DNA from: Alphaproteobacteria bacterium
GTDB lineage: Bacteria; Pseudomonadota; Alphaproteobacteria; Rs-D84
Assembly: GCA_017392345.1 (NCBI GenBank)
Contig: JAFOVN010000030.1
Location: 1-51,618 of the forward strand
Length of the DNA stretch: 51,618 bases
Reading direction: 5' to 3'
Part shown: in pieces, positions 1-51,618 of the stretch
Layout: each line of letters opens with the position of its first letter
How positions within the stretch are numbered: the first letter of the stretch is position 1
Program-made: the position numbers and the translations under genes
The notes under the pieces: model-generated
Database searches by the model: none
What the model saw: the letters and a program-made list of their open reading frames with translations, nothing else
Told to the model about the DNA's origin: nothing

Positions 1-1
1 A

Positions 2-436
2 TATATCTGAAACACTTCCATTGGAATGATCATCTAAAGCTTTAATAGATAGTATCCTGACATTGGGATTGACGGCAGCAATTAAAGCTGCCATCCTTGT
101 CCCATGACCATTATCATCTGATGCACTGTCTCCTATTACAGAAGTCTCTTCTATAACATTATCATTAGCTGCGCCGGTATCTATCAAAGCAACATAAGCA
201 CTGTTTCCTTTAACGCTTAATTCATCCACTGTATTTTGTGTTGATTCTTGTGGTTCTTTATCGGATATTGAATCTGCTAAAGAGTCTGATTCTGATTCGT
301 TATCACAACCACTAAGTACTTCGTTTACCTCGATTATCTCTGACTTATCATAATAATATGTATAAGCCGAGCGAGTTTCCTCCTCACTTTCAAAGTGTGT
401 TAGATATACACCATTTAGCTCCGATATAAAGACCAG
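2..436 (-). CDS. Subtilisin-like (peptidase S8) serine protease. Fragment only: it runs off the window edge and has no start codon on its 5' side.
   Basis: Manual minus-strand translation gives ...FISELNGVYLTHFESEEETRSAYTYYYDKSEIIEVNEVL...NSAYVALIDTGAANDN...SDDNGHGTRMAALIAAVNPNVRILSIKALDDHSNG. This contains the catalytic Asp box (IDTG) and His box (GHGT) after a propeptide-like stretch. The frame is open from 436 to the edge, with an in-frame stop at 437-439. There is no ATG upstream of the Asp box. Confidence 0.6.
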   Translation of the reverse strand, partial: MVFISELNGVYLTHFESEEETRSAYTYYYDKSEIIEVNEVLSGCDNESESDSLADSISDKEPQESTQNTVDELSVKGNSAYVALIDTGAANDNVIEETSVIGDSASDDNGHGTRMAALIAAVNPNVRILSIKALDDHSNGSVSDI

Positions 437-708
437 CTATGGATCATCGCCTTGGTAGGCCGTTACCCCACCAACAAGCTAATCCAACGCGGGCACATCC
501 ATCACCGATAAATCTTTCCCGTTTCCGGCGTATGCGGTATTAGCGTTCGTTTCCAAACGTTATTCCCCAGTAATGGGCAGTTTCCCACGCGTTACTCACT
601 CGTGCGCCACTAGATCCACAAGGGCAAGCCCCTGTTTCACCCGTTCGACTTGCATGCCTAAGACCTGCCGCCAGCGTTCGTTCTGAGCCAGGATCAAACT
701 CTCAAGTT
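430..708 (-). rRNA. rrs: 16S rRNA, 5'-terminal fragment only (about 280 nt)
   Basis: The reverse complement reads AACTTGAGAGTTTGATCCTGGCTCAGAACGAACGCTGGCGGCAGG...GCAAGTCGAACGG...GAAAGATTTATCGGTGATGGATG...GGTAACGGCCTACCAAGGCGATGATCCATAGCTGGTCT. Similarity to the universal continuation (..GAGAGGATGA..) ends abruptly at about 430. Confidence 0.85.
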
Positions 709-1030
709 TTAAAAAACCTGTGGTTTAAGTCCTGTGCATATAAAACAAAGCTGACATAAATCAGTTCGTCTTTACATATATATTCGCAAGACAAGTTTTA
801 ACGAGGTCTACTTTGTAAACCTACTACCTGTCTAGGATATGCACATTGACTTAGTCAAAGTTTGGATATTTCCAAATTCAACTGTCTGCATATCTCTTCT
901 TGAACATGACAATGATTTTTCAATCATAATCATTTTGATGAGCTGCTTTTATTCACAATGTTGCGGAATTTCCGCGTTCCAGAGGTTAGTATTTCGCGTT
1001 CCTGAACACGCCCTAACTTAGAAAGCCCGC

Positions 1031-1061
1031 ATAGTATGAACCGATAGTTAAAAAAAGTCAA
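1031..1061 (-). promoter_or_regulatory. Putative rRNA promoter (TTGACT, about 17-19 bp spacer, CATACT/TACTAT) with phased A/T runs upstream
   Basis: The minus strand reads AAAAAAACACTTGACTTTTTTTAACTATCGGTTCATACTATGCGGGC, about 325 nt upstream of the 16S 5' end. Region 1062-1165 carries repeated T/A runs, as in curved UP regions. The spacer length is imperfect. Confidence 0.35.
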
Positions 1062-1229
1062 GTGTTTTTTTGGATTTATCTTTAATTTTTTTTGCGGCGG
1101 CCAATTTTTTTCAAAAAACCGCAGAAAACCGGCATTTTTTATTTTGGCTTTTTTTGGGATTTTTGCAACGCGGGCGAAAAATTTTTTATAAAAATCCACA
1201 AAAAACCGATTCGCAACCGATTCGGAAGT

Positions 1230-1249
1230 CCCCTTCGCGGGCAAAGGGG
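1230..1249. repeat. 20-nt palindromic unit CCCCTTCGC-NN-GCGAAGGGG-like (copy 1 of 3)
   Basis: CCCCTTCGCGGGCAAAGGGG here. Near-identical units lie at 5014-5033 (CCCCTTCGCCAGCGAAGGGG) and 30643-30662 (CCCCTTCGCCGGCGAAGGGG). Confidence 0.8.
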
Positions 1250-1305
1250 GCGGACCAACGAAAGTTGGTGGGGTAGTGGTGCGACGACGCTTCCGTGTTC
1301 GTCGC

Positions 1306-1369
1306 ATTCCCTGCGGGGCAAGTTTTTGCATTCGCAAAAACTGGATACCGCCCTTCGGCGGCATGACGC
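1306..1369 (+). repeat. About 64-bp double-hairpin repeat unit, copy A (inverted partner at 39145-39208)
   Basis: ATTCCCTGCGGGGCAAGTTTTTGCATTCGCAAAAACTGGATACCGCCCTTCGGCGGCATGACGC. The reverse complement of 39145-39208 is ATTCCCTGCGGGGCAAATTTTTGCATTTGCAAAAACTGGGCACCGCCCTTCGGCGGTGTGACGC. The match also shows in the spurious ORF translations (LRGKFLHSQKLDTALRRHDA versus LRGKFLHLQKLGTALRRCDA). Confidence 0.85.
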
Positions 1370-1380
1370 ATTTCTGGAAT

Positions 1381-1447
1381 TTTTGCACAAAAACGCGGGG
1401 CACTTGCCCCGCGCACTAACCACTTACACTAACACTTACCACTATTC
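1381..1447 (-). terminator. Composite 3' module: stop codon, then a TAGTGG/TAAGTG/TTAGTG tract, then a GCGGGG-N6-CCCCGC hairpin, then a T-run
   Basis: Minus strand: GAA TAG TGGTAAGTGTTAGTGTAAGTGGTTAGTGCGCGGGGCAAGTGCCCCGCGTTTTTGTGCAAAA. The stop of the 1123-aa CDS is the first TAG of the tract. The module is nearly identical to 39850-39905. Confidence 0.7.
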
Positions 1448-4400
1448 TACACTTATTTCGATAAGGTCGCCGTATGTGCCGGCTTCGTCCGCACCGATAA
1501 AGCAATATATATGTTCACCAACATTCCGCATGAATTCTTCTTCATCCGCTGTAAACTGCTGACGATTGGCTTCACGGATATTGTTCCGTGTGGCAAAGAA
1601 TCCGGTTGTTCCAAGTGCCGTCGCCCCAAGCAAATCCATGCCCGCACGTCCCCACATACTCGATTTATCTTCTACTTTACAAACATTGTTGCGTGCCGTC
1701 TCTAACTGGCTCAGCCTTGTTGTAACATCTTTTTGCGTAATCGTATGACCACTGGCCACCCTTGATGTCTTACCCGTAATAAATTGTCCACCTGAATCTT
1801 TTCTAATGATTTCATTAGAAGTGGTCATAGTATGATCTTTCTGACAAGGTGTTGTATAACTTTCTGTGCCATTTGTACAATTAGAATTCGCTGCGGGAGT
1901 ATAACTATCATGAGGAGTTCCACTATCATCACAACAGGCATCATACCTAATAGAATTCCAATAATCTTTTTCGCTGTCTATCTTTATCGCACAGGTTTCA
2001 CGATTCTTGGTATTAGTATTCAACAACCCACCAAGACCTGTCTGACCTTGCAACAAATCCATTGCGGTGGCACCCAATGCGCCCGCGCCAATTGTTGCCG
2101 CGGCAACACCCCATTTTTGACCAGTGGTCAATTGCAACTGATTGATTCTGTCACTAGACGCAGTGTTGCAATCGAAACTACGGTCTATTTTACCTTCGGC
2201 GCGTGCCTTGCTGCACGCCACGCGATTCGCGATATCTTCCAAATCTTTTTGTGAAATCCAAGAACCACAGGTGAACACATCACCAACCGCAAAGTATGCC
2301 GTTGACCAGTTTTTATGGTTTGCGTTGTTTTGCAAGAACCGCTGGATATCCGGATCGTCAGATTGAATTGTCACACGTGCGCGACAGAACGAACCATACA
2401 GTTCATTACTCGCCACGAATTCATTTGCTTTCAAACCGTTCACACTGTAATTCTTTGGAACACGATTGTTCCGTAATTTAACCCACATATATGTACTGGA
2501 CAAATCGTTTTTACCCATGATACCACCATTGTTGGCATCGATACACATATGTTGTTCCGCCGTCAGTTTCGCGTTATACTTCGCCTGTGCTTCCAGTTCA
2601 AGGTCGGCCATCACTTCTTGGAACAATGTGTCAACTTCCATATTCAATTGGTATACATTTATCGATTCGTATTTTGCTTGATCATAAACACAACCATTAT
2701 CATCAACCGTATCACAATCATGCGGATTTATCGTATCGCATTCCTGACCATTTGGTGCCGTGGCGCTGGACGCGACACACCCTATCAAAACATCACTATC
2801 ATCGACTTTGCGCGCATTATAGCCAGAGCTAACAGCGCCAACCCATGCATCACGAACAGATTTGTTGTCACCCCAACCCGACACACCATCATCGGTATTG
2901 TTCACAACAGTTTGAATCTTTAAGTGCTCTTCACATTTTGGCGAATCCTTGACAACGTTCACACACAAACCGCGAACGATTGTAAAGTCAAGAACACCGC
3001 CAACCTTGTTCATGCTTTTTGCGAATTTTTCATCAATAGTATTTGTTGATGTATTGCTATTTGTTGACGTGTTGACACGACCAGACATACTGCCACCGGT
3101 TGAACCAGAACCAACATTACCACCAGAATCAATTTTACCATAAGTATCGGTCATAACATCCGTCCGGTTACGATAGCAATTTTTGAAATCCGAACCGCAC
3201 ATTGAACGAATACAACTGACAGCAGTGGTTTTGCATTCTTTTGCCATTTTTTCGATTGCCGCAGGACTATAATTTTCCCTTAACGCTTTATTCAAACGTG
3301 CAACCACACCAATCGGGTCCTTTCCCTTGCTTTTCTCAGGGAATACTATACCAAACGTATCTATATCGGCGTAACTATAATTATATCCAGATTGACTTGC
3401 CGATGCCGCCGCATACTGGCAATTTGCATCCGTATTCACAATTGCTTCGCATCCAAGTCTAATTTCGTTATAGGTTTTGGACGCGTTAATCGAGCATGTC
3501 GTTTGACCAGACGAAGTAGCAAGTCCGCCACTACTTGTGAAACAGATGTTTGTCGAACCAAAAACCTTTGAATAACATGCCGAACCAAGGCCACCGCCAC
3601 ATGAACGCATTGCGCACGATGTAATCACATCACTGCAAGTGTCCTTTGTTTGCTTATCAAACTTATCTAATGTTGATTGTAATTGATTGTCCACACGTGT
3701 CATGGTCGAAGATATTATATTTGCATAAATTTCGTCACGATTTTCTTCGTCCAATAATTGTTTGTTTGTTGGCATCGATTTCAAGACAGTAGCATAACAA
3801 TACCTATTCCCGGCAATGGTTTCGTAACACAAACCTTTGATATACTTTGAAACATCAGCTTTTGTACGTGCACTTGCCACCGCTTTCATTTGTTCTTCGG
3901 TGAGTTGACGTCCTTCTTTTATTGCATCAACAACGTCAGCCAACAATGTGTCGCTATTGGCAATGCATTTGTATGGGTTCGCGCCACACGCCGATAACAC
4001 ACACTGATCGGCAATTTTGTAACACGTAGAAACCGAATTTAATGCCGCCAACTGCTGCCCTTCGGTAATCATAACCCCAAGGCGGCTTTGCGATGTCGGG
4101 TCACGCGATGTATCCGTCAGGCCGAATAATTCCTTTATCCCGTCTTCTTGGCACCGCGCAAGTGTCGATTCGCAATAAATTTTTTGTTTCTTGAATTCAC
4201 TGTTCGTGGTGCAAAGTTCGAAATCTTCGCCACAGACATTATCTTTTTTCAGGCACGATGTGTAACGCTTTACACATGATGATGTGTCAAGGCGGTTGCT
4301 GATTGCGCCGGCATCAATGAATTGGCCAACAATACTGCCCGCCGATGGGTAAAGGGCGGAGTTCGTTACCGAAAGTTGTGTCAAATCACTTGTTCCAAAA

Positions 4401-4813
4401 AGGGTGTTTATGCCCGACGGTGAACACTGCAACAGGACACTGTTGCACTGGGGCTTTTTGGCATAGAATAATTCAGGGGTTGTACATTCTTCGAAATTGA
4501 AATCGCAAACATCGGACGCCTTGATACATTCAGTATAGCGTTCAACGCATTCGATATCGTCCATCAACACGGCCGTGTTCGTTGCCGTCGTTGTGGTCGC
4601 GGTCGTTGTCGCCGTGCCGGTCACCTTTAATGTCGGTAAACGACGCGCCGCCGCAAGGTTCGCCGCACCCGGAATACTGATTGTGGATATACGGCTTAGG
4701 TCATCGTTGCGACCGTTAGTCCTTTGTGTTTGGGCCTGTTTCAAAGCCGCAGACGCGGGCGCAACCACGCACAAAACCGGTAAAATTCCAATAATAGTAG
4801 TCAGAAATTTCAT
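1442..4813 (-). CDS. Large secreted cysteine-rich protein of unknown family (1123 aa), with two Gly/Ala-rich hydrophobic segments near the C-terminus
   Basis: Predicted Sec signal peptide MKFLTTIIGILPVLCVVAPASA/ALK, followed by a Thr/Ala-rich linker. Repeated Cys modules follow (CVERYTECIKASDVCDFNFEECTTPELF versus CVKRYTSCLKKDNVCGEDFELCTTNSEF), with dozens of Cys throughout. C-terminal hydrophobic segments are WGVAAATIGAGALGATAMDLL and WGRAGMDLLGATALGTTGFFAT. Upstream lie an extended -10 (TGaTATAAT, 4840-4848 on the minus strand) and an AGGGGA SD. Confidence 0.85.
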   Translation of the reverse strand: MKFLTTIIGILPVLCVVAPASAALKQAQTQRTNGRNDDLSRISTISIPGAANLAAARRLPTLKVTGTATTTATTTTATNTAVLMDDIECVERYTECIKASDVCDFNFEECTTPELFYAKKPQCNSVLLQCSPSGINTLFGTSDLTQLSVTNSALYPSAGSIVGQFIDAGAISNRLDTSSCVKRYTSCLKKDNVCGEDFELCTTNSEFKKQKIYCESTLARCQEDGIKELFGLTDTSRDPTSQSRLGVMITEGQQLAALNSVSTCYKIADQCVLSACGANPYKCIANSDTLLADVVDAIKEGRQLTEEQMKAVASARTKADVSKYIKGLCYETIAGNRYCYATVLKSMPTNKQLLDEENRDEIYANIISSTMTRVDNQLQSTLDKFDKQTKDTCSDVITSCAMRSCGGGLGSACYSKVFGSTNICFTSSGGLATSSGQTTCSINASKTYNEIRLGCEAIVNTDANCQYAAASASQSGYNYSYADIDTFGIVFPEKSKGKDPIGVVARLNKALRENYSPAAIEKMAKECKTTAVSCIRSMCGSDFKNCYRNRTDVMTDTYGKIDSGGNVGSGSTGGSMSGRVNTSTNSNTSTNTIDEKFAKSMNKVGGVLDFTIVRGLCVNVVKDSPKCEEHLKIQTVVNNTDDGVSGWGDNKSVRDAWVGAVSSGYNARKVDDSDVLIGCVASSATAPNGQECDTINPHDCDTVDDNGCVYDQAKYESINVYQLNMEVDTLFQEVMADLELEAQAKYNAKLTAEQHMCIDANNGGIMGKNDLSSTYMWVKLRNNRVPKNYSVNGLKANEFVASNELYGSFCRARVTIQSDDPDIQRFLQNNANHKNWSTAYFAVGDVFTCGSWISQKDLEDIANRVACSKARAEGKIDRSFDCNTASSDRINQLQLTTGQKWGVAAATIGAGALGATAMDLLQGQTGLGGLLNTNTKNRETCAIKIDSEKDYWNSIRYDACCDDSGTPHDSYTPAANSNCTNGTESYTTPCQKDHTMTTSNEIIRKDSGGQFITGKTSRVASGHTITQKDVTTRLSQLETARNNVCKVEDKSSMWGRAGMDLLGATALGTTGFFATRNNIREANRQQFTADEEEFMRNVGEHIYCFIGADEAGTYGDLIEISVE

Positions 4814-4882
4814 TCTCTTTCCCCTTTTGGTATCAATTCATTATATCATAGAAAATAGGGAAAAAAAAGAAAAAAGTGGAGA

Positions 4883-4907
4883 GTGTAAGTGGTTAGTGTT
4901 AGTGTGG
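4883..4907 (+). repeat. TTAGTG-type hexamer/heptamer tract
   Basis: GTGTAAGTGGTTAGTGTTAGTGTGG, in the intergenic space between the giant CDS start and the rluD stop. Confidence 0.8.
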
Positions 4908-4913
4908 TATATC

Positions 4914-5033
4914 CCCCTTTCCCAAGGAAAGGGGTGCCGGGTAGCACCCGGCGGGGTATGGGTCATACTGACATCGTATCAATCCACCACTACCCCGGCG
5001 CCGTTCAGCGCCACCCCTTCGCCAGCGAAGGGG
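4914..5033. repeat. Cluster of four GC-rich hairpin modules
   Basis: The four hairpins are CCCCTTTCCCAAGGAAAGGGG, TGCCGGGTAGCACCCGGC, GGCGCCGTTCAGCGCC and CCCCTTCGCCAGCGAAGGGG. The segment CCACCACTACCCCGG is the inverse of GGTGGGGTAGTGGTG at 1268-1282. Confidence 0.75.
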
Positions 5034-5044
5034 ATTTCTGCAAC

Positions 5045-5995
5045 TTAAACTAACACTTCCCGCAATTCCAACATATCGTCCGGCAGGTTCGTTTTGAATT
5101 TCATTGGCACGCCCGTTACAGGATGTGCGAATTCCAAAATCTGGGCATGCAGCATTTGGCCATTGTGCGTTTTGATAAAATCCAATAAATCGGGGTTTTT
5201 AACCGACCCCAGGCGCGACGATGCACGACCGTATACACCATCGCACAAAACCGGAAAACCATGCGCCGACAAATGAACCCTTATTTGGTGTGTGCGCCCG
5301 GTCATCAGTGTGCAACGAAATTCCGAAACGCCGTCACGTGGCCACGCGTCCAGGACTTCGACAATTGTGTGCGCAGGTTTGCCACCACTTTTTACCATCG
5401 TCATCTTTTGCCGGTTGCGCGAAGACCGGGCGATATTGCCGGTTATGTCCGCGCCCGTCCAATTCGGGACGCCCCAAACGAACGCGATATATTTGCGGGT
5501 AAGGTTATGCGTGCTAAAAATTTTTACCAATTCGCGGTATGCCGCATCAGATTTTGCAAAAACAACAACGCCACTGGTATCTTTATCAAGTCGATGAACC
5601 ACGCCCGGGCGTGTCGGCCCGCCAAGCACCGAAAGGTGCGTATGCGACAAAATGTTTTGAACCAATGTTCCCGTCTTGTTGCCCGCCGATGGATACATAA
5701 CGACACCGCGCGGTTTGTTCACAACAATTATGTCATCGTCTTCGTATAAAATTTCCAGTTCAATTTCGTCCGATATGTTATCGGTTGCAACATCCGTTTG
5801 TACGGGCGGAATTTCGACAATGATTTTGTCGCCGGATTTTACTTTTTCGGAAAACTTTATATTTTTGCCATCGCGCGTGACGGCGAAACGCTGAATTTCA
5901 CTGCGCGAAAAAGTCGGCAATTGCGACACCAAAAATTTATCTAATCGCATGCCGACCGATTCGTCCGCAACAATAAATTCGCGCGTGTCTGTCAT
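5045..5995 (-). CDS. rluD: 23S rRNA pseudouridine synthase, RluD/RluA family
   Basis: S4-like N-terminus (RLDKFLVSQLPTFSRSEIQRF..) and the catalytic motif HRLDKDTSGVVVFAK. I chose the start at MTDTREF (5995) because the longer ORF overlaps the upstream gene. Confidence 0.85.
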   Translation of the reverse strand: MTDTREFIVADESVGMRLDKFLVSQLPTFSRSEIQRFAVTRDGKNIKFSEKVKSGDKIIVEIPPVQTDVATDNISDEIELEILYEDDDIIVVNKPRGVVMYPSAGNKTGTLVQNILSHTHLSVLGGPTRPGVVHRLDKDTSGVVVFAKSDAAYRELVKIFSTHNLTRKYIAFVWGVPNWTGADITGNIARSSRNRQKMTMVKSGGKPAHTIVEVLDAWPRDGVSEFRCTLMTGRTHQIRVHLSAHGFPVLCDGVYGRASSRLGSVKNPDLLDFIKTHNGQMLHAQILEFAHPVTGVPMKFKTNLPDDMLELREVLV

Positions 5996-5997
5996 AA

Positions 5998-6477
5998 TTA
6001 CTTGTACTCCCGCCATTCGGGGCCACGAACGCACTTTGAAAAATCGATATCCAATTCGCGGTCGCCGGTCACGGGACATTTTAGCAAACCGGTACTTTGT
6101 GCCTGGTCCGCGTCACGGGTGGCGTATCGCCATGTGAAACTTATTTCCGTGGGCGCATGCACACACACCAATCGCAATGTCCCGGTTGATTGCTTATTTG
6201 GTCCAAGCCAGATGCGAACACTGTCCGCTTCGCCATAACAAGGGAAAGCATCAAGGTAATACAAAACCATGCCACGTTCAACATCAGAATTTTTCCAAGT
6301 GAATTTTCCAACATATTGGCGCAGTGGCAACCCGGTCAACGCCGCCCAATCGGTTGTAGTTGAAAAAATACTTACACGCTGGATGTTTGGTGTTGGTGGT
6401 GTTTGTGGTGTGTCGGTTGCAATCGCGTTAAACGACAGAACACCAATAAAAACGCAAAATAAAAATTTCTTTATCAT
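5998..6477 (-). CDS. Small secreted protein of unknown function (159 aa)
   Basis: Signal peptide MIKKFLFCVFIGVLSFNAIA/TD. There is a 4-nt ATGA overlap with the upstream zinc-ribbon gene, and the stop lies 2 nt before the rluD start. Confidence 0.6.
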   Translation of the reverse strand: MIKKFLFCVFIGVLSFNAIATDTPQTPPTPNIQRVSIFSTTTDWAALTGLPLRQYVGKFTWKNSDVERGMVLYYLDAFPCYGEADSVRIWLGPNKQSTGTLRLVCVHAPTEISFTWRYATRDADQAQSTGLLKCPVTGDRELDIDFSKCVRGPEWREYK

Positions 6478-6986
6478 TTTTTATCTCCTATATTCATCAA
6501 TTCAACGCCAACGCGCCGAACCCCAGAAACATCCCCCGAAAGTTTATGTGTGAACCCGACCGTTTGACCAACATCCAAAAACGTTGCCGACGGCATAAAC
6601 CGTTGACGCCCGATTATGGAACCATCTTCACCATAAAGGACGATTGCCAAGTCGGGAAACGCATATATATCATCCGAACGATTTGTCACCGTTCCGCGCA
6701 CCACCATTTGTTCCACACCATTTGTCGTCACCGTTTGAATATCATCAACAACCGCAACAAGTGGTTTATTATTCGAATCATCGCGGCGCGATGTAATGAT
6801 AACCGCAACCGCAAACACCGTTGCCGCAAGCAATGCGCAAAGCGACGCAAAAAACACCATCAATCCGGAACGATTTTTTTTCACCTTTACCGTCCATGTA
6901 TGCCCACATATTGCACAGCGCACATCGCCCGATGTCTTGGTTGGTAAGTTATATTCAGTTTTACAAACATCACATTTTATTTTCAT
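6474..6986 (-). CDS. MJ0042-type zinc-ribbon membrane protein (DUF3426-like C-terminal domain)
   Basis: N-terminus MKIKCDVCKTEYNLP...VRCAICGHTW (two CxxC pairs), followed by one TM helix (LMVFFASLCALLAATVFAVAVII) and a periplasmic beta-rich domain. Confidence 0.65.
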   Translation of the reverse strand: MKIKCDVCKTEYNLPTKTSGDVRCAICGHTWTVKVKKNRSGLMVFFASLCALLAATVFAVAVIITSRRDDSNNKPLVAVVDDIQTVTTNGVEQMVVRGTVTNRSDDIYAFPDLAIVLYGEDGSIIGRQRFMPSATFLDVGQTVGFTHKLSGDVSGVRRVGVELMNIGDKK

Positions 6987-7017
6987 ATTGCACCTTTGGC
7001 ATTATGTATACCACAAA

Positions 7018-8343
7018 TTATTCCAATTTCAACAGTCGATATTTCCCACGCACACTTTTTTCTATTTCAATTATCGCATTCATAAAATCACCCATAGTTG
7101 CGTTTTTGTTCGACACAACCGAACTAAATATCTGGGTTGCGGTTGACCCAGAAACAGATTCGCGACGCAAAATATTTGTCGCCATATCCGAAAGTGTTGG
7201 GGATTTTATATCACCAAGGTTTGCGACGCGGGTACTTACATTCCAATAGTATGCAGGATTCATCGAATCGACAATTTTTTCTTTGACCCCAAGACGCGGT
7301 GTTATTGAACCGGTAAAACCAACCGTCACAAACATCGCACTTATTCGACCTTCGGTCATATCAAGTGAACCGCCAATTCGTATTGTTGACAATGACCCCG
7401 ACGGCACGGAAAATCCGCCAAGGGTTAAATTTGTCACAGACAAACTGTCCGCCGTAAACGAAGATAATTTTGCAAAGTCCGCGACACTAAACGGCCCGTT
7501 TACCGTTATACTTTTTGAATCCCCCGAAAACGTTCCGGACACCAGTGCGGTTTGCGTGTTATATGTGGAATCTATGGTTGTTCTGTTTTTGAATATAACA
7601 TCGGTAGATGTCAATTTTCCGATTTCCAAAGATTCCTCTAATGATAAACTATCGGCATTTACAAATCCCGCATTATTTATATCGCGATTGCCAAGGTTCA
7701 AAATAGATGCCATTGTTGCATCAGACGCACTGGCCGACGGGACACGCCATAAATACATTGCGTTATCACGTGTTATCCCCGTTGTTTGAACAATACCCGA
7801 TGCACCACCAACGCCCAAATCAACCGTATCGGCGCGCCATGTCCCAAAACCACCGTATGCGCGTGTGCCTTCGATGAATCCGATTTTATCGTCACCCATT
7901 TTAACAATTTCACGTGTGCGCATGGCGTTTATTTCTGGGTCGTTAAACACAATCACACCTTGCAATGTTGATTGATCCCCAACATCAATTGATTTTAGTA
8001 TGCGTAATTGATATTTGTCCGCCATATCTTTTGCAAAATTTTCATCAAGCCCATACGGGATTAAATCGGTCAATTTTATTTTTATGATATTGCGCCCCGT
8101 GGTTTTTAACATTTCTTCACGATTTTGCACAATATAGTGTTCCAAAATTGTCTGAATTTTTTGCATTTGACGCGTGACACGCAAACTTTCCGCGCGCGCA
8201 ATTGCACGCGTTTGATAACGGTATATAAACGGAATCAATGTCCCCGCAAGTGCGATAGTTAACAAAAATTCTATCAACACCGTTCCACGGGATGCATTGG
8301 ATACAGAAAAAATCAAATTTCTTTTTTTCATTGCATTTTCCAA
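7018..8343 (-). CDS. Large pilin-like protein, paralogue 3 (441 aa): prepilin-type N-terminus plus a beta-rich domain
   Basis: N-terminus ..SNASRG/TVLIEFLLTIALAGTLIPF, with Gly at -1, Glu at +5 and Pro-Phe at +18/+19. The mature part is Ser/Thr/Gly/Asn-rich and carries the motif LNLGNRDINNAGF. It overlaps the end of paralogue 2. Confidence 0.7.
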   Translation of the reverse strand: MENAMKKRNLIFSVSNASRGTVLIEFLLTIALAGTLIPFIYRYQTRAIARAESLRVTRQMQKIQTILEHYIVQNREEMLKTTGRNIIKIKLTDLIPYGLDENFAKDMADKYQLRILKSIDVGDQSTLQGVIVFNDPEINAMRTREIVKMGDDKIGFIEGTRAYGGFGTWRADTVDLGVGGASGIVQTTGITRDNAMYLWRVPSASASDATMASILNLGNRDINNAGFVNADSLSLEESLEIGKLTSTDVIFKNRTTIDSTYNTQTALVSGTFSGDSKSITVNGPFSVADFAKLSSFTADSLSVTNLTLGGFSVPSGSLSTIRIGGSLDMTEGRISAMFVTVGFTGSITPRLGVKEKIVDSMNPAYYWNVSTRVANLGDIKSPTLSDMATNILRRESVSGSTATQIFSSVVSNKNATMGDFMNAIIEIEKSVRGKYRLLKLE

Positions 8344-9512
8344 CCACTTTTCATCAACGGTTCAAATTCTTTCCTGTCCGGAATTTTCGGAATCGGCGAC
8401 CGCGCCAATGTCAAAGACGCAAACGATGGCGGTGTTTTTGACGGGAAAGACCAATTGCCTAATTTTATCGGTGCATTTGATGATAACAGCAATTCACCGG
8501 ACACCGTCAATCCAAAATTTCCCGCAAATGTCAATTCGCCCGCCGACAGATATGGTGCATACACCGTACCCGTCGTCATTCCGGCAAAACCACTTATTGT
8601 TTTCAAACTTGTGGATTTAAGGATAAATTCGTTCCCTATATTTATTGAATTATTTACTGTTGCACGGTCGGCGATTATACGCGCATTCAAATCGATTCCA
8701 TTTCCACTCAATTTTTTCGCGGTGATATTTCTAAAACCGCTAAGGTCGCCGGTAACACGAATTGTTCCGATTGTTGTACTGTCGCCGTTCATGTTCGCGC
8801 CCGATGAAAAATAAACATTTTTTGTATTGACTGATTCGGCAACAACAAATGTCGCATTAAGGTTGCGGACACGCAAGAATTTTCCATTTATTCCACCAAC
8901 ATTACGAATGTCGTGATTTCCCATATTCAAATCGCGCTGCATAGTATTTAATTCTGCATCACCCGAAGAACCACGATGTAAAAAACGCGTTGTATCAAAA
9001 TCGGTTTGGTTGCGTGTTATTCTATAAATTAAATTTCCGGGTAAAAATTCGGGTGCGGTGACCGCCCAGGTATCACCATACGCGACACCGTCCGCGCCAA
9101 CAACCGCCGCGTCCGCACCGACATTTGCCGCAATTCGCGCAATGCGTTTTGCCGTTGTATCTAAATTAAACGCAAGGTAAACATCGACCACCGTTCCGCC
9201 ATTGACATTATATTTATCAATAAATCCCGCAGAAAGCGATTCAGAAATCGCCGCACGTTCATCATCGGTCATTTTAATCTGTGCTTCGGCCGGCCAAAGG
9301 TCTTGGTTCAATCGAACAAAGTTCAACATTGTTTCACGCAAACTTATTATATCATTTGCAACCGCCATATCGTGTATTGTATGCGTTGTATCGGCAATCA
9401 TAGAAAATGTGAACGGGGCGGCAACAGCAATAATAACCATGGCAAGCAAGACCTCGACCAGGCCGCCACCGCGTTGTGCTATGACCTCTGATTTTTTTAG
9501 TATCTTAGTCAC
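8328..9512 (-). CDS. Large pilin-like protein, paralogue 2 (394 aa)
   Basis: N-terminus ..IAQRG/GGLVEVLLAMVIIAVAAPF (Glu +5, Pro-Phe +18/+19). Motif LNMGNHDIRNVGG, with a periodic beta-helix-like sequence downstream. It overlaps paralogue 1 by 8 nt. Confidence 0.7.
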   Translation of the reverse strand: MTKILKKSEVIAQRGGGLVEVLLAMVIIAVAAPFTFSMIADTTHTIHDMAVANDIISLRETMLNFVRLNQDLWPAEAQIKMTDDERAAISESLSAGFIDKYNVNGGTVVDVYLAFNLDTTAKRIARIAANVGADAAVVGADGVAYGDTWAVTAPEFLPGNLIYRITRNQTDFDTTRFLHRGSSGDAELNTMQRDLNMGNHDIRNVGGINGKFLRVRNLNATFVVAESVNTKNVYFSSGANMNGDSTTIGTIRVTGDLSGFRNITAKKLSGNGIDLNARIIADRATVNNSINIGNEFILKSTSLKTISGFAGMTTGTVYAPYLSAGELTFAGNFGLTVSGELLLSSNAPIKLGNWSFPSKTPPSFASLTLARSPIPKIPDRKEFEPLMKSGWKMQ

Positions 9513-10875
9513 AACTTGTTCCCCCCCTGATTAAACATTGTTTTACATCTATACGTTTTTCAAGCCGTTGCCAATAAACATACTGACATATTATATATTG
9601 TGCCAAAGATTTTGCGTTATATGAATTTCCCATTCCTGATATAATAGAACTGCAATTCACCACCGCATCATTATCTTCGGTTGGATTGGCCAATATGCCG
9701 AACGCGCCATTATCAATTGTATCAACCAACGCGTCTGGCAAAATCGATGTGCCCGATGGCCGTATATCCAAAAGTGTTGCGCCACCACTGTCGCCCCGCG
9801 TGAGTGCCCCCGATGTTTGTTCACGCAATGTTATATTGCCGGCATAAACACTGTTGGCATCAATTCCACTGGCACTGCTGTATGTAAGTGTTGTCGAATC
9901 AATGAACACATCTTGCCCACGCGTAAGGTTTACAAAAGACCCCACATCCAATCTTTCAACATTAAATGTTATTCGACTTGCAACCAGGTTTCCACCAACC
10001 GACCATTTTGTTGGCCCCGTAAACCCGGTGCGCCCCGCCGACATATCAAAACTTACCACATCGGCATCGGTAACCGTCACATTGCTTGCATCGCCAAATT
10101 TTGCAACGGTGCGCGCGACCATTGAACCAACCTTTAATGTGCCACGTGTCAACGAAAGTGCCGATTCGCCACCCACCGATTGAAAAACCGTTTTGTTTGT
10201 CGTTAGTGATTTTATATTGCTGCGCTCTTTACGGCCGGCCTCGGTCCCGCTTATGGTTAGCGTCACCGATTCGCCACCATCAAATTTTGCACGTCGCGCA
10301 AATATGTTTGCAATGTTGTTTATATTAAAATTATCCATATCTAAATCGGTCAAAAATCCCGAATAAGAAAAATTTCCATCGTTTCGGCGAACAACATCCG
10401 AATACATTTCGCCAAGATGAATTCCAACGTCAATGTTTCCGGTTGTATCTTCGGGATCAAACATCGCATAAAAACCGATTCGTCGCGCAAGTTCCGCGCG
10501 TTGCATGGTGTTTAGATTTCCACCACTGACGCGAATAAAGGCCGAAACTTCTTGGGTATCTTTGTTGATAATCAAACTTATATCTTGGCCAAATGCGGTT
10601 CGTGTTATAAACCCAATCGGCAACCCATATGGTTCCAGCAAATCAGATAAATTGTCGCCCGATATTTTTGTTTGATCATACGATAAATTTGAAACATTTT
10701 CTTGGATATAAATTTTAGCTGCGGTTCGAATTGTGTCGATTTGACGTGTGGCGGAATACATTTGCGCGTTTATATCACGGGTCGCAATCCGGTGCGCCAA
10801 AAACGGCATAAACACGAATACCAATGTCAACGCAAGCAACGCTTGGATTAAAAAACTTCCGCGTTCAGACGACAT
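9505..10875 (-). CDS. Large pilin-like protein, paralogue 1 (about 456 aa), with Gln instead of Glu at +5
   Basis: MSSERG/SFLIQALLALTLVFVFMPF (Pro-Phe +18/+19). I chose the start at 10875 because AGGAGGG lies 3 nt upstream of that ATG; the ORF track starts at 10899. Motif LDMDNFNINNIANI. Confidence 0.7.
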   Translation of the reverse strand: MSSERGSFLIQALLALTLVFVFMPFLAHRIATRDINAQMYSATRQIDTIRTAAKIYIQENVSNLSYDQTKISGDNLSDLLEPYGLPIGFITRTAFGQDISLIINKDTQEVSAFIRVSGGNLNTMQRAELARRIGFYAMFDPEDTTGNIDVGIHLGEMYSDVVRRNDGNFSYSGFLTDLDMDNFNINNIANIFARRAKFDGGESVTLTISGTEAGRKERSNIKSLTTNKTVFQSVGGESALSLTRGTLKVGSMVARTVAKFGDASNVTVTDADVVSFDMSAGRTGFTGPTKWSVGGNLVASRITFNVERLDVGSFVNLTRGQDVFIDSTTLTYSSASGIDANSVYAGNITLREQTSGALTRGDSGGATLLDIRPSGTSILPDALVDTIDNGAFGILANPTEDNDAVVNCSSIISGMGNSYNAKSLAQYIICQYVYWQRLEKRIDVKQCLIRGGTSCD

Positions 10876-10960
10876 AAACCCTCCTGATACGATAAGCATA
10901 GCAACAGAAAAAATTTATTGCAATTGGTTTTAAGATGTTTTAACATTGTCATTGGTTTAA

Positions 10961-10980
10961 TTGTTCGGTTGACCGAACAA
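10961..10980. promoter_or_regulatory. Perfect 9-bp inverted repeat (TTGTTCGGT-TG-ACCGAACAA) in a divergent promoter region
   Basis: Read directly from the sequence. It lies between the pilin-like operon start (10875, minus) and the DUF4167-like gene start (11019, plus). A 2-nt spacer makes an RNA hairpin unlikely, so it looks like an operator. Confidence 0.4.
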
Positions 10981-11018
10981 AGTTTATAAAGAGTTTACTT
11001 CCAAACAAAAGAATTATT

Positions 11019-11396
11019 ATGCAACCAAGAAAAAATCAAACGAATTCACGTGGGCAATCGTCCAACAATTCACGAAATCAATCGCCGGTTATTGCGATGA
11101 TTCAACGGTGTCACAAATGGCGCATGAAACGCAAACAGTATATGGACCAGGCGCGTCTTGCAACCGATGAAATCGAACGCGAACGGTTGTTGCAATCGGC
11201 GGAACATTACGGCCGTATTGTCAACGAAGAACAGGCCAAGATTGATTCTTCGCGTACACCGGGCGACAAAACACCGATTCCGGACGTTCCGGTGGCGGCT
11301 GAAAACGGAACACAATCCGACAATCCTGAAAATCCGGAAAACACCGATACGGACGAAGAACAGGTTTTTCCAACCTTTTTGACAAGTTTGAATTAG
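11019..11396 (+). CDS. DUF4167-like protein (conserved in alphaproteobacteria)
   Basis: Basic Asn/Ser/Gln/Arg-rich N-terminus, then ..YMDQARLATDEIERERLLQSAEHYGRIV.., then an acidic tail. This is the pattern I recall for DUF4167. Confidence 0.55.
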   Translation: MQPRKNQTNSRGQSSNNSRNQSPVIAMIQRCHKWRMKRKQYMDQARLATDEIERERLLQSAEHYGRIVNEEQAKIDSSRTPGDKTPIPDVPVAAENGTQSDNPENPENTDTDEEQVFPTFLTSLN

Positions 11397-11470
11397 TGGT
11401 TAGCGATAACAAAAACCGCCGAAATTCCGGCGGTTCACTAACACTTACACTAATACTAGCCACTAATCTA
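11393..11470. terminator. Symmetric convergent-gene terminator: TTAGTG tract, ACCGCCG-N6-CGGCGGT hairpin, then an inverted CACTAA tract
   Basis: Plus strand: AAT TAG TGGTTAGCGATAACAAAAACCGCCGAAATTCCGGCGGTTCACTAACACTTACACTAATACTAGCCACTAATCTA. The stop codons of both convergent genes (TAG at 11394-11396 and TAG on the minus strand at 11468-11470) are part of the tracts. Confidence 0.7.
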
Positions 11471-12061
11471 TATCAAACACGAAAGGGCGGCACTGGTGTT
11501 CTTTAACAAAAACCAACCGATACGATAATTTGTTAAATAAACCGTTAGCATAAATATCGCAAATATACCAACAACCACAATGACCGCCGCACGCCGACCG
11601 CGCATACAATACAGCGCGATATTATAGAATAAAAACAAAACATACAAATCGCCGATTATGCTTATTACCCACATCGACAAGCAATTAAATGCGACCGCGT
11701 TCAAAACCAATATCACCGGGTATATAAAGAATATCGATGCCAAACCTTTTATCGCGATTTCCCAATCGCGTTCGCCACCCGTCATTTCCGACACCAACAT
11801 CAAAAGCCCGCCACCAACAAACAGCAACGCAACCGCGATTACCGGCACAATAACAATCGCCGTGAAAACCGAATTTATCGTTATCGTTGCGCCGCCAATA
11901 AGTTTTATAGCCAAAACCGCAAGTCCACCGAGCAATCCGTATATAAACGCCTTTAACATAGATTCTTCGATGTCGCCGTCGGCAACAATTTTCGAAAAGA
12001 ATCGACGCGGATTTACAATAACATCTTTTATTCCCCGAAACCAATTTTTGATTTTCTTCAT
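11468..12061 (-). CDS. Yip1-domain-like polytopic membrane protein
   Basis: 197 aa with about five hydrophobic helices after a short cytoplasmic N-terminus. The family call is from the overall pattern only. Confidence 0.45.
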   Translation of the reverse strand: MKKIKNWFRGIKDVIVNPRRFFSKIVADGDIEESMLKAFIYGLLGGLAVLAIKLIGGATITINSVFTAIVIVPVIAVALLFVGGGLLMLVSEMTGGERDWEIAIKGLASIFFIYPVILVLNAVAFNCLSMWVISIIGDLYVLFLFYNIALYCMRGRRAAVIVVVGIFAIFMLTVYLTNYRIGWFLLKNTSAALSCLI

Positions 12062-12081
12062 CGTGCACCCCTTTCCTTTAT

Positions 12082-12109
12082 TTGATTATTTATATTTTTG
12101 CTTTATAAT
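12082..12109 (+). promoter_or_regulatory. Sigma70-type promoter for der (TTGATT, 16-nt spacer, TATAAT)
   Basis: TTGATTATTTATATTTTTGCTTTATAAT read directly, 12 nt upstream of the first ATG of der. Confidence 0.5.
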
Positions 12110-12121
12110 TAGAAAAAATCA

Positions 12122-13465
12122 ATGGAAAAAGACATGAAAAAAATTGCCATCGCCGGACGGCCAAACACCGGCAAGTCAACTTTGTTTAACGCATTGACCG
12201 GAACGCGTGATGCGTTGGTGCATGACCGGCCGGGTGTCACACGCGACACGATTTGTGGGAAAATGCTTGGGCGCGACGATTGTATGCTGTGTGATACGGC
12301 GGGGCTTGAAAACGCGCGGGCGGGAATCGCCGCCGATTCAACGAATATGGCGATTGATGCGATATCGGGCGCGGATGCAATTTTGTTTGTGGTTGACGGG
12401 CGCACCGGGTTATTACCCGAAGATTTGAACTGGGCGCGTGCCGTTCGGCGAAAAACGCGGGCGCCGATATTACTGCTTATCAACAAAACTGAATCAGGGC
12501 GACGGATTGGTGATATTCATGAGTTTTATAAACTTGGGTTTGGGGAACCGGTTTTAATTTCGGCGGAACACAAGCGTGGATTCGATAAAATCTTTGAATT
12601 TATAAATCGTGTGGCACCAGCAGAAAATACCAACGATACACCGGCCGCGGATACGCGCGTTAAAATTGCAATCCTGGGTCAACCGAATGTTGGAAAATCG
12701 ACATTGGTAAATCGGGTGCTCGGCGAAAATCGCCAAATTGTAAAGGACGAACCCGGTGTTACACGCGACACGGTGAAAATTCCGGCGCGATTTTATGGAC
12801 GCGATATTTTATTGATGGATACGGCGGGACTTCGGCGAAAGTCCAATGTCCGCGATGACGTAGAAACTTTGTCGGCGTTAAAATCGCTGGACGCAATTGA
12901 AAAATCTGATGTTGTGATTTTGGTTGTTGACGCAACGCGCGACATTGAAAACCAGGCACTGGGGATTGCAGCGCGCGTTTATGACACGGGAAAAATTTTG
13001 TGTGTGGCGTTAAACAAGTGGGATTTGGTGCCGGTGGACGAACGCGATGAAAAACTGTTGAAACTTAAACACCATTTCACGAATTCTTTTCATCAGATTA
13101 TAAAACCGATGATGCTTGCCATTTCGGCGGAAAAGGGAACGGGTGTGCAAAATATGTTCAAACGAATTTATCAACAGTGGGACATTTCCACCGCGACCGC
13201 ACCAACAAGTTTGATAAATAAAATCATCGGTGAATTGGTTGAATCGCGCCAACCGCCGATGTCGCGCCTTAAACGCCCGATGAAGATAAAATTTGCATCA
13301 CAAACCGGCCGGCACCCGATGCGCATTACGATAAATGTTGGTGGTGCGTCCGATATTCCGGAATCATACACACGATACCTGCGCCGCGGAATTGCGAACG
13401 CATTGCACTGGGAACATTTGCCAATAATTATTGAATATAAAAAGGCAGATAATCCGTTTGATTAG
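12122..13465 (+). CDS. der: Ribosome-associated GTPase Der/EngA (two tandem GTPase domains plus a KH-like C-terminus)
   Basis: Two P-loops (GRPNTGKST and GQPNVGKST), DTAG repeated twice, and NKxD motifs (NKTE, NKWD). Confidence 0.9.
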   Translation: MEKDMKKIAIAGRPNTGKSTLFNALTGTRDALVHDRPGVTRDTICGKMLGRDDCMLCDTAGLENARAGIAADSTNMAIDAISGADAILFVVDGRTGLLPEDLNWARAVRRKTRAPILLLINKTESGRRIGDIHEFYKLGFGEPVLISAEHKRGFDKIFEFINRVAPAENTNDTPAADTRVKIAILGQPNVGKSTLVNRVLGENRQIVKDEPGVTRDTVKIPARFYGRDILLMDTAGLRRKSNVRDDVETLSALKSLDAIEKSDVVILVVDATRDIENQALGIAARVYDTGKILCVALNKWDLVPVDERDEKLLKLKHHFTNSFHQIIKPMMLAISAEKGTGVQNMFKRIYQQWDISTATAPTSLINKIIGELVESRQPPMSRLKRPMKIKFASQTGRHPMRITINVGGASDIPESYTRYLRRGIANALHWEHLPIIIEYKKADNPFD

Positions 13466-14022
13466 TGGGATGTTTTCTGTTTTATAAACGGAAAATGGGT
13501 GAACAGAGTTTGTTTTGCCAACATTGTTGCGTTTAGCGCATCCGTATATTTCCCGTGCAAAGAATGATATTCCACCAATGCCTTAAATCTTTCCTTTGGG
13601 CATTTGGAACAACAATTTTCATATATTGTGCCATCTTCACGATTGTGAATACACTTGATGATATCGTTTTCTTTGATTGGTTTATCACGTTCTTCTTTTA
13701 TAATTTCTGTGGCAATAATGGCCCCAATAATACTGTTTGGTTTTAAGTAAGGTGCAACAGACACCCGGCAAAAACACGACGGAGCACGTACAAGAGGCCC
13801 CTTTTCGTTCAAATATTCCGTAAGTGCCTTTACATTGTTGCCATTATAAACAGATTCCGCATAAATAATAAACGCCTTCACTTGATACATATAACCGTTA
13901 AGGTCCGAAAGACTTATTGGTTTAACCATATCCCTAAGTTGTGTTTCTAAATCAGTTTTCGCAGATTTTTCGGCTTCCTTCGCTTTGCGATAAATTTTAT
14001 AATCTTGAATTATAGTGCCCAT
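13462..14022 (-). CDS. Hypothetical protein (186 aa), AT-rich ORFan
   Basis: Intact ORF with no motif I recognise. It has clustered Cys (CFC, CCSKC). Its stop overlaps the der stop within TTAG. Confidence 0.45.
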   Translation of the reverse strand: MGTIIQDYKIYRKAKEAEKSAKTDLETQLRDMVKPISLSDLNGYMYQVKAFIIYAESVYNGNNVKALTEYLNEKGPLVRAPSCFCRVSVAPYLKPNSIIGAIIATEIIKEERDKPIKENDIIKCIHNREDGTIYENCCSKCPKERFKALVEYHSLHGKYTDALNATMLAKQTLFTHFPFIKQKTSH

Positions 14023-14032
14023 ATGTTTACCT

Positions 14033-14761
14033 TTATTTAATCAATTCCCCGCTTTCGGCGTCGAATTTTTCGTGGGCAACAACAATCGTCTTGTTTTCAT
14101 ATTTTGGTGTGGCGGGCCGTGCAACGGCCATGCGCCAATAGACGGCGCCGTCACGCGTGCGCACCGCATTTAGATAATTATCCGTATCCAAAACATATGC
14201 GACATCGTTCGCAATTATAAATGGGTGTTCAACACCAAACCACGCGCACCATGCGATGTTTCCGGTCGCAACGGAAATCTTGCAAAATGCCCCCCCCAGT
14301 CCGCCCGCATAAACATATTTTCCATGAATTTGAATCGGTGCGATTATATCCAAAACCGATGCGCCACCGGTCATATTGCTTTGCCGATATACGTCCGCAA
14401 TCCATGCGATTTGGCGCGTTTTTGCGTTTACCTTGACCAATTCGCCGGTGGAAAGTCCCGCATAAACAAATTCCCCATCGCACACCGGATTTTTTTCGCC
14501 GCGCACATAATTATTCGTTGGAAAACCGGCAAAGATTTTTTTATCGCCGTTCCAAATTGTATTTTGATTATCCAATTTGTACGGACAATCACCCGGTTCA
14601 TATTCGGCGACATTTTCCGGTGCGCCCGGCACAGGTGTGTTCAGCACGCGCACATCATCGGTTGCAAAAATTCCGACGCGTTCGCCCGGCAAAATCGGGT
14701 CGTGTTTATCACACGCACAAAGCGCGGCCGCACATACGGCAAAAATTGCAACCTTTTTCAT
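14033..14761 (-). CDS. bamB: BamB-like outer-membrane lipoprotein (PQQ-type beta-propeller repeats), unusually short
   Basis: Lipobox AALCAC, then the LPGERVGIF motif typical of alphaproteobacterial BamB N-termini. Repeated G.L..V.A.TG...W-type blades follow (GELVKVNAKTRQIAWIA, ATGNIAWCAW, RTRDGAVYWRM). It has the YfgM-like neighbour seen in the conserved yfgM-bamB-der arrangement. Confidence 0.6.
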   Translation of the reverse strand: MKKVAIFAVCAAALCACDKHDPILPGERVGIFATDDVRVLNTPVPGAPENVAEYEPGDCPYKLDNQNTIWNGDKKIFAGFPTNNYVRGEKNPVCDGEFVYAGLSTGELVKVNAKTRQIAWIADVYRQSNMTGGASVLDIIAPIQIHGKYVYAGGLGGAFCKISVATGNIAWCAWFGVEHPFIIANDVAYVLDTDNYLNAVRTRDGAVYWRMAVARPATPKYENKTIVVAHEKFDAESGELIK

Positions 14762-14775
14762 TTTTATATATTCCC

Positions 14776-15450
14776 TTATTTTAATGTTTCCGCATCCGCG
14801 CGAATAACCGCCGGTGCATCCGGGTCACCCGTTATTTTATCAATCCATTTATTCGCATTTGCATGGTCACCCGCCGCGACATATTTTTGCGCGATTGTTA
14901 GCATTGCGGTGTAATAAAACGGCGAATCCTTGGTTTCCAATGGGTGAAGGTATTCCGCAACAGCGTTCGCATCCATTTCATCGCCACGCAGTGCAATTAT
15001 ATGCAAACGCGCCAAATCACGGAATTCAGCCGTATTGCCATTTGCGACCAAATCTTCCAATTTTTTGATATCTTTGTCCAAAATATACGCCTGAAATAAC
15101 GCAAGGTCCGCCGTCGCACCGTCCGTGTTTTGCGATATTCCAACCAGTGCGTTCACATCCGAATTTTCAAGCGCGGTTTCATAATTTTCCGCCGTTGCCA
15201 TACGCGCCGCGTGATGTGCACGAATACCGATTTGAATACCGGTCACGATAATCATAATCCCAAGTGCCGCCGCAATTAAATACCGGCCATATTTTTTAAG
15301 GAACTGTTGCGTTTTTTCATTATTCACATCTTCCCATACTTCGCGATACAACGCGTCTTCGGCGTGGTCTTGCATAGTTTTTTGTGGGGCTTTGACCTTT
15401 TTATTTCTTTCCAACATATTTGCCATTTGAAAACTCCTGTGGTTTGGCAT
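14776..15450 (-). CDS. YfgM-like membrane-anchored TPR-like protein
   Basis: Single TM helix (YLIAAALGIMIIVTGIQIGI) followed by a helical domain. It sits immediately upstream of bamB, as in the conserved yfgM-bamB pair. Confidence 0.5.
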   Translation of the reverse strand: MPNHRSFQMANMLERNKKVKAPQKTMQDHAEDALYREVWEDVNNEKTQQFLKKYGRYLIAAALGIMIIVTGIQIGIRAHHAARMATAENYETALENSDVNALVGISQNTDGATADLALFQAYILDKDIKKLEDLVANGNTAEFRDLARLHIIALRGDEMDANAVAEYLHPLETKDSPFYYTAMLTIAQKYVAAGDHANANKWIDKITGDPDAPAVIRADAETLK

Positions 15451-15451
15451 C

Positions 15452-15479
15452 TTGATAATTTCTATTTTCTTGCTATACT
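15452..15479 (+). promoter_or_regulatory. Sigma70-type promoter for rpoH (TTGATA, 16-nt spacer, TATACT) that would give a near-leaderless mRNA
   Basis: TTGATAATTTCTATTTTCTTGCTATACT. The rpoH ATG (15489) starts 10 nt after the -10 hexamer, and no SD is present. Confidence 0.45.
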
Positions 15480-15488
15480 ATAAACATA

Positions 15489-16409
15489 ATGAAAAAACAA
15501 ATCAAGAGTGCTTTGCCAACAAAAACCGGAACCAATTTGGTCGCCCCATCGGTCACAGATGACGCGGGATTTGCAAACTATATCCGCACAATTGCGCAAT
15601 TTCCGATACTTTCCGCCGACGAAGAATATGAATATGCGTCCAAATGGGTGAAATCACAGGATAACGATGCGGCGGAAAAATTGTTGGTAAGTCATTTGCG
15701 CCTTGTGGTGTCGGTGGCGTATGATTTTCGAAACTATGGCATTCCGGTCCAAGAATTGGTGGCAAGTGGCAATATGGGATTGATGCAGGCGTTACAGAAA
15801 TTCGACCCGGAAAAGGGCTTTCGGTTTTCCACATATGCGATGTTTTGGATTCGCGCGGAAATTTATGAAACGATTCTAAATAACTGGTCCATTGTGAAAA
15901 TCGGAACTTCGGCAAATCAGAAACGCGTGTTCTTTAACCTGGCGCGGGCCAAGCGTGCATTGGGAATTATGGATGGGAACCTGTCCGAAACGCAGGCCGA
16001 ACAAATCGCAAATTACTTAAGTGTGCCGGCCGAAGATGTTAAACGCATGTCAACGCGAATCGTTGCGCGCGATTTATCGCTAAATGCACCGGCGCGTAAC
16101 ACCGAACAAGATGGCGCGGATATGTTGTCGAACCTGTCTGATTCAAAGACCGATATTGTTGAAAATGTTGAAAGGTCTGAATTTATGCGGCGCGGGTCGG
16201 CGTTGCTTAAAAAACATCTTGCGGATTTGCCAGAACGCGACCGCGAAATATTACGCGCGCGGCGTTTAACCGAACCGGCGTTGACACTGGACGCATTGGC
16301 AAAGAAATATAAAATTTCGCGCGAACGCGTGCGACAAATCGAAGAACGCGCATATAATAAACTGCGCGATGCAATCATAAACGATACGGAAAACACAGAT
16401 GATAAATAA
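15489..16409 (+). CDS. rpoH: RNA polymerase sigma-32 (heat-shock sigma factor)
   Basis: Sigma70 regions 2-4 are present. The RpoH-box-like motif NQKRVFFNLARAKRAL and a region 4 HTH (LDALAKKYKISRERVRQIE) support the call. Confidence 0.85.
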   Translation: MKKQIKSALPTKTGTNLVAPSVTDDAGFANYIRTIAQFPILSADEEYEYASKWVKSQDNDAAEKLLVSHLRLVVSVAYDFRNYGIPVQELVASGNMGLMQALQKFDPEKGFRFSTYAMFWIRAEIYETILNNWSIVKIGTSANQKRVFFNLARAKRALGIMDGNLSETQAEQIANYLSVPAEDVKRMSTRIVARDLSLNAPARNTEQDGADMLSNLSDSKTDIVENVERSEFMRRGSALLKKHLADLPERDREILRARRLTEPALTLDALAKKYKISRERVRQIEERAYNKLRDAIINDTENTDDK

Positions 16410-17427
16410 AATAAAAACCATTTCAATCTTTGCAATTGTTGCGGTGGCCGCGCCAACATGTGGACATGCATTGCATTATCGCGCGGGCGATTTTAATTTC
16501 GCGCTTACCGGATACGGCACCGCCGGAATTATCGAACCAGATTTTAACAAGCCGGACTTCCTTGGCGATTTTGACGTGCGGGCCCAGGCAACGTATGACG
16601 CGTCGCAATCACATATGTTTGGTGCGGTATACAGTATTGACGAAATCGCAATCAACGAAGATGAATATTTTGACGAAGCGTTCGCATTTTGGCAATGGCG
16701 CGGTGTCGGGCGCATGGAAATCGGTCTTACGGATTCGGTTGCGCACAAATTGGGATTGGGATTGCCGGATGTTGGTGGGTTGCGGTTGAACGATGATTCT
16801 TTGGTTTATCGCAAGATGGGGACCGATGGTCCGGTTATTGCAAACCCGGAAACAACATCGGGTTCGGGGTCGCTGCGTTTAAACCTTGTTGCGGCACACG
16901 ATCCGAATTTGCAATACGGTGTTTCGGTGGCGGGCATAACCGGCGACTATAAAATGAATTTGGATGCGGGGATAAAGATAAAAAATTCGTCATCGAAAAC
17001 AAAATATGCTTTGTCATTGGGCGCGTCATTTATCGATTCGCCCGACGGGTATGAAACCGATAGTTTCAGCCCACTTGTCACCGCCGATTGGCGTGGCCAG
17101 GTTGGAATCGGTGCAAATGTTCAATACAACAGTTGGGTTTTCGCACTGACCGGGCGGGCGGTGTATGATAAAAACCCCATTGGCGTGGTATCGGACGGAA
17201 TCGTCATTGGCGGTGGCCTTAGTTATGATGTATTGAATTATACACTGTCGCTGTCGTATTTATTTTCGGAAACGGGAATATGGCACAAATGGACACCGGA
17301 TTATGCCGACCATACGGTTGTTGGGTCTTTTCGATATAAATACAATCGGTATGTCGATGTGTGGTCGTCCGTTGGTATGTCGCGGGAAAATCCGTTCTTG
17401 GCCGCCGGATTACGTGCAACGTTTTAG
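16399..17427 (+). CDS. Outer-membrane beta-barrel (porin-like) protein
   Basis: Signal peptide MINKIKTISIFAIVAVAAPTCGHA, alternating beta-strand pattern and a C-terminal ..GLRATF with terminal Phe. Confidence 0.55.
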   Translation: MINKIKTISIFAIVAVAAPTCGHALHYRAGDFNFALTGYGTAGIIEPDFNKPDFLGDFDVRAQATYDASQSHMFGAVYSIDEIAINEDEYFDEAFAFWQWRGVGRMEIGLTDSVAHKLGLGLPDVGGLRLNDDSLVYRKMGTDGPVIANPETTSGSGSLRLNLVAAHDPNLQYGVSVAGITGDYKMNLDAGIKIKNSSSKTKYALSLGASFIDSPDGYETDSFSPLVTADWRGQVGIGANVQYNSWVFALTGRAVYDKNPIGVVSDGIVIGGGLSYDVLNYTLSLSYLFSETGIWHKWTPDYADHTVVGSFRYKYNRYVDVWSSVGMSRENPFLAAGLRATF

Positions 17428-17439
17428 CAAGGATTTTAT

Positions 17440-17973
17440 ATGAATATCGGGAAAAAAATCATAATTATGGGCGGGTCTTGTTCTGGCAAATCAACAATGG
17501 CACAGAATTTAAGTAAAAAATTTAATTTGCCTGTTGTTTATTTGGATTTGTATGACCCGTATGCCGTTCCGGCGGGGGCGGAACGTGACAAAAGAAAACA
17601 AGAAATAAATCAGGTTATACAAAATACCGTTAAAAAAGACCATTGGATAATTGATGGGATATATGAATGGTATGCGTTCACAGAACGTTTGAACAATGCC
17701 GATACCATGATTTTGTTATTGTCGCCGGCATATAAAAGAATTTGGTGCTATATAAAAACCTGTATCACAAAAACCAAAAGACATGGTCGTGCCGGTTTTT
17801 CCGCAAAAAATTTTCGGTGGGACCATGTTTGGTATATGTTGCGAAAAAAAGACGCCCCATATGATTTGATTAACAAAGCAATCAAAGAACATCCAAAATT
17901 ACAGGTTGTGAAATTAAAATCGCATCAGGAAGCAAATGAATTTTTGAAATCAGCGCAAATAAAGGGGAGATAA
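17440..17973 (+). CDS. P-loop NTPase, adenylate-kinase/FlaR (topology modulation)-like
   Basis: IIIMGGSCSGKSTMAQNLSKKFNLPVVYLD...WIIDGIY...NADTMILLLSP matches the FlaR-like kinase layout. Confidence 0.6.
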   Translation: MNIGKKIIIMGGSCSGKSTMAQNLSKKFNLPVVYLDLYDPYAVPAGAERDKRKQEINQVIQNTVKKDHWIIDGIYEWYAFTERLNNADTMILLLSPAYKRIWCYIKTCITKTKRHGRAGFSAKNFRWDHVWYMLRKKDAPYDLINKAIKEHPKLQVVKLKSHQEANEFLKSAQIKGR

Positions 17974-18025
17974 ACCAACACCGAAAAAATTTTATGACAG
18001 AATGATGATATTTTTGTAATCAAAC

Positions 18026-18055
18026 GGCCACCGAAATCGGTGGCCCTTTTGTTTT
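18026..18055. terminator. Intrinsic terminator between convergent genes
   Basis: GGCCACC-GAAATC-GGTGGCC followed by CTTTTGTTTT. Confidence 0.65.
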
Positions 18056-18073
18056 GGACGAAAACTATTTTGA

Positions 18074-19054
18074 TTATTGCAATTCTTCCAATAACCCTTG
18101 GAATCTTTCAACTGTTTCTGGGTCATTTAATGAAGTTGCAATTTGATATGCGGATTCCAAATCGGACTTTGCCGCCGCCGCATTACCCATACTTAAATTC
18201 AACGCCGCGGATTTTTCAAAATAATTCATCGCGTGCATCGACAGGTCTTCTTTCTGTTCAATTGTTGTTGCACCTTGGATTTGTTCAGAAATCACACGTA
18301 TCGCCGATGTGTAATCATTGACCGCATCCGCATAATTTCCCATCGCGGTGTATGCTTCGGCGCGTTCCGCATACACAGACGGACTAACGATTCCTTCGGG
18401 TCGCGCAAGCGAATTGGTGTAATCTGCAATCGCACCTTCCCAATTTTTCTGCCAAAGGTTTAATTGTCCGCGTTTCGCATATAAATCACGCAATTGCAAA
18501 AATTCGTTCGGATTTGCAACGTATGTTGCAAGTGCGTTGTTTATATCGGTCATCGCAGATTCAAAATCTTCCAAACGGGTGTTCAACAAAGAACGGTCAT
18601 AATATGCAACCGAATTTTGCGGGTCCATTTCAATCGCCGCGTTAAAATCATTTAATGCCGCACTGTAATTTCCCGATTGCATATACGCCTCGCCACGCAA
18701 GATATATGCCGAAACCATATTGCCGTCGGTTGTTATCGCCGATGTTAAATCCGCAATCGCACCGTCCAAGTTGCCCGCCAAGATTTCGTTCTTGCCGTTG
18801 TTATAGTAATCGTTCGCACGCATTAAAACCTCTTCGGCGATACCGTTTTTCAATCCGCCACGCGGTTCAGATGTAAACTGGCTGCGTCCAAGGATAAAGA
18901 AAGTTGCCGCGATAAAAAACAAAATTATAAACCAATAAACGTAAATCGACATTGACCAAGACGACGCGCCATTCGTGCGATGTGGTGTTTTCACATTCAC
19001 GCTGCGCGTCGCGGCTGATTTGGCTTTCGTGGGTTTTGTGGTTTTCTTTTTCAT
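18074..19054 (-). CDS. Membrane-anchored TPR-repeat protein
   Basis: N-terminal TM helix (IYVYWFIILFFIAATFFIL), then multiple 34-aa TPR-like units (A..D...AI..DP.N..AYY.R). Confidence 0.65.
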   Translation of the reverse strand: MKKKTTKPTKAKSAATRSVNVKTPHRTNGASSWSMSIYVYWFIILFFIAATFFILGRSQFTSEPRGGLKNGIAEEVLMRANDYYNNGKNEILAGNLDGAIADLTSAITTDGNMVSAYILRGEAYMQSGNYSAALNDFNAAIEMDPQNSVAYYDRSLLNTRLEDFESAMTDINNALATYVANPNEFLQLRDLYAKRGQLNLWQKNWEGAIADYTNSLARPEGIVSPSVYAERAEAYTAMGNYADAVNDYTSAIRVISEQIQGATTIEQKEDLSMHAMNYFEKSAALNLSMGNAAAAKSDLESAYQIATSLNDPETVERFQGLLEELQ

Positions 19055-19081
19055 GTGAATTCTCCCTTCCTTATGTTGTGA

Positions 19082-19783
19082 TTATAGATAAGTTTTAATA
19101 AAGTCGTCAACGGTTTTTTTATCCAATTTAACAATTTTTCCGGTCGGGATATTTTTCAAACTTATCGGGCCGTATTCAACACGGTGCAAAGTCCGCACCG
19201 GCAGGCCACAATACTTTAACACAATGCGGATTTCATTCTTTTTACCTTCGGTCACGGTCACACGCAATTTTTTGTCGCGCGTAATTTCAATTTTCATCGG
19301 GCGATAATGTATTCCGTCGATTGTTATGCCTTGGCGTGCCTTGTCCAATCGCGACATATTGTTGCCCGCGACATCGGCGATATAGACACGCGGAATGTTT
19401 GCACTTGGTGCGGTCAATTTCCGCGCAAGCAATCCGTCATTTGTCATAAGCAACAAACCCGTCGTTTTGAAATCAAGTCGCCCAACATAACGCAAATTGC
19501 GGTATTCGCGTGGCAATATATCGTAAATAGTATTGCGCCCGCGCGGGTCATGCGTTGTTGTCATTGTGCCAATTGGTTTATGAAATGCGTAAAGTTCGGT
19601 GTCTGTGCGTGGTTCAATTTTTTTACCGTTCACAATAATTTCGTCCGTGTCATCAACAAACATAACCGGCGTTGTTGCCACCGTGCCGTTCACGGTGACA
19701 TGACCGTCCGCAATCATTTGTTCCGCACCGCGGCGTGATGTTATGCCGGCATCGGCAATAAATTTTGCAATTCGTATTTTCAT
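19082..19783 (-). CDS. Pseudouridine synthase, RsuA/RluB family (S4 domain plus catalytic domain)
   Basis: The S4 N-terminus is RIAKFIADAGITSRRGAEQMIADGHVTVNG. The motif GRLDFKTTGLLLMTNDG contains the catalytic Asp. Confidence 0.8.
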   Translation of the reverse strand: MKIRIAKFIADAGITSRRGAEQMIADGHVTVNGTVATTPVMFVDDTDEIIVNGKKIEPRTDTELYAFHKPIGTMTTTHDPRGRNTIYDILPREYRNLRYVGRLDFKTTGLLLMTNDGLLARKLTAPSANIPRVYIADVAGNNMSRLDKARQGITIDGIHYRPMKIEITRDKKLRVTVTEGKKNEIRIVLKYCGLPVRTLHRVEYGPISLKNIPTGKIVKLDKKTVDDFIKTYL

Positions 19784-20439
19784 TTTCTTATTTTCTCTAT
19801 GGCTATGACCGCGGCGACTTCGGCGCGCAAAATTGTTTTCCCAAGTGACACCGGCACCGCGCCCGCACTGTCCAGTGCCGCAAATTCCGCATCAGAAAAA
19901 CCACCTTCGGGCCCGACAAGAATCGCGTTTGCGGTTGCCGGAATTTTTGGTGCGGTTTTATCATCGTATGCAAACCTTTCGTCCGCGAAACAAAGCGATG
20001 ATAAATCAAGTTCGGCAAATTTTATCGGCATGGCGATTTCGGGAACACTGTTGCAATTTGATTGTTCGGCGGATTCAATCGCGATTTTTTGCATACGTGC
20101 CCAATTCACATGATGATTCACCGTGCGTTCGGTTATAACCGGCACAAAGCGTTTAATTCCCATTTGCGTTGCCATCGCAATCAAATCATCGGTGCGTTTT
20201 ATCGGCGCAAAGTAAAGCGTGACATCAGACACGACATCTGCGCGACCTGTATCCGCACCCACCGTTATGCTTTTTCCGTCCGCGTTCAGTTCCGCATTAA
20301 ATTCATGACCAAATCCAAAAACAATACATTTGCTTGTGCGCATAACATGCGACAAATAGTGCGCCACCGATTTATCCGCCGGAAATGTGTCGCCGGTTTT
20401 GATTTTATGGTCGATAAAAATGCGCGGAATGTTTTTCAT
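19780..20439 (-). CDS. rsmE: 16S rRNA (uracil1498-N3)-methyltransferase RsmE
   Basis: The N-terminus MKNIPRIFID.. matches the typical RsmE start. The C-terminal ..LVGPEGGFSDAEF......VSLGKTILRAEVAA is the SPOUT knot motif. The start is set at 20439. Confidence 0.75.
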   Translation of the reverse strand: MKNIPRIFIDHKIKTGDTFPADKSVAHYLSHVMRTSKCIVFGFGHEFNAELNADGKSITVGADTGRADVVSDVTLYFAPIKRTDDLIAMATQMGIKRFVPVITERTVNHHVNWARMQKIAIESAEQSNCNSVPEIAMPIKFAELDLSSLCFADERFAYDDKTAPKIPATANAILVGPEGGFSDAEFAALDSAGAVPVSLGKTILRAEVAAVIAIEKIRK

Positions 20440-20496
20440 ATAATTTTTGTTTCCATGCTTTATTGTTTTGGTTTTTTCTGATATAATCATAGCACG

Positions 20497-22740
20497 ATGG
20501 TTCAAAAGTTCAAGATTTTATCTGCGGGCAAAGACAGCAAGGGTTTGAATATATTCAAATCATCTGCGTATAAAGAACACGAACAAACCCCCATGGCCCA
20601 GGTTTTTTGGGCGCTGCGTTGGTCGGTTGGCGTGTGGTTGGTATGCGCGTTGGTGTTTTGCTTTTCGTTTTTGTTCGAACATTTGTGGCGATATGGTTGG
20701 TCACCGGCAACCGCAAATTGGATGAAAATCTATTTAATCAATATGGTTCAAAGCGCGGGCCTGTCGGTCATCGCGGAAATTCCGTATTGGGTTTTGCGCT
20801 GTTTGATGCACCCGGATTTTATGTGTATTGTGCCACTGATTCCGGTGTTGGCGTATTACCTGTTGGTGGATGACACATTAAAGGGTGAATTTAACCCGCA
20901 CGGCAAGGATAAATTTGATAAAAAATCTTCACGCGAAGCGAACGAGGCGGATGTAAAGGCAATGGGGCTGTTCGACGGGTTTATGATGGTACTTGGGTAT
21001 TTCAAAAAGAAACCGTTAAAATTACCAAAAACATTGTCGGTTTTATGTCTTGCCCCCCCGGGAACCGGTAAAACCCAAGGCATAGTATTGCCAACAATTT
21101 TTGAATGTGATAAGGTATCAATGATTATAAACGACCCCAAACCCGAATTGGATTCAAAGTCCAGTGGTTATCGTTCAACAATTGGACCGGTGTTCATTAT
21201 GGATTGGGGCGGCCAAGATGAACCGGAAAAGGGTATTTATTATCCGTCTTGGAATCCGCTTTCGCCGGGGCACATACCGTTTAGTACCGAACAACGCGAA
21301 TTGTATGTCGATTATATTTGCGACGTGTTGGTTCCCGATGCCACGGGCAGCAGTGCCGACCCACACTGGACCCAATCGGGGCGCGCGGGGCTTGCCGGGT
21401 TTATTCAGTTTATAGTTTCAAAAATTGAACGCGCCAAGGCGGACGATTATTTCTATGGCAGACTTCAATCCGGAACATTTGATGCCGAAGATGCCGCCGT
21501 TTTGTCCGATTATTACTTTTCAATGGTAAATGACCCAAATGCCTTTGCCGCACAGGGGCTTATTAAAAACGGCGAATTAAACGCGATGAATTATGTTCAT
21601 ATTGGTTCGTGGGCAAACATACCGCAAATGTGGCTTGGCAAAGAGGCATCGTTTTCCATGATGCTGGATTGGATTACGGAGGCGCAGATTGCCGTCGCCG
21701 CGAATTTGGCGGAACGCCAAAAGCAAGGCGACCAAACCGTTATGATGGCGGACCCAATGAAAGATTGGTTGGAATCCGCGGTTGCCGAATGTCGCGCGTT
21801 TGCATATTCAAATCGTGCGGTTGCGGAACTTACAAAATTGGCCAACACACCGGCAACCGAACGCGGGTCAATTCTTTCAACAATTCTGACGGGACTTGCG
21901 ATTTTCCGTAATGCCGCCGTGCGTAATCGAACATCACATTCCGACTTTCATTTTGCCGATATGCGCGGAATGATTGACCCACGCGACGGAAAAATGAAGC
22001 CGGTGACGGTTTACCTGTCCATCAATATGGTTGATGCCAAGGCGTTAAACCCAATTACCGCGATGTTTATTGAAACGATGTCGAATTTCTTGCTTGCCAA
22101 TCCGCCGGAACACGTGGGGCGCAGTGGCGAAAAAATGGGCCCGTATCCGGTGTTATTCTTGCTTGATGAAATGCCGAAAATGCAAAAGATGCAGGCGGTT
22201 ATCCAAGGGCCCGATGTTGGTCGTGGTCAACAAATATCATATCTGTTTATTGGCCAGGATTTACACCAAATTGCCGAAAAATATGGTGCAGATGCCGCCG
22301 CGACAATTATATCAACAACCGCGGCCAAGGTTGTGTTGCGACAAAATGACCCGGATACCGCAAAACGTTTTTCGGAAATGATGGGAACAAAAATAACAAT
22401 GAAAAAAGAAAAAGGTCCCGACGGCAAAGAGGTGGAAGTTCCAAAAACAGAACCATTATTTAGTGAATATGACATTATGAAATTGAAAGACGCCAAGGGC
22501 GAAAAACCTGGTGAAGAACTTATTATTTATGAAGGTTGGTATCATCGTCCTATCAAAGGCGAATTGCGAATGGCCTTTGCCGATCCAAGGTTAGCGCCAC
22601 TAATAAAAATGGGACGGTCGTCGCCGTTGCCAGAGTTCCTTATACCGATGCATCATGCGATTTTGGAATACAATGGAAATCCGCGCTATTACAATCCGCA
22701 AACAAATGAATTGAAAGAATTGTCGCCTGTGGTAAAATAA
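20497..22740 (+). CDS. Type IV secretion/conjugation coupling protein, VirD4/TraG family
   Basis: N-terminal TM helices, Walker A in LCLAPPGTGKTQGIVLPTI followed by NDPKPEL, Walker B in VLFLLDEMPKM, and the downstream motif GQDLHQIAEKYG. Confidence 0.8.
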   Translation: MVQKFKILSAGKDSKGLNIFKSSAYKEHEQTPMAQVFWALRWSVGVWLVCALVFCFSFLFEHLWRYGWSPATANWMKIYLINMVQSAGLSVIAEIPYWVLRCLMHPDFMCIVPLIPVLAYYLLVDDTLKGEFNPHGKDKFDKKSSREANEADVKAMGLFDGFMMVLGYFKKKPLKLPKTLSVLCLAPPGTGKTQGIVLPTIFECDKVSMIINDPKPELDSKSSGYRSTIGPVFIMDWGGQDEPEKGIYYPSWNPLSPGHIPFSTEQRELYVDYICDVLVPDATGSSADPHWTQSGRAGLAGFIQFIVSKIERAKADDYFYGRLQSGTFDAEDAAVLSDYYFSMVNDPNAFAAQGLIKNGELNAMNYVHIGSWANIPQMWLGKEASFSMMLDWITEAQIAVAANLAERQKQGDQTVMMADPMKDWLESAVAECRAFAYSNRAVAELTKLANTPATERGSILSTILTGLAIFRNAAVRNRTSHSDFHFADMRGMIDPRDGKMKPVTVYLSINMVDAKALNPITAMFIETMSNFLLANPPEHVGRSGEKMGPYPVLFLLDEMPKMQKMQAVIQGPDVGRGQQISYLFIGQDLHQIAEKYGADAAATIISTTAAKVVLRQNDPDTAKRFSEMMGTKITMKKEKGPDGKEVEVPKTEPLFSEYDIMKLKDAKGEKPGEELIIYEGWYHRPIKGELRMAFADPRLAPLIKMGRSSPLPEFLIPMHHAILEYNGNPRYYNPQTNELKELSPVVK

Positions 22741-22746
22741 AGTGAC

Positions 22747-23964
22747 ATGTTGAAAATTTTACGCTTTTTATTGGTCGGTGTTTTGCTTGCCGCGTGCAGT
22801 ATGGCGGTGGAATCACGGCTTGATTTGGTGCGTGGGAATTATATGACGACCGCCGCCGCGCATGACGACGGCGATGGGAATCTTGATTTACTGATTGGTG
22901 CCGATAAAAAGTTTCATGATGGCGATATTGCCGGCGCGGATGCGATGTATGAAAAATTTAACCAGAAAAACAAAGATGTCACATCGGGCGATTTTTGGCG
23001 CGAAGCGGCGAACTTTGCATTTGGTGCAAACGCAAATGATTATCGGCCGTTTATGATGGACACGTTGTTTGTTTCTTACTATCAATTGTGGGCGGCGATT
23101 GCGGACGGTCGATTGAACGACGCACGCGTAATTATCAACCAATCGTATGCGCGACAACAAGATATGTCGGTCGCGTATAAAAAACTTATCGAATCAACAC
23201 GGGACGAAATTGCAAAGCACACGGAAATTGCCGATAAAATCGAACAGTGGACCGCATATCGTGATATTATGAATCCGGCGTTGATGTATTTGTCGGGTAT
23301 TTATTTCCTTACCACTGGCGATTTTAATGATGCAACAACATATTTGGAACGCGCGCATGGCATGGTGCCGGAAAATAATTTTGTTGTTGATGATTTGAAC
23401 CTTGCACGCGCAAAGCAAAAACCAAAAAACACTGTTTGGATTTTTATCGAAGATGGGTTTGCGCCGAAACTAACCGAACACCGCACAAGTTTACCACTGT
23501 TGATGCCAAACGGGCTGTCGTGGGTGACGATTGCAACATCGCAACCGATTTTGTTGAATGGTGCAACAACGATTGATGGTGCGGAACAAATTGCAAATGT
23601 CGATGCAATGTTCATGACGGAATACAACGAATACCACACTAACGAAGTCCTGCGTGCATTCACATCCGCGGCGGGACGAACGGCGTTGCAAACAACGATG
23701 TATAATTCGAATTCTGATGCGGCACCGTTGCTTGGGCTGTTATCCTTGATTTATTCCGAAGCAACCACGAATGCCGAAGTGCGAACATGGGCGACACTGC
23801 CGAAAACCATATCGGTATTGCGTGCGACGAATAATGGCTTGATTGAATTGCGGTCGCATGGTAATGTTGTGGCAAGGGTTGATTTGCCGCGCGATGGAAA
23901 TTATTTGGTCTATGTCCGTTTGGCGGACGGTCGGCAAGATATAAAACCAATGAAAACAAAATAA
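22747..23964 (+). CDS. Lipoprotein of unknown function (405 aa; helical/TPR-like N-terminal half, possibly COG3014-like)
   Basis: Lipobox LLAAC. It starts 6 nt after the T4CP stop and ends 18 nt before the next gene. The family assignment is from memory only. Confidence 0.45.
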   Translation: MLKILRFLLVGVLLAACSMAVESRLDLVRGNYMTTAAAHDDGDGNLDLLIGADKKFHDGDIAGADAMYEKFNQKNKDVTSGDFWREAANFAFGANANDYRPFMMDTLFVSYYQLWAAIADGRLNDARVIINQSYARQQDMSVAYKKLIESTRDEIAKHTEIADKIEQWTAYRDIMNPALMYLSGIYFLTTGDFNDATTYLERAHGMVPENNFVVDDLNLARAKQKPKNTVWIFIEDGFAPKLTEHRTSLPLLMPNGLSWVTIATSQPILLNGATTIDGAEQIANVDAMFMTEYNEYHTNEVLRAFTSAAGRTALQTTMYNSNSDAAPLLGLLSLIYSEATTNAEVRTWATLPKTISVLRATNNGLIELRSHGNVVARVDLPRDGNYLVYVRLADGRQDIKPMKTK

Positions 23965-23982
23965 AAACCAAAGGGGGAAAAT

Positions 23983-24600
23983 ATGAAAAAACTTTTACCG
24001 ATTGCGCTCTGTGCCGCGCTGGTTGGATGTGGCGAAGTGCGTGTTGTTGATTTGAACGATGCAACAGAGGTTGCCGATATGCAACACGTGATGGAATTGG
24101 AATATCGCGATTGGACCGAAACGGCCGAAGCGATGACTAAATCTATGTTGGCAAGTAATGTGTTCGCGCGCGTGAAAAATCCGGTAATTGGAATCGGCGA
24201 AATCAAGAACGACACCATGCAACGGTTTGACACGGATATTTTGGTTAAAAAAATTCGTATGACACTTATCAATTCCGGTCGCGCACAAATTTCAACCGCA
24301 TTTGAAAATAACGCCCCGTCCGAAGATACATCGACCTATGCGGTGCGCGCGGCGCGTGGCGACGACGAATATGATGGGTCAACAATTGTAAGCAAGGGAA
24401 CATTGGTTGCGCCGAATATGTCACTTTCGGGGAAAATGATTCAACGCAATATGAAATTGCAATCGGGGTGGTTTTCGTCGGTTGATTCGCGTGTAGAATA
24501 CTATTTGCAAATGACACTTACCGATATCAAAACCGGACTTTCCGTGTGGGAAGACGAACGCCCAATTGTCAAAGAAGGCGACCATGCGCCAACATGGTAA
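23983..24600 (+). CDS. LpoB-like (COG3417) outer-membrane lipoprotein
   Basis: Lipobox LVGC. The layout DW.ETAEAM..SML......IGIGEIKNDT....DTDILVKKIRMTLINSGRAQ ... YYLQMTLTDIKTGLSVWE parallels LpoB-type proteins. Confidence 0.55.
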   Translation: MKKLLPIALCAALVGCGEVRVVDLNDATEVADMQHVMELEYRDWTETAEAMTKSMLASNVFARVKNPVIGIGEIKNDTMQRFDTDILVKKIRMTLINSGRAQISTAFENNAPSEDTSTYAVRAARGDDEYDGSTIVSKGTLVAPNMSLSGKMIQRNMKLQSGWFSSVDSRVEYYLQMTLTDIKTGLSVWEDERPIVKEGDHAPTW

Positions 24601-24626
24601 ATTCGGAATTTGTTCTTGTGTATTTA

Positions 24627-24652
24627 CCCCGGTTGGCCGGGGTATTATTTTT
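24627..24652 (+). terminator. Intrinsic terminator after the T4CP-lipoprotein operon
   Basis: CCCCGG-TTGG-CCGGGG followed by TATTATTTTT. Confidence 0.7.
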
Positions 24653-24654
24653 AT

Positions 24655-25137
24655 ATGAAAAACTATTTTTGGCGTTCAATTATTTTGGGTATGCATGATG
24701 CGTTGGTTTCGACGCTGGGGCTGATTACGGGATTGGTGTTCGCATCCGCCGAACATTCAGTGGTTGTTTTGACGGGCGTTATTGCATCGGTTGCGGCGGG
24801 ACTTTCCATGGCGGCATCAGAATATTTGGCGGCGCGCACAAATGGCGACACGGACTTTGCAATATGGCAAGGTTTGGCAACCGGCGCGGCGTATGTGTTC
24901 ACCGCCGGAATGTTGCTGGTGCCGTTTATATTTATTGTGAATCCTTTTTTGGCATTGGGCATGACATATGTTGTCGCGATATCGGTTATATTTTTCTTTA
25001 ACTATGTAAAATCGCGCCTGTGCCACGAAGATTTTTGGCCACGATTTTTTGAAATGCTGACCATATGCGGGGTTGTGACCGTCACGGCATTTCTAATCGG
25101 CGAAGCCGCAAAATTTTTCTTTGGCGTGGAAATTTAA
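24655..25137 (+). CDS. VIT1/CCC1-family iron/manganese transporter
   Basis: ..GMHDALVSTLGLITGL.. and ..AGLSMAASEYLAA.. motifs with hydrophobic helices. The start is set at 24655, after the terminator. Confidence 0.7.
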   Translation: MKNYFWRSIILGMHDALVSTLGLITGLVFASAEHSVVVLTGVIASVAAGLSMAASEYLAARTNGDTDFAIWQGLATGAAYVFTAGMLLVPFIFIVNPFLALGMTYVVAISVIFFFNYVKSRLCHEDFWPRFFEMLTICGVVTVTAFLIGEAAKFFFGVEI

Positions 25138-25166
25138 ATTGTGCAACACCGCGAATGCGGGCGGTT

Positions 25167-25192
25167 CACTAAACACTAACACTGACCACTAA
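25167..25192 (-). repeat. TTAGTG-type tract starting at the fabZ stop codon
   Basis: Minus strand: CAA ATT TAG TGGTCAGTGTTAGTGTTTAGTG. Confidence 0.8.
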
Positions 25193-25629
25193 ATTTGCGG
25201 GTTGTTGTCCAGCATGGCGGAAAAGGTTGCGGTTGCAACACGTTTGCCATCTACAAACGCATTTCCAACGAATTTATGCAGTTTCATTTTCGCGCCGACT
25301 TCTTCTATCTTTAATTCCAATGTATCACCCGGGGTGACCATTTGTGTGAACTTTGCGTTTTCAATTGTGACAAAATAGCCGAGCGCTTTACCGCCGTTAT
25401 TGCCGATTGCGTTCAAAATTGTAAAGCATGCGGTTTGCGCCAATGCCTCTACTATCAAAACGCCGGGCATGATTGATTTCGCCGGAAAATGTCCCGCGCA
25501 CCAAAATTCGTCGTCGCGCACATACTTTATACCCGTCGCGGTTTTATCCGTAAATTCGCGAATTTCGTCCACAAGGCGCATATGTCCGCGGTGCGGAATT
25601 ACGCGTTCTATACCCGTTGCATCAACCAT
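25189..25629 (-). CDS. fabZ: 3-hydroxyacyl-ACP dehydratase FabZ
   Basis: ..IPHRGHMRLVDEI...FWCAGHFPAKSIMPGVLIVEALAQ.. is the hot-dog fold active-site motif. The start is set at MVDATG. Confidence 0.9.
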   Translation of the reverse strand: MVDATGIERVIPHRGHMRLVDEIREFTDKTATGIKYVRDDEFWCAGHFPAKSIMPGVLIVEALAQTACFTILNAIGNNGGKALGYFVTIENAKFTQMVTPGDTLELKIEEVGAKMKLHKFVGNAFVDGKRVATATFSAMLDNNPQI

Positions 25630-25646
25630 TTTGTTTCCTTTTGATT

Positions 25647-26690
25647 TTAATCGTTTAAATGTTTTTTTACCCACGCATAGTGGCGCAAGAATTCCGTTCC
25701 CGGCATCGCCGGATAACCCATATGACGCCCACCGTCGGGAATATCGCGGAAAACGCCACTGTTCGCGCCAACTTCGGCATCATTGCCAATCTTGACCCCG
25801 TTTGCGATACCGACATGCCCCGCAAGCAACACACGGTCGCCAACTTTCACGCCGCCGGCGATTCCAACGCCGCCCGCCAAAAAGCATTCACGCCCAATTA
25901 CAACGCCGTGTGCAATTTGGCAAAGGTTATCTATTTTTGTTCCGTCGCCAATCATTGTATCAGTAAGCGCGCCGCGGTCGACACAGGAATTTGCACCGAT
26001 TGACACGCGGTCACCGATAACCACACGGCCGACATGCGGAATAAAGACATTATGCCCGTCTTGGCGGGTATAGCCGAACCCGTCCTTGCCAATTGATGCG
26101 CCGTTGTGGATTACGCAATCCGCGCCGATTGTCGCGTTTTCAATATGCGCACCCGAATGAATAACCGTGCCGCGCCCGATTGTCACATTGCGCCCGATAT
26201 AAACATTTGGATAAATTTTCACATCCGGTTCAATCACCGTGCCGCGTTCAATGGTTGCAAACTGTCCGACATAAACACTGCGCCGATTGCGAAAAAACAC
26301 GCCGCGTTCAATAACCGCATCAGACGACACACCGCGCCGCGGCGGTTCGCGATACACCACCCCAAGAATCTTTACGATTTCGCCGCGCGGATGAGCGCAT
26401 ACCAAAAGTGTCGCACCATGTGGCGCATGCGATGCCATTTCCGGTTGTAATAAAATCACACTTGCGCGCGTATTTTCCAACACGGATATAGGTAAAATTT
26501 TGAAAGCGTTGCTGTTTTGTTCGGTCGAATAGAACGCAATCTGACCCGCGCGCGCATCCGCAATTGGTGCAACACCAGATATGACGGCGTCGGGATTCCC
26601 GCGCAGTTCCAAATCAAACATTTTCGCCAATTCGCCGGCGGTTATTTTCGTCGCGCGTGGCCCAATCAAAGATTTAATTTTTTTCAACAT
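25647..26690 (-). CDS. lpxD: UDP-3-O-acylglucosamine N-acyltransferase LpxD
   Basis: Left-handed beta-helix hexapeptide repeats throughout, an LpxD-type N-terminal domain, and a position between skp and fabZ. Confidence 0.9.
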
Positions 26691-26730
26691 GCCCGCATTA
26701 TAATAAAAAAATTAAAAAAGAAAAGGGAAA

Positions 26731-26777
26731 TTAGTGGGTAGTGGGTAGTGTAAGTGTTAGTGGTTAGTGATTAGTGG
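26731..26777 (+). repeat. Longest TTAGTG-type tract (seven units)
   Basis: TTAGTGG GTAGTGG GTAGTG TAAGTG TTAGTGG TTAGTGA TTAGTGG read directly. Confidence 0.9.
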
Positions 26778-26785
26778 ACAATATG

Positions 26786-26811
26786 AAAAACCGGCGCAGA
26801 TGCGCCGGTTT
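26786..26811 (-). terminator. Intrinsic terminator of skp
   Basis: Minus strand: AAACCGGCGCATCTGCGCCGGTTTTTC, 23 nt after the skp stop. Confidence 0.75.
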
Positions 26812-26833
26812 CAACAATCCCTGAACATGGCCA

Positions 26834-27502
26834 TTAAAACCCTTTTGGGGTGTCCATTTTAACGGTCGAAACCTTTTTATCCAACGCATTGATAACATCC
26901 GCCGTAATATCAAGGTTTTCAACATTTGCACCCGTCCGCGCAAAACGACCATCAATCACCAAAGACAAATTCTTTTTCGCAATTATCGCTTCGATAATCG
27001 GGTCAAGGTGTTTTTCTTGGATTTCAACCAACGCCTTTTGGAACGCGGCATCAACCGATTGTGCGCGTTCGGTCAAATCACGTTGCAATTTTGTGACCTT
27101 GCCTTGGTATTCAACAACGCGACGTTGTAATGCTTCCTGGGAAAGGACGTCTTGGGATTTTTCGATTTCTTCTTTTTCTTTTTCTAATTCTTTCTGTTCT
27201 TTTTCAAGTTCACTACGCAATTTTTCTTCATACGATTCGCGTTGTTTACGCAGGTCTTGCAACGCCTTGGCATCCGCCTGAATCGCATCCATACGAATCA
27301 CCGCCATACGCAGGTCGCCACCGGATACGGCCTCACTCGATATACCATCAATCGCAGATTCCGCACTAACCGTTTTACCTGAAAAAGATTTTACCGCGAA
27401 CAATCCAATAACCGCAACCGCGATTACAATGACCGCCACGATACCAAATTTAACATATTTTTTTGTTGCCGATGCCCCGGCCTGGGTTCCTGTTTTATTC
27501 AT
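26834..27502 (-). CDS. skp: Periplasmic chaperone Skp/OmpH
   Basis: N-terminal anchor/signal and a long charged coiled-coil (LQDLRKQRESYEEKLRSELEKEQKELEKEKEE..). It lies upstream of lpxD. Confidence 0.75.
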   Translation of the reverse strand: MNKTGTQAGASATKKYVKFGIVAVIVIAVAVIGLFAVKSFSGKTVSAESAIDGISSEAVSGGDLRMAVIRMDAIQADAKALQDLRKQRESYEEKLRSELEKEQKELEKEKEEIEKSQDVLSQEALQRRVVEYQGKVTKLQRDLTERAQSVDAAFQKALVEIQEKHLDPIIEAIIAKKNLSLVIDGRFARTGANVENLDITADVINALDKKVSTVKMDTPKGF

Positions 27503-27581
27503 TTTTGCCTTCCTTTTGTTCTGTTGACGGTGTGACTATAACAACAAAAAATAAAAAATAAAAGACAAATTTTTTTGTTTT

Positions 27582-28259
27582 TTATCGAACGGGAGATATT
27601 CTTAATTCCACACGACGATTGGTAAGCCGACCCCATTCATCTTGGGCCGCAATTGGGCGCGCCGCACCGCGTCCGACAATAAACATACGCGATGTTTTTA
27701 TTCCATGTTGCCCTAAGAAAACACCAACGCGTTCCGCCATATCCAAAGAAAACGCACGCGCCGCATTTGTGTCGCGCATCGAATCGGTGTACCCCGCAAT
27801 TTCAATAAATGTTGCGTCGTATTTTTTTAGTATTCGCGCAATCGTTGATAAATTATCATCACCGTCCGCCGATATTTCCGGCGCATTTAATTCCATAATT
27901 GCGTCACGAACCAAGATAACAAGGACATCCGTACCGGCGCGTTGAACCGATAACCCCGGGCGACGCAACGCGTCATAAAGCGCGGTTTCCAATTCCGACA
28001 TATAACCAATACACATCGCCGATTCGTTTTGTGTTTTATCGCCATATTCCATTTCCGCCGATTGCGCGACAACTTCCGCCACCGTTTTTCCGCCCGCACC
28101 TTGGTAAATAGGTTTCTTGGCGGTGCGCGCACTTTCGGTCATATCGGTAAAACTTGCACCACGCAAATAATTGCCCCACGTGGAACGGTCAGGACTTTTG
28201 TATGCCGCACATCCTGTAATCAAAATGAACGATAAAATTGCGGTGCAAAACTTTTGCAT
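27582..28259 (-). CDS. OmpA/MotB-domain lipoprotein
   Basis: Lipobox LITGC when the start is MQKFCTAIL (28259). The C-terminus ..IAGYTDSMRDTNAARAFSLDMAERV...RRVELRI matches the OmpA_C peptidoglycan-binding domain. Confidence 0.75.
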   Translation of the reverse strand: MQKFCTAILSFILITGCAAYKSPDRSTWGNYLRGASFTDMTESARTAKKPIYQGAGGKTVAEVVAQSAEMEYGDKTQNESAMCIGYMSELETALYDALRRPGLSVQRAGTDVLVILVRDAIMELNAPEISADGDDNLSTIARILKKYDATFIEIAGYTDSMRDTNAARAFSLDMAERVGVFLGQHGIKTSRMFIVGRGAARPIAAQDEWGRLTNRRVELRISPVR

Positions 28260-28260
28260 A

Positions 28261-28716
28261 TTACATTCCTGTGAATGATAAATTATTTTCATTTCCCGGA
28301 AAACAATTTACAATTTCTTCGGCACGATATCCGTTTATATAAAATTCCGTTGCCCATGTCGGTATCGCCGCGCCAAAGAATTCGCATTCGCTGCGCGATA
28401 GGCCATAAAGGTTTATTACAAATGTTGTTCGGTCGATTCCAACACCAATATCCCATGATTTGCCAATCGGTGCATCCGGTTTTTGTAGCGCACCGGCCTT
28501 TACCAAATAGTCAACCGATATTCCGGTATAATCACTGCGCATACCCATAAGCATATTTATATCTTTGGCCACTTCGCGCAATGTTGCGGCGGCGATAGTA
28601 TTTTGCTGGTTCCGGCGCACAGAATTATAAATCGCAACCGCACCCGCCGTCATAACCGCGGTCACCGCCAACACACCAATAATTTCAATAAGTGAACGCC
28701 CTGATTCGTTTTTCAT
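28261..28716 (-). CDS. Type IV pilin/pseudopilin-like protein (151 aa)
   Basis: MKNESG/RSLIEIIGVLAVTAVMTAGAVAIY has a short basic leader, Gly at -1, Glu at +5 and a hydrophobic helix. The size is typical of a major pilin. A GGAGGGG SD sits in the 17-nt gap after dnaX. Confidence 0.7.
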   Translation of the reverse strand: MKNESGRSLIEIIGVLAVTAVMTAGAVAIYNSVRRNQQNTIAAATLREVAKDINMLMGMRSDYTGISVDYLVKAGALQKPDAPIGKSWDIGVGIDRTTFVINLYGLSRSECEFFGAAIPTWATEFYINGYRAEEIVNCFPGNENNLSFTGM

Positions 28717-28733
28717 TTTTCCCCTCCACTTTT

Positions 28734-30260
28734 TTACTGTTTTGACACACCGACAATTTCCGCCCCATCAAACAGCGACATTGCATCCGCCACCATTGGG
28801 TCTGATTCCGCCGCCGCCAATTCTTGTTCACCAACAGTTTGATTTTGTTCCGATTTTTCAATCCGTTCAACAACCCAATTTTCGCCGGTTTTATCGTTTA
28901 ACCACCGCACCAATTTCGGTTGAAAATCCGCATCGTTCGCGCGGTCAAAATACGATATGTGCGTGCCGGAAAAATCAGAAACCTCTATATTTTTCGTAAA
29001 GTATGAATAAAGCAACATTTCACGCGCATTTTCCAACGCGTCCGCCAACTCAGACGCCGAACGAATTTCCAATTTTTTGGGTTGCGGAACGACCGGCGCG
29101 GGACGCGGGGTTTCCACCCTTTCGTTTTTCAAAATATCCGGCAACGACGGCATATCCGCAATATGCATTAGGCGAATCACCAACATATCAAAACACTGTT
29201 TCTGATTTGTTGCCGCCGCCATTTCGGGAACAGATGCAACCAAAACCTGCCAAATACGGGAAAGTGTGTTCAAAGATACATGTTTGTTTATTTCATTTAT
29301 GCGTTCGCGTTGGTCGGCGGTGTATGGAACATGATTGCTGTCGCCGGCGCGCAGGACGGGATGCATACGCGTTGCCCAATGGACCCATTCCATCATATCG
29401 GTCATCAGCATTGTTAAATCCGCGCCATTGGTATAAATTTCGTCCGTTTTGGCAAGTGCCGCCGCGACATTCCCGGATAAAATTGTCTGCATAAAATCGA
29501 CAACAACACCGCGGTCCGCGCGCTTTAACATATCCATTACTGATTTTTCATCGACGTGTCCGCCGGTTTGGGCGATCGCCTGGTCAAGCAAAGACAGCCC
29601 ATCACGTACCGAACCATCCGCCGCGCGCGCAAGCAATTCATTTGCCGCGTCACTAAGTTCGACATGTTCTTGTTCCGCAATCCACGCAAAATGTTTTTTA
29701 AGTGTATCAACCGGAACACGCACCAAATCAAACCGTTGGCACCGTGAAAGAATCGTGACGGGGACCTTGCGAATTTCGGTGGTGGCAAGGATGAAAATAA
29801 CATGTGCCGGCGGTTCTTCTAGTGTTTTAAGCAATGCGTTAAACGCACTGGACGACAACATATGAACTTCGTCGATTATATAAACCTTGTACCGACCATT
29901 TGTTGGACGATACTGCGCGGCATCTAAAATTTCGCGCATATTATCAACACCCGTATGCGATGCCGCGTCGATTTCCAAAACATCAATATGTTGACCCGCG
30001 GCGATTGCACGACAATTTTCGCATGTCCCACACGGCGTTGCCGTTGGCCCGTCGGACGACAAACAATTTAACGCCTTGGCCAGAATACGCGCGGTACTGG
30101 TTTTACCGGTTCCGCGAATTCCGGTAAAAATATACGCATGCGCGATGCGCCCCGTTTTAATCGCGGTCGTTAGTGTTTTAACCAAAACATCTTGGCCGAT
30201 AAGAGATTCGAAATCTTGACTGCGGTATTTGCGTGCTAAAACTGTATAACTGGTATCCAT
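28734..30260 (-). CDS. dnaX: DNA polymerase III subunit tau/gamma
   Basis: MDTSYTVLARKYRSQDFESLIGQ..., Walker A FTGIRGTGKTS, a zinc module CGTCENC and Walker B YIIDEVHML. The start is set at 30260. Confidence 0.9.
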   Translation of the reverse strand: MDTSYTVLARKYRSQDFESLIGQDVLVKTLTTAIKTGRIAHAYIFTGIRGTGKTSTARILAKALNCLSSDGPTATPCGTCENCRAIAAGQHIDVLEIDAASHTGVDNMREILDAAQYRPTNGRYKVYIIDEVHMLSSSAFNALLKTLEEPPAHVIFILATTEIRKVPVTILSRCQRFDLVRVPVDTLKKHFAWIAEQEHVELSDAANELLARAADGSVRDGLSLLDQAIAQTGGHVDEKSVMDMLKRADRGVVVDFMQTILSGNVAAALAKTDEIYTNGADLTMLMTDMMEWVHWATRMHPVLRAGDSNHVPYTADQRERINEINKHVSLNTLSRIWQVLVASVPEMAAATNQKQCFDMLVIRLMHIADMPSLPDILKNERVETPRPAPVVPQPKKLEIRSASELADALENAREMLLYSYFTKNIEVSDFSGTHISYFDRANDADFQPKLVRWLNDKTGENWVVERIEKSEQNQTVGEQELAAAESDPMVADAMSLFDGAEIVGVSKQ

Positions 30261-30307
30261 AACGTCTTTCCTTTGCGCAAAGAATAGCAAATGTTTATAA
30301 AAATTCA

Positions 30308-30464
30308 AGTGTTAGTGTTAGTGATTATCCGTCACCGCTGGGTGCGGTGCCGAGACTGCGCCAGGGCTTTGGCCCTGGCTTGGTGTAAGTAGGCTGCGAA
30401 TTGTCTTAATTTCGCCTTTCCGGCCCGTCTTCGTGCGCTTTGCGCACTCCGCCGCGGCACTAAC
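30308..30464. repeat. GC-rich hairpin element of about 157 bp, bounded by inverted TTAGTG/CACTAAC ends
   Basis: The left end is AGTGTTAGTGTTAGTGAT and the right end is GGCACTAAC. The interior carries hairpins such as CCAGGGCTTTGGCCCTGG and GTGCGCTTTGCGCAC. It has no ORF. Confidence 0.65.
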
Positions 30465-30509
30465 AATTTTTAAACCTGCGCTTTTATGGCGCAGGTTAAC
30501 AAATTGTTG

Positions 30510-30586
30510 TGGTGGATGTTAAGGGACTCGAACCCCTGACCCTCTGCGTGTAAAGCAGATGCTCTAGCCAACTGAGCTAAACATCC
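30510..30586 (-). tRNA. tRNA-Val (anticodon UAC), CCA encoded
   Basis: The reverse complement is GGATGTTTAGCTCAGTTGGCTAGAGCATCTGCTTTACACGCAGAGGGTCAGGGGTTCGAGTCCCTTAACATCCACCA. It folds as a canonical cloverleaf, with anticodon loop TTTACAC. Confidence 0.9.
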
Positions 30587-30663
30587 AAACTTTTGCAATC
30601 ATATTTTATATTTTTATGATTGTCCAGATTTTTCTGCGCCCTCCCCTTCGCCGGCGAAGGGGA

Positions 30664-30963
30664 CTATTGTGGTATTGGCATACCCGCCGTGGCATCCGAC
30701 ATAACATCGTCAATCAATGTATCCGCTTTTTGTTTCGCGTCGCGCATCGCCGACAAAACGGCGTTTTCCACCGCCGGTGCGCCCTGGGCCATCAAGGCCG
30801 GATTTATCGTCACGGAATTTATATCGTATTTCCCTGACATATCAACAATGCACGCACCACCGGCGGCAAGTCCCTTGACATGCATGCCACCCAATTTTTC
30901 CTGGGCGGCGGCAACTTTGGCCTGTAATTCGCCCGCCTGGGCCATCAAAGATTCCATATCCAT
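30664..30963 (-). CDS. ybaB: Nucleoid-associated protein YbaB/EbfC
   Basis: 99 aa. ..LMAQAGELQAKVAAAQEKL......AGGG...V...G......V.I.P.. is the typical YbaB pattern. Confidence 0.8.
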   Translation of the reverse strand: MDMESLMAQAGELQAKVAAAQEKLGGMHVKGLAAGGACIVDMSGKYDINSVTINPALMAQGAPAVENAVLSAMRDAKQKADTLIDDVMSDATAGMPIPQ

Positions 30964-30986
30964 TTTATTTCCTTACTTATTGGGAT

Positions 30987-31014
30987 AAAATTCCGGTCGT
31001 GTGACCGGAATTTT
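30987..31014 (-). terminator. Hairpin directly after the pnp stop
   Basis: Minus strand: TAA AAATTCCGGTCACACGACCGGAATTTTAT. Confidence 0.5.
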
Positions 31015-33185
31015 TATTTTTCTTCTTTTGGTTCTTCTTTGGGTTCTTCAACTTCTTTCCCGGTTTTTTGGTCAATTCCAACCATTGAAAACCGTGTTTT
31101 ACCGCGTTTATCGATACCGGTATATTTCACATAAACTTCATCACCTTCTTTAAGGTTCGCATCTTCGATTTTTTTCAGATGCTTGCCGGTGATTTCAGAA
31201 ATATGAACCATCGCTTCAAATCCGCTTAGGATACGGACAAAGATACCAAAATCTTTGACCCCGGTGACCGTGCCGTGGTAAATAACGCCCTCTTCCGGTT
31301 CGGCAACGATTTCTTTTATCTTGGCAATTGCGGCATTCGCATCTTCTTTTGTCACCGCAAGAATCTTGACCGTGCCGTCATCTTCTAAATCAATCGTTGT
31401 GTTTGTATCGCGCGTAATCGCCTGAATCACAACACCGCCCTTGCCGATAACATCGCGAATCTTGTCCGGATTTATCTTTATCGTGTAAAGTTGTGGTGCA
31501 TACTGTGACACATGGTCGCGCGGTTTTTCTATTGCCGACGTTATTTTGCCAAGTATGTGCATACGGCCGTCCTTTGCCTGGGCCAGGGCGCGTTCCATAA
31601 TTTCAAATGTAATGGATGTGATTTTAATATCCATTTGCAACGCAGTAACACCACGGTCGGTTCCGGTCACTTTGAAATCCATATCCCCAAGGTGGTCTTC
31701 ATCACCCAAAATATCGGTCAAAATTGCGTAATCGTCACCTTCTTTAATAAGGCCCATCGCAATACCGGCAACCGGGCGTTTCATTGGAACACCGCCGTCC
31801 ATCATGGCAAGTGTCGCACCACATGTTGTCGCCATAGATGACGAACCGTTCGATTCCAAAATATCGGAACAAATACGAATTACATAATCGAATTCTTTGC
31901 GCGATGGCACCATTGGATGAACCGCGCGCCACGCAAGGTTTCCATGACCAATTTCACGACGACCCGGCGCACGCAACCCCTTGGCTTCGCCAACCGAAAA
32001 TCCCGGAAAGTTGTAATTCAATATAAATTCGCGTTCCGCATCACCGTCCAATGTTTCAAGTGGTAATGCATCCTTGCCACCGCCAAGCGTCAATGACACC
32101 AATGCCTGGGTTTCGCCGCGCGTGAACAATGCGGAACCATGTGCGCGTGGCAACACACCCAATTCGATTTCAATCGGACGAACGGTTTTCGTGTCGCGGC
32201 CATCGATACGCGGCCGACCCGCCAAGATATTCGAACGCATAATGCGCGCGGTGATGTTTTCAACAATTTCGTCCGCGAACGATTCCAATGTCGATGTCGC
32301 AACCACCGTATCGGGGAACATTTCCGGAATCAGTGCCTTTGCCGCCGCATGGATATCGCCCAGTGTTTCAAGACGAACCAATTTTTCCTTAATCCCCAAT
32401 GCTTTTTCGATTTCCGGCGCGAATTGTTCAAAACGTTTTTCCATTTCGACATATTCCGGTGTCTTTTCCGGAATTGCCCAACGTTCTTTGCCGGCCTTGG
32501 CGGTTAAATCATTGATTGCCTTGATAACCGTTTGTTGTGCGTCAAACCCGAATTTTACGGCACCAAGGGTTGTTGCCTCGTCCAATTCGCCGATTTCAGA
32601 TTCAACCATCAATACGCCGTCCTTGGTTGCCGCGACAACCAAATCCATTTCGGAATCTTCAACTTCTTTGGCGGACGGATTCAAAATGTATTTGCCGTTT
32701 TTATATCCGACACGCGCCGCACCGATTGGCCCCGCAAACGGCACCCCAGACAACGCCAATGCCGCACTGGACGCAATCATCGCCAAAATATCAGGTTGAT
32801 TTTTACGGTCATATGAAAAAACCTGGGCTACGACCTGAACCTTGTTCTTAAATGTTTCCGGGAACAATGGACGAATTGGGCGGTCGATAAGACGCGCAAT
32901 CAATGTTTCGCCCATGCTGGCCTTGCCTTCACGGCGGTCACGCGACCCCGGAATACGACCGGCGGACGCAAATTTTTCCTGGTAATCAACGGTAAGTGGG
33001 AAAAAATCCTGGCCTTCGACGGCGGTCTTTTCCGCGCACACGGTGGCCAAGACCATTGTTTCGCCCATCGTTGCCAAAACCGCGCCGGTTGCCTGTTTGG
33101 CCAAGCGGCCCGTTTCCAATTTTAATGTTTCATCACCATACGGTATTTCAACCACAACCGGGTTGTTTAATTTTTTTTCTGACAT
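31014..33185 (-). CDS. pnp: Polyribonucleotide nucleotidyltransferase (PNPase)
   Basis: Two RNase PH domains plus KH and S1 domains (..GTVTGVKDFGIFVRI..), 723 aa with a Lys/Glu-rich tail. Confidence 0.95.
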   Translation of the reverse strand: MSEKKLNNPVVVEIPYGDETLKLETGRLAKQATGAVLATMGETMVLATVCAEKTAVEGQDFFPLTVDYQEKFASAGRIPGSRDRREGKASMGETLIARLIDRPIRPLFPETFKNKVQVVAQVFSYDRKNQPDILAMIASSAALALSGVPFAGPIGAARVGYKNGKYILNPSAKEVEDSEMDLVVAATKDGVLMVESEIGELDEATTLGAVKFGFDAQQTVIKAINDLTAKAGKERWAIPEKTPEYVEMEKRFEQFAPEIEKALGIKEKLVRLETLGDIHAAAKALIPEMFPDTVVATSTLESFADEIVENITARIMRSNILAGRPRIDGRDTKTVRPIEIELGVLPRAHGSALFTRGETQALVSLTLGGGKDALPLETLDGDAEREFILNYNFPGFSVGEAKGLRAPGRREIGHGNLAWRAVHPMVPSRKEFDYVIRICSDILESNGSSSMATTCGATLAMMDGGVPMKRPVAGIAMGLIKEGDDYAILTDILGDEDHLGDMDFKVTGTDRGVTALQMDIKITSITFEIMERALAQAKDGRMHILGKITSAIEKPRDHVSQYAPQLYTIKINPDKIRDVIGKGGVVIQAITRDTNTTIDLEDDGTVKILAVTKEDANAAIAKIKEIVAEPEEGVIYHGTVTGVKDFGIFVRILSGFEAMVHISEITGKHLKKIEDANLKEGDEVYVKYTGIDKRGKTRFSMVGIDQKTGKEVEEPKEEPKEEK

Positions 33186-33222
33186 AATTTTTCTCCATAT
33201 TTATCAGTTTATTTTTTATTCC

Positions 33223-33325
33223 GCGAAGAAAAATTATTCGTTTTTGCATTCCGGGTGCAAAATGCAAGAATGAACAATTCTTTCTTCGCCGCGTGGGATT
33301 ATACGATATTTTTATAGTTTTGCAA
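33223..33325 (-). promoter_or_regulatory. pnp promoter (TTGCAA, 16-nt spacer, TATAAT) plus a long imperfect leader hairpin of about 67 nt
   Basis: On the minus strand, -35 is at 33320-33325 and -10 at 33298-33303. In the hairpin, the outer stem pairs 33223-33231 with 33281-33289 (GCGAAGAAA/TTTCTTCGC). The inner stem pairs 33232-33250 with 33261-33279, with 3 mismatches. Confidence 0.55.
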
Positions 33326-33343
33326 ATAAATTATACACAGATT

Positions 33344-33369
33344 GAAAAACGGTCGGCGAATGCCGACCG
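33344..33369 (-). terminator. rpsO terminator/attenuator
   Basis: Minus strand: CGGTCGGCATTCGCCGACCGTTTTTC, 6 nt after the rpsO stop. Confidence 0.75.
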
Positions 33370-33375
33370 AATTTC

Positions 33376-33648
33376 TTATTTACGCAGACCCAATTTTTTA
33401 ATAAGTTCTTCGTATTTTTCAGGATTGCGCTTTTTGATATACGCAAGTAATTTCTTGCGACGATTCACCATCAACAGCAAACCACGTTTGGAATGTTCGT
33501 CTTTGTGGTTATTCTTCATATGTTCCGTCAAGTTGCGAATACGTTCGGTTAAAACCGCAACCTGAGATTCCACGGAACCACCGTTATCCTTGTCACTGGT
33601 TTTAAATGCGTTTATAAGTTCAGTTTTCTTTGTCTTTGTTATGGACAT
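33376..33648 (-). CDS. rpsO: 30S ribosomal protein S15
   Basis: [16 protein letters not shown]....[50 protein letters not shown].., 89 aa plus stop. Confidence 0.95.
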
Positions 33649-33664
33649 TGTTTTTTCCTTTATC

Positions 33665-34534
33665 TTAAATTGTTCGTTTCGGGCGCAATACGTTCGATTC
33701 AACCGTGCCAATTCCAACGAATTTTCCGCCAGAATAAACACGATATGTTCCGTTTGCGACCACCATATCGATAAACCCGCCATTTTTATATAAACGACAA
33801 GTTTTATCGCCAAGATTCAAAACCGGAATGTCCCCCAGTCCCGAATCCACCGGCATCAGGTATTTACCCATGTCCCCGCCATTATTAAACAAATTTTCCA
33901 AGAAATCAAGTGTCACCGTGTTTTTTATTGTCCAACCACTGGTCCGGGTCCGGCGAATCATGGTGACGGTCGCAACCGTTCCGCACGCGCGGGCGATGTC
34001 GCGCGCAACACTGCGTACATATGTGCCGGGCGCACAACACATGCGAAAATTCCAATCCGCACCGTCGACGGACACCAATTCTAATTCATATATATCAACA
34101 TCACGTGCGGGAATTTCGGGATTTTTACCCGCACGCGCCAATTCGTATGCACGCACACCCGAAATGTGAACCGCACTGTATACGGGTGGAATTTGTTTTA
34201 TGTGACCGATAAATTTATGCAATGTGGCGCGAACGGCGGATTCATCGGGAACAATATCGGTGCGGTTTGTTTCGGCGCCGGTTATATCAAGCGTGTCCGT
34301 TTCAAACCCAAATTGCACAGTGAACAGATATTCCTTGGTTCGCTCACAGAATTCTTCGATAAAAGGAATCATTTTCGTGGCGTTTCCAATTGCCACCGGC
34401 AATACGCCCGACGCCATCGGGTCCAATGTGCCAATATGACCGTTCTTTTTTGTGCCGAAAATTTTTGTGGCGCGGGCGGCAGCGGTCTTTGAAAACATGC
34501 CTGATGGTTTGTCCAAGATTATAAAGCCGTCCAT
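33665..34534 (-). CDS. truB: tRNA pseudouridine-55 synthase TruB
   Basis: [15 protein letters not shown]....[21 protein letters not shown] contains the catalytic Asp motif. The start is set at 34534. Confidence 0.9.
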
Positions 34535-34544
34535 ATTTGACCCT

Positions 34545-37061
34545 TTATTCAAACAATGATAACTGTGGCTTTTCCGGCGAATGTGCAATCGGCGCAGACG
34601 ATTTCGATTTTGTTGGTGCAACATGCGATTGCTGGGGGGTGCCCTGCTCTAAGGCCGACAACACACTTTCCGCGCGCGCAACGACTGATTCCGGCATGCC
34701 CGCCATCTTTGCAACATGGATACCGTACGAACGACTTGCCACGCCGGGAACAATGCGGTGCATAAAAACAATTTCGTTGTTATGTTCGCGGACATCGATG
34801 GTCAAACACAATACATTTTGTAATTCGCCACCGTTTGCCGCAACGCGCGCCGTCAATTCATGATAATGTGTCGCAAACAATGTTCGCGCCCGCAGTGTAT
34901 TCAGATATTCTAATACCGCCTGGGCAATAGCCATACCGTCGTATGTTGCCGTACCGCGGCCGATTTCATCAAAGATTATAAACGAACGGTCTGTGGCCCG
35001 GCGCAAGATATTTGCGGTTTCGCCCATTTCCACCATAAATGTCGATTGCCCCGCGGCCAGGTTATCCGACGCGCCGACGCGACTAAATAACTGGTCACAA
35101 ATACCGATTTTTGCACGCGTCGCCGGCACAAAAGACCCCATGTGTGCCAGCACCACCAGTAAAGCATTTTGACGCAAATACGTGGACTTTCCCGCCATAT
35201 TCGGCCCCGTTAGCAACGCAACCGATTGGTCATTCAAATTGCAATCGTTTTTAACAAAATTGTTTCCGTGTTCACGCAGTGCGCTTTCAATCACTGGGTG
35301 GCGACCACCAACGATTTCAAATTCATTTCCGTTCGTAATTTCCGGACGCGACCATTCCCATTCGGTTGCACAATTCGCCAATGTGCACCATACATCCAAA
35401 TCCGCAAACACATCCGCCGCCGCCAAGATATCATCGGCAACGGCGCGTATTTCCGTAATAAGTTTTTCGATTAAATCTGATTCTATGGCCGCGGCCTTGT
35501 CCGTTGCGGAACGGATATCATTATCCAATTCCACAAGGCGCGATGTCGTGAACCGCACATTACCAACCAAAGTTTGCCGATGTATAAATCCGGATTCCGG
35601 TTGCATCAACGGCGTTGCCTTGGCGGCGGGAACCTCTATGAAATACCCGATAACATTGTTGAATTTTATTTTCAGTGTGTTTATGCCCGTCTGCGTCGCG
35701 TATTCCGCCTGCATTGCGGCAATTGTTTCCTGGGCCCCGTGCGACAGGCGCCGCATATTATCAAGTGCCATATCAAACCCGTCACGAATCACACCGCCGT
35801 CACGGAAAAACGTTGGCAAATCATCAACCAATGCCGACCGCAATTTTATCGCCAATTCATCATGCGCACATATGATTTCTGTACGTGCGGCAAGACCGGC
35901 ACTAAGCCGTGTTCCAATCATTTTAAGGTTCGGAATTTCAATCAAAAAATCACACACATGTCGCATATCACGCGGCGCGCCGCGACCCGCCAACAACCGC
36001 GACAGCGCGCGTCCAACATCCGGCACGCGCGACAATGCGTTCGCGACCATTGTGCGACAATCGGAATTCAAAACCATGTGTTCTATGTGATTCTGGCGAT
36101 TTTTAATTTCGACCGCGTCCGCCGAAAGATTACGCAAATACGCGCGCAATTTTCGCCCACCCGCCGCGGTTTTAGTGTTATCCAACACGTCCAGCAAACA
36201 ACGTCCACCGTCGTTCAGTGCGGAATCAATTTCCAAACTTTTCCATGTTGCGGAATCAACCAATAATTGCGCACCGGCATTAAATTTATACGGCGCACGA
36301 AAGGTCAACGCCGCGCCGCGTTGCGTGTTAAACAAATACGCGGCCAACAACCCAATCGCAACATTTTCGCGTGTGTCTTCGGCGCGCGCACCCGAAAAGA
36401 CCGCACCGATAATTGTGTCTATGTCGCCGCGGCGATAGATTTTATCAAACACCGGCGTTGATTTGAACATATCCCGAATATGCAAAACCGTTTCGTGTTC
36501 CGCATCCGATGCTGGGTAAATTATTTCCGCTGGCGAAATCCGCACCAGGTCATCGATAACATCATCCGTGCGACCAACAAAGAATTCGCCCGTTGAAATA
36601 TCGCACCCCGCAAAGTCAAAACTTTCATGCGCCACACGCACAATCGCGACCAAGAAATTTGCGGACTTTGGCGACAACAAATTTTCATCGGTAAGTGTTC
36701 CCGGCGTTAAAACGCGTGTGATTTTGCGTTCGATAAATTTGTGCCCGCGTTCTTTGGCCTGGGCCGGGGTTTCCATTTGTTCAACCAGCGCAAGTTTATA
36801 CCCCATCCGCACAAGGCGCCCAAAATAACTTTCCGCCGCATGCCATGGAATACCGCACATTGGAATATCCGTACCGTCGCCGTCCGTCCCGCGCGATGTG
36901 AGAACCAAACCCAATTTCGCACTTATTGTTTTTGCGTCTTCGAAAAAAGATTCGTAAAAATCACCAAGCCGGAACATAAGCAACGCATCGGGATTTTCGG
37001 ACTTAAAATCCACATATTGTTGCATTACGGGTGTTAGTTTACTTTTGTCGGTCATCGCCAA
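34545..37061 (-). CDS. mutS: DNA mismatch repair protein MutS
   Basis: TPVMQQY....NPDALLMFRLGDFYE.F..DA, Walker A GPNMAGKST, and DEIGRGT..YDG.AIA. Confidence 0.95.
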   Translation of the reverse strand: MAMTDKSKLTPVMQQYVDFKSENPDALLMFRLGDFYESFFEDAKTISAKLGLVLTSRGTDGDGTDIPMCGIPWHAAESYFGRLVRMGYKLALVEQMETPAQAKERGHKFIERKITRVLTPGTLTDENLLSPKSANFLVAIVRVAHESFDFAGCDISTGEFFVGRTDDVIDDLVRISPAEIIYPASDAEHETVLHIRDMFKSTPVFDKIYRRGDIDTIIGAVFSGARAEDTRENVAIGLLAAYLFNTQRGAALTFRAPYKFNAGAQLLVDSATWKSLEIDSALNDGGRCLLDVLDNTKTAAGGRKLRAYLRNLSADAVEIKNRQNHIEHMVLNSDCRTMVANALSRVPDVGRALSRLLAGRGAPRDMRHVCDFLIEIPNLKMIGTRLSAGLAARTEIICAHDELAIKLRSALVDDLPTFFRDGGVIRDGFDMALDNMRRLSHGAQETIAAMQAEYATQTGINTLKIKFNNVIGYFIEVPAAKATPLMQPESGFIHRQTLVGNVRFTTSRLVELDNDIRSATDKAAAIESDLIEKLITEIRAVADDILAAADVFADLDVWCTLANCATEWEWSRPEITNGNEFEIVGGRHPVIESALREHGNNFVKNDCNLNDQSVALLTGPNMAGKSTYLRQNALLVVLAHMGSFVPATRAKIGICDQLFSRVGASDNLAAGQSTFMVEMGETANILRRATDRSFIIFDEIGRGTATYDGMAIAQAVLEYLNTLRARTLFATHYHELTARVAANGGELQNVLCLTIDVREHNNEIVFMHRIVPGVASRSYGIHVAKMAGMPESVVARAESVLSALEQGTPQQSHVAPTKSKSSAPIAHSPEKPQLSLFE

Positions 37062-37066
37062 ATCCG

Positions 37067-37270
37067 TTATTCGTTCGGGCTTGTAATTTTAAGTGTTTCG
37101 ATTTTTAATTCGGCCTCTTTCAATAACTGTTCACAATAGGCCTTTAACTTTATACCCTGTTCGTATGCGGCGACCGAATCCGCAAGTGGCATTTCGCCCG
37201 ATTCCATTTTTTTGACCAATTCGGTAAGTTGTTTGTACGCATCTTCAAATGTCAATTTATCTTTATCCAT
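37067..37270 (-). CDS. xseB: Exodeoxyribonuclease VII small subunit
   Basis: 67 aa. ..LTFEDAYKQLTELVKKMESGEMPLADSVAAYEQGIKLKAYCEQLL.. is the typical XseB helix pattern. Confidence 0.8.
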   Translation of the reverse strand: MDKDKLTFEDAYKQLTELVKKMESGEMPLADSVAAYEQGIKLKAYCEQLLKEAELKIETLKITSPNE

Positions 37271-37328
37271 CTTAAGAACCCTTTATTCGATACACGAAAG
37301 ATACAAAATAAAAAATCGATATTCCACT

Positions 37329-37356
37329 AAAAAAATCTGCCGTCTGGCAGATTTTT
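37329..37356. terminator. Bidirectional intrinsic terminator (A7, hairpin, T7) with an adjacent CCACTAA unit
   Basis: CCACTAAAAAAATCTGCCGTCTGGCAGATTTTTTT. The stop codon of the 123-aa ORF overlaps the T/A run. Confidence 0.75.
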
Positions 37357-37728
37357 TTACTTCGCAATATTCTTATTGAAATATGTGATAAGAGTTATCA
37401 TTTGTTGCTGGCTTTCATCAAAATCTTTTAATATCTTTTTTCTGCCGTTTTGTTTTATTTGTTCCGCAGTGTTGTTGTTAACAATATAGTAATGGTCGCC
37501 AGATTTAGAAACCAACAAAATATCACCGCGTTGAACCTCTTCGGCCCTTGGCGAATCAAGAATAATTTCTATATCCTGCCATACCGGGCTATGACAGCAG
37601 ACAATTCTTTTATCGCCGCGGTTTGTAACACTACAAACAACCGCTTCTTGTCGTTCTTTTTCTATAAATTCTTTTACCACCAGGCCTCCTGGTGTTTGGT
37701 AATATTTTTCAATATCTTCCTTGGTCAT
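37357..37728 (-). CDS. Hypothetical protein (123 aa), AT-rich ORFan
   Basis: Intact ORF, 11 nt downstream of infC. It has no recognisable motif and has its own terminator. Confidence 0.45.
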   Translation of the reverse strand: MTKEDIEKYYQTPGGLVVKEFIEKERQEAVVCSVTNRGDKRIVCCHSPVWQDIEIILDSPRAEEVQRGDILLVSKSGDHYYIVNNNTAEQIKQNGRKKILKDFDESQQQMITLITYFNKNIAK

Positions 37729-37739
37729 AACTTGCTCCT

Positions 37740-38294
37740 TTACTTCGTTGGTTTTGCCGGGGCGATAACAATTGATTTTGTTCGTTCATCGGGTTTGGAA
37801 CGACTTTCCAATGTTCCACGGTCGCCAATCAATTCCACCACATGTTCAAACAACGCCGGCACAGAATCGCGCCCAATCGCCAATACGCGACGGTTGCCCT
37901 TGGTCATGACGGATATTTTAACCTTGTCGCCGTCGTCCAAGAATTCAAGGACCTTGCGCAATTTGATTTGTAAATCGTTTTCTTCGATGAATGGTTTTAT
38001 CCAAACCTCTTTCATTTCGGTGATTTTTTGTTTTTTCTTGGCCTCGGACGCACGTTTTTTCTGTTCGTATTTGTATTTGCCAAAGTCCATTATTTTTACG
38101 ACCGGCGGCACAGATGCGCCATTTAATTCCACCAAATCCATTCCGGCATCCATTGCCATTTGCAACGCATCCGCGGTTTGCATAACGCCCATATTTTGCC
38201 CATCGGCACCGATAACCTGAACAGATTTTGCGGTTATCCGATTATTTGTGCGTGGCCCCATGTCACGTTTATCACGATTATTTTGCGGTTTAAT
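37740..38294 (-). CDS. infC: Translation initiation factor IF-3, predicted AUU start
   Basis: The IF-3 N- and C-domains are present (..RITAKSVQVIGADGQNMGV... DLVELN....PPVVKIMDFGKYKYE..). In-frame ATT at 38292-38294 is preceded by AAGGAG (38301-38306) at 6-nt spacing. This gives the N-terminus (M)KPQNNRDKRDMGPRTNNRI. Confidence 0.85.
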   Translation of the reverse strand: MKPQNNRDKRDMGPRTNNRITAKSVQVIGADGQNMGVMQTADALQMAMDAGMDLVELNGASVPPVVKIMDFGKYKYEQKKRASEAKKKQKITEMKEVWIKPFIEENDLQIKLRKVLEFLDDGDKVKISVMTKGNRRVLAIGRDSVPALFEHVVELIGDRGTLESRSKPDERTKSIVIAPAKPTK

Positions 38295-38337
38295 TGTATG
38301 CTCCTTTTAAACTGTTATGCGCGAATTATACACGATT

Positions 38338-39078
38338 TTACAGAGTTTTCAACAATTTTTGCACATTTTGTAGCACCGTCCAGACATCTTGTTTCGCGGC
38401 GGTTTTAAGTATCAGATAATTTGGGTGATAAATTGAAAACACACGCGCCCCGCCCGGCCCCGCCGTTTCCGCGCCATGATTCCGCATTAAATCTATGTTT
38501 GCGATTTCCGCCGCCGCAAGTGTTCCAAGTGTTATAATTATTTTTGGTTCGGTAAGTTCAATCAAACGGTCTATGAATGGACGCGCCAAATCCATTTCCA
38601 TGCGCGACGGTGTCCGGCCGCCCGGCGTGCGCCAAAACAAAATCGGTGAAATCGAAACGCTTTCGCGCGACATACCAATCGCGCCAATCATTTTGTCGAA
38701 CAAATCACCCGCCGGCCCCGAAAGGATTTGCCCCGTGGCGTCATCTTCACTGGACGGGATATCGGTAATCACCAAGATACCGTTCGGATTCGGTGCGACA
38801 TGTGGCACAACAACATTTGACACGCCCGCGCGCAGGGGGTGATTGAATTCATCAATCATACGGCAAAGGACGGCGGTTGTGGTCGGTCTTTCCGCCATTG
38901 CGCGCGCCGTTTCAACCGATACCGTGGACACCGGCGATATAGGTGGCACAACATTGTTCGATATCGTGCGCACACGTGGTGCCGCCGGCGCAGATTCCAC
39001 AACAAAACCAACCGTTTCATCGGAAAGTTCCCATTTCACGCCCGCCATCACTAAATCCCGCAAAAAATCATTATTCAT
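38338..39078 (-). CDS. Uracil-DNA glycosylase superfamily protein (family 4-like, with an N-terminal extension)
   Basis: ..ILVITDIPSSEDDATGQILSGPAGDLFDKMIGAIGMSRE......WRTPGGRTP.....C.PF... ...SIYHPNYLI.. parallels the family-4 UDG motifs. The first motif deviates from GEAPG. Confidence 0.6.
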   Translation of the reverse strand: MNNDFLRDLVMAGVKWELSDETVGFVVESAPAAPRVRTISNNVVPPISPVSTVSVETARAMAERPTTTAVLCRMIDEFNHPLRAGVSNVVVPHVAPNPNGILVITDIPSSEDDATGQILSGPAGDLFDKMIGAIGMSRESVSISPILFWRTPGGRTPSRMEMDLARPFIDRLIELTEPKIIITLGTLAAAEIANIDLMRNHGAETAGPGGARVFSIYHPNYLILKTAAKQDVWTVLQNVQKLLKTL

Positions 39079-39144
39079 CGTTGTTGTTCCTTTTGGGTTT
39101 TATTTCATCACACCGCTAAAATTGGACAAGATTAGTCCAGAGTC

Positions 39145-39208
39145 GCGTCACACCGCCGAAGGGCGGTGCCCAGTTTTTGCAAATGCAAAAATTTGCCCCG
39201 CAGGGAAT
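39145..39208 (-). repeat. About 64-bp double-hairpin repeat unit, copy B (inverted relative to 1306-1369)
   Basis: See copy A. Identity is about nine in ten positions by eye. Further hairpins flank it (GTCGCCGTGACACGGTGAC, TCCCGGCCTGCGCCGGGA). Confidence 0.85.
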
Positions 39209-39405
39209 TTGTCGCCGTGACACGGTGACAAACTGTCTGCGACGCAAGTGCTGCACTTCGTTTGCACTGGATCCCGGCCTGCGCCGGGATGACGATTACC
39301 ATGATTTTTTTCATATTTTGTTTATCCTTTTCAATTGTGCTTGATTTTATAATCGTTTTAGTATACACTATACCATGAGCAACATAAACTCAAGGGAGTA
39401 TTTTC

Positions 39406-39822
39406 ATGAAAATAAAAAACTTTGCTTTATTGGCGGGCGCGGCTGGCTTGCTGGCGGCGTGCGGTGGTTCAACCGTTGTTGAACCGGAATCAATCGAAAA
39501 CCAACGCGTTTTCTTTGCGTTTAATTCTTCGGAAATTTCCGATGCGGCGCATGATAACTTGCTTGGTCAGGCGGCATACCTTAAATCACACGATGATGTA
39601 AAGGTTCAAATTGCCGGTAACTGCGACGAACGCGGTACGAGGGAATACAACTTGGCACTGGGTGCACGTCGTGCAAACGCCGCGAAACAAGTTATTGTTA
39701 ACGAAGGCGTTAGTGCGAAACGTATCTCTACCATTTCTTATGGTAAAGAACGCCCGTTGGTCAAGGGAACTGGCGAAAAGGTTTGGAAATTTAACCGTAA
39801 CGCCACAACGACCGTTAAATAA
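39406..39822 (+). CDS. pal: Peptidoglycan-associated lipoprotein Pal
   Basis: Lipobox LLAAC, then ..VFFAFNSSEISDAAHDNLLGQAAYLKSH.DVKVQIAGNCDERGTREYNLALGARRANAAKQ..., which is the OmpA_C/Pal signature. Confidence 0.9.
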   Translation: MKIKNFALLAGAAGLLAACGGSTVVEPESIENQRVFFAFNSSEISDAAHDNLLGQAAYLKSHDDVKVQIAGNCDERGTREYNLALGARRANAAKQVIVNEGVSAKRISTISYGKERPLVKGTGEKVWKFNRNATTTVK

Positions 39823-39823
39823 T

Positions 39824-39850
39824 AAAAACGCCCCAAACGGGGCGTTTTTT
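39824..39850 (+). terminator. pal intrinsic terminator
   Basis: AAAACGCCCCAAACGGGGCGTTTTTT. Confidence 0.85.
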
Positions 39851-39905
39851 AGTGATAGTGTTAGTGGTTAGTGTAAGTGCGCGGGGTATTCGCCCCGCAT
39901 TTTTG
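39850..39905 (+). repeat. TTAGTG tract plus GCGGGG-N6-CCCCGC hairpin module (second copy of the 1381-1447 module)
   Basis: TAGTGATAGTGTTAGTGGTTAGTGTAAGTGCGCGGGGTATTCGCCCCGCATTTTTG. Confidence 0.85.
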
Positions 39906-39921
39906 TGCATTCTTCAAAATC

Positions 39922-39950
39922 TTGCATTTGTCAAAATTATGTGGTATAAT
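39922..39950 (+). promoter_or_regulatory. Near-consensus sigma70 promoter with an extended -10 (TTGCAT, 17-nt spacer, TGgTATAAT)
   Basis: TTGCATTTGTCAAAATTATGTGGTATAAT read directly. It lies about 190 nt upstream of the 40141 ATG. Confidence 0.6.
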
Positions 39951-40140
39951 CATTGTGGTATGGGTGATGGTCACTTGTACTGGGGCATAAGAACCCCATC
40001 TGAACGCGTCCCGCGGGGCGAAAAAAACACTCCACAATCCCGGGTTGGAGTGTGTCGAATGCATAGAATAAGACACGCAATTTCGTTCAGATTGTTCTTA
40101 AGCTCCAACCGTTTAATTTCTAATAAAAAAGGATTGTGAA

Positions 40141-41316
40141 ATGACACTTATTGCACACGGCATACTTGCGTTAAACAAGGTTATTCAACGACAAAAATTG
40201 GAAAACAGAAAAAAACGCGAAGACCTGGCCCGTGAAAAGGTTGGCAAAAGCAAAGAAGAACGTGAAGTATACGGTATTAACGATACTTTCGATGCAGATG
40301 AAAAAATCAAAAATTTAAACAAAAAAATTGCGGAAACAAAGGAACAATTAAGGGCCGACGGTATATCTGCAACCAAGGCAGATAAACTGCGCAAAACGCT
40401 TTTAGAATTACAAGACAAACTGAGAAATGTCAAAGCACATAACAAAGTTTTGGAGAAATACGAAACCATTAAACACAAAAAAGAAAAAACAATTAACAAA
40501 CTTAACGAAGCCGGCAAACGATTGAAAAAATTGCAAAACATCGAATACGAGCTTAACGCATTTGCTGAGACACCACGAACTGCCGTCCGCTACCTCTTTC
40601 ACAAGGATTATATTGATCCAGTAGCCACGCCGACCGCATTAGAAAATACGATATTGGCAGTGCCTTTTGTTGGTATAACTCTTATCGCTACGCTCGTCTC
40701 AGAAACAGCGGAAATGGTTACAAAACCGATTTTCGATAAAATCGCAGATAAACGAAAAGTAAAGGAAGAAAAAGCCGAACGCGAGGCAAGAGAAGAAGCA
40801 CGCGTACAAGAGCGTAAAATAGAAGAACAAAAACAAATAGAAAACAAAGCTGCGCTAATTCGTTCCGAAAAAGAACAAGCCGCAATTGATAATGCCGAAG
40901 AAACCGTTGAGGATGACGAAATTAAGGCAATTGAACAAATAATCGCCGAATCACGAATCGTTGATTTTCATACAACCGACATAACAAAAGATAAAAGTGC
41001 GATTGTAAATGGCCTTACCAACGAAAACGGCAAAGTTATAGAAATTGACGACAATCATATTGTGTTTCTTTATAATTTTGCCAACCAACCCGTGTCCATA
41101 ACGAAAGGAAATTATGAAGCATCTGTGTTCTTTATAGACCCAGAAACTGGTAATTATGAACAGATTGCTAAATTCAAATCCAAGCGCGCTATGGAACGAT
41201 TAAAACGCGCCGTGAATAAAAAATTAGATAAAATGGAAACATACGCTACTCGGCACCAGGACGCACAACAGATGCAACAAATGTTGCAAATGTTGCAATC
41301 CCAGGGTAGAAAGTAA
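40141..41316 (+). CDS. Hypothetical coiled-coil protein (391 aa) with a central hydrophobic segment and a Gln/Met-rich C-terminus
   Basis: Lys/Glu-rich heptad-like stretches flank ILAVPFVGITLIATLV. The C-terminus is ..HQDAQQMQQMLQMLQSQGRK. It is AT-rich, with no recognisable family. Confidence 0.55.
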   Translation: MTLIAHGILALNKVIQRQKLENRKKREDLAREKVGKSKEEREVYGINDTFDADEKIKNLNKKIAETKEQLRADGISATKADKLRKTLLELQDKLRNVKAHNKVLEKYETIKHKKEKTINKLNEAGKRLKKLQNIEYELNAFAETPRTAVRYLFHKDYIDPVATPTALENTILAVPFVGITLIATLVSETAEMVTKPIFDKIADKRKVKEEKAEREAREEARVQERKIEEQKQIENKAALIRSEKEQAAIDNAEETVEDDEIKAIEQIIAESRIVDFHTTDITKDKSAIVNGLTNENGKVIEIDDNHIVFLYNFANQPVSITKGNYEASVFFIDPETGNYEQIAKFKSKRAMERLKRAVNKKLDKMETYATRHQDAQQMQQMLQMLQSQGRK

Positions 41317-41323
41317 TAAAACC

Positions 41324-41354
41324 AAAAAACACCGGCATACGCCGGTGTTTTTTT
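41324..41354. terminator. Bidirectional intrinsic terminator
   Basis: AAAAAACACCGGCATACGCCGGTGTTTTTTT, between convergent genes. Confidence 0.85.
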
Positions 41355-41373
41355 ATGGACTATCAATTCCATA

Positions 41374-41778
41374 TCAGAACTTATAAGAATTGATAGGATT
41401 TCCTTCTTCATCGTATATTACGGCGGTCACATTGTGCATATGCAGTATTTGAAAGTTTGGGTTATCCAATGTATATCCCGCGGATTCTGCCCAATCGTAT
41501 TCAGAAATCGCCGCCTTTTTGGCGTTTATATTGTCACTGTCGTCCACCAGTTCACAATTTATTCTTATCCAATTTTCATTATCATATGCAACTATGCAAA
41601 CATGGTTATTTCTGGCAATTTGTTTGGATACATCCTTTTTCTTGTTGGTTATCACATAGATTTTACCATTATATAAAAATGGATCACCAAACGGCCTTAG
41701 GCTTGGTTTGTCCCCATTGATTGTGGCCAAATAATTCACCTGTGTGTTTTCTTTTAGAAATTTAAAAGTTTCGTTCAT
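41374..41778 (-). CDS. Pyridoxamine 5'-phosphate oxidase-like FMN-binding protein
   Basis: 134 aa. ..NYLATINGDKPSLRPFGDPFLYNGKIYVITNKKKDVSKQI..N..V.I......WIRI.. follows the split-barrel PNPOx-like pattern. Confidence 0.55.
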   Translation of the reverse strand: MNETFKFLKENTQVNYLATINGDKPSLRPFGDPFLYNGKIYVITNKKKDVSKQIARNNHVCIVAYDNENWIRINCELVDDSDNINAKKAAISEYDWAESAGYTLDNPNFQILHMHNVTAVIYDEEGNPINSYKF

Positions 41779-41790
41779 ATTTGCTCCTTT

Positions 41791-42264
41791 TCATATTTTT
41801 TTCATAATTTCTTTTATATCACCGCTAATAATTTTCCAATCATCTATGGTTTCAAACCCTAATCTTTTATACCAAGCGTACGGAAAACCGTTTTCATCTT
41901 CGTATGTATGCGCTTCTAATGTTGTTGCATTATATTTATCCACAGCACACTTAAACAACGCTTTCAGCAATCTTTTAGCAACACCTTTCTTACGGTATTC
42001 CGGTATCACAAAAATTTCACCATCTTCTAAATGATTTCCGTCCCACCAAGGTTTCAAAACCGATGTTATAATTCCAACGGGGCTGTCATCATCATATGCG
42101 ACAAAGAGTAAATCTTTATTTTGATTATAAAAATATTTGAATAATTTTGTTGCAGATTCTTTGGTCCATTTTTCTTGTAGGACCGAATTGCTGTAATAAT
42201 CCGCATAAAAATCTGCAATAGTGTTTATATCTTGTTCTTTTCTTAAATTGCTAATACTTATCAT
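41791..42264 (-). CDS. GNAT-family N-acetyltransferase
   Basis: ..GEIFVIPEYRKKGVAKRLLKALF.. is the acetyl-CoA binding motif A (R/Q-x-x-G-x-A type). 157 aa. Confidence 0.75.
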   Translation of the reverse strand: MISISNLRKEQDINTIADFYADYYSNSVLQEKWTKESATKLFKYFYNQNKDLLFVAYDDDSPVGIITSVLKPWWDGNHLEDGEIFVIPEYRKKGVAKRLLKALFKCAVDKYNATTLEAHTYEDENGFPYAWYKRLGFETIDDWKIISGDIKEIMKKI

Positions 42265-42311
42265 TACAACCTCATTTTAGTTTGTCAACCACGCCGGCTT
42301 TTTTGATATTT

Positions 42312-43196
42312 TTATGCATTTCGGCCGGCAATTTTGTCAACAATTTCATTTAATTGGGCGCGTGTGTCAAAGTTTATTGTTATCACGCCCGCCCCCCCGC
42401 GCCTTTCGGTGATTTTAACCGTGGCGGATAATGCGCGCCCTGCCCTTTGCGTCAATTCTTTGACGGTTTTTGCATCCATCGTTTTGTTTGTAAATTTGCG
42501 GTTTTTGCCGGAACGCGCCACATTTTTCATACGTTTTTCGGTATCCGCAACCGATAATTTTTGTTCAATGATTTCGCGGGCGACCTTTTCCGGGTCTTCG
42601 GCAACGGTGATTGCGCGCGCATGCGACGCGGAAAGCGCGCCCTGCTCTACCATTTTTTTGACCGATGCCGGCAATCCGTTAAGGCGCACCAAATTCCGTA
42701 TATAACTTTCGGATTTTCCAATCAAATGCGACACATCCGCCATGGTGTATTCGCATTTATTCATCAGGTTTACGTAAGCCGCGGCCTCCTCTATCGGATT
42801 CAGGTTTTCGCGTTGCACATTTTCAATCAGTGCGATTTCCATTGCGTTATTGTCCGCCAAATTCTTTACCAACGCCGGAATTTCGGAAAGTCCCGCCATT
42901 TTACTTGCACGATAGCGCCGTTCACCCGCCACAATTTCATACATATACGGCCGATTTTTTACCGAACGCAACAAAATTGGTTGTAATACGCCCTTTTCCT
43001 TTATAGACGCGGACAAATCCGCCAAATCTTCGGCGGTAAAGGTTTTACGTGGTTGATCGGGATTCACGCCGATTTGTGCAATTGGAATTTGCCGCACAAC
43101 AACGCGTTCCGTGCCACTTAAAATTGATACTTCGGGCGCCGCGCCCATTTCGTTTTGTAAATCTGTTAGTGTCCGTCCCAGGCCAAATTTTCCCAT
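42312..43196 (-). CDS. parB: Chromosome partitioning protein ParB
   Basis: ..NPDQPRK.F....L..L..SI...G.LQPILLR.......YEIVAGERRYRA.. plus an HTH region. Confidence 0.9.
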   Translation of the reverse strand: MGKFGLGRTLTDLQNEMGAAPEVSILSGTERVVVRQIPIAQIGVNPDQPRKTFTAEDLADLSASIKEKGVLQPILLRSVKNRPYMYEIVAGERRYRASKMAGLSEIPALVKNLADNNAMEIALIENVQRENLNPIEEAAAYVNLMNKCEYTMADVSHLIGKSESYIRNLVRLNGLPASVKKMVEQGALSASHARAITVAEDPEKVAREIIEQKLSVADTEKRMKNVARSGKNRKFTNKTMDAKTVKELTQRAGRALSATVKITERRGGAGVITINFDTRAQLNEIVDKIAGRNA

Positions 43197-43197
43197 T

Positions 43198-43971
43198 TTA
43201 TTCCCCCTTTTCTATTTTTTGAATAACCTCGGTCGCAAAGCGCAAATACGCCTGGGCACCGTTGGAATTAAAGTCATAAAACAACGCCGGTTTGCCGTGA
43301 CTTGGTGCCTCGGCCACACGGACATTGCGCGGAACAACCGTTTTGAACACCAAATCGCCAAATGTTTCACGAACATTATCTTCGACATCGCGTGTCATAC
43401 CATACCGCCGGTCGTACATGGTCAACAAAACGCCCAAAACATCTAATTCAGGGTTCCATTTTTGTTGAATACCCTTTATAGTATTTATAAGGTGCAAAAC
43501 CCCCTCCAGCGCGAAAAATTCGCATTGCAGCGGTATAATCACATGATTTGCGGTCGTTAACGCGTTTAACGTGATATAACCCAAATTCGGCGGACAATCC
43601 AGCAAGATATAATCATAATGTTCCATTATCGGCCGCAACGCATCACGCAGGCGATATTCCTTGTTTTCCATATCCAGTAATTCAACTTCGGCCCCGGCAA
43701 GTGCCTGGGTCGACGGCAAAATATGCATACCCGGGACTGCGGTCGAAAGTATGTTTTCCGCCGCATTGGACAGCCCCATAATCACATCATAAACACTTTG
43801 TGAATGCGAAGAACGCACAAACCCAAGTCCCGTCCCGGCATTACCCTGGGAATCCAAATCTATAAGCAAAACACGCTTTTTAATTGCGGCCAGCGACGCC
43901 CCAAGGTTTATTGCGGTCGTTGTTTTCCCAACACCACCTTTTTGATTTGCAAACGCGATAATTTCCGTCAT
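43198..43971 (-). CDS. parA: Chromosome partitioning ATPase ParA/Soj
   Basis: The deviant Walker A is IIAFANQKGGVGKTTTAINL. The start is set at MTEII. Confidence 0.9.
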   Translation of the reverse strand: MTEIIAFANQKGGVGKTTTAINLGASLAAIKKRVLLIDLDSQGNAGTGLGFVRSSHSQSVYDVIMGLSNAAENILSTAVPGMHILPSTQALAGAEVELLDMENKEYRLRDALRPIMEHYDYILLDCPPNLGYITLNALTTANHVIIPLQCEFFALEGVLHLINTIKGIQQKWNPELDVLGVLLTMYDRRYGMTRDVEDNVRETFGDLVFKTVVPRNVRVAEAPSHGKPALFYDFNSNGAQAYLRFATEVIQKIEKGE

Positions 43972-44093
43972 TTTCCACACCTTTCCTATTTTCGTTTGCA
44001 AGTATATATTTGAAATTTAACACGGTCAAGAAATAAAAGTTAAAACCAAAAAACATAGTAAAATCAATAAATTATTTTTTGTTTCACATGAAA

Positions 44094-44666
44094 TTACCAA
44101 CCGAATCGCACAATTATTATAAACCCGTCACCGGTCTTGGACGGTATTAAATCGTAATCAAACCGATATTTCTTTTTTGCATCGGCAATTTCGCGTTCAA
44201 TTTCCCGGCCTTTTAGTAAAAAAAGCCGGCAATTTATCCCACGAACATAATCCATAATTTTAACAAGTGGTGCAAACGCGCGTGCGGTTATAACAAAATT
44301 CCCGGGTTTTTTGTTATTTTTATTCAAAAAAGCCGGGAAAAAGTTTTCAACACGCCCGTGATAAATTGTTAAATTATCAAGTTCAAGTTTTGATTTTAAT
44401 TCATTTAGAAAAGCAACTTTTTTGCCAATCGATTCGATACACGTCACGCGCCACCCCAAAATCGCCAAAACAACGCCCGGGAAACCCGCGCCCGAACCAA
44501 AATCAATTACATTTACGTCCGCCGGTAAAACATCCGCCAATTGCGCCGAATCAGCAAAGTGCCGGTTTTCCAGGTCGTCCAAGGTGCCGCGCGCCACAAG
44601 ATTCATACGCGAATTCCAATCGCGTAAAATTTCCGCATAAAGTGCAAATTTTTCTTTACTATTCAT
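44094..44666 (-). CDS. rsmG: 16S rRNA (guanine527-N7)-methyltransferase RsmG (GidB)
   Basis: ..W N..MNLV........HF.DS......VIDFGSGAGFPGVVLAI.. It lies upstream of parA-parB. Confidence 0.85.
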   Translation of the reverse strand: MNSKEKFALYAEILRDWNSRMNLVARGTLDDLENRHFADSAQLADVLPADVNVIDFGSGAGFPGVVLAILGWRVTCIESIGKKVAFLNELKSKLELDNLTIYHGRVENFFPAFLNKNNKKPGNFVITARAFAPLVKIMDYVRGINCRLFLLKGREIEREIADAKKKYRFDYDLIPSKTGDGFIIIVRFGW

Positions 44667-44692
44667 ATTATTATTGTAGCATAATTTTACAA

Positions 44693-46303
44693 ATGGCAAA
44701 ATTAAAAACTATATTTTTTATTGGTTTATTCGCGGCGGTTGGCGTTTTGGCCTATGTCGCGTCTTCGCGTATGGTTTCAACCGGTGATTTTGTGGAATCG
44801 GGCGAATTACAACCGACAAAATACGGCGCTTTTTTGGCGGCCCAACATGCGGTTTATGCAAATGATTTTAACAGTGCGAACAAATTCCTTGCCGATTTCG
44901 CCGATGTTGAATATGATGTTGCCCAAGAAACGCGCGCGCTGGTTGAATTTTTATCCGGAAAAATCCCAACGAACATAGAAAAATTTGCCGACAAAAAAGA
45001 AATATCATCACAAATAATGTACGATGCGTATTTGGCAAAAAACGATCGTTGGGCCGATATGTACAAACGGTTCTATACGAACAAATCCGCCGTATACACG
45101 CCTTTTCGTGTTTGGTCCGGCGTTGGTGCGGGGCATACGGACGAAGTATTAAAATTTATTGAAAAATCCGAATCAAATCCCGCGTGGAAAATGTTTGTGC
45201 GCGGACAAATCTATGCCGAATCGGGCGATTTTGAAAAGGCCGCCGGCGCGTTCGCAAATGTGCCAACGGGGTTCATGAATATGAACGATTATATTTACGT
45301 TATGTCGTTCTATCGGGCGCATGGCATGGACGAAAATGCCGAAATGTTGCGAAAAACTTTTTCATCAACGCCGGGCGGTATGTTTTTGTCATATTATGAA
45401 GATATTCCAGATTGGAAAGAAAATTTTGCAGGCATAAAAAATGAATTGGCATTTAATGTCGTTCAAAATGTTTCACATACGCAAATTATGCTTTATTCGG
45501 ACCTTTCGGTGTTGATGTTGCGTTTTGCACAAATAATCGGCCCAGAAACCCAATTCTTTCAAGACATAATAAACTACTACACCGGACAGTTTTTCGTGAA
45601 CACACACGGGAATTATGCGCGTTATTTTGATTCTATATCGATGGGCAGTCTGTTTTACTTGTTCGCAAAAATGCAAACTGTGGATTCGGTTGATGAAATT
45701 AAAAAGATTTTAAGCACGCACCAATTATTTATTCCCGCATTAAACAAAATTGTCGCGGAATATATTAGGGCAGGGGACAAATCATCCGCATTGCGTGCCA
45801 TAAATCGGACATTGGATAATGAAAAACTTTCTGATTCGGGGCGGGCATATTTGCTAAAACGGCGCGCGTTTGTGTATATGATGTTTGGCGATTTGGAACG
45901 GGCGCAATCTGATATTCACGATGTTTCAAAAATGCAAATTATCGACCCGGAAATTTTAATGATTCAGGCACGAATTTGGGCGGCGCAGAATCGTGAAATT
46001 GAAAACGCGTATAACTATGCAATGGCGATGGTAAAGCGCGACCCGATGGATGTGGTTGCGTGGGATACGGTTGCGGTGGTTGTTGGTGTACGTGAAGGCA
46101 GCGGTGCGGCACTTGAAATACTTGAAAAAATTGGTGGCGCGGCGGATACTTGTTCGGCGTTATTTGAACATTTGGGTGACGCGTATATTGCAACGGGGAA
46201 AAACGATTTGGCACGCGATGCGTATAATCGCGCAATCGAACTTGCTGAAGACGGATTGGTTATTGTTCCAAACATAAAGAAAAAAATAAGGAAAATAAAA
46301 TGA
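44693..46303 (+). CDS. Membrane-anchored TPR-repeat protein (536 aa)
   Basis: MAKLKTIFFIGLFAAVGVLAYVA is an N-terminal anchor, and C-terminal TPR units follow (..LGDAYIATGKNDLARDAYNRAIEL..). The ORF-track start at 44366 is rejected because it is antisense to rsmG. Confidence 0.65.
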   Translation: MAKLKTIFFIGLFAAVGVLAYVASSRMVSTGDFVESGELQPTKYGAFLAAQHAVYANDFNSANKFLADFADVEYDVAQETRALVEFLSGKIPTNIEKFADKKEISSQIMYDAYLAKNDRWADMYKRFYTNKSAVYTPFRVWSGVGAGHTDEVLKFIEKSESNPAWKMFVRGQIYAESGDFEKAAGAFANVPTGFMNMNDYIYVMSFYRAHGMDENAEMLRKTFSSTPGGMFLSYYEDIPDWKENFAGIKNELAFNVVQNVSHTQIMLYSDLSVLMLRFAQIIGPETQFFQDIINYYTGQFFVNTHGNYARYFDSISMGSLFYLFAKMQTVDSVDEIKKILSTHQLFIPALNKIVAEYIRAGDKSSALRAINRTLDNEKLSDSGRAYLLKRRAFVYMMFGDLERAQSDIHDVSKMQIIDPEILMIQARIWAAQNREIENAYNYAMAMVKRDPMDVVAWDTVAVVVGVREGSGAALEILEKIGGAADTCSALFEHLGDAYIATGKNDLARDAYNRAIELAEDGLVIVPNIKKKIRKIK

Positions 46304-47166
46304 AGGTTGGTATTATTGGCGCAGGCGCATGGGGAAGTGCCATTGCACACGTTATTGCACGTGGGGAATCAAGTGTAATTTTATGGTCTTTTGACGGTGA
46401 ATACGCGCATTTTGATGGCACAAAATTACCAAACAATGTAAAAATAACGCAGGATTTGACAGAATTAAAATCTTGCGACGCATGGATTGCGGTGACACCG
46501 GCGGCATTTTTTCATGAAACAATGGACAGAGCAGGGTGCCATTATAACAAACAACCAATTATAATTTGCACCAAAGGCGCAGAACCCAAAACCGGCAAAT
46601 TTATGACAGAGGTTTTAAGCGAAACGATTAAACCCGCAAAGAAGAATATTGGTGTACTTTCCGGTCCACAATTCGCGGCCGAGGTTGCACGCGGGGTTCC
46701 AACGGGTTCAACGCTTGCGGGGGGTAAAGAAATTCAAAATATCGGATTAAAGATATTTCACAAAATGTATATCAGCCCAACACGCGATGTAATCGGAACG
46801 GAGATATGTGGTGTCGGCAAAAACGCGGTGGCGGTTATAAATGGATATTACAGCGTAAAACGCAAAGGTGAAAATGAATCCGCGTTTTATATGACCACCG
46901 CATGGAAAGAGGTTATAAAAATCGGCCTTAAAATGGGCGCAAAATTGGAAACGTTTTCTGATTTGTGTGGTATTGGGGATTTAATTTTGACAGCAACATC
47001 AACCACCAGTCGTAATTTTTCCGCCGGTGTCGCAATTGCCAATGGTGAAAAACCGGTCGGCACGGTCGAGGGTTTTTCGGCACTTAGAGCACTTGTCAAA
47101 AAAGCAGGTAAAGCACGTGTAAATGTTCCGTTTTTATCGAACATGTATGAAAAACTTTCTAAATAA
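46300..47166 (+). CDS. gpsA: NAD(P)H-dependent glycerol-3-phosphate dehydrogenase
   Basis: The Rossmann motif is MKVGIIGAGAWGSAIAHV. Other matching segments are ..LSGPQFAAEVA.. and ..GVGKNAVAV... There is a 4-nt ATGA overlap with the upstream gene. Confidence 0.8.
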   Translation: MKVGIIGAGAWGSAIAHVIARGESSVILWSFDGEYAHFDGTKLPNNVKITQDLTELKSCDAWIAVTPAAFFHETMDRAGCHYNKQPIIICTKGAEPKTGKFMTEVLSETIKPAKKNIGVLSGPQFAAEVARGVPTGSTLAGGKEIQNIGLKIFHKMYISPTRDVIGTEICGVGKNAVAVINGYYSVKRKGENESAFYMTTAWKEVIKIGLKMGAKLETFSDLCGIGDLILTATSTTSRNFSAGVAIANGEKPVGTVEGFSALRALVKKAGKARVNVPFLSNMYEKLSK

Positions 47167-47167
47167 A

Positions 47168-48385
47168 TTATTCATATCGCAAACTGTCGATTGGGTTTAG
47201 TTTTGCGGCCTTTATTGCCGGAACAACGCCAGATGCAAGGCCGACAACGACCGCAACGGTTATCGAAAGCGCAACGGGCCATAAACTAAATGGAACATTA
47301 TACCCAAGGATAAATCGCCCAACACCTTGGGCAAGGCCAACCCCAAGGACAAGACCAATCATTGAACCGATGAACGATATCATTATCGATTCCGCCAAAA
47401 ATTGCGTTATTATGTGACGTTCGCGTGCGCCGATGGCCTTGCGGATTCCGATTTCGCGCGTGCGTTCCGCAACCGATACCAGCATCATATTCATAATTCC
47501 GATTGCACCAACCAGCAATGACACCGCCGCAATCGCAATCAACAGCAATTTCAAATAGCCCGTCACCGTTGTCATCGTTTCCATTATTTGTCGCATATCC
47601 ATAATCATAAAATCATCTTCATCGCCGTCTTTTAATCGGTGCCGGTCGCGGAGCAGGGCGGAAATCTGGTCAATCACAACGGAATTATCCGCATCTTGGA
47701 AAAGTTTAAGCGCAATCATACTAACGGAGTTCGGAAAAGGGCTGCCTTGCAAACGTTTTTTTAGTGTTGTAATTGGTATCATAACCATATCGTCTTGGGA
47801 ACCCATCGCCGTATCGCCACGTTCTTTGGCAACACCAACAATAACAAAAGGAACGTTTTGAATACGAATAACTTCACCAACCGGGTTTTTATCCATACCA
47901 AGTTCCGTCGCCGTTTTCGGTCCAATCACCGCGTATGTTGATGCATTGCGAACGGCCGCGTCATCAAAAAACGCGCCATATTCGATATCAACACTTTGCA
48001 CGGTTGTGTAATCAGGATAAACACCAATCATTGATGTTGCCCAATTTTTGTTTCCATATACAACCTGGGCACCGGATGCCTGAACGGGTGTGATTGCCGC
48101 GACATCGGGCAATTTTGCAATTATTGCGGCATCATCGGTGGTAAGTGTTTGGCGGTTTCCGGTTCGCACGCCGCCTATGCGCGCCGCGCCTGCACGGATA
48201 ACGATTGTGTTTGTGCCAAGTGATGAAAATTGGTCGGTGATTTCTGTTTGCACCGTTTCGCCGACCGCAACCATTATCACGACCGCCAACACACCAATGA
48301 TTATGCCAAGCACGGTCAGAAACGAACGAATTTTATTCGCACTTATTGAAAGCCAAGATTCTTTTATTATGTCGTTAAAGGTCAT
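47168..48385 (-). CDS. ABC transporter permease, MacB/FtsX family
   Basis: It has an N-terminal TM helix, a large periplasmic domain and a C-terminal FtsX-type three-TM bundle (..RTREIGIRKAIGA..). Confidence 0.85.
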   Translation of the reverse strand: MTFNDIIKESWLSISANKIRSFLTVLGIIIGVLAVVIMVAVGETVQTEITDQFSSLGTNTIVIRAGAARIGGVRTGNRQTLTTDDAAIIAKLPDVAAITPVQASGAQVVYGNKNWATSMIGVYPDYTTVQSVDIEYGAFFDDAAVRNASTYAVIGPKTATELGMDKNPVGEVIRIQNVPFVIVGVAKERGDTAMGSQDDMVMIPITTLKKRLQGSPFPNSVSMIALKLFQDADNSVVIDQISALLRDRHRLKDGDEDDFMIMDMRQIMETMTTVTGYLKLLLIAIAAVSLLVGAIGIMNMMLVSVAERTREIGIRKAIGARERHIITQFLAESIMISFIGSMIGLVLGVGLAQGVGRFILGYNVPFSLWPVALSITVAVVVGLASGVVPAIKAAKLNPIDSLRYE

Positions 48386-48386
48386 A

Positions 48387-49127
48387 TTATTTCCTGTGCG
48401 TTTTTCGGTTTAGTGCATCTTCGGTTTTTGGAACCGCGCCGTCATAATTTATTCGCCCGTCATAAATGTGGATAAGCCGGTTTGCATATTGCGCAGTGTC
48501 AAATTCGTGCGTTATCATAATTATTGTGATTCCCAAATCATTGTTCAGTTCTTTGAAAAACTTTAAGATTTCATTTCCCATTTTTGAATCCAGTGCACCC
48601 GTCGGTTCGTCCGCCAAAATTAGTTTCGGGTCACCCGCAAGCGCCCGCGCGATTGCCACGCGTTGCTTCATTCCGCCCGAAAGTTGTGTTGGTAAATATG
48701 TTTCAAAATTTTCAAGTCCCACGCGCCGCAGCATTTCACGCGAACGGCGAATTCGTTCGTCCGGGGACATACCACGATACATTAGGGGCAACATAACATT
48801 GTCCAAAACATTTCGCTTTGAAAGCAGGTTAAAATTTTGAAAAACAAACCCGATATATTCGTTGCGAACAACCGCCAAATCATCCGGTGTCATATTAGTT
48901 ATATTTTTTCCATACAATTCGTATACGCCGGATGTTGGCGTATCCAGCGCACCGATGATATTCATACACGTTGATTTCCCAGACCCCGACGGTCCCATAA
49001 TTGCAACAAATTCACCGGCGGAAATATCAAATGTCACATCAAACAAAACCTGTTGCACACCACCGATTTCCAACGGAAAACTTTTGCAAATTTTATTCAT
49101 CGAAATTATGTTTTGTGTCTTTTTCAT
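48387..49127 (-). CDS. ABC transporter ATP-binding protein, MacB/LolD-like
   Basis: Walker A GPSGSGKST, signature LSGGMKQR, and Walker B LILADEPTGALD. Confidence 0.9.
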   Translation of the reverse strand: MKKTQNIISMNKICKSFPLEIGGVQQVLFDVTFDISAGEFVAIMGPSGSGKSTCMNIIGALDTPTSGVYELYGKNITNMTPDDLAVVRNEYIGFVFQNFNLLSKRNVLDNVMLPLMYRGMSPDERIRRSREMLRRVGLENFETYLPTQLSGGMKQRVAIARALAGDPKLILADEPTGALDSKMGNEILKFFKELNNDLGITIIMITHEFDTAQYANRLIHIYDGRINYDGAVPKTEDALNRKTHRK

Positions 49128-49132
49128 TTGCC

Positions 49133-50317
49133 TTAGAACGGTCCGCGCCGGCGTGCAGCGGTTGCGGCGGAACTTGTTGATTGCCCCACGCGTCCAACGA
49201 TTATGCGGTCATCCGCCTTTAATTCATCGGACACAATTTGTGTTTCGGTTGCGGTTATTAAACCCTTGGTATATTTAATAAACACCGGTTTATCATCGCG
49301 CAGGACCGCAATATATTCGTTTGGACTTACATTGTCCGGTGCATCCACGATGATATTTTTGAAATTACGAACAAGAAATGCCGCGTTTTGCGTTTTCCAA
49401 ACATCGGCCGCCGAATCTATCATTATCGTCACAAACGCGGTCATACCGGGCATAAGGTTCAAATCAGAATTATCCACATCAATCACGACGGTATATACCA
49501 CGACATTTGATGTTGTTGTCGGCGAAAGACGAACCTGTTTCACAATACCGTTAAATGTTTTTCGTGGGTATGCGTCAACGGTAAAGGTGACATTTTGACC
49601 TTCTTTGATAACACCGATATCGGCCTCTGATACGGCGGTTTCGATTTGCATTTTCGATAAATCTTCGGCAATTTCAAACAGGTCGGGGGTTTGAAAAGAT
49701 GCCGCAACCGTTTGACCTTTATCAACCTTGCGCGAAATAACCGTGCCATCGACCGGCGAAGTTATTGTTGCATACGAAAGGTTCGTCACCGCGCGTTCAT
49801 ATTGCGATTCCATACGCTTTACACTTTGTGCGGCCTGTTCATAATTGGTTTGCGATTGTTCCATTTCCGCGCGCGCAATATATCCGGAATCATACAGTGT
49901 TTTATTTCGTTCATAATCATTTTTCGCAAGGTTTAATTGCGATTTCGCCGATTCCAATGCGGCAAGAGATTCATCAACGGTCGCCTGTAATACGGACGGT
50001 TCGATTTCAAGCAATAATTGCCCCTTGGTCACGCGCGAATTATAATCGACATAGATGTTTTCAATTGTGCCGGAAACTTGCGACCCAACACTTACGGTAT
50101 TTACCGGATTTATTTCGCCAGTTGCGGTCACAACATGTTTTATATCACCACGCGTGACACCAACGGTCACATATTCAACCCTGTCACCAATTGACGCGAT
50201 AATCCACCATGTGCCGCCAATCAATAAAATTATGACGACCGCAAGCGCCCACCATTTGTGTCGCCAAATCCAACCAAAAAATCGACGAATAAAAGACCGC
50301 TTTTTTTCTTTTGCCAT
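49133..50317 (-). CDS. Periplasmic adaptor (HlyD/MacA family)
   Basis: An N-terminal anchor followed by barrel-sandwich, coiled-coil hairpin and beta-barrel pattern (..VSVGSQVSGTI....V..G..V.KGQLL..). Confidence 0.8.
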   Translation of the reverse strand: MAKEKKRSFIRRFFGWIWRHKWWALAVVIILLIGGTWWIIASIGDRVEYVTVGVTRGDIKHVVTATGEINPVNTVSVGSQVSGTIENIYVDYNSRVTKGQLLLEIEPSVLQATVDESLAALESAKSQLNLAKNDYERNKTLYDSGYIARAEMEQSQTNYEQAAQSVKRMESQYERAVTNLSYATITSPVDGTVISRKVDKGQTVAASFQTPDLFEIAEDLSKMQIETAVSEADIGVIKEGQNVTFTVDAYPRKTFNGIVKQVRLSPTTTSNVVVYTVVIDVDNSDLNLMPGMTAFVTIMIDSAADVWKTQNAAFLVRNFKNIIVDAPDNVSPNEYIAVLRDDKPVFIKYTKGLITATETQIVSDELKADDRIIVGRVGQSTSSAATAARRRGPF

Positions 50318-51618
50318 TATTGTTCCTTTTCAATTTCCGATTTTATGTCGCCAATGGCAAGTGCCACCGCCGCACGCTTTACAAACAAATCGTATTTCGC
50401 TGCGTTGTTTTGCTTTTGCGCGGACACAAGTTCCGATTGCGCCGTTTGCCAATCAAGCATTGTTGCGCGTCCAACCCGATACATGCCGGCGGTCACGCGT
50501 TCTGATTCCGTTGCAGATTTTAATAATGTTTCCGTTTGTGATAAAACGGTCTGGGCGGTTTTGTAATTTTGGTATGCCGTGAATACATCAAGCGTTGCAT
50601 TATCTTTCGTTGTGCGCAGATTTTCCGTTGCCGCATCATATGATGCCGTTGCACTTTTTACGCCATACATATTTGCAAACCCGGCGAATATCGGCATGGA
50701 TGCACGGATACCAATACTGCCGCCGGTGTGTGCATTGTCGTCGTAAATATAATCCCGATTGTTGTCGCGCCACGAAAGTGTTCCGGTCGCACTTATACTT
50801 GGTAAATTTTTTAGGAACATCGAATTGCGGCGATGCCACGCGGCGTCTTTATTTGCCGCCGCACGCAACAGGTCAGGGCGCCTTTCACGCGCAATCGCAA
50901 TAAGTTCATCAATACCACGATTTTCGCGCACACGCCCAAAATCGCCCGACATATCCGCAATTGTAATTTCACCGTCCGCCGGAAAAGAAAGTTTCGTAAG
51001 CAGCACGCCTTTGGCCACCGCGCGATTATTTTTTGCACGTTCCAAATCCAGGTTGCGACTTGCCATTGCGGTTTCCGCCTTTAATACATCGGCGCGCGCG
51101 ACAACGCCGGCCTTATATTTTTTGTTTGCTGTATCAAGTGCAACCTGGGCAACGGCGCGAAGTGATTTTGCGCTTTCAACATCCGCGTCCGCGTTTAGCA
51201 ACGCGTAATATGCACCAATTACGCCGTATACATAGTTTTGCACACGGTCGTCATAATCAAAACCCATCGCACGCCATGTGGACGATAATTGGTTCAAATC
51301 CGCCAACCTTTTGCCAAAGTCAAATATCAAATACGATGCGGAAATTGATGCGCCATATTGCCAATCTTGCCAATCATGATTTTGATAGTTTTTTGCTATA
51401 TCGGCACTTCCATTTACCGCCGGCAAATAACTTGCGTACCCTGCGTTTTTATTATACCGCGCCGATTCCATCGCATAATACGCCGACATGGTTTCCGGAT
51501 TGCGACAAAGCCCAAGTTCAACAACCATAGACAAATCCAACACTTTGTCCGGCACAGTTTTTCGCGACACACAATCATCGTTCCCGCCATGCGCGAACAT
51601 AGGAATAAAAACCAGCAG
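50317..51618 (-). CDS. TolC-family outer-membrane efflux protein (N-terminus runs off the window)
   Basis: Two repeated halves carry the coiled-coil/barrel pattern typical of outer-membrane factor proteins. The frame remains open to 51618 (..LLVFIPMFAHGG..). Confidence 0.75.
   Translation of the reverse strand: MLVFIPMFAHGGNDDCVSRKTVPDKVLDLSMVVELGLCRNPETMSAYYAMESARYNKNAGYASYLPAVNGSADIAKNYQNHDWQDWQYGASISASYLIFDFGKRLADLNQLSSTWRAMGFDYDDRVQNYVYGVIGAYYALLNADADVESAKSLRAVAQVALDTANKKYKAGVVARADVLKAETAMASRNLDLERAKNNRAVAKGVLLTKLSFPADGEITIADMSGDFGRVRENRGIDELIAIARERRPDLLRAAANKDAAWHRRNSMFLKNLPSISATGTLSWRDNNRDYIYDDNAHTGGSIGIRASMPIFAGFANMYGVKSATASYDAATENLRTTKDNATLDVFTAYQNYKTAQTVLSQTETLLKSATESERVTAGMYRVGRATMLDWQTAQSELVSAQKQNNAAKYDLFVKRAAVALAIGDIKSEIEKEQ

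Follow-up and report, generated by a model that had tools for sequence, protein, structure and literature searches.

Three overlapping paralogous genes of Candidatus Enterousia, a gut bacterium of the order Rs-D84 with genomes of less than 1 Mb, encode putative type IV minor pilins. On balance, we suggest that their products assemble into a heterotrimer that tips or primes a type IVb-like filament, the shaft of which would consist of a 151-aa pilin. The proteins are not an entirely new kind, as profile comparisons identify them as remote, unannotated homologs of the PilV constant region (Pfam Shufflon_N). What is new is their arrangement, a fixed-order triplet located among housekeeping genes, without a shufflon, a plasmid or nearby assembly machinery.

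Gene layout and conservation of the trio

The trio is found on the minus strand of the window, as we term the whole 51,618-nucleotide stretch of DNA that was analyzed. Paralog A (9505-10875; 456 aa) is encoded in an open reading frame (ORF) at 9505-10899, with its ATG start at 10875 being set by the Shine-Dalgarno sequence AGGAGG at 10885-10880. The gene for paralog B (8328-9512; 394 aa) has a GTG start, while the start of that for paralog C (7018-8331; 437 aa; ORF 7018-8343) was placed at 8331 on the basis of homolog length (437 aa). The A and B genes overlap by 8 nt and the B and C genes share an ATGA overlap at their junction, and because the genes overlap and are coupled, equimolar production of the three proteins is suggested. 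Both the ORFs and pairwise BlastP comparisons (B-C: 24% over 353 aa, e-value: 1e-8; A-C: 2e-9; A-B: 7e-4) agree with an earlier note on this DNA, in which three overlapping paralogous genes for proteins of 394-456 aa were described.

Homologs number 831 for A and 1085 for B, and the A, B or C orthogroup takes in all of the representatives (150/150). The order A-B-C is observed in 83/84 loci, with the called ORFs overlapping at nearly all junctions, and the same trio occurs in five further lineages. Its context consists of chromosomal housekeeping genes in every locus examined, and no loss or extra duplication of A, B or C was seen in the complete loci examined. Judged from these comparisons, the A-B-C triplet is ancient and its members always occur together.

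Prepilin-like N-termini and C-terminal halves

The three proteins each begin with a class III (prepilin) N-terminus, comprising a short basic leader, a Gly residue and a hydrophobic helix of approximately 20 residues. The sequences MSSERG/SFLIQ (A), QRG/GGLVE (B) and SRG/TVLIE (C) read as given in the earlier note (SRG/TVLIEF, QRG/GGLVEV, ERG/SFLIQA), with Gln at position +5 in A and Glu5 in B and C. The searched pattern, which requires Gly at -1 and Glu or Gln at +5, fits 438/510 collected family members, and among these pattern-fitting sequences position +5 is Gln in 140/142 A-type proteins and Glu in 141/141 B-type and 154/155 C-type proteins, such that the substitution pointed out for a single protein is a conserved one. 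Gly -1 is furthermore invariant in alignments of 67 and 94 sequences, a result that does not depend on the searched pattern, and the A leader is 6 residues long in essentially all lineages. A Pro-Phe pair at +18/+19, which had been taken as the mark of a separate subfamily, is common to A, B and C and present in most pattern-fitting sequences, and the subfamily so defined is three-branched. Across the trio families, the N-terminal pattern is far beyond what chance would produce.

Neither A nor C matches the PF07963 N_methyl or TIGR02532 models, and B scores below threshold on both (14.3 and 13.8 bits, with cut-offs of 21.2 and 16.3, respectively). A diverse C-type profile compared against the PDB retrieved mostly pilins (~8/11 matches; best e-value: 0.0011), and the matches lie mainly at mature pilin N-termini, in register. 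In AF2 models a long helix (residues 14-69) is followed by a β-sheet (pLDDT 80-90); a long helix and then a β-sheet is likewise predicted for the N-terminal domain of B (pLDDT 70-88), and the C model has a mean pLDDT of 76.7. The helix-plus-β-sheet layout is predicted in the models of both B and C at pLDDT 70-90, for which the best whole-model Foldseek hit was the XcpGHIJK pseudopilus (probability 0.57). This structure search, which the earlier note had recommended, gave no significant match, to pilins or otherwise, for the whole models.

Conservation is as high in the C-terminal halves as in the N-terminal ones, and the C-terminal halves are 37-38% Ser, Thr, Gly and Asn versus 24 +/- 2% in the housekeeping proteins of the window, which bears out the Ser/Thr/Gly/Asn-rich composition described previously for the mature parts. 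Paralog A also carries four invariant C-terminal Cys residues (408, 430, 447 and 455). Assignment of the trio to type IV pilin-like proteins that constitute their own three-branched subfamily is supported at the level of sequence.

Remote homology to the PilV constant region

PilV is a minor pilin of ~450 aa that acts as tip adhesin in the type IVb thin pili of IncI plasmids. A role as adhesin in conjugative type IV pili is described for it (PMC9045228). When compared by hhalign with an annotated PilV of 451 aa, the C family aligned over 221 columns (probability: 94.7%; e-value: 5.6e-8), making C the trio member nearest PilV, while the match of the B family is borderline (probability: 73.8%; e-value: 2.9e-5). 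The A family reached a probability of 10.7%, and the homology of this PilV-like minor pilin to PilV is only transitive, through two relatives, L087 and P0450. With the gathering score of Shufflon_N (PF04917) at 27.5 bits, the cut-off is exceeded by the C-type relative P0422 (44 bits; e-value: 2.8e-11) and the A-type relative P0450 (29.5 bits), while the A-type protein of L087 scores 26.6 bits. A Pfam scan of the window proteins A, B and C gave no Shufflon_N match at an e-value of 1 or less, and all three fall below every Pfam or NCBIfam cut-off. With PilV as the query, phmmer gave 50 bits for P0422, while several of the homologs closest to C within its family scored 30-37 bits.

A motif, L-N/D-M/L-G-N-x-D-I-x-N, is shared by the three window paralogs and, in the form L-(N/D)-(M/L)-G-x-x-(D/N)-I-x-N, is kept across the alignments of all three families. 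It is also found in PilV (LNRMHTAIDMNNNNLNNVATVNA), where it is placed in the constant region. In the earlier note it had been likened to one found in phage tail-fibre-like proteins, and this likeness, along with a non-significant scatter of tail-fibre models in BFVD, is all that speaks for an origin of the trio as phage tail-fibre derivatives or a prophage remnant. The likeness did not hold up: no BFVD match reached an e-value of 0.001, with all TM-scores at 0.16 or below, and no PHROGs family was matched at an e-value of 0.05 or less, B alone reaching 0.06-0.09 with families of unknown function and A and C none. Given also the housekeeping neighbors, the stable synteny in 84 loci and the occurrence of the motif in PilV, the probability of a phage origin is negligible.

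In the PilV of the IncI1/IncI2 plasmids R64 and TP114 and of PAPI-1, a class III signal (Gly -1, Glu5) is likewise present, and the pilin domain at the N-terminus is succeeded by the motif L-N-x-M...(I/L)(D/N)M-x-N-x-(L/I)-x-N-V and by Asn/Gly/Thr-rich β-repeats. The proteins are also of similar size (451 aa versus 394-456 aa), and as type IVb minor pilins such as CofB likewise have large C-terminal domains (PMC6048534), the trio proteins, which had been considered unusually large, are of normal size for this group. Given the PilV motif and this normal size, the proposal of a wholly undescribed type of fibre is not supported; the novelty lies in the arrangement as a fixed triplet. Unlike PilV, which is encoded by one gene, the trio comprises three fixed paralogs, one of them without Glu5, and its C-terminal parts are conserved whereas the receptor-binding end of PilV is variable. 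The trio is furthermore not carried on a plasmid and lacks adjacent pilL-pilU machinery, in contrast to a Serratia plasmid operon. No type IVb pil operon (pilL-pilV), conjugative plasmid or ICE setting was found at any trio locus examined, the cluster contains no Rci or other recombinase in any of 84 loci, and the trio is associated with short imperfect repeats only, without sfx repeats or shufflon segments. A known family with its normal machinery nearby had been named as grounds for refutation; the profiles did yield a remote placement in PilV/Shufflon_N, but the PilV machinery, plasmid context and shufflon are absent.

Another reading takes A, B and C as alternative tip adhesins, each forming its own homotrimer on different filaments, so that three fixed receptor specificities would provide a hard-wired counterpart of the PilV shufflon. 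Recipient specificity differs among PilV variants (PMC9045228), CofB functions as a homotrimer (PMC6048534), and the C-terminal halves of A, B and C are strongly diverged from each other, all in keeping with such a role. The three proteins are, however, not interchangeable, as only A is without Glu5 and has the 6-residue leader in essentially all lineages. The orthogroups are ancient and complete loci carry all three genes, while their overlap and coupling suggest equimolar production, and as such we regard separate homotrimers as rather unlikely.

Comparison with other pilus and pseudopilus tips

CofB is a trimeric initiator at the tip of a type IVb pilus, where it mediates adhesion (PMC6048534, PMC5207764). 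Like the trio proteins, CofB (CFA/III) and TcpB (TCP) are large minor pilins in which a pilin domain is joined to β-rich C-terminal domains, and the small pilin beside the trio resembles TcpA and CofA. CofB and TcpB are homotrimers of one gene product, whereas the trio would fill three positions from three genes, and no sequence or fold match of the trio to CofB or TcpB was found.

Three different subunits are combined in the tip of the type II secretion system (T2SS), a GspI-J-K heterotrimer of which the top subunit, GspK, is without Glu5. Like the trio, GspI, GspJ and GspK are three distinct minor (pseudo)pilins with adjacent genes, and the presumed top subunit is without Glu5 in both cases (GspK and the Gln5-bearing A). 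GspI and GspJ are small, unlike the trio proteins, and no homology of the trio to GspI-GspJ-GspK was detected. The trio proteins might nonetheless act as minor pseudopilins in a short pseudopilus that is confined to the periplasm and serves type II secretion or DNA uptake, driving export or import with no exposed adhesive pilus. Gln5 in A, the short leaders and the chromosomal housekeeping context would all suit such a system, as would the partner dependence of the bacterium, which must import many metabolites (PMC12306168). The detectable homology is to PilV/Shufflon_N, and the GspH/I/J/K models do not match the trio; moreover, the 151-aa pilin most resembles type IVb major pilins, and extensions of at least 250 residues on all three proteins are atypical for pseudopilins. 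A pseudopilus is consequently improbable.

The 151-aa pilin and its gene block

The candidate major (shaft) subunit is a 151-aa type IV pilin (28261-28716, minus strand; MKNESG/RSLIE), likewise with a class III signal and with two Cys residues that are invariant in an alignment of 28 orthologs. Its score on PF07963 N_methyl/TIGR02532 (15.3 bits) does not reach the cut-off, while its profile matches only pilins in the PDB, namely geopilin (e-value: 0.0015), TcpA (e-value: 0.0025; residues 8-122) and CofA (e-value: 0.06). The protein is thus weakly TcpA-like by profile and appears to resemble type IVb major pilins. It is encoded within 10 kb of the trio in 57/84 loci, so that the pilin noted earlier as a candidate shaft subunit is a real one and syntenic with the trio in most relatives. 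The end of its gene is overlapped by the gene for a 236-aa OmpA-C-domain lipoprotein (27582-28292, minus strand; Pfam OmpA e-value: 1.5e-12; lipobox LITGC), which always accompanies the pilin, and the dnaX-pilin-OmpA-skp block travels as one unit.

A ZitP-like protein encoded after the trio

Directly after the trio, at a distance of only 31 nt from C, is a gene (6474-6986, minus strand) for a 170-aa protein in which a CxxC-x15-CxxC zinc ribbon and a single transmembrane helix are combined with a putative DUF3426/FxLYD-like domain in the periplasm. The protein passes the cut-offs of TIGR02098 (23.3 bits versus 20.9) and FxLYD (23.1 versus 23) and remains under those of Zn_ribbon_4 (28.2 versus 30.3) and DUF3426 (23.3 versus 27.7). 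Its best PDB matches are AgmX and 2nb9, a 49-aa chain deposited as 'Uncharacterized protein' (e-value: 0.006), which we take to be the Caulobacter ZitP zinc finger. The 170-aa protein thus appears to have the layout of Caulobacter ZitP, in which an MJ0042-type zinc ribbon (CxxC...CxxC) at the N-terminus is joined through one transmembrane helix to a DUF3426 domain in the periplasm. ZitP is, however, larger (311 versus 170 aa) and acts on the Tad/Cpa (type IVc) pilus through CpaM, of which no homolog was seen here. In Caulobacter, pilus biogenesis depends on the DUF3426 domain of ZitP (PMC5182063).

The ZitP-like gene is present in 84/84 loci, always as the next gene behind the trio, and in one distant lineage the zinc-ribbon gene adjoins rluD, 3 kb from the trio; its adjacency to the trio may reflect inherited gene order. 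It overlaps by 4 nt with an ORF (5998-6477, minus strand) for a secreted 159-aa protein of unassigned function, which has a Sec signal peptide and no Pfam match and is present in 83/84 loci.

Assembly machinery and fate of the N-terminal signal

By Pfam scans of all its sizeable ORFs, the 51 kb proved devoid of ATPase, platform, secretin and prepilin peptidase domains, in line with what had been reported for the window. GspE-type Walker motifs are likewise absent from the 10 kb around the trio in the window and 83 related loci, and the gene tables of the further lineage loci contain no machinery Pfam domains. The homolog survey thus returned a fixed trio with its ZitP-like gene, and no co-occurring assembly machinery within 10 kb. 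The only published survey of Rs-D84 genomes reports type IV pili for another lineage and none for this order (PMC12306168).

This survey, the lack of machinery near the trio in any of ~90 loci and the tight linkage to a ZitP-like membrane protein are compatible with a further possibility, in which A, B and C are pilin relics, uncleaved and bitopic in the inner membrane, whose present role would be that of scaffolds in the periplasm or envelope, perhaps alongside ZitP at the pole, in genomes of less than 1 Mb devoid of filament-assembly machinery. Such scaffolds would have no reason to keep Gly -1, Arg -2, Glu5 in two paralogs and Gln5 in the third across hundreds of sequences, and a further small pilin bearing this signal and a disulphide pair is retained as well. 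Cleavage and packing in a filament are favored because only then would the Gly -1/Glu5/Gln5 pattern be selectable, and uncleaved scaffolds are accordingly an unlikely explanation.

Proposed function of the trio

While the homology, the conserved signal features, the fixed gene order and the synteny are demonstrated, cleavage, heterotrimer formation, tip location, the adhesin role and polar placement are inferred. For the heterotrimeric tip complex that we favor, A, B and C would be inserted in the inner membrane, and a prepilin peptidase whose gene lies in another part of the genome would cleave each of them behind the invariant Gly. The three N-terminal helices would then pack into a 1:1:1 heterotrimeric cap with the Gln5-bearing A on top, a position that the conserved Gln5 fits. 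This cap would prime, and subsequently tip, a thin filament made of the 151-aa pilin, displaying the β-rich C-terminal halves of ~250 residues as adhesins for contact with partner or host cells, while the ZitP-like protein would probably place the machine at the cell pole. If this is correct, the tip cap would likely allow this partner-dependent microbe to attach to other cells.

Three overlapping genes encode distant pilin-like paralogues

Three consecutive genes on the minus strand, designated A, B and C, encode the pilin-like proteins. The open reading frame (ORF) of A spans positions 9505-10899 (minus strand), with its true start at the ATG at 10875, which is preceded by AGGAGG at 10885-10880 and yields a protein of 456 aa, as in its homologues. 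The B ORF is located at 8328-9512 (minus strand) and that of C at 7018-8343 (minus strand), the latter with a start at 8331 assigned from the homologue length of 437 aa. A and B overlap by 8 nt while B and C share an ATGA, an arrangement typical of translational coupling. Pairwise comparison of their amino acid sequences (BLASTP: B-C, 1e-8; A-C, 2e-9; A-B, 7e-4) marks the three products as genuine yet distant paralogues. The ORFs, the N-termini and the BLASTP comparisons thus bear out the earlier note, which had reported three overlapping pilin-like paralogues. None of the three scores above the curated threshold of any Pfam or NCBIfam family, the N_methyl and TIGR02532 matches of B both being sub-threshold.

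The pattern searched for, with Gly obligatory at -1 and either Glu or Gln at +5, was fitted by 438 of the 510 collected family sequences. Among these, Glu occupies +5 in 141/141 B and 154/155 C proteins and Gln in 140/142 A proteins, residue -2 is mostly Arg, Pro-Phe is found at +18/+19, and the median leader length is 6 residues in A, approximately 20 in B and approximately 16 in C. Gly -1 is furthermore invariant in alignments of 67 and 94 sequences that are independent of the pattern search. When a diverse C-type profile was compared against the PDB, it matched mainly pilin N-termini, with profile position 16-17 corresponding to mature residue 2, in agreement with the predicted cleavage site. 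Four C-terminal cysteines are invariant in A, and conservation is equal along the whole length of each of the three proteins. The pattern of N-terminal selection suggests cleavage by a prepilin peptidase and packing via the N-terminal helices. A rival reading, in which the proteins are uncleaved membrane scaffolds of genomes without assembly machinery, would accommodate the gene content of the loci, while the conserved N-termini point to processing.

Relationship to the PilV family

The constant region of PilV (Shufflon_N; PF04917) was recognized by Pfam scan in seven of 94 family representatives, including the C-type protein P0422 (44 bits; e-value: 2.8e-11) and the A-type protein P0450 (29.5 bits), against a cut-off of 27.5. 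The A-type protein of another lineage, L087, reaches 26.6 bits, and is linked to the A family of the window with an hhalign probability of 97%. The reference PilV, annotated as 'shufflon system ... pilus tip adhesin', is a protein of 451 aa encoded within a complete type IVb pil operon on a Serratia plasmid. Its hhalign probability is 94.7% for the C family of the window (e-value: 5.6e-8; 221 columns), 73.8% for the B family and 10.7% for the A family, and in a phmmer search it matched P0422 with 50 bits and several of the closest C-family homologues with 30-37 bits. The reference protein also carries LNRMHTAIDMNNNNLNNVATVNA, followed by Asn/Gly/Thr-rich repeats. This is the motif (LNMGNHDIRNVGG and so on) which the earlier note had likened to phage tail-fibre proteins; as it is present in PilV, it is by sequence a feature of the PilV family, and that likeness falls away. 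Nor is the size of the three proteins, previously described as giant, unusual for the PilV class, as the length of the reference shows.

On these profile comparisons, the trio belongs, remotely, to the known PilV/Shufflon_N kind rather than to a new kind of fibre protein. The earlier interpretation therefore stands in part: the proteins are pilin-like and form a subfamily of their own with a conserved Glu5-less member (A), while the proposal of a novel fibre protein does not hold. The trio differs from PilV in being triplicated, chromosomal, shufflon-free and without adjacent machinery, in a host with an extremely reduced genome. A shufflon at the trio was considered and rejected, as neither repeats nor a recombinase are present. 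A phage origin, in the form of tail-fibre genes, was likewise rejected, with neither the PHROGs nor a viral structure library (BFVD) providing support.

Predicted structures

An AF2 model of C, built on a diverse alignment of 55 sequences, has a mean pLDDT of 76.7 and comprises a helix (residues 14-69), an alpha/beta domain extending to approximately residue 183 (pLDDT 80-90), a low-confidence linker carrying the motif (191-210), a long beta-hairpin domain (241-371; pLDDT ~70) and a three-helix C-terminal bundle (378-433; pLDDT ~90). The model of B, based on 31 close homologues, shows the same N-terminal layout, with a pLDDT of approximately 30 in its C-terminal half. Subunits whose folding depends on oligomerisation are often predicted poorly as monomers, and as such the unsettled half of B is compatible with a trimeric fibre, without proving one. 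Foldseek searches returned nothing significant, either with the B model or with the C model against the PDB and BFVD; whole-chain models with a protruding 55-residue helix are probably poorly suited to this method. The B- and C-family profiles produced only weak matches to pilin N-termini among PDB sequences, where PilV itself has no solved relative.

The C-type proteins of loci L084-L086 and L088 are 577-653 aa in length, 150-200 residues longer, and A is also longer (531 aa). The additional C-terminal sequence of the long C-type proteins, which occur in some Rs-D84 lineages, has no Pfam match. These forms suggest a lineage-specific elaboration of presumed adhesin modules.

Distribution and conservation of gene order

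The genome records closest to the window are rumen and gut metagenome-assembled genomes (MAGs) labelled Candidatus Enterousia or 'Alphaproteobacteria bacterium'. When each GTDB species was represented by a single genome, 224 stretches with relatives of C were recovered, and conservation of the pilin-like gene cluster of approximately 4 kb extends to at least 224 species-level genomes, where its genes are unannotated and none carries a precomputed Pfam domain. An exhaustive profile search recovered 1268 cluster representatives at e-values of 1e-3 or lower and 423 at 1e-10 or lower; each of the best 150 falls cleanly into the A, B or C orthogroup. The order A-B-C is maintained in 83 of 84 sources (the window and 83 related loci), the single exception being a truncated locus, and the called ORFs overlap at almost every junction. 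The contig L053 (CAVGNU010000002.1) has an Enterousia-type trio and synteny, yet was deposited as 'Bacteroides fragilis isolate ... cleanbin' and is evidently a mislabelled or mis-binned MAG.

Downstream of the trio follow a zinc-ribbon membrane protein (84/84), a secreted 159-aa protein (83/84) and then rluD, while a Cys-rich secreted protein of approximately 1100 aa is next after rluD in 75/84 loci. On the other side, a small DUF4167-like protein (11019-11396, plus strand; sub-threshold, e-value: 0.004) is encoded divergently from the trio, and is there in 66/84 loci. Seven more distant representatives were also examined for context, five of which derive from lineages whose gene neighbourhood differs (L087, L091, L092, L094 and L095). 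All have the same orphan A-B-C trio, surrounded by housekeeping genes.

Genes downstream of the trio

The gene at 6474-6986 encodes a protein whose layout resembles that of ZitP, in which a CxxC-x15-CxxC zinc ribbon is combined with one transmembrane helix and a domain similar to DUF3426/FxLYD. Its best PDB matches are AgmX and 2nb9, deposited as 'Uncharacterized protein', which we take to be the zinc finger of Caulobacter ZitP. Pilus biogenesis in Caulobacter depends on the DUF3426 domain of ZitP (PMC5182063). In one distant lineage the zinc-ribbon gene lies beside rluD, 3 kb from the trio, and its linkage to the trio may therefore be partly inherited gene order.

The gene for the conserved 159-aa protein (5998-6477, minus strand) is part of the cluster and shares 4 nt with that of the ZitP-like protein. 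In type IVb operons, a secreted binding partner of the minor-pilin trimer, such as CofJ or TcpF, is often encoded as well, and by analogy the 159-aa protein could play a similar part. The Cys-rich protein (1442-4813, minus strand) is a secreted product of 1123 aa, belonging to no Pfam family and with a hydrophobic segment near its C-terminus; it lies behind the trio, zinc-ribbon, 159-aa protein and rluD genes in 75/84 loci, its relatives being 1060-1239 aa in length, and may be a surface protein tied to trio function. A tRNA-Ile of 89 nt called by ARAGORN within this ORF (3090-3178, minus strand) was not confirmed by Rfam and is probably a false positive. A 16S rRNA gene is truncated by the window end, leaving its 5′ portion (1-709, minus strand); the score of 159.8 bits, low for the 554 model positions covered, points to a sequence that is divergent or interrupted.

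A candidate shaft subunit and the missing machinery

The 151-aa protein (28261-28716, minus strand) combines a G/RSLIE or G/ASMIE N-terminus with two invariant Cys residues. Its profile matches only pilins in the PDB, including the type IVb major pilins TcpA (e-value: 0.0025; residues 8-122) and CofA, and on this homology the protein is a pilin, as had been proposed. The end of its gene is overlapped by a gene for an OmpA-C-domain lipoprotein (27582-28292, minus strand; lipobox LITGC). The pilin and this peptidoglycan-binding lipoprotein always travel as a pair between dnaX and skp. The dnaX-pilin-OmpA-skp block is found no more than 10 kb from the trio in 57/84 sources, mostly directly adjacent and divergent; in the window it has relocated to a position 17 kb from the trio.

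When every sizeable ORF of the 51 kb was scanned with Pfam, no assembly ATPase, platform protein, secretin or prepilin peptidase was found, in accordance with the earlier reading. Similarly, a regular expression for the GspE/VirB11 Walker motif had no match in any ORF of the 83 related loci (within 10 kb of the trio) or the window, the ten near-trio gene clusters absent from the window contain no machinery by Pfam, being housekeeping or of no assigned family, and no machinery is found in the contexts of the seven more distant representatives. The remote placement among PilV proteins is thus not accompanied by the normal machinery, either in the window or in the related loci. Type IVa minor-pilin operons also lie apart from the machinery genes, so that an orphan trio is not in itself odd. 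Sites in a promoter scan were no more numerous than in shuffled sequence.

A type IV secretion system (T4SS) coupling protein of the VirD4/TraG type is encoded at 20497-22740 (plus strand; T4SS-DNA_transf e-value: 8e-45) among housekeeping neighbours, followed at its 3′ side by a 405-aa lipoprotein-like ORF without a Pfam match and an LpoB-family lipoprotein. Dispersed T4SS genes in a genome below 1 Mb are reminiscent of the Rickettsiales, and the usual role of PilV-type pili is in T4SS-mediated conjugation.

A possible heterotrimeric tip for partner contact

In the GspI-J-K tip of type II secretion, the top subunit lacks Glu5. By analogy with this tip and with CofB-type trimers, A, B and C would form a 1:1:1 cap, with the Gln5-bearing A on top, which would prime a filament of the 151-aa pilin and display three beta-rich C-terminal modules through which another cell would be contacted. 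The fixed stoichiometry and order, gene overlap, asymmetric distribution of Glu5 and Gln5 and even conservation argue indirectly for such a cap. CofB and comparable minor pilins of type IVb systems assemble as trimers which initiate the pilus, sit at its tip and confer adhesion (PMC6048534), and the adhesin PilV selects the partner cell (PMC9045228). In a less likely reading, A, B and C are three independent homotrimeric adhesins, although their fixed order and asymmetric residue +5 favour a joint complex. The likeness to GspI-J-K would also suit a pseudopilus for secretion or DNA uptake, while the kinship with PilV points to an adhesive tip.

Candidatus Enterousia belongs to the order Rs-D84, a lineage without cultured members that is widespread in the gut and rumen. 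Its genomes are mostly below 1 Mb and lack flagella, respiration and most biosynthesis; with most biosynthetic pathways missing, the cells are believed to subsist at the expense of others, and the lineage has been proposed to be an obligate symbiont or parasite (PMC12306168). In the survey of Rs-D84 genomes, type IV pili were reported for another lineage only (PMC12306168). It is conceivable, though we consider it rather unlikely, that A-B-C, the 151-aa pilin and the OmpA lipoprotein together serve an obligate episymbiont or parasite as its organelle of host contact, in the form of a heterotrimer-tipped type IVb-like fibre made polar by the ZitP-like protein and assembled perhaps by unrecognisably divergent machinery, or by none of a known kind. 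Such an organelle could work with a T4SS, given the VirD4 in the window, as PilV pili stabilise mating pairs.

These comparisons widen the PilV/Shufflon_N family beyond plasmids, to genes on chromosomes that have no shufflon and number more than 1200 cluster representatives. In the trio, the homotrimeric tip of the CofB/TcpB/PilV type would have a natural counterpart built as a heterotrimer, and the loss of Glu5 from one of its subunits would connect the architecture of type IVb tips with the logic of the GspI-J-K complex in type II secretion. The trio cluster is a concrete candidate for the partner-contact apparatus of Enterousia.

Follow-up and report, generated by a model that had tools for sequence, protein, structure and literature searches.

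The TTAGTG tracts that lie scattered between the genes of this Candidatus Enterousia genome make up a genuine and clearly delimited repeat family whose occurrence is not random, and the rule that unifies the family is polarity: the G/T-rich strand of a tract runs 5' to 3' toward a hairpin or palindrome. The best-supported reading, which we regard as probable, is that the tracts are the arms of lineage-restricted foldback elements built like the intervening sequences (IVS) of rRNA. The window (the whole stretch of DNA that was analyzed, 51,618 nucleotides) is contig C18 of a 677-kb assembly that has 54 contigs, a G+C content of 44%, and a completeness of about 76%; crude gene calls placed the coding share of the genome at about 92%. 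Enterousia belongs to Rs-D84, an order with reduced genomes (PMC12306168). When the Der GTPase was used as a query, dozens of MAGs of Candidatus Enterousia or uncultured Alphaproteobacteria were returned, with protein identities of up to 99% and gut sources that included goat, yak, buffalo, and deer, while an exact-protein look-up with FabZ returned no contigs.

RESULTS

TTAGTG tracts form a genome-wide intergenic family

We searched the genome with a regular expression for TTAGTG-type tracts and kept two sets, one with at least two units and one with at least three units; the chance level was taken from order-3 Markov genomes. The census returned 72 tracts with at least two units and 40 tracts with at least three units, and the maximum was seven units. 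The simulated genomes contained two to five tracts (about three) of at least two units. Nearly all of the tracts were intergenic, and their density was about 1 per 9 kb. The initial annotation of this DNA had listed a series of such tracts in the window, each of which was found in place, and had asked whether the motif is equally frequent inside genes; the strongly intergenic distribution showed that it is not. In agreement with the census, an unbiased hexamer comparison placed GTTAGT, TTAGTG, and TGTTAG at the top of the genome's intergenic-enriched hexamers (8- to 12-fold), on par with the Shine-Dalgarno hexamer AAGGAG. In coding DNA, TTAGTG or CACTAA occurred 217 times, whereas about 365 occurrences were expected when calculated from base composition. 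Tract orientation had no relation to GC skew or replication.

The most common unit length was 7 nt (62 units), followed by 6 nt (27 units), 5 nt (25 units), and 8 nt (16 units). Arms had three to seven such units of 5 to 8 nt, typically three to five, which followed the consensus order TAGTGG-TTAGTG-TAAGTG(G)-TTAGTG; most arms began with TAGTGG and finished with TTAGTG or TTAGTA, and the C content was 0.5%. The ends of the arms were shared across about 70 loci, with TAGTGGTTAGTG at the outer end and GTTAGTG at the inner end. A CRISPR array was rejected, as it had been in the initial annotation, because spacers were absent and the units were 5 to 8 nt long. At the Rfam gathering threshold no tract was matched, the only matches in the window being a 16S fragment and one tRNA, and viral contigs contained no exact matches to the arms.

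Tracts point toward a hairpin or palindrome

The TTAGTG direction was taken as sense, and each of the 40 tracts was scored for a GC hairpin within 45 nt. A hairpin was present downstream of 24 tracts and upstream of 3 tracts, and its stem often began 0 to 3 nt past the tract. We also compared fold energies without any hairpin criterion. The median was −19.4 kcal/mol for the 70 nt downstream, −10.7 kcal/mol for the 70 nt upstream, and −12.0 kcal/mol for random windows (P = 3e-4 for downstream versus upstream). Tracts without a simple hairpin mostly led into larger composite palindromic repeats. The link to GC hairpins was therefore confirmed, but the earlier view that a tract may adjoin a hairpin on either side was not, since the side was fixed. 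One apparent exception was the five-unit arm downstream of pal (39850..39879, plus strand), which had been described as lying right after a T-run. A terminator hairpin does precede this arm (39824-39849), but a second terminator hairpin lies directly downstream (39881-39898), and the order of tract then hairpin is kept.

Past the core, 11 of the 40 tracts had an inverted CACTAA arm; the other 29 were single-armed. Paired arms can base-pair almost fully (for example, at 25 of 25 and 16 of 16 positions), with fold energies of −25 to −77 kcal/mol. Taken together, the polarity and the inverted arms give the layout (TTAGTG)n - core - (CACTAA)n, in which an element may have either one arm or both. 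Arms from the same locus were no more alike than arms of different loci (mirror likeness of 0.755 within loci versus 0.772 between loci; P = 0.73, n = 11), and templated mirror copying across the hairpin was thus unsupported.

A seven-unit tract lies between the skp terminator and the lpxD promoter

The focal arm of the window (26731..26777, plus strand; TRF period 7, 7.0 copies) consists of the seven units TTAGTGG, GTAGTGG, GTAGTG, TAAGTG, TTAGTGG, TTAGTGA, and TTAGTGG. It is located between two minus-strand genes, skp (OmpH family; 26834..27502; Pfam PF03938, E = 1.6e-16) and lpxD (25647..26690; NCBIfam lpxD, E = 6e-98), and it is in the CACTAA orientation relative to both. The core that the arm faces is the intrinsic-terminator hairpin of skp (26786..26811, minus strand), which has the stem CCGGCGC/GCGCCGG, a loop of 4 nt, and a minus-strand U-run. 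The skp terminator region had a fold energy of −27.5 kcal/mol (z = −3.8), and orthologous terminators were found in relatives. The initial annotation had tied this tract to both a stop codon and a terminator hairpin; the hairpin at 26786-26811 bears out the second tie, but no stop codon is attached to the tract.

With respect to lpxD, the tract follows the skp terminator and is 41 nt upstream of the start codon. Directly past it is the lpxD promoter, TATAAT-N6-ATG, whose minus-strand TATAAT is at 26697-26702 and which is conserved in most of 20 congeners. Folding of the minus-strand RNA predicted a strong terminator hairpin followed by a wholly unstructured, G-free (CACUAA)n stretch. In fact, the tract is inside the genome's longest run that lacks one base (26697-26778, 82 nt, G-free on the minus-strand RNA). 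The three longest one-base-free runs of the genome all contained tracts, and the median run around tracts was 42 nt.

Upstream of lpxD in the 20 congeners, the order was terminator, about 35 nt, TATAAT, N6, and ATG, with no tract. Compared with these congeners, this genome has 47 extra nucleotides, the focal tract, cleanly inserted between terminator and promoter. Among the ten nearest genomes (83 to 95% DNA identity), the site contained zero to seven units and a tract was kept in nine; a right arm was present in three of the genomes, and another repeat had been inserted inside the tract in two.

Other tracts of the window show the same arrangement of arm and core in several contexts

A five-unit arm (1414..1444, minus strand) starts with the TAG stop of a gene for a 1,123-aa Cys-rich protein and is directly followed by a hairpin (1394-1413) and T-run. 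An arm with the degenerate lead AAGTGGAGAGTG (4874..4907, plus strand), which precedes the start of the Cys-rich gene by 72 nt, leads into a composite multi-hairpin repeat (about 4908-5040) that ends at the rluD stop. A similar arrangement was found beside the dnaX start, where a three-unit arm (30308..30325, plus strand) leads into a composite repeat (30326-30457); the composite repeat is followed by a single inverted unit (30458-30464), 49 nt beyond the 3' end of a tRNA gene on the minus strand (30513-30586).

At a convergent site (11393-11470), two genes have a terminator hairpin in common (11411..11435, assigned to neither strand), and an arm lies on each side of it. The short left arm (11393..11403, plus strand) has 1.5 units, and its first TAG is the stop of a DUF4167-like gene. 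The right arm that pairs with it (11436..11470, minus strand) has five units and starts just past a gene for a 197-aa Yip1-like protein. Arm lengths at this site ranged from 0 to 6 units among relatives, with 2 to 5 units at the left-arm site in L022-L025 and L086. The T-run side of the hairpin was inverted in the window and in L021 compared with L022-L025.

Two further tracts are at gene ends. At the end of fabZ, an arm (25167..25192, minus strand) has the stop TAG (25189-25191) as its first unit, together with three or four further units, and is followed by a weak hairpin (25147-25166). The stop codon of der is a single TTAGTGG unit (13462..13468, plus strand).

Many tracts begin at stop codons, and most carry stops in three frames

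We scored a tract as associated with a stop codon when it started −7 to +10 nt from a same-strand stop, and we compared the count with 2,000 randomizations. Seventeen of the 40 tracts were associated with a stop, whereas 2.0 were expected, and none of the randomizations gave such a count. The first TAG or TAA of the tract was the stop codon in ten genes. In the sense orientation, stops in all three frames were present in 30 of the 40 tracts, compared with 1.4 of 40 in random intergenic DNA, in keeping with the initial annotation; in the antisense orientation, only 8 of the 40 tracts had them.

The proposed tie between tracts and stop codons nevertheless covers only part of the family. About a third of the tracts (14 of 40) had no same-strand gene upstream, and about eight were in divergent promoter regions without a protein-coding gene end nearby. 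In the window, six genes had been thought to use the first TAG or TAA of a tract as a stop codon. This was the case for the Cys-rich gene, the DUF4167-like gene, der, and fabZ, but not for the other two. The units near the end of rluD (5048-5058) are in-frame codons (E-V-L-V) ahead of a TAA stop, and the TAG of the Yip1-like gene is 2 nt ahead of the canonical tract.

Tracts are rapidly gained, lost, and resized among relatives

The occurrence of tracts was surveyed in 25 congeneric species and in 16 genomes that belong to other families of the order, and orthologous loci were compared in congeners and in the 10 nearest genomes. Tracts were found in 7 of the 25 congeners and were absent from 18, none of the 16 genomes of other families had them, and a reversed-pattern control gave zero. 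Matches to the pattern numbered 48 in this genome, 78 in G006, and few in the other carriers. In an LpxD tree, the carriers fell into two clusters that were separated by tract-free species, and the proteins of the two clades were only about 77% identical. No other unit "dialect" recurred in about 540 kb of loci from tract-free Enterousia.

The ends of fabZ and der illustrate the turnover. In all congeners with a readable fabZ end, a TAA was followed by a terminator, and there was no tract at the stop; in this genome, a tract separates the end of the coding sequence from the hairpin and provides the TAG stop. Two other species had tracts at the fabZ end in a different position or orientation. 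The ancestral end of der is PFD followed by TAA or TGA, and plain TAA or TGA stops were found in distant relatives. Near relatives had three to five units where this genome has one (with its TAG), and some of these units extended into the coding sequence, which then ended in PFSD and a stop.

The comparison of orthologues, which had been suggested with the initial annotation, thus revealed presence or absence of tracts, length changes in steps of one unit, and remodeled C termini among genomes that were 83 to 99% identical. Tracts are rapidly gained, lost, and resized by slippage, which argues against an essential function at any particular locus. On the other hand, the unit sequence and arm order were uniform over about 70 loci in two clades, and therefore ongoing copying or sequence constraint, rather than pure neutrality, is indicated. 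The retention of a tract at the focal site in nine of the ten nearest genomes likewise suggests ongoing copying or sequence-specific constraint.

In filled sites upstream of lpxD and at the lepA junction (see below), about 20 nt of the empty site had been replaced, and a comparison of filled with empty sites at these two places did not reveal a target-site duplication. The Y1 (RAYT) transposase PF01797 was absent from all 13 tract-bearing genomes, and the controls were positive. A possible hairpin duplication was seen in G016.

PF05635 cassettes are bracketed by paired arms in three genomes

In three Enterousia genomes (G006, G052, and G056), (TTAGTG)5-7 and (CACTAA)5 arms exactly bracketed a gene for PF05635, the S23p protein of 23S rRNA intervening sequences, that was just upstream of lepA, and the right arm was translated as the C-terminal tail of the PF05635 protein. 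The junction was empty in six close relatives, where the TGA of the upstream gene overlaps the ATG of lepA. In G048, the junction contained a tract and a GC hairpin with no ORF. At the filled sites, the C terminus of the upstream gene product was changed from ERVSEEK to GSVSVSG, each directly followed by a stop. PF05635 was not found in 10 of the 13 tract-bearing genomes. One of the 10 is this genome, for which the absence is provisional, given that the assembly is 76% complete and lacks the lepA locus at which relatives have the gene. PF05635 was rejected as an obligatory partner of the tracts on the basis of those 10 genomes.

We then sampled 301 genomes across Pseudomonadota, 52 of which contained PF05635. 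At least three tandem period-7 units were present on both flanks of 18 of the 26 analyzable PF05635 loci, compared with 6 of 93 control windows. This count of tandem units with controls was used since an earlier 6-mer sharing score was too noisy in GC-rich genomes. The arm units at PF05635 loci were lineage specific and included GGCTTAA, GTGAGTA, GTGATTA, GTGAGAT, and TGGTCAG, among others.

DISCUSSION

Comparison of the tracts with rRNA intervening sequences

The IVS of 23S rRNA are found in helix 25 or 45. In Coxiella, the IVS has a 28-bp terminal inverted-repeat stem and tandem GACAGAT heptamers, which vary in number among strains, and RNase III cleaves at the first heptamer repeat (PMC4990558). 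The PF05635 protein forms a pentameric ring, and the authors of that study call the origin of the IVS unknown (PMC4990558).

The IVS that encode S23p/PF05635 (Coxiella burnetii and Leptospira) and the TTAGTG elements both have terminal inverted repeats, a long stem, and a variable core. Both have arms of tandem, heptamer-scale units whose copy number varies between strains or relatives, and in both the core can be a PF05635 gene. The differences concern location, core, and arms. IVS are inside 23S rRNA helices, whereas the TTAGTG tracts are between protein-coding or tRNA genes, a contrast to be read with the fact that 23S rRNA is unassembled in the tract-bearing genomes. The core of a TTAGTG element is mostly a terminator hairpin or REP-like palindrome without an ORF, and mostly one arm is present. 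Unlike those of IVS, the TTAGTG arms are stop rich and take over the stop codons of neighboring genes, and RNase III processing of them is putative.

Under the foldback reading, an arm with three-frame stops toward the core would survive only at places where translation is meant to stop. Deletion pressure in so compact a genome (92% coding) would then trim the spacer until the first TAG of the arm served as the stop codon. We infer that the stop-codon association is mostly the product of such a survival filter and deletional trimming; tracts would be placed at gene ends because terminator hairpins are located there and because a stop-rich arm survives only where translation ends. In RNA, a 5' arm would end translation in any frame ahead of the hairpin, and two transcribed arms could form a double-stranded stem of the kind that RNase III cuts in IVS (the genome contains an RNase III gene). 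Such gene-boundary effects on RNA or translation are putative and are read from sequence. At any one locus, the tracts appear to be selfish or near neutral.

Several points count against the IVS-like reading. No transposase, target-site duplication, or other mobility signature was found, PF05635 was not found in 10 of the 13 carriers, and the foldback picture is not literal for 29 of the 40 copies because they have only one arm. Of the roles that had been proposed initially, a repeat element that prefers gene ends came closest to the evidence, given that the family is dispersed and is gained and lost; what is preferred, however, is not TAG or TTAG as such but a position beside a hairpin or palindrome, in a fixed polarity.

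Alternative explanations

A different possibility is that the tracts are a host-selected gene-end module, in which UUAGUG is a three-frame stop buffer that frees ribosomes before the terminator, CACUAA is a G-free, C-rich stretch that loads Rho after it, and the two together make a two-way fail-safe boundary between closely packed genes. The three-frame stops (30 of 40 tracts versus 1.4 of 40) and the abutting of stop codons (17 of 40 versus 2 expected) are what this idea calls for, and the polarity means that RNA before the hairpin is always of the UUAGUG type and RNA after it is always of the CACUAA type. A rut site is an unstructured, C-rich, G-poor stretch of RNA, roughly 60 to 80 nt long, that is located downstream of translation. 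The focal tract, in the longest G-free stretch (82 nt) and at a site that has kept a tract in nine of ten near relatives, would suit such a role, as would the presence of tracts in the three longest one-base-free runs. A Rho gene is present in the genome, and with the G-free CACUAA after the core this means that the arms could act as back-up Rho sites, which is speculation on our part. On balance we consider the gene-end module unlikely. Eighteen of the 25 congeners possess these genes and terminators but no tracts, tracts appear, disappear, and change length among near-identical genomes, and about eight tracts are in divergent promoter regions without a protein-coding gene end. Furthermore, a median one-base-free run of 42 nt falls short of a typical Rho site, tract-free species have Rho just as carriers do, and the arrays are longer than a stop buffer needs. 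The narrower proposal in the initial annotation, a selected three-frame stop buffer, was poorly supported for similar reasons: the third of tracts that have no upstream sense gene, the 18 tract-free congeners, and the turnover.

We likewise give a low probability to the idea that the tracts are a binding array for a sequence-specific DNA- or RNA-binding protein, such as a global or nucleoid regulator, or an RNA binder shaped as a ring that would read one unit with each subunit. The uniform unit sequence and arm order over about 70 loci in two clades and the typical length of three to five units are consistent with binding, published analogues have been interpreted in this way (PMC2700814, PMC4679880), and a pentameric ring protein, PF05635 (PMC4990558), is bracketed by arms in three genomes. 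Yet no candidate protein had the phyletic pattern of the tracts (PF05635 is missing in 10 of 13 carriers), the copy number is unconstrained at 1 to 7, tracts take no set position with respect to promoters and genes, and most congeners are tract free. A 3'-UTR array for protein binding or RNA stability, as proposed in the initial annotation, likewise stands as a rival.

A broader form of the foldback reading is tentative and, in our estimation, improbable as a whole. Arm-core-arm cassettes might be one widespread, unrecognized class of mobile element, of which the 23S IVS is the best-known case. PF05635 would be the element's own factor, with about one unit per subunit, and the Enterousia tracts would be ORF-less, hairpin-homing derivatives whose arms double as a two-way gene boundary. 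If this were true, an insertion between packed genes would do no harm, with stops in all frames ahead of the core and a G-free tract for Rho loading behind it. Our literature search found no paper that ties dispersed gene-end tandem repeats to IVS/PF05635 cassettes.

It is very unlikely that the tracts are independent microsatellites that grew in place by slippage from stop-codon seeds, with no dispersal between loci. Length differences of whole units, such as the single unit at the der stop here and the three to five in relatives, do resemble slippage. However, about 70 loci have one unit family and an ordered consensus, whereas independent growth would differ by locus; in addition, many tracts are away from stop codons, and whole arm-core-arm modules were found at previously empty junctions.

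The DNA uptake sequences of Neisseria and Haemophilus (DUS/USS) are spread by biased transformation and often form terminator inverted repeats. A motif of that kind could account for the over-representation in particular lineages, the inverted pairs at terminators, and the patchy occurrence in two clades of co-resident gut species, but we consider it very improbable. Coding DNA is not enriched in single units (217 versus about 365 expected), 1 tract per 9 kb or so is far below the density of DUS/USS, and tandem arrays are, to our knowledge, not a property of uptake sequences.

Relation to other repeat classes

The tracts had been presented as belonging to no described repeat family. The Rfam search bears this out, but close analogue classes have already been published, and the tracts have the traits of dispersed short tandem repeats (6- to 8-nt tandem units, patchy lineages, and unit-step length differences). 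The cyanobacterial STRR heptamers, described by Mazel in 1990, are said to form dispersed, intergenic, lineage-restricted arrays, as TTAGTG does; reportedly, the STRR arrays are longer than those of TTAGTG, and no hairpin core defines them. A REP sequence is defined by its palindrome, which is imperfect but conserved and carries a 5' GTAG tag; REP sequences co-occur with the Y1 (RAYT) transposase. Like the TTAGTG tracts, REP, BIME, and REPIN sequences are short palindromic repeats that occupy intergenic sites at gene ends, frequently beside terminators, and are polymorphic among strains. In the TTAGTG case, unlike REP, the tandem arm is conserved and the palindrome is variable, and no Y1 transposase was present in the 13 tract-bearing genomes. 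The MITE combination of terminal inverted repeats with a target-site duplication was not found either, there being no duplication at the lpxD upstream region or the lepA junction.

Two heptamer-scale classes are particularly close. TAACTGA repeats occur in marine Beggiatoaceae, Cyanobacteria, and Bacteroidetes (MacGregor 2015, PMC4679880). Like the TTAGTG tracts, they are many dispersed sets of a few tandem units (two to six units of 7 nt), nearly all intergenic; they have three-frame stops in one orientation, and TAACTGA can hence overlap only the ends of ORFs. Both have a patchy phyletic distribution and unit-sized strain differences, with no known mechanism of spread (PMC4679880). In "Maribeggiatoa," however, TAACTGA sets mostly point toward start codons and end just before them, whereas TTAGTG tracts are oriented toward hairpins and 17 of 40 start at stops. 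TAACTGA also differs in unit sequence, inverted pairs of it are nearly absent, and an association with hairpins is unreported (PMC4679880). The second class is the Geobacter metallireducens families, which have three to five tandem units of 7 to 9 nt at tens of sites (Aklujkar 2009, PMC2700814). Most of these sets are opposite-strand pairs at variable distance, like the paired TTAGTG arms. They have been read as regulator binding sites, and, unlike TTAGTG, they have no described link to stop codons or terminators (PMC2700814).

The dispersed stop-rich heptamers (STRR, TAACTGA, and the Geobacter families) and the rRNA IVS have each been unexplained for decades. The Enterousia clade offers filled and empty sites, one-armed and two-armed copies, and copies with and without an ORF among genomes that are 83 to 99% identical. 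Such contrasts make the origin of the elements and their role as substrates of RNase III or Rho directly testable. The tracts also have practical consequences. Annotation is affected, in that they alter both the stop codon and the last residues of housekeeping genes, namely fabZ, der, and the gene that precedes lepA. Assembly may be affected as well: several tracts are within about 2 kb of a contig end and may contribute to breaks.

Coding sequence and stop codons within the arms

Arms, the tandem arrays of TTAGTG-type units (CACTAA in the inverse orientation), bracketed a gene of the 23S rRNA intervening-sequence protein family PF05635 in three relatives (G056, G052, and G006; loci L110, L111, and L112, respectively). 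In all three, the CACTAA arm itself encoded the last 8 to 10 residues of the PF05635 protein, as in the C-terminal tail NTLTLTTSTSH*, and the final TAA of the arm was the stop codon. A 23S rRNA gene was not found in the assembly of the Candidatus Enterousia genome or in those of related tract-bearing MAGs. At positions 1 to 709 of the window, a minus-strand 16S rRNA gene was truncated by the end of the contig, so that its 5' part alone was present.

In the window, der (plus strand) was convergent with a 186-aa gene at 13462-14022 (minus strand), and the two stop codons overlapped inside a single TTAGTGG unit (13462-13468). Elsewhere in the genome, a five-unit tract on contig C6 (1730-1760) had no hairpin; it began at a stop codon and ended directly at the AAGGAG-N7-ATG of the next gene. 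This tract resembled the TAACTGA repeats of Beggiatoaceae, which are start-codon-proximal.

Apparent rearrangements and insertions at terminators

At the convergent site (11393-11470), the terminator hairpin and its T-run between the two inverted arms lay in one orientation in the window (11411-11435) and in locus L021 of a relative, and in the opposite orientation in L022 to L025 (about 1776-1810 in L021 to L025). The flip has the appearance of an arm-to-arm inversion, which would switch the convergent gene that receives the T-run. Downstream of fabZ in G016 (L014), the fabZ terminator hairpin aaatcccccgattgggggaattttt was present in two copies, which flanked an inserted palindromic repeat and an inverted tract. 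The target hairpin may have been duplicated upon insertion.

Composite repeats and the lpxD promoter

A second repeat family, composite and multi-hairpin, was often enclosed by TTAGTG/CACTAA arms, and occupied window positions 4908-5040 and 30326-30457. Its motifs included ctggaat...attccag, ttcccctc...gaggggtgccgg, and ccgtcaccgc.... In G050 and G052 (L100 and L105), a member of about 60 nt was inserted within the counterpart of the focal tract (26731-26777). Several tracts lay no more than about 2 kb from a contig end (contigs C3, C10, C41, C50, and C53), at distances of 67 to 277 nt in C3, C10, and C53. Tracts and composite cores may contribute to short-read assembly breaks.

Beside the focal tract, a TATAAT box stood exactly 6 nt ahead of the lpxD ATG (26691-26702). 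The TATAAT-N6-ATG spacing was kept in most of 20 congeners examined (loci L001 to L018); the lpxD mRNA appears to be leaderless or nearly so.
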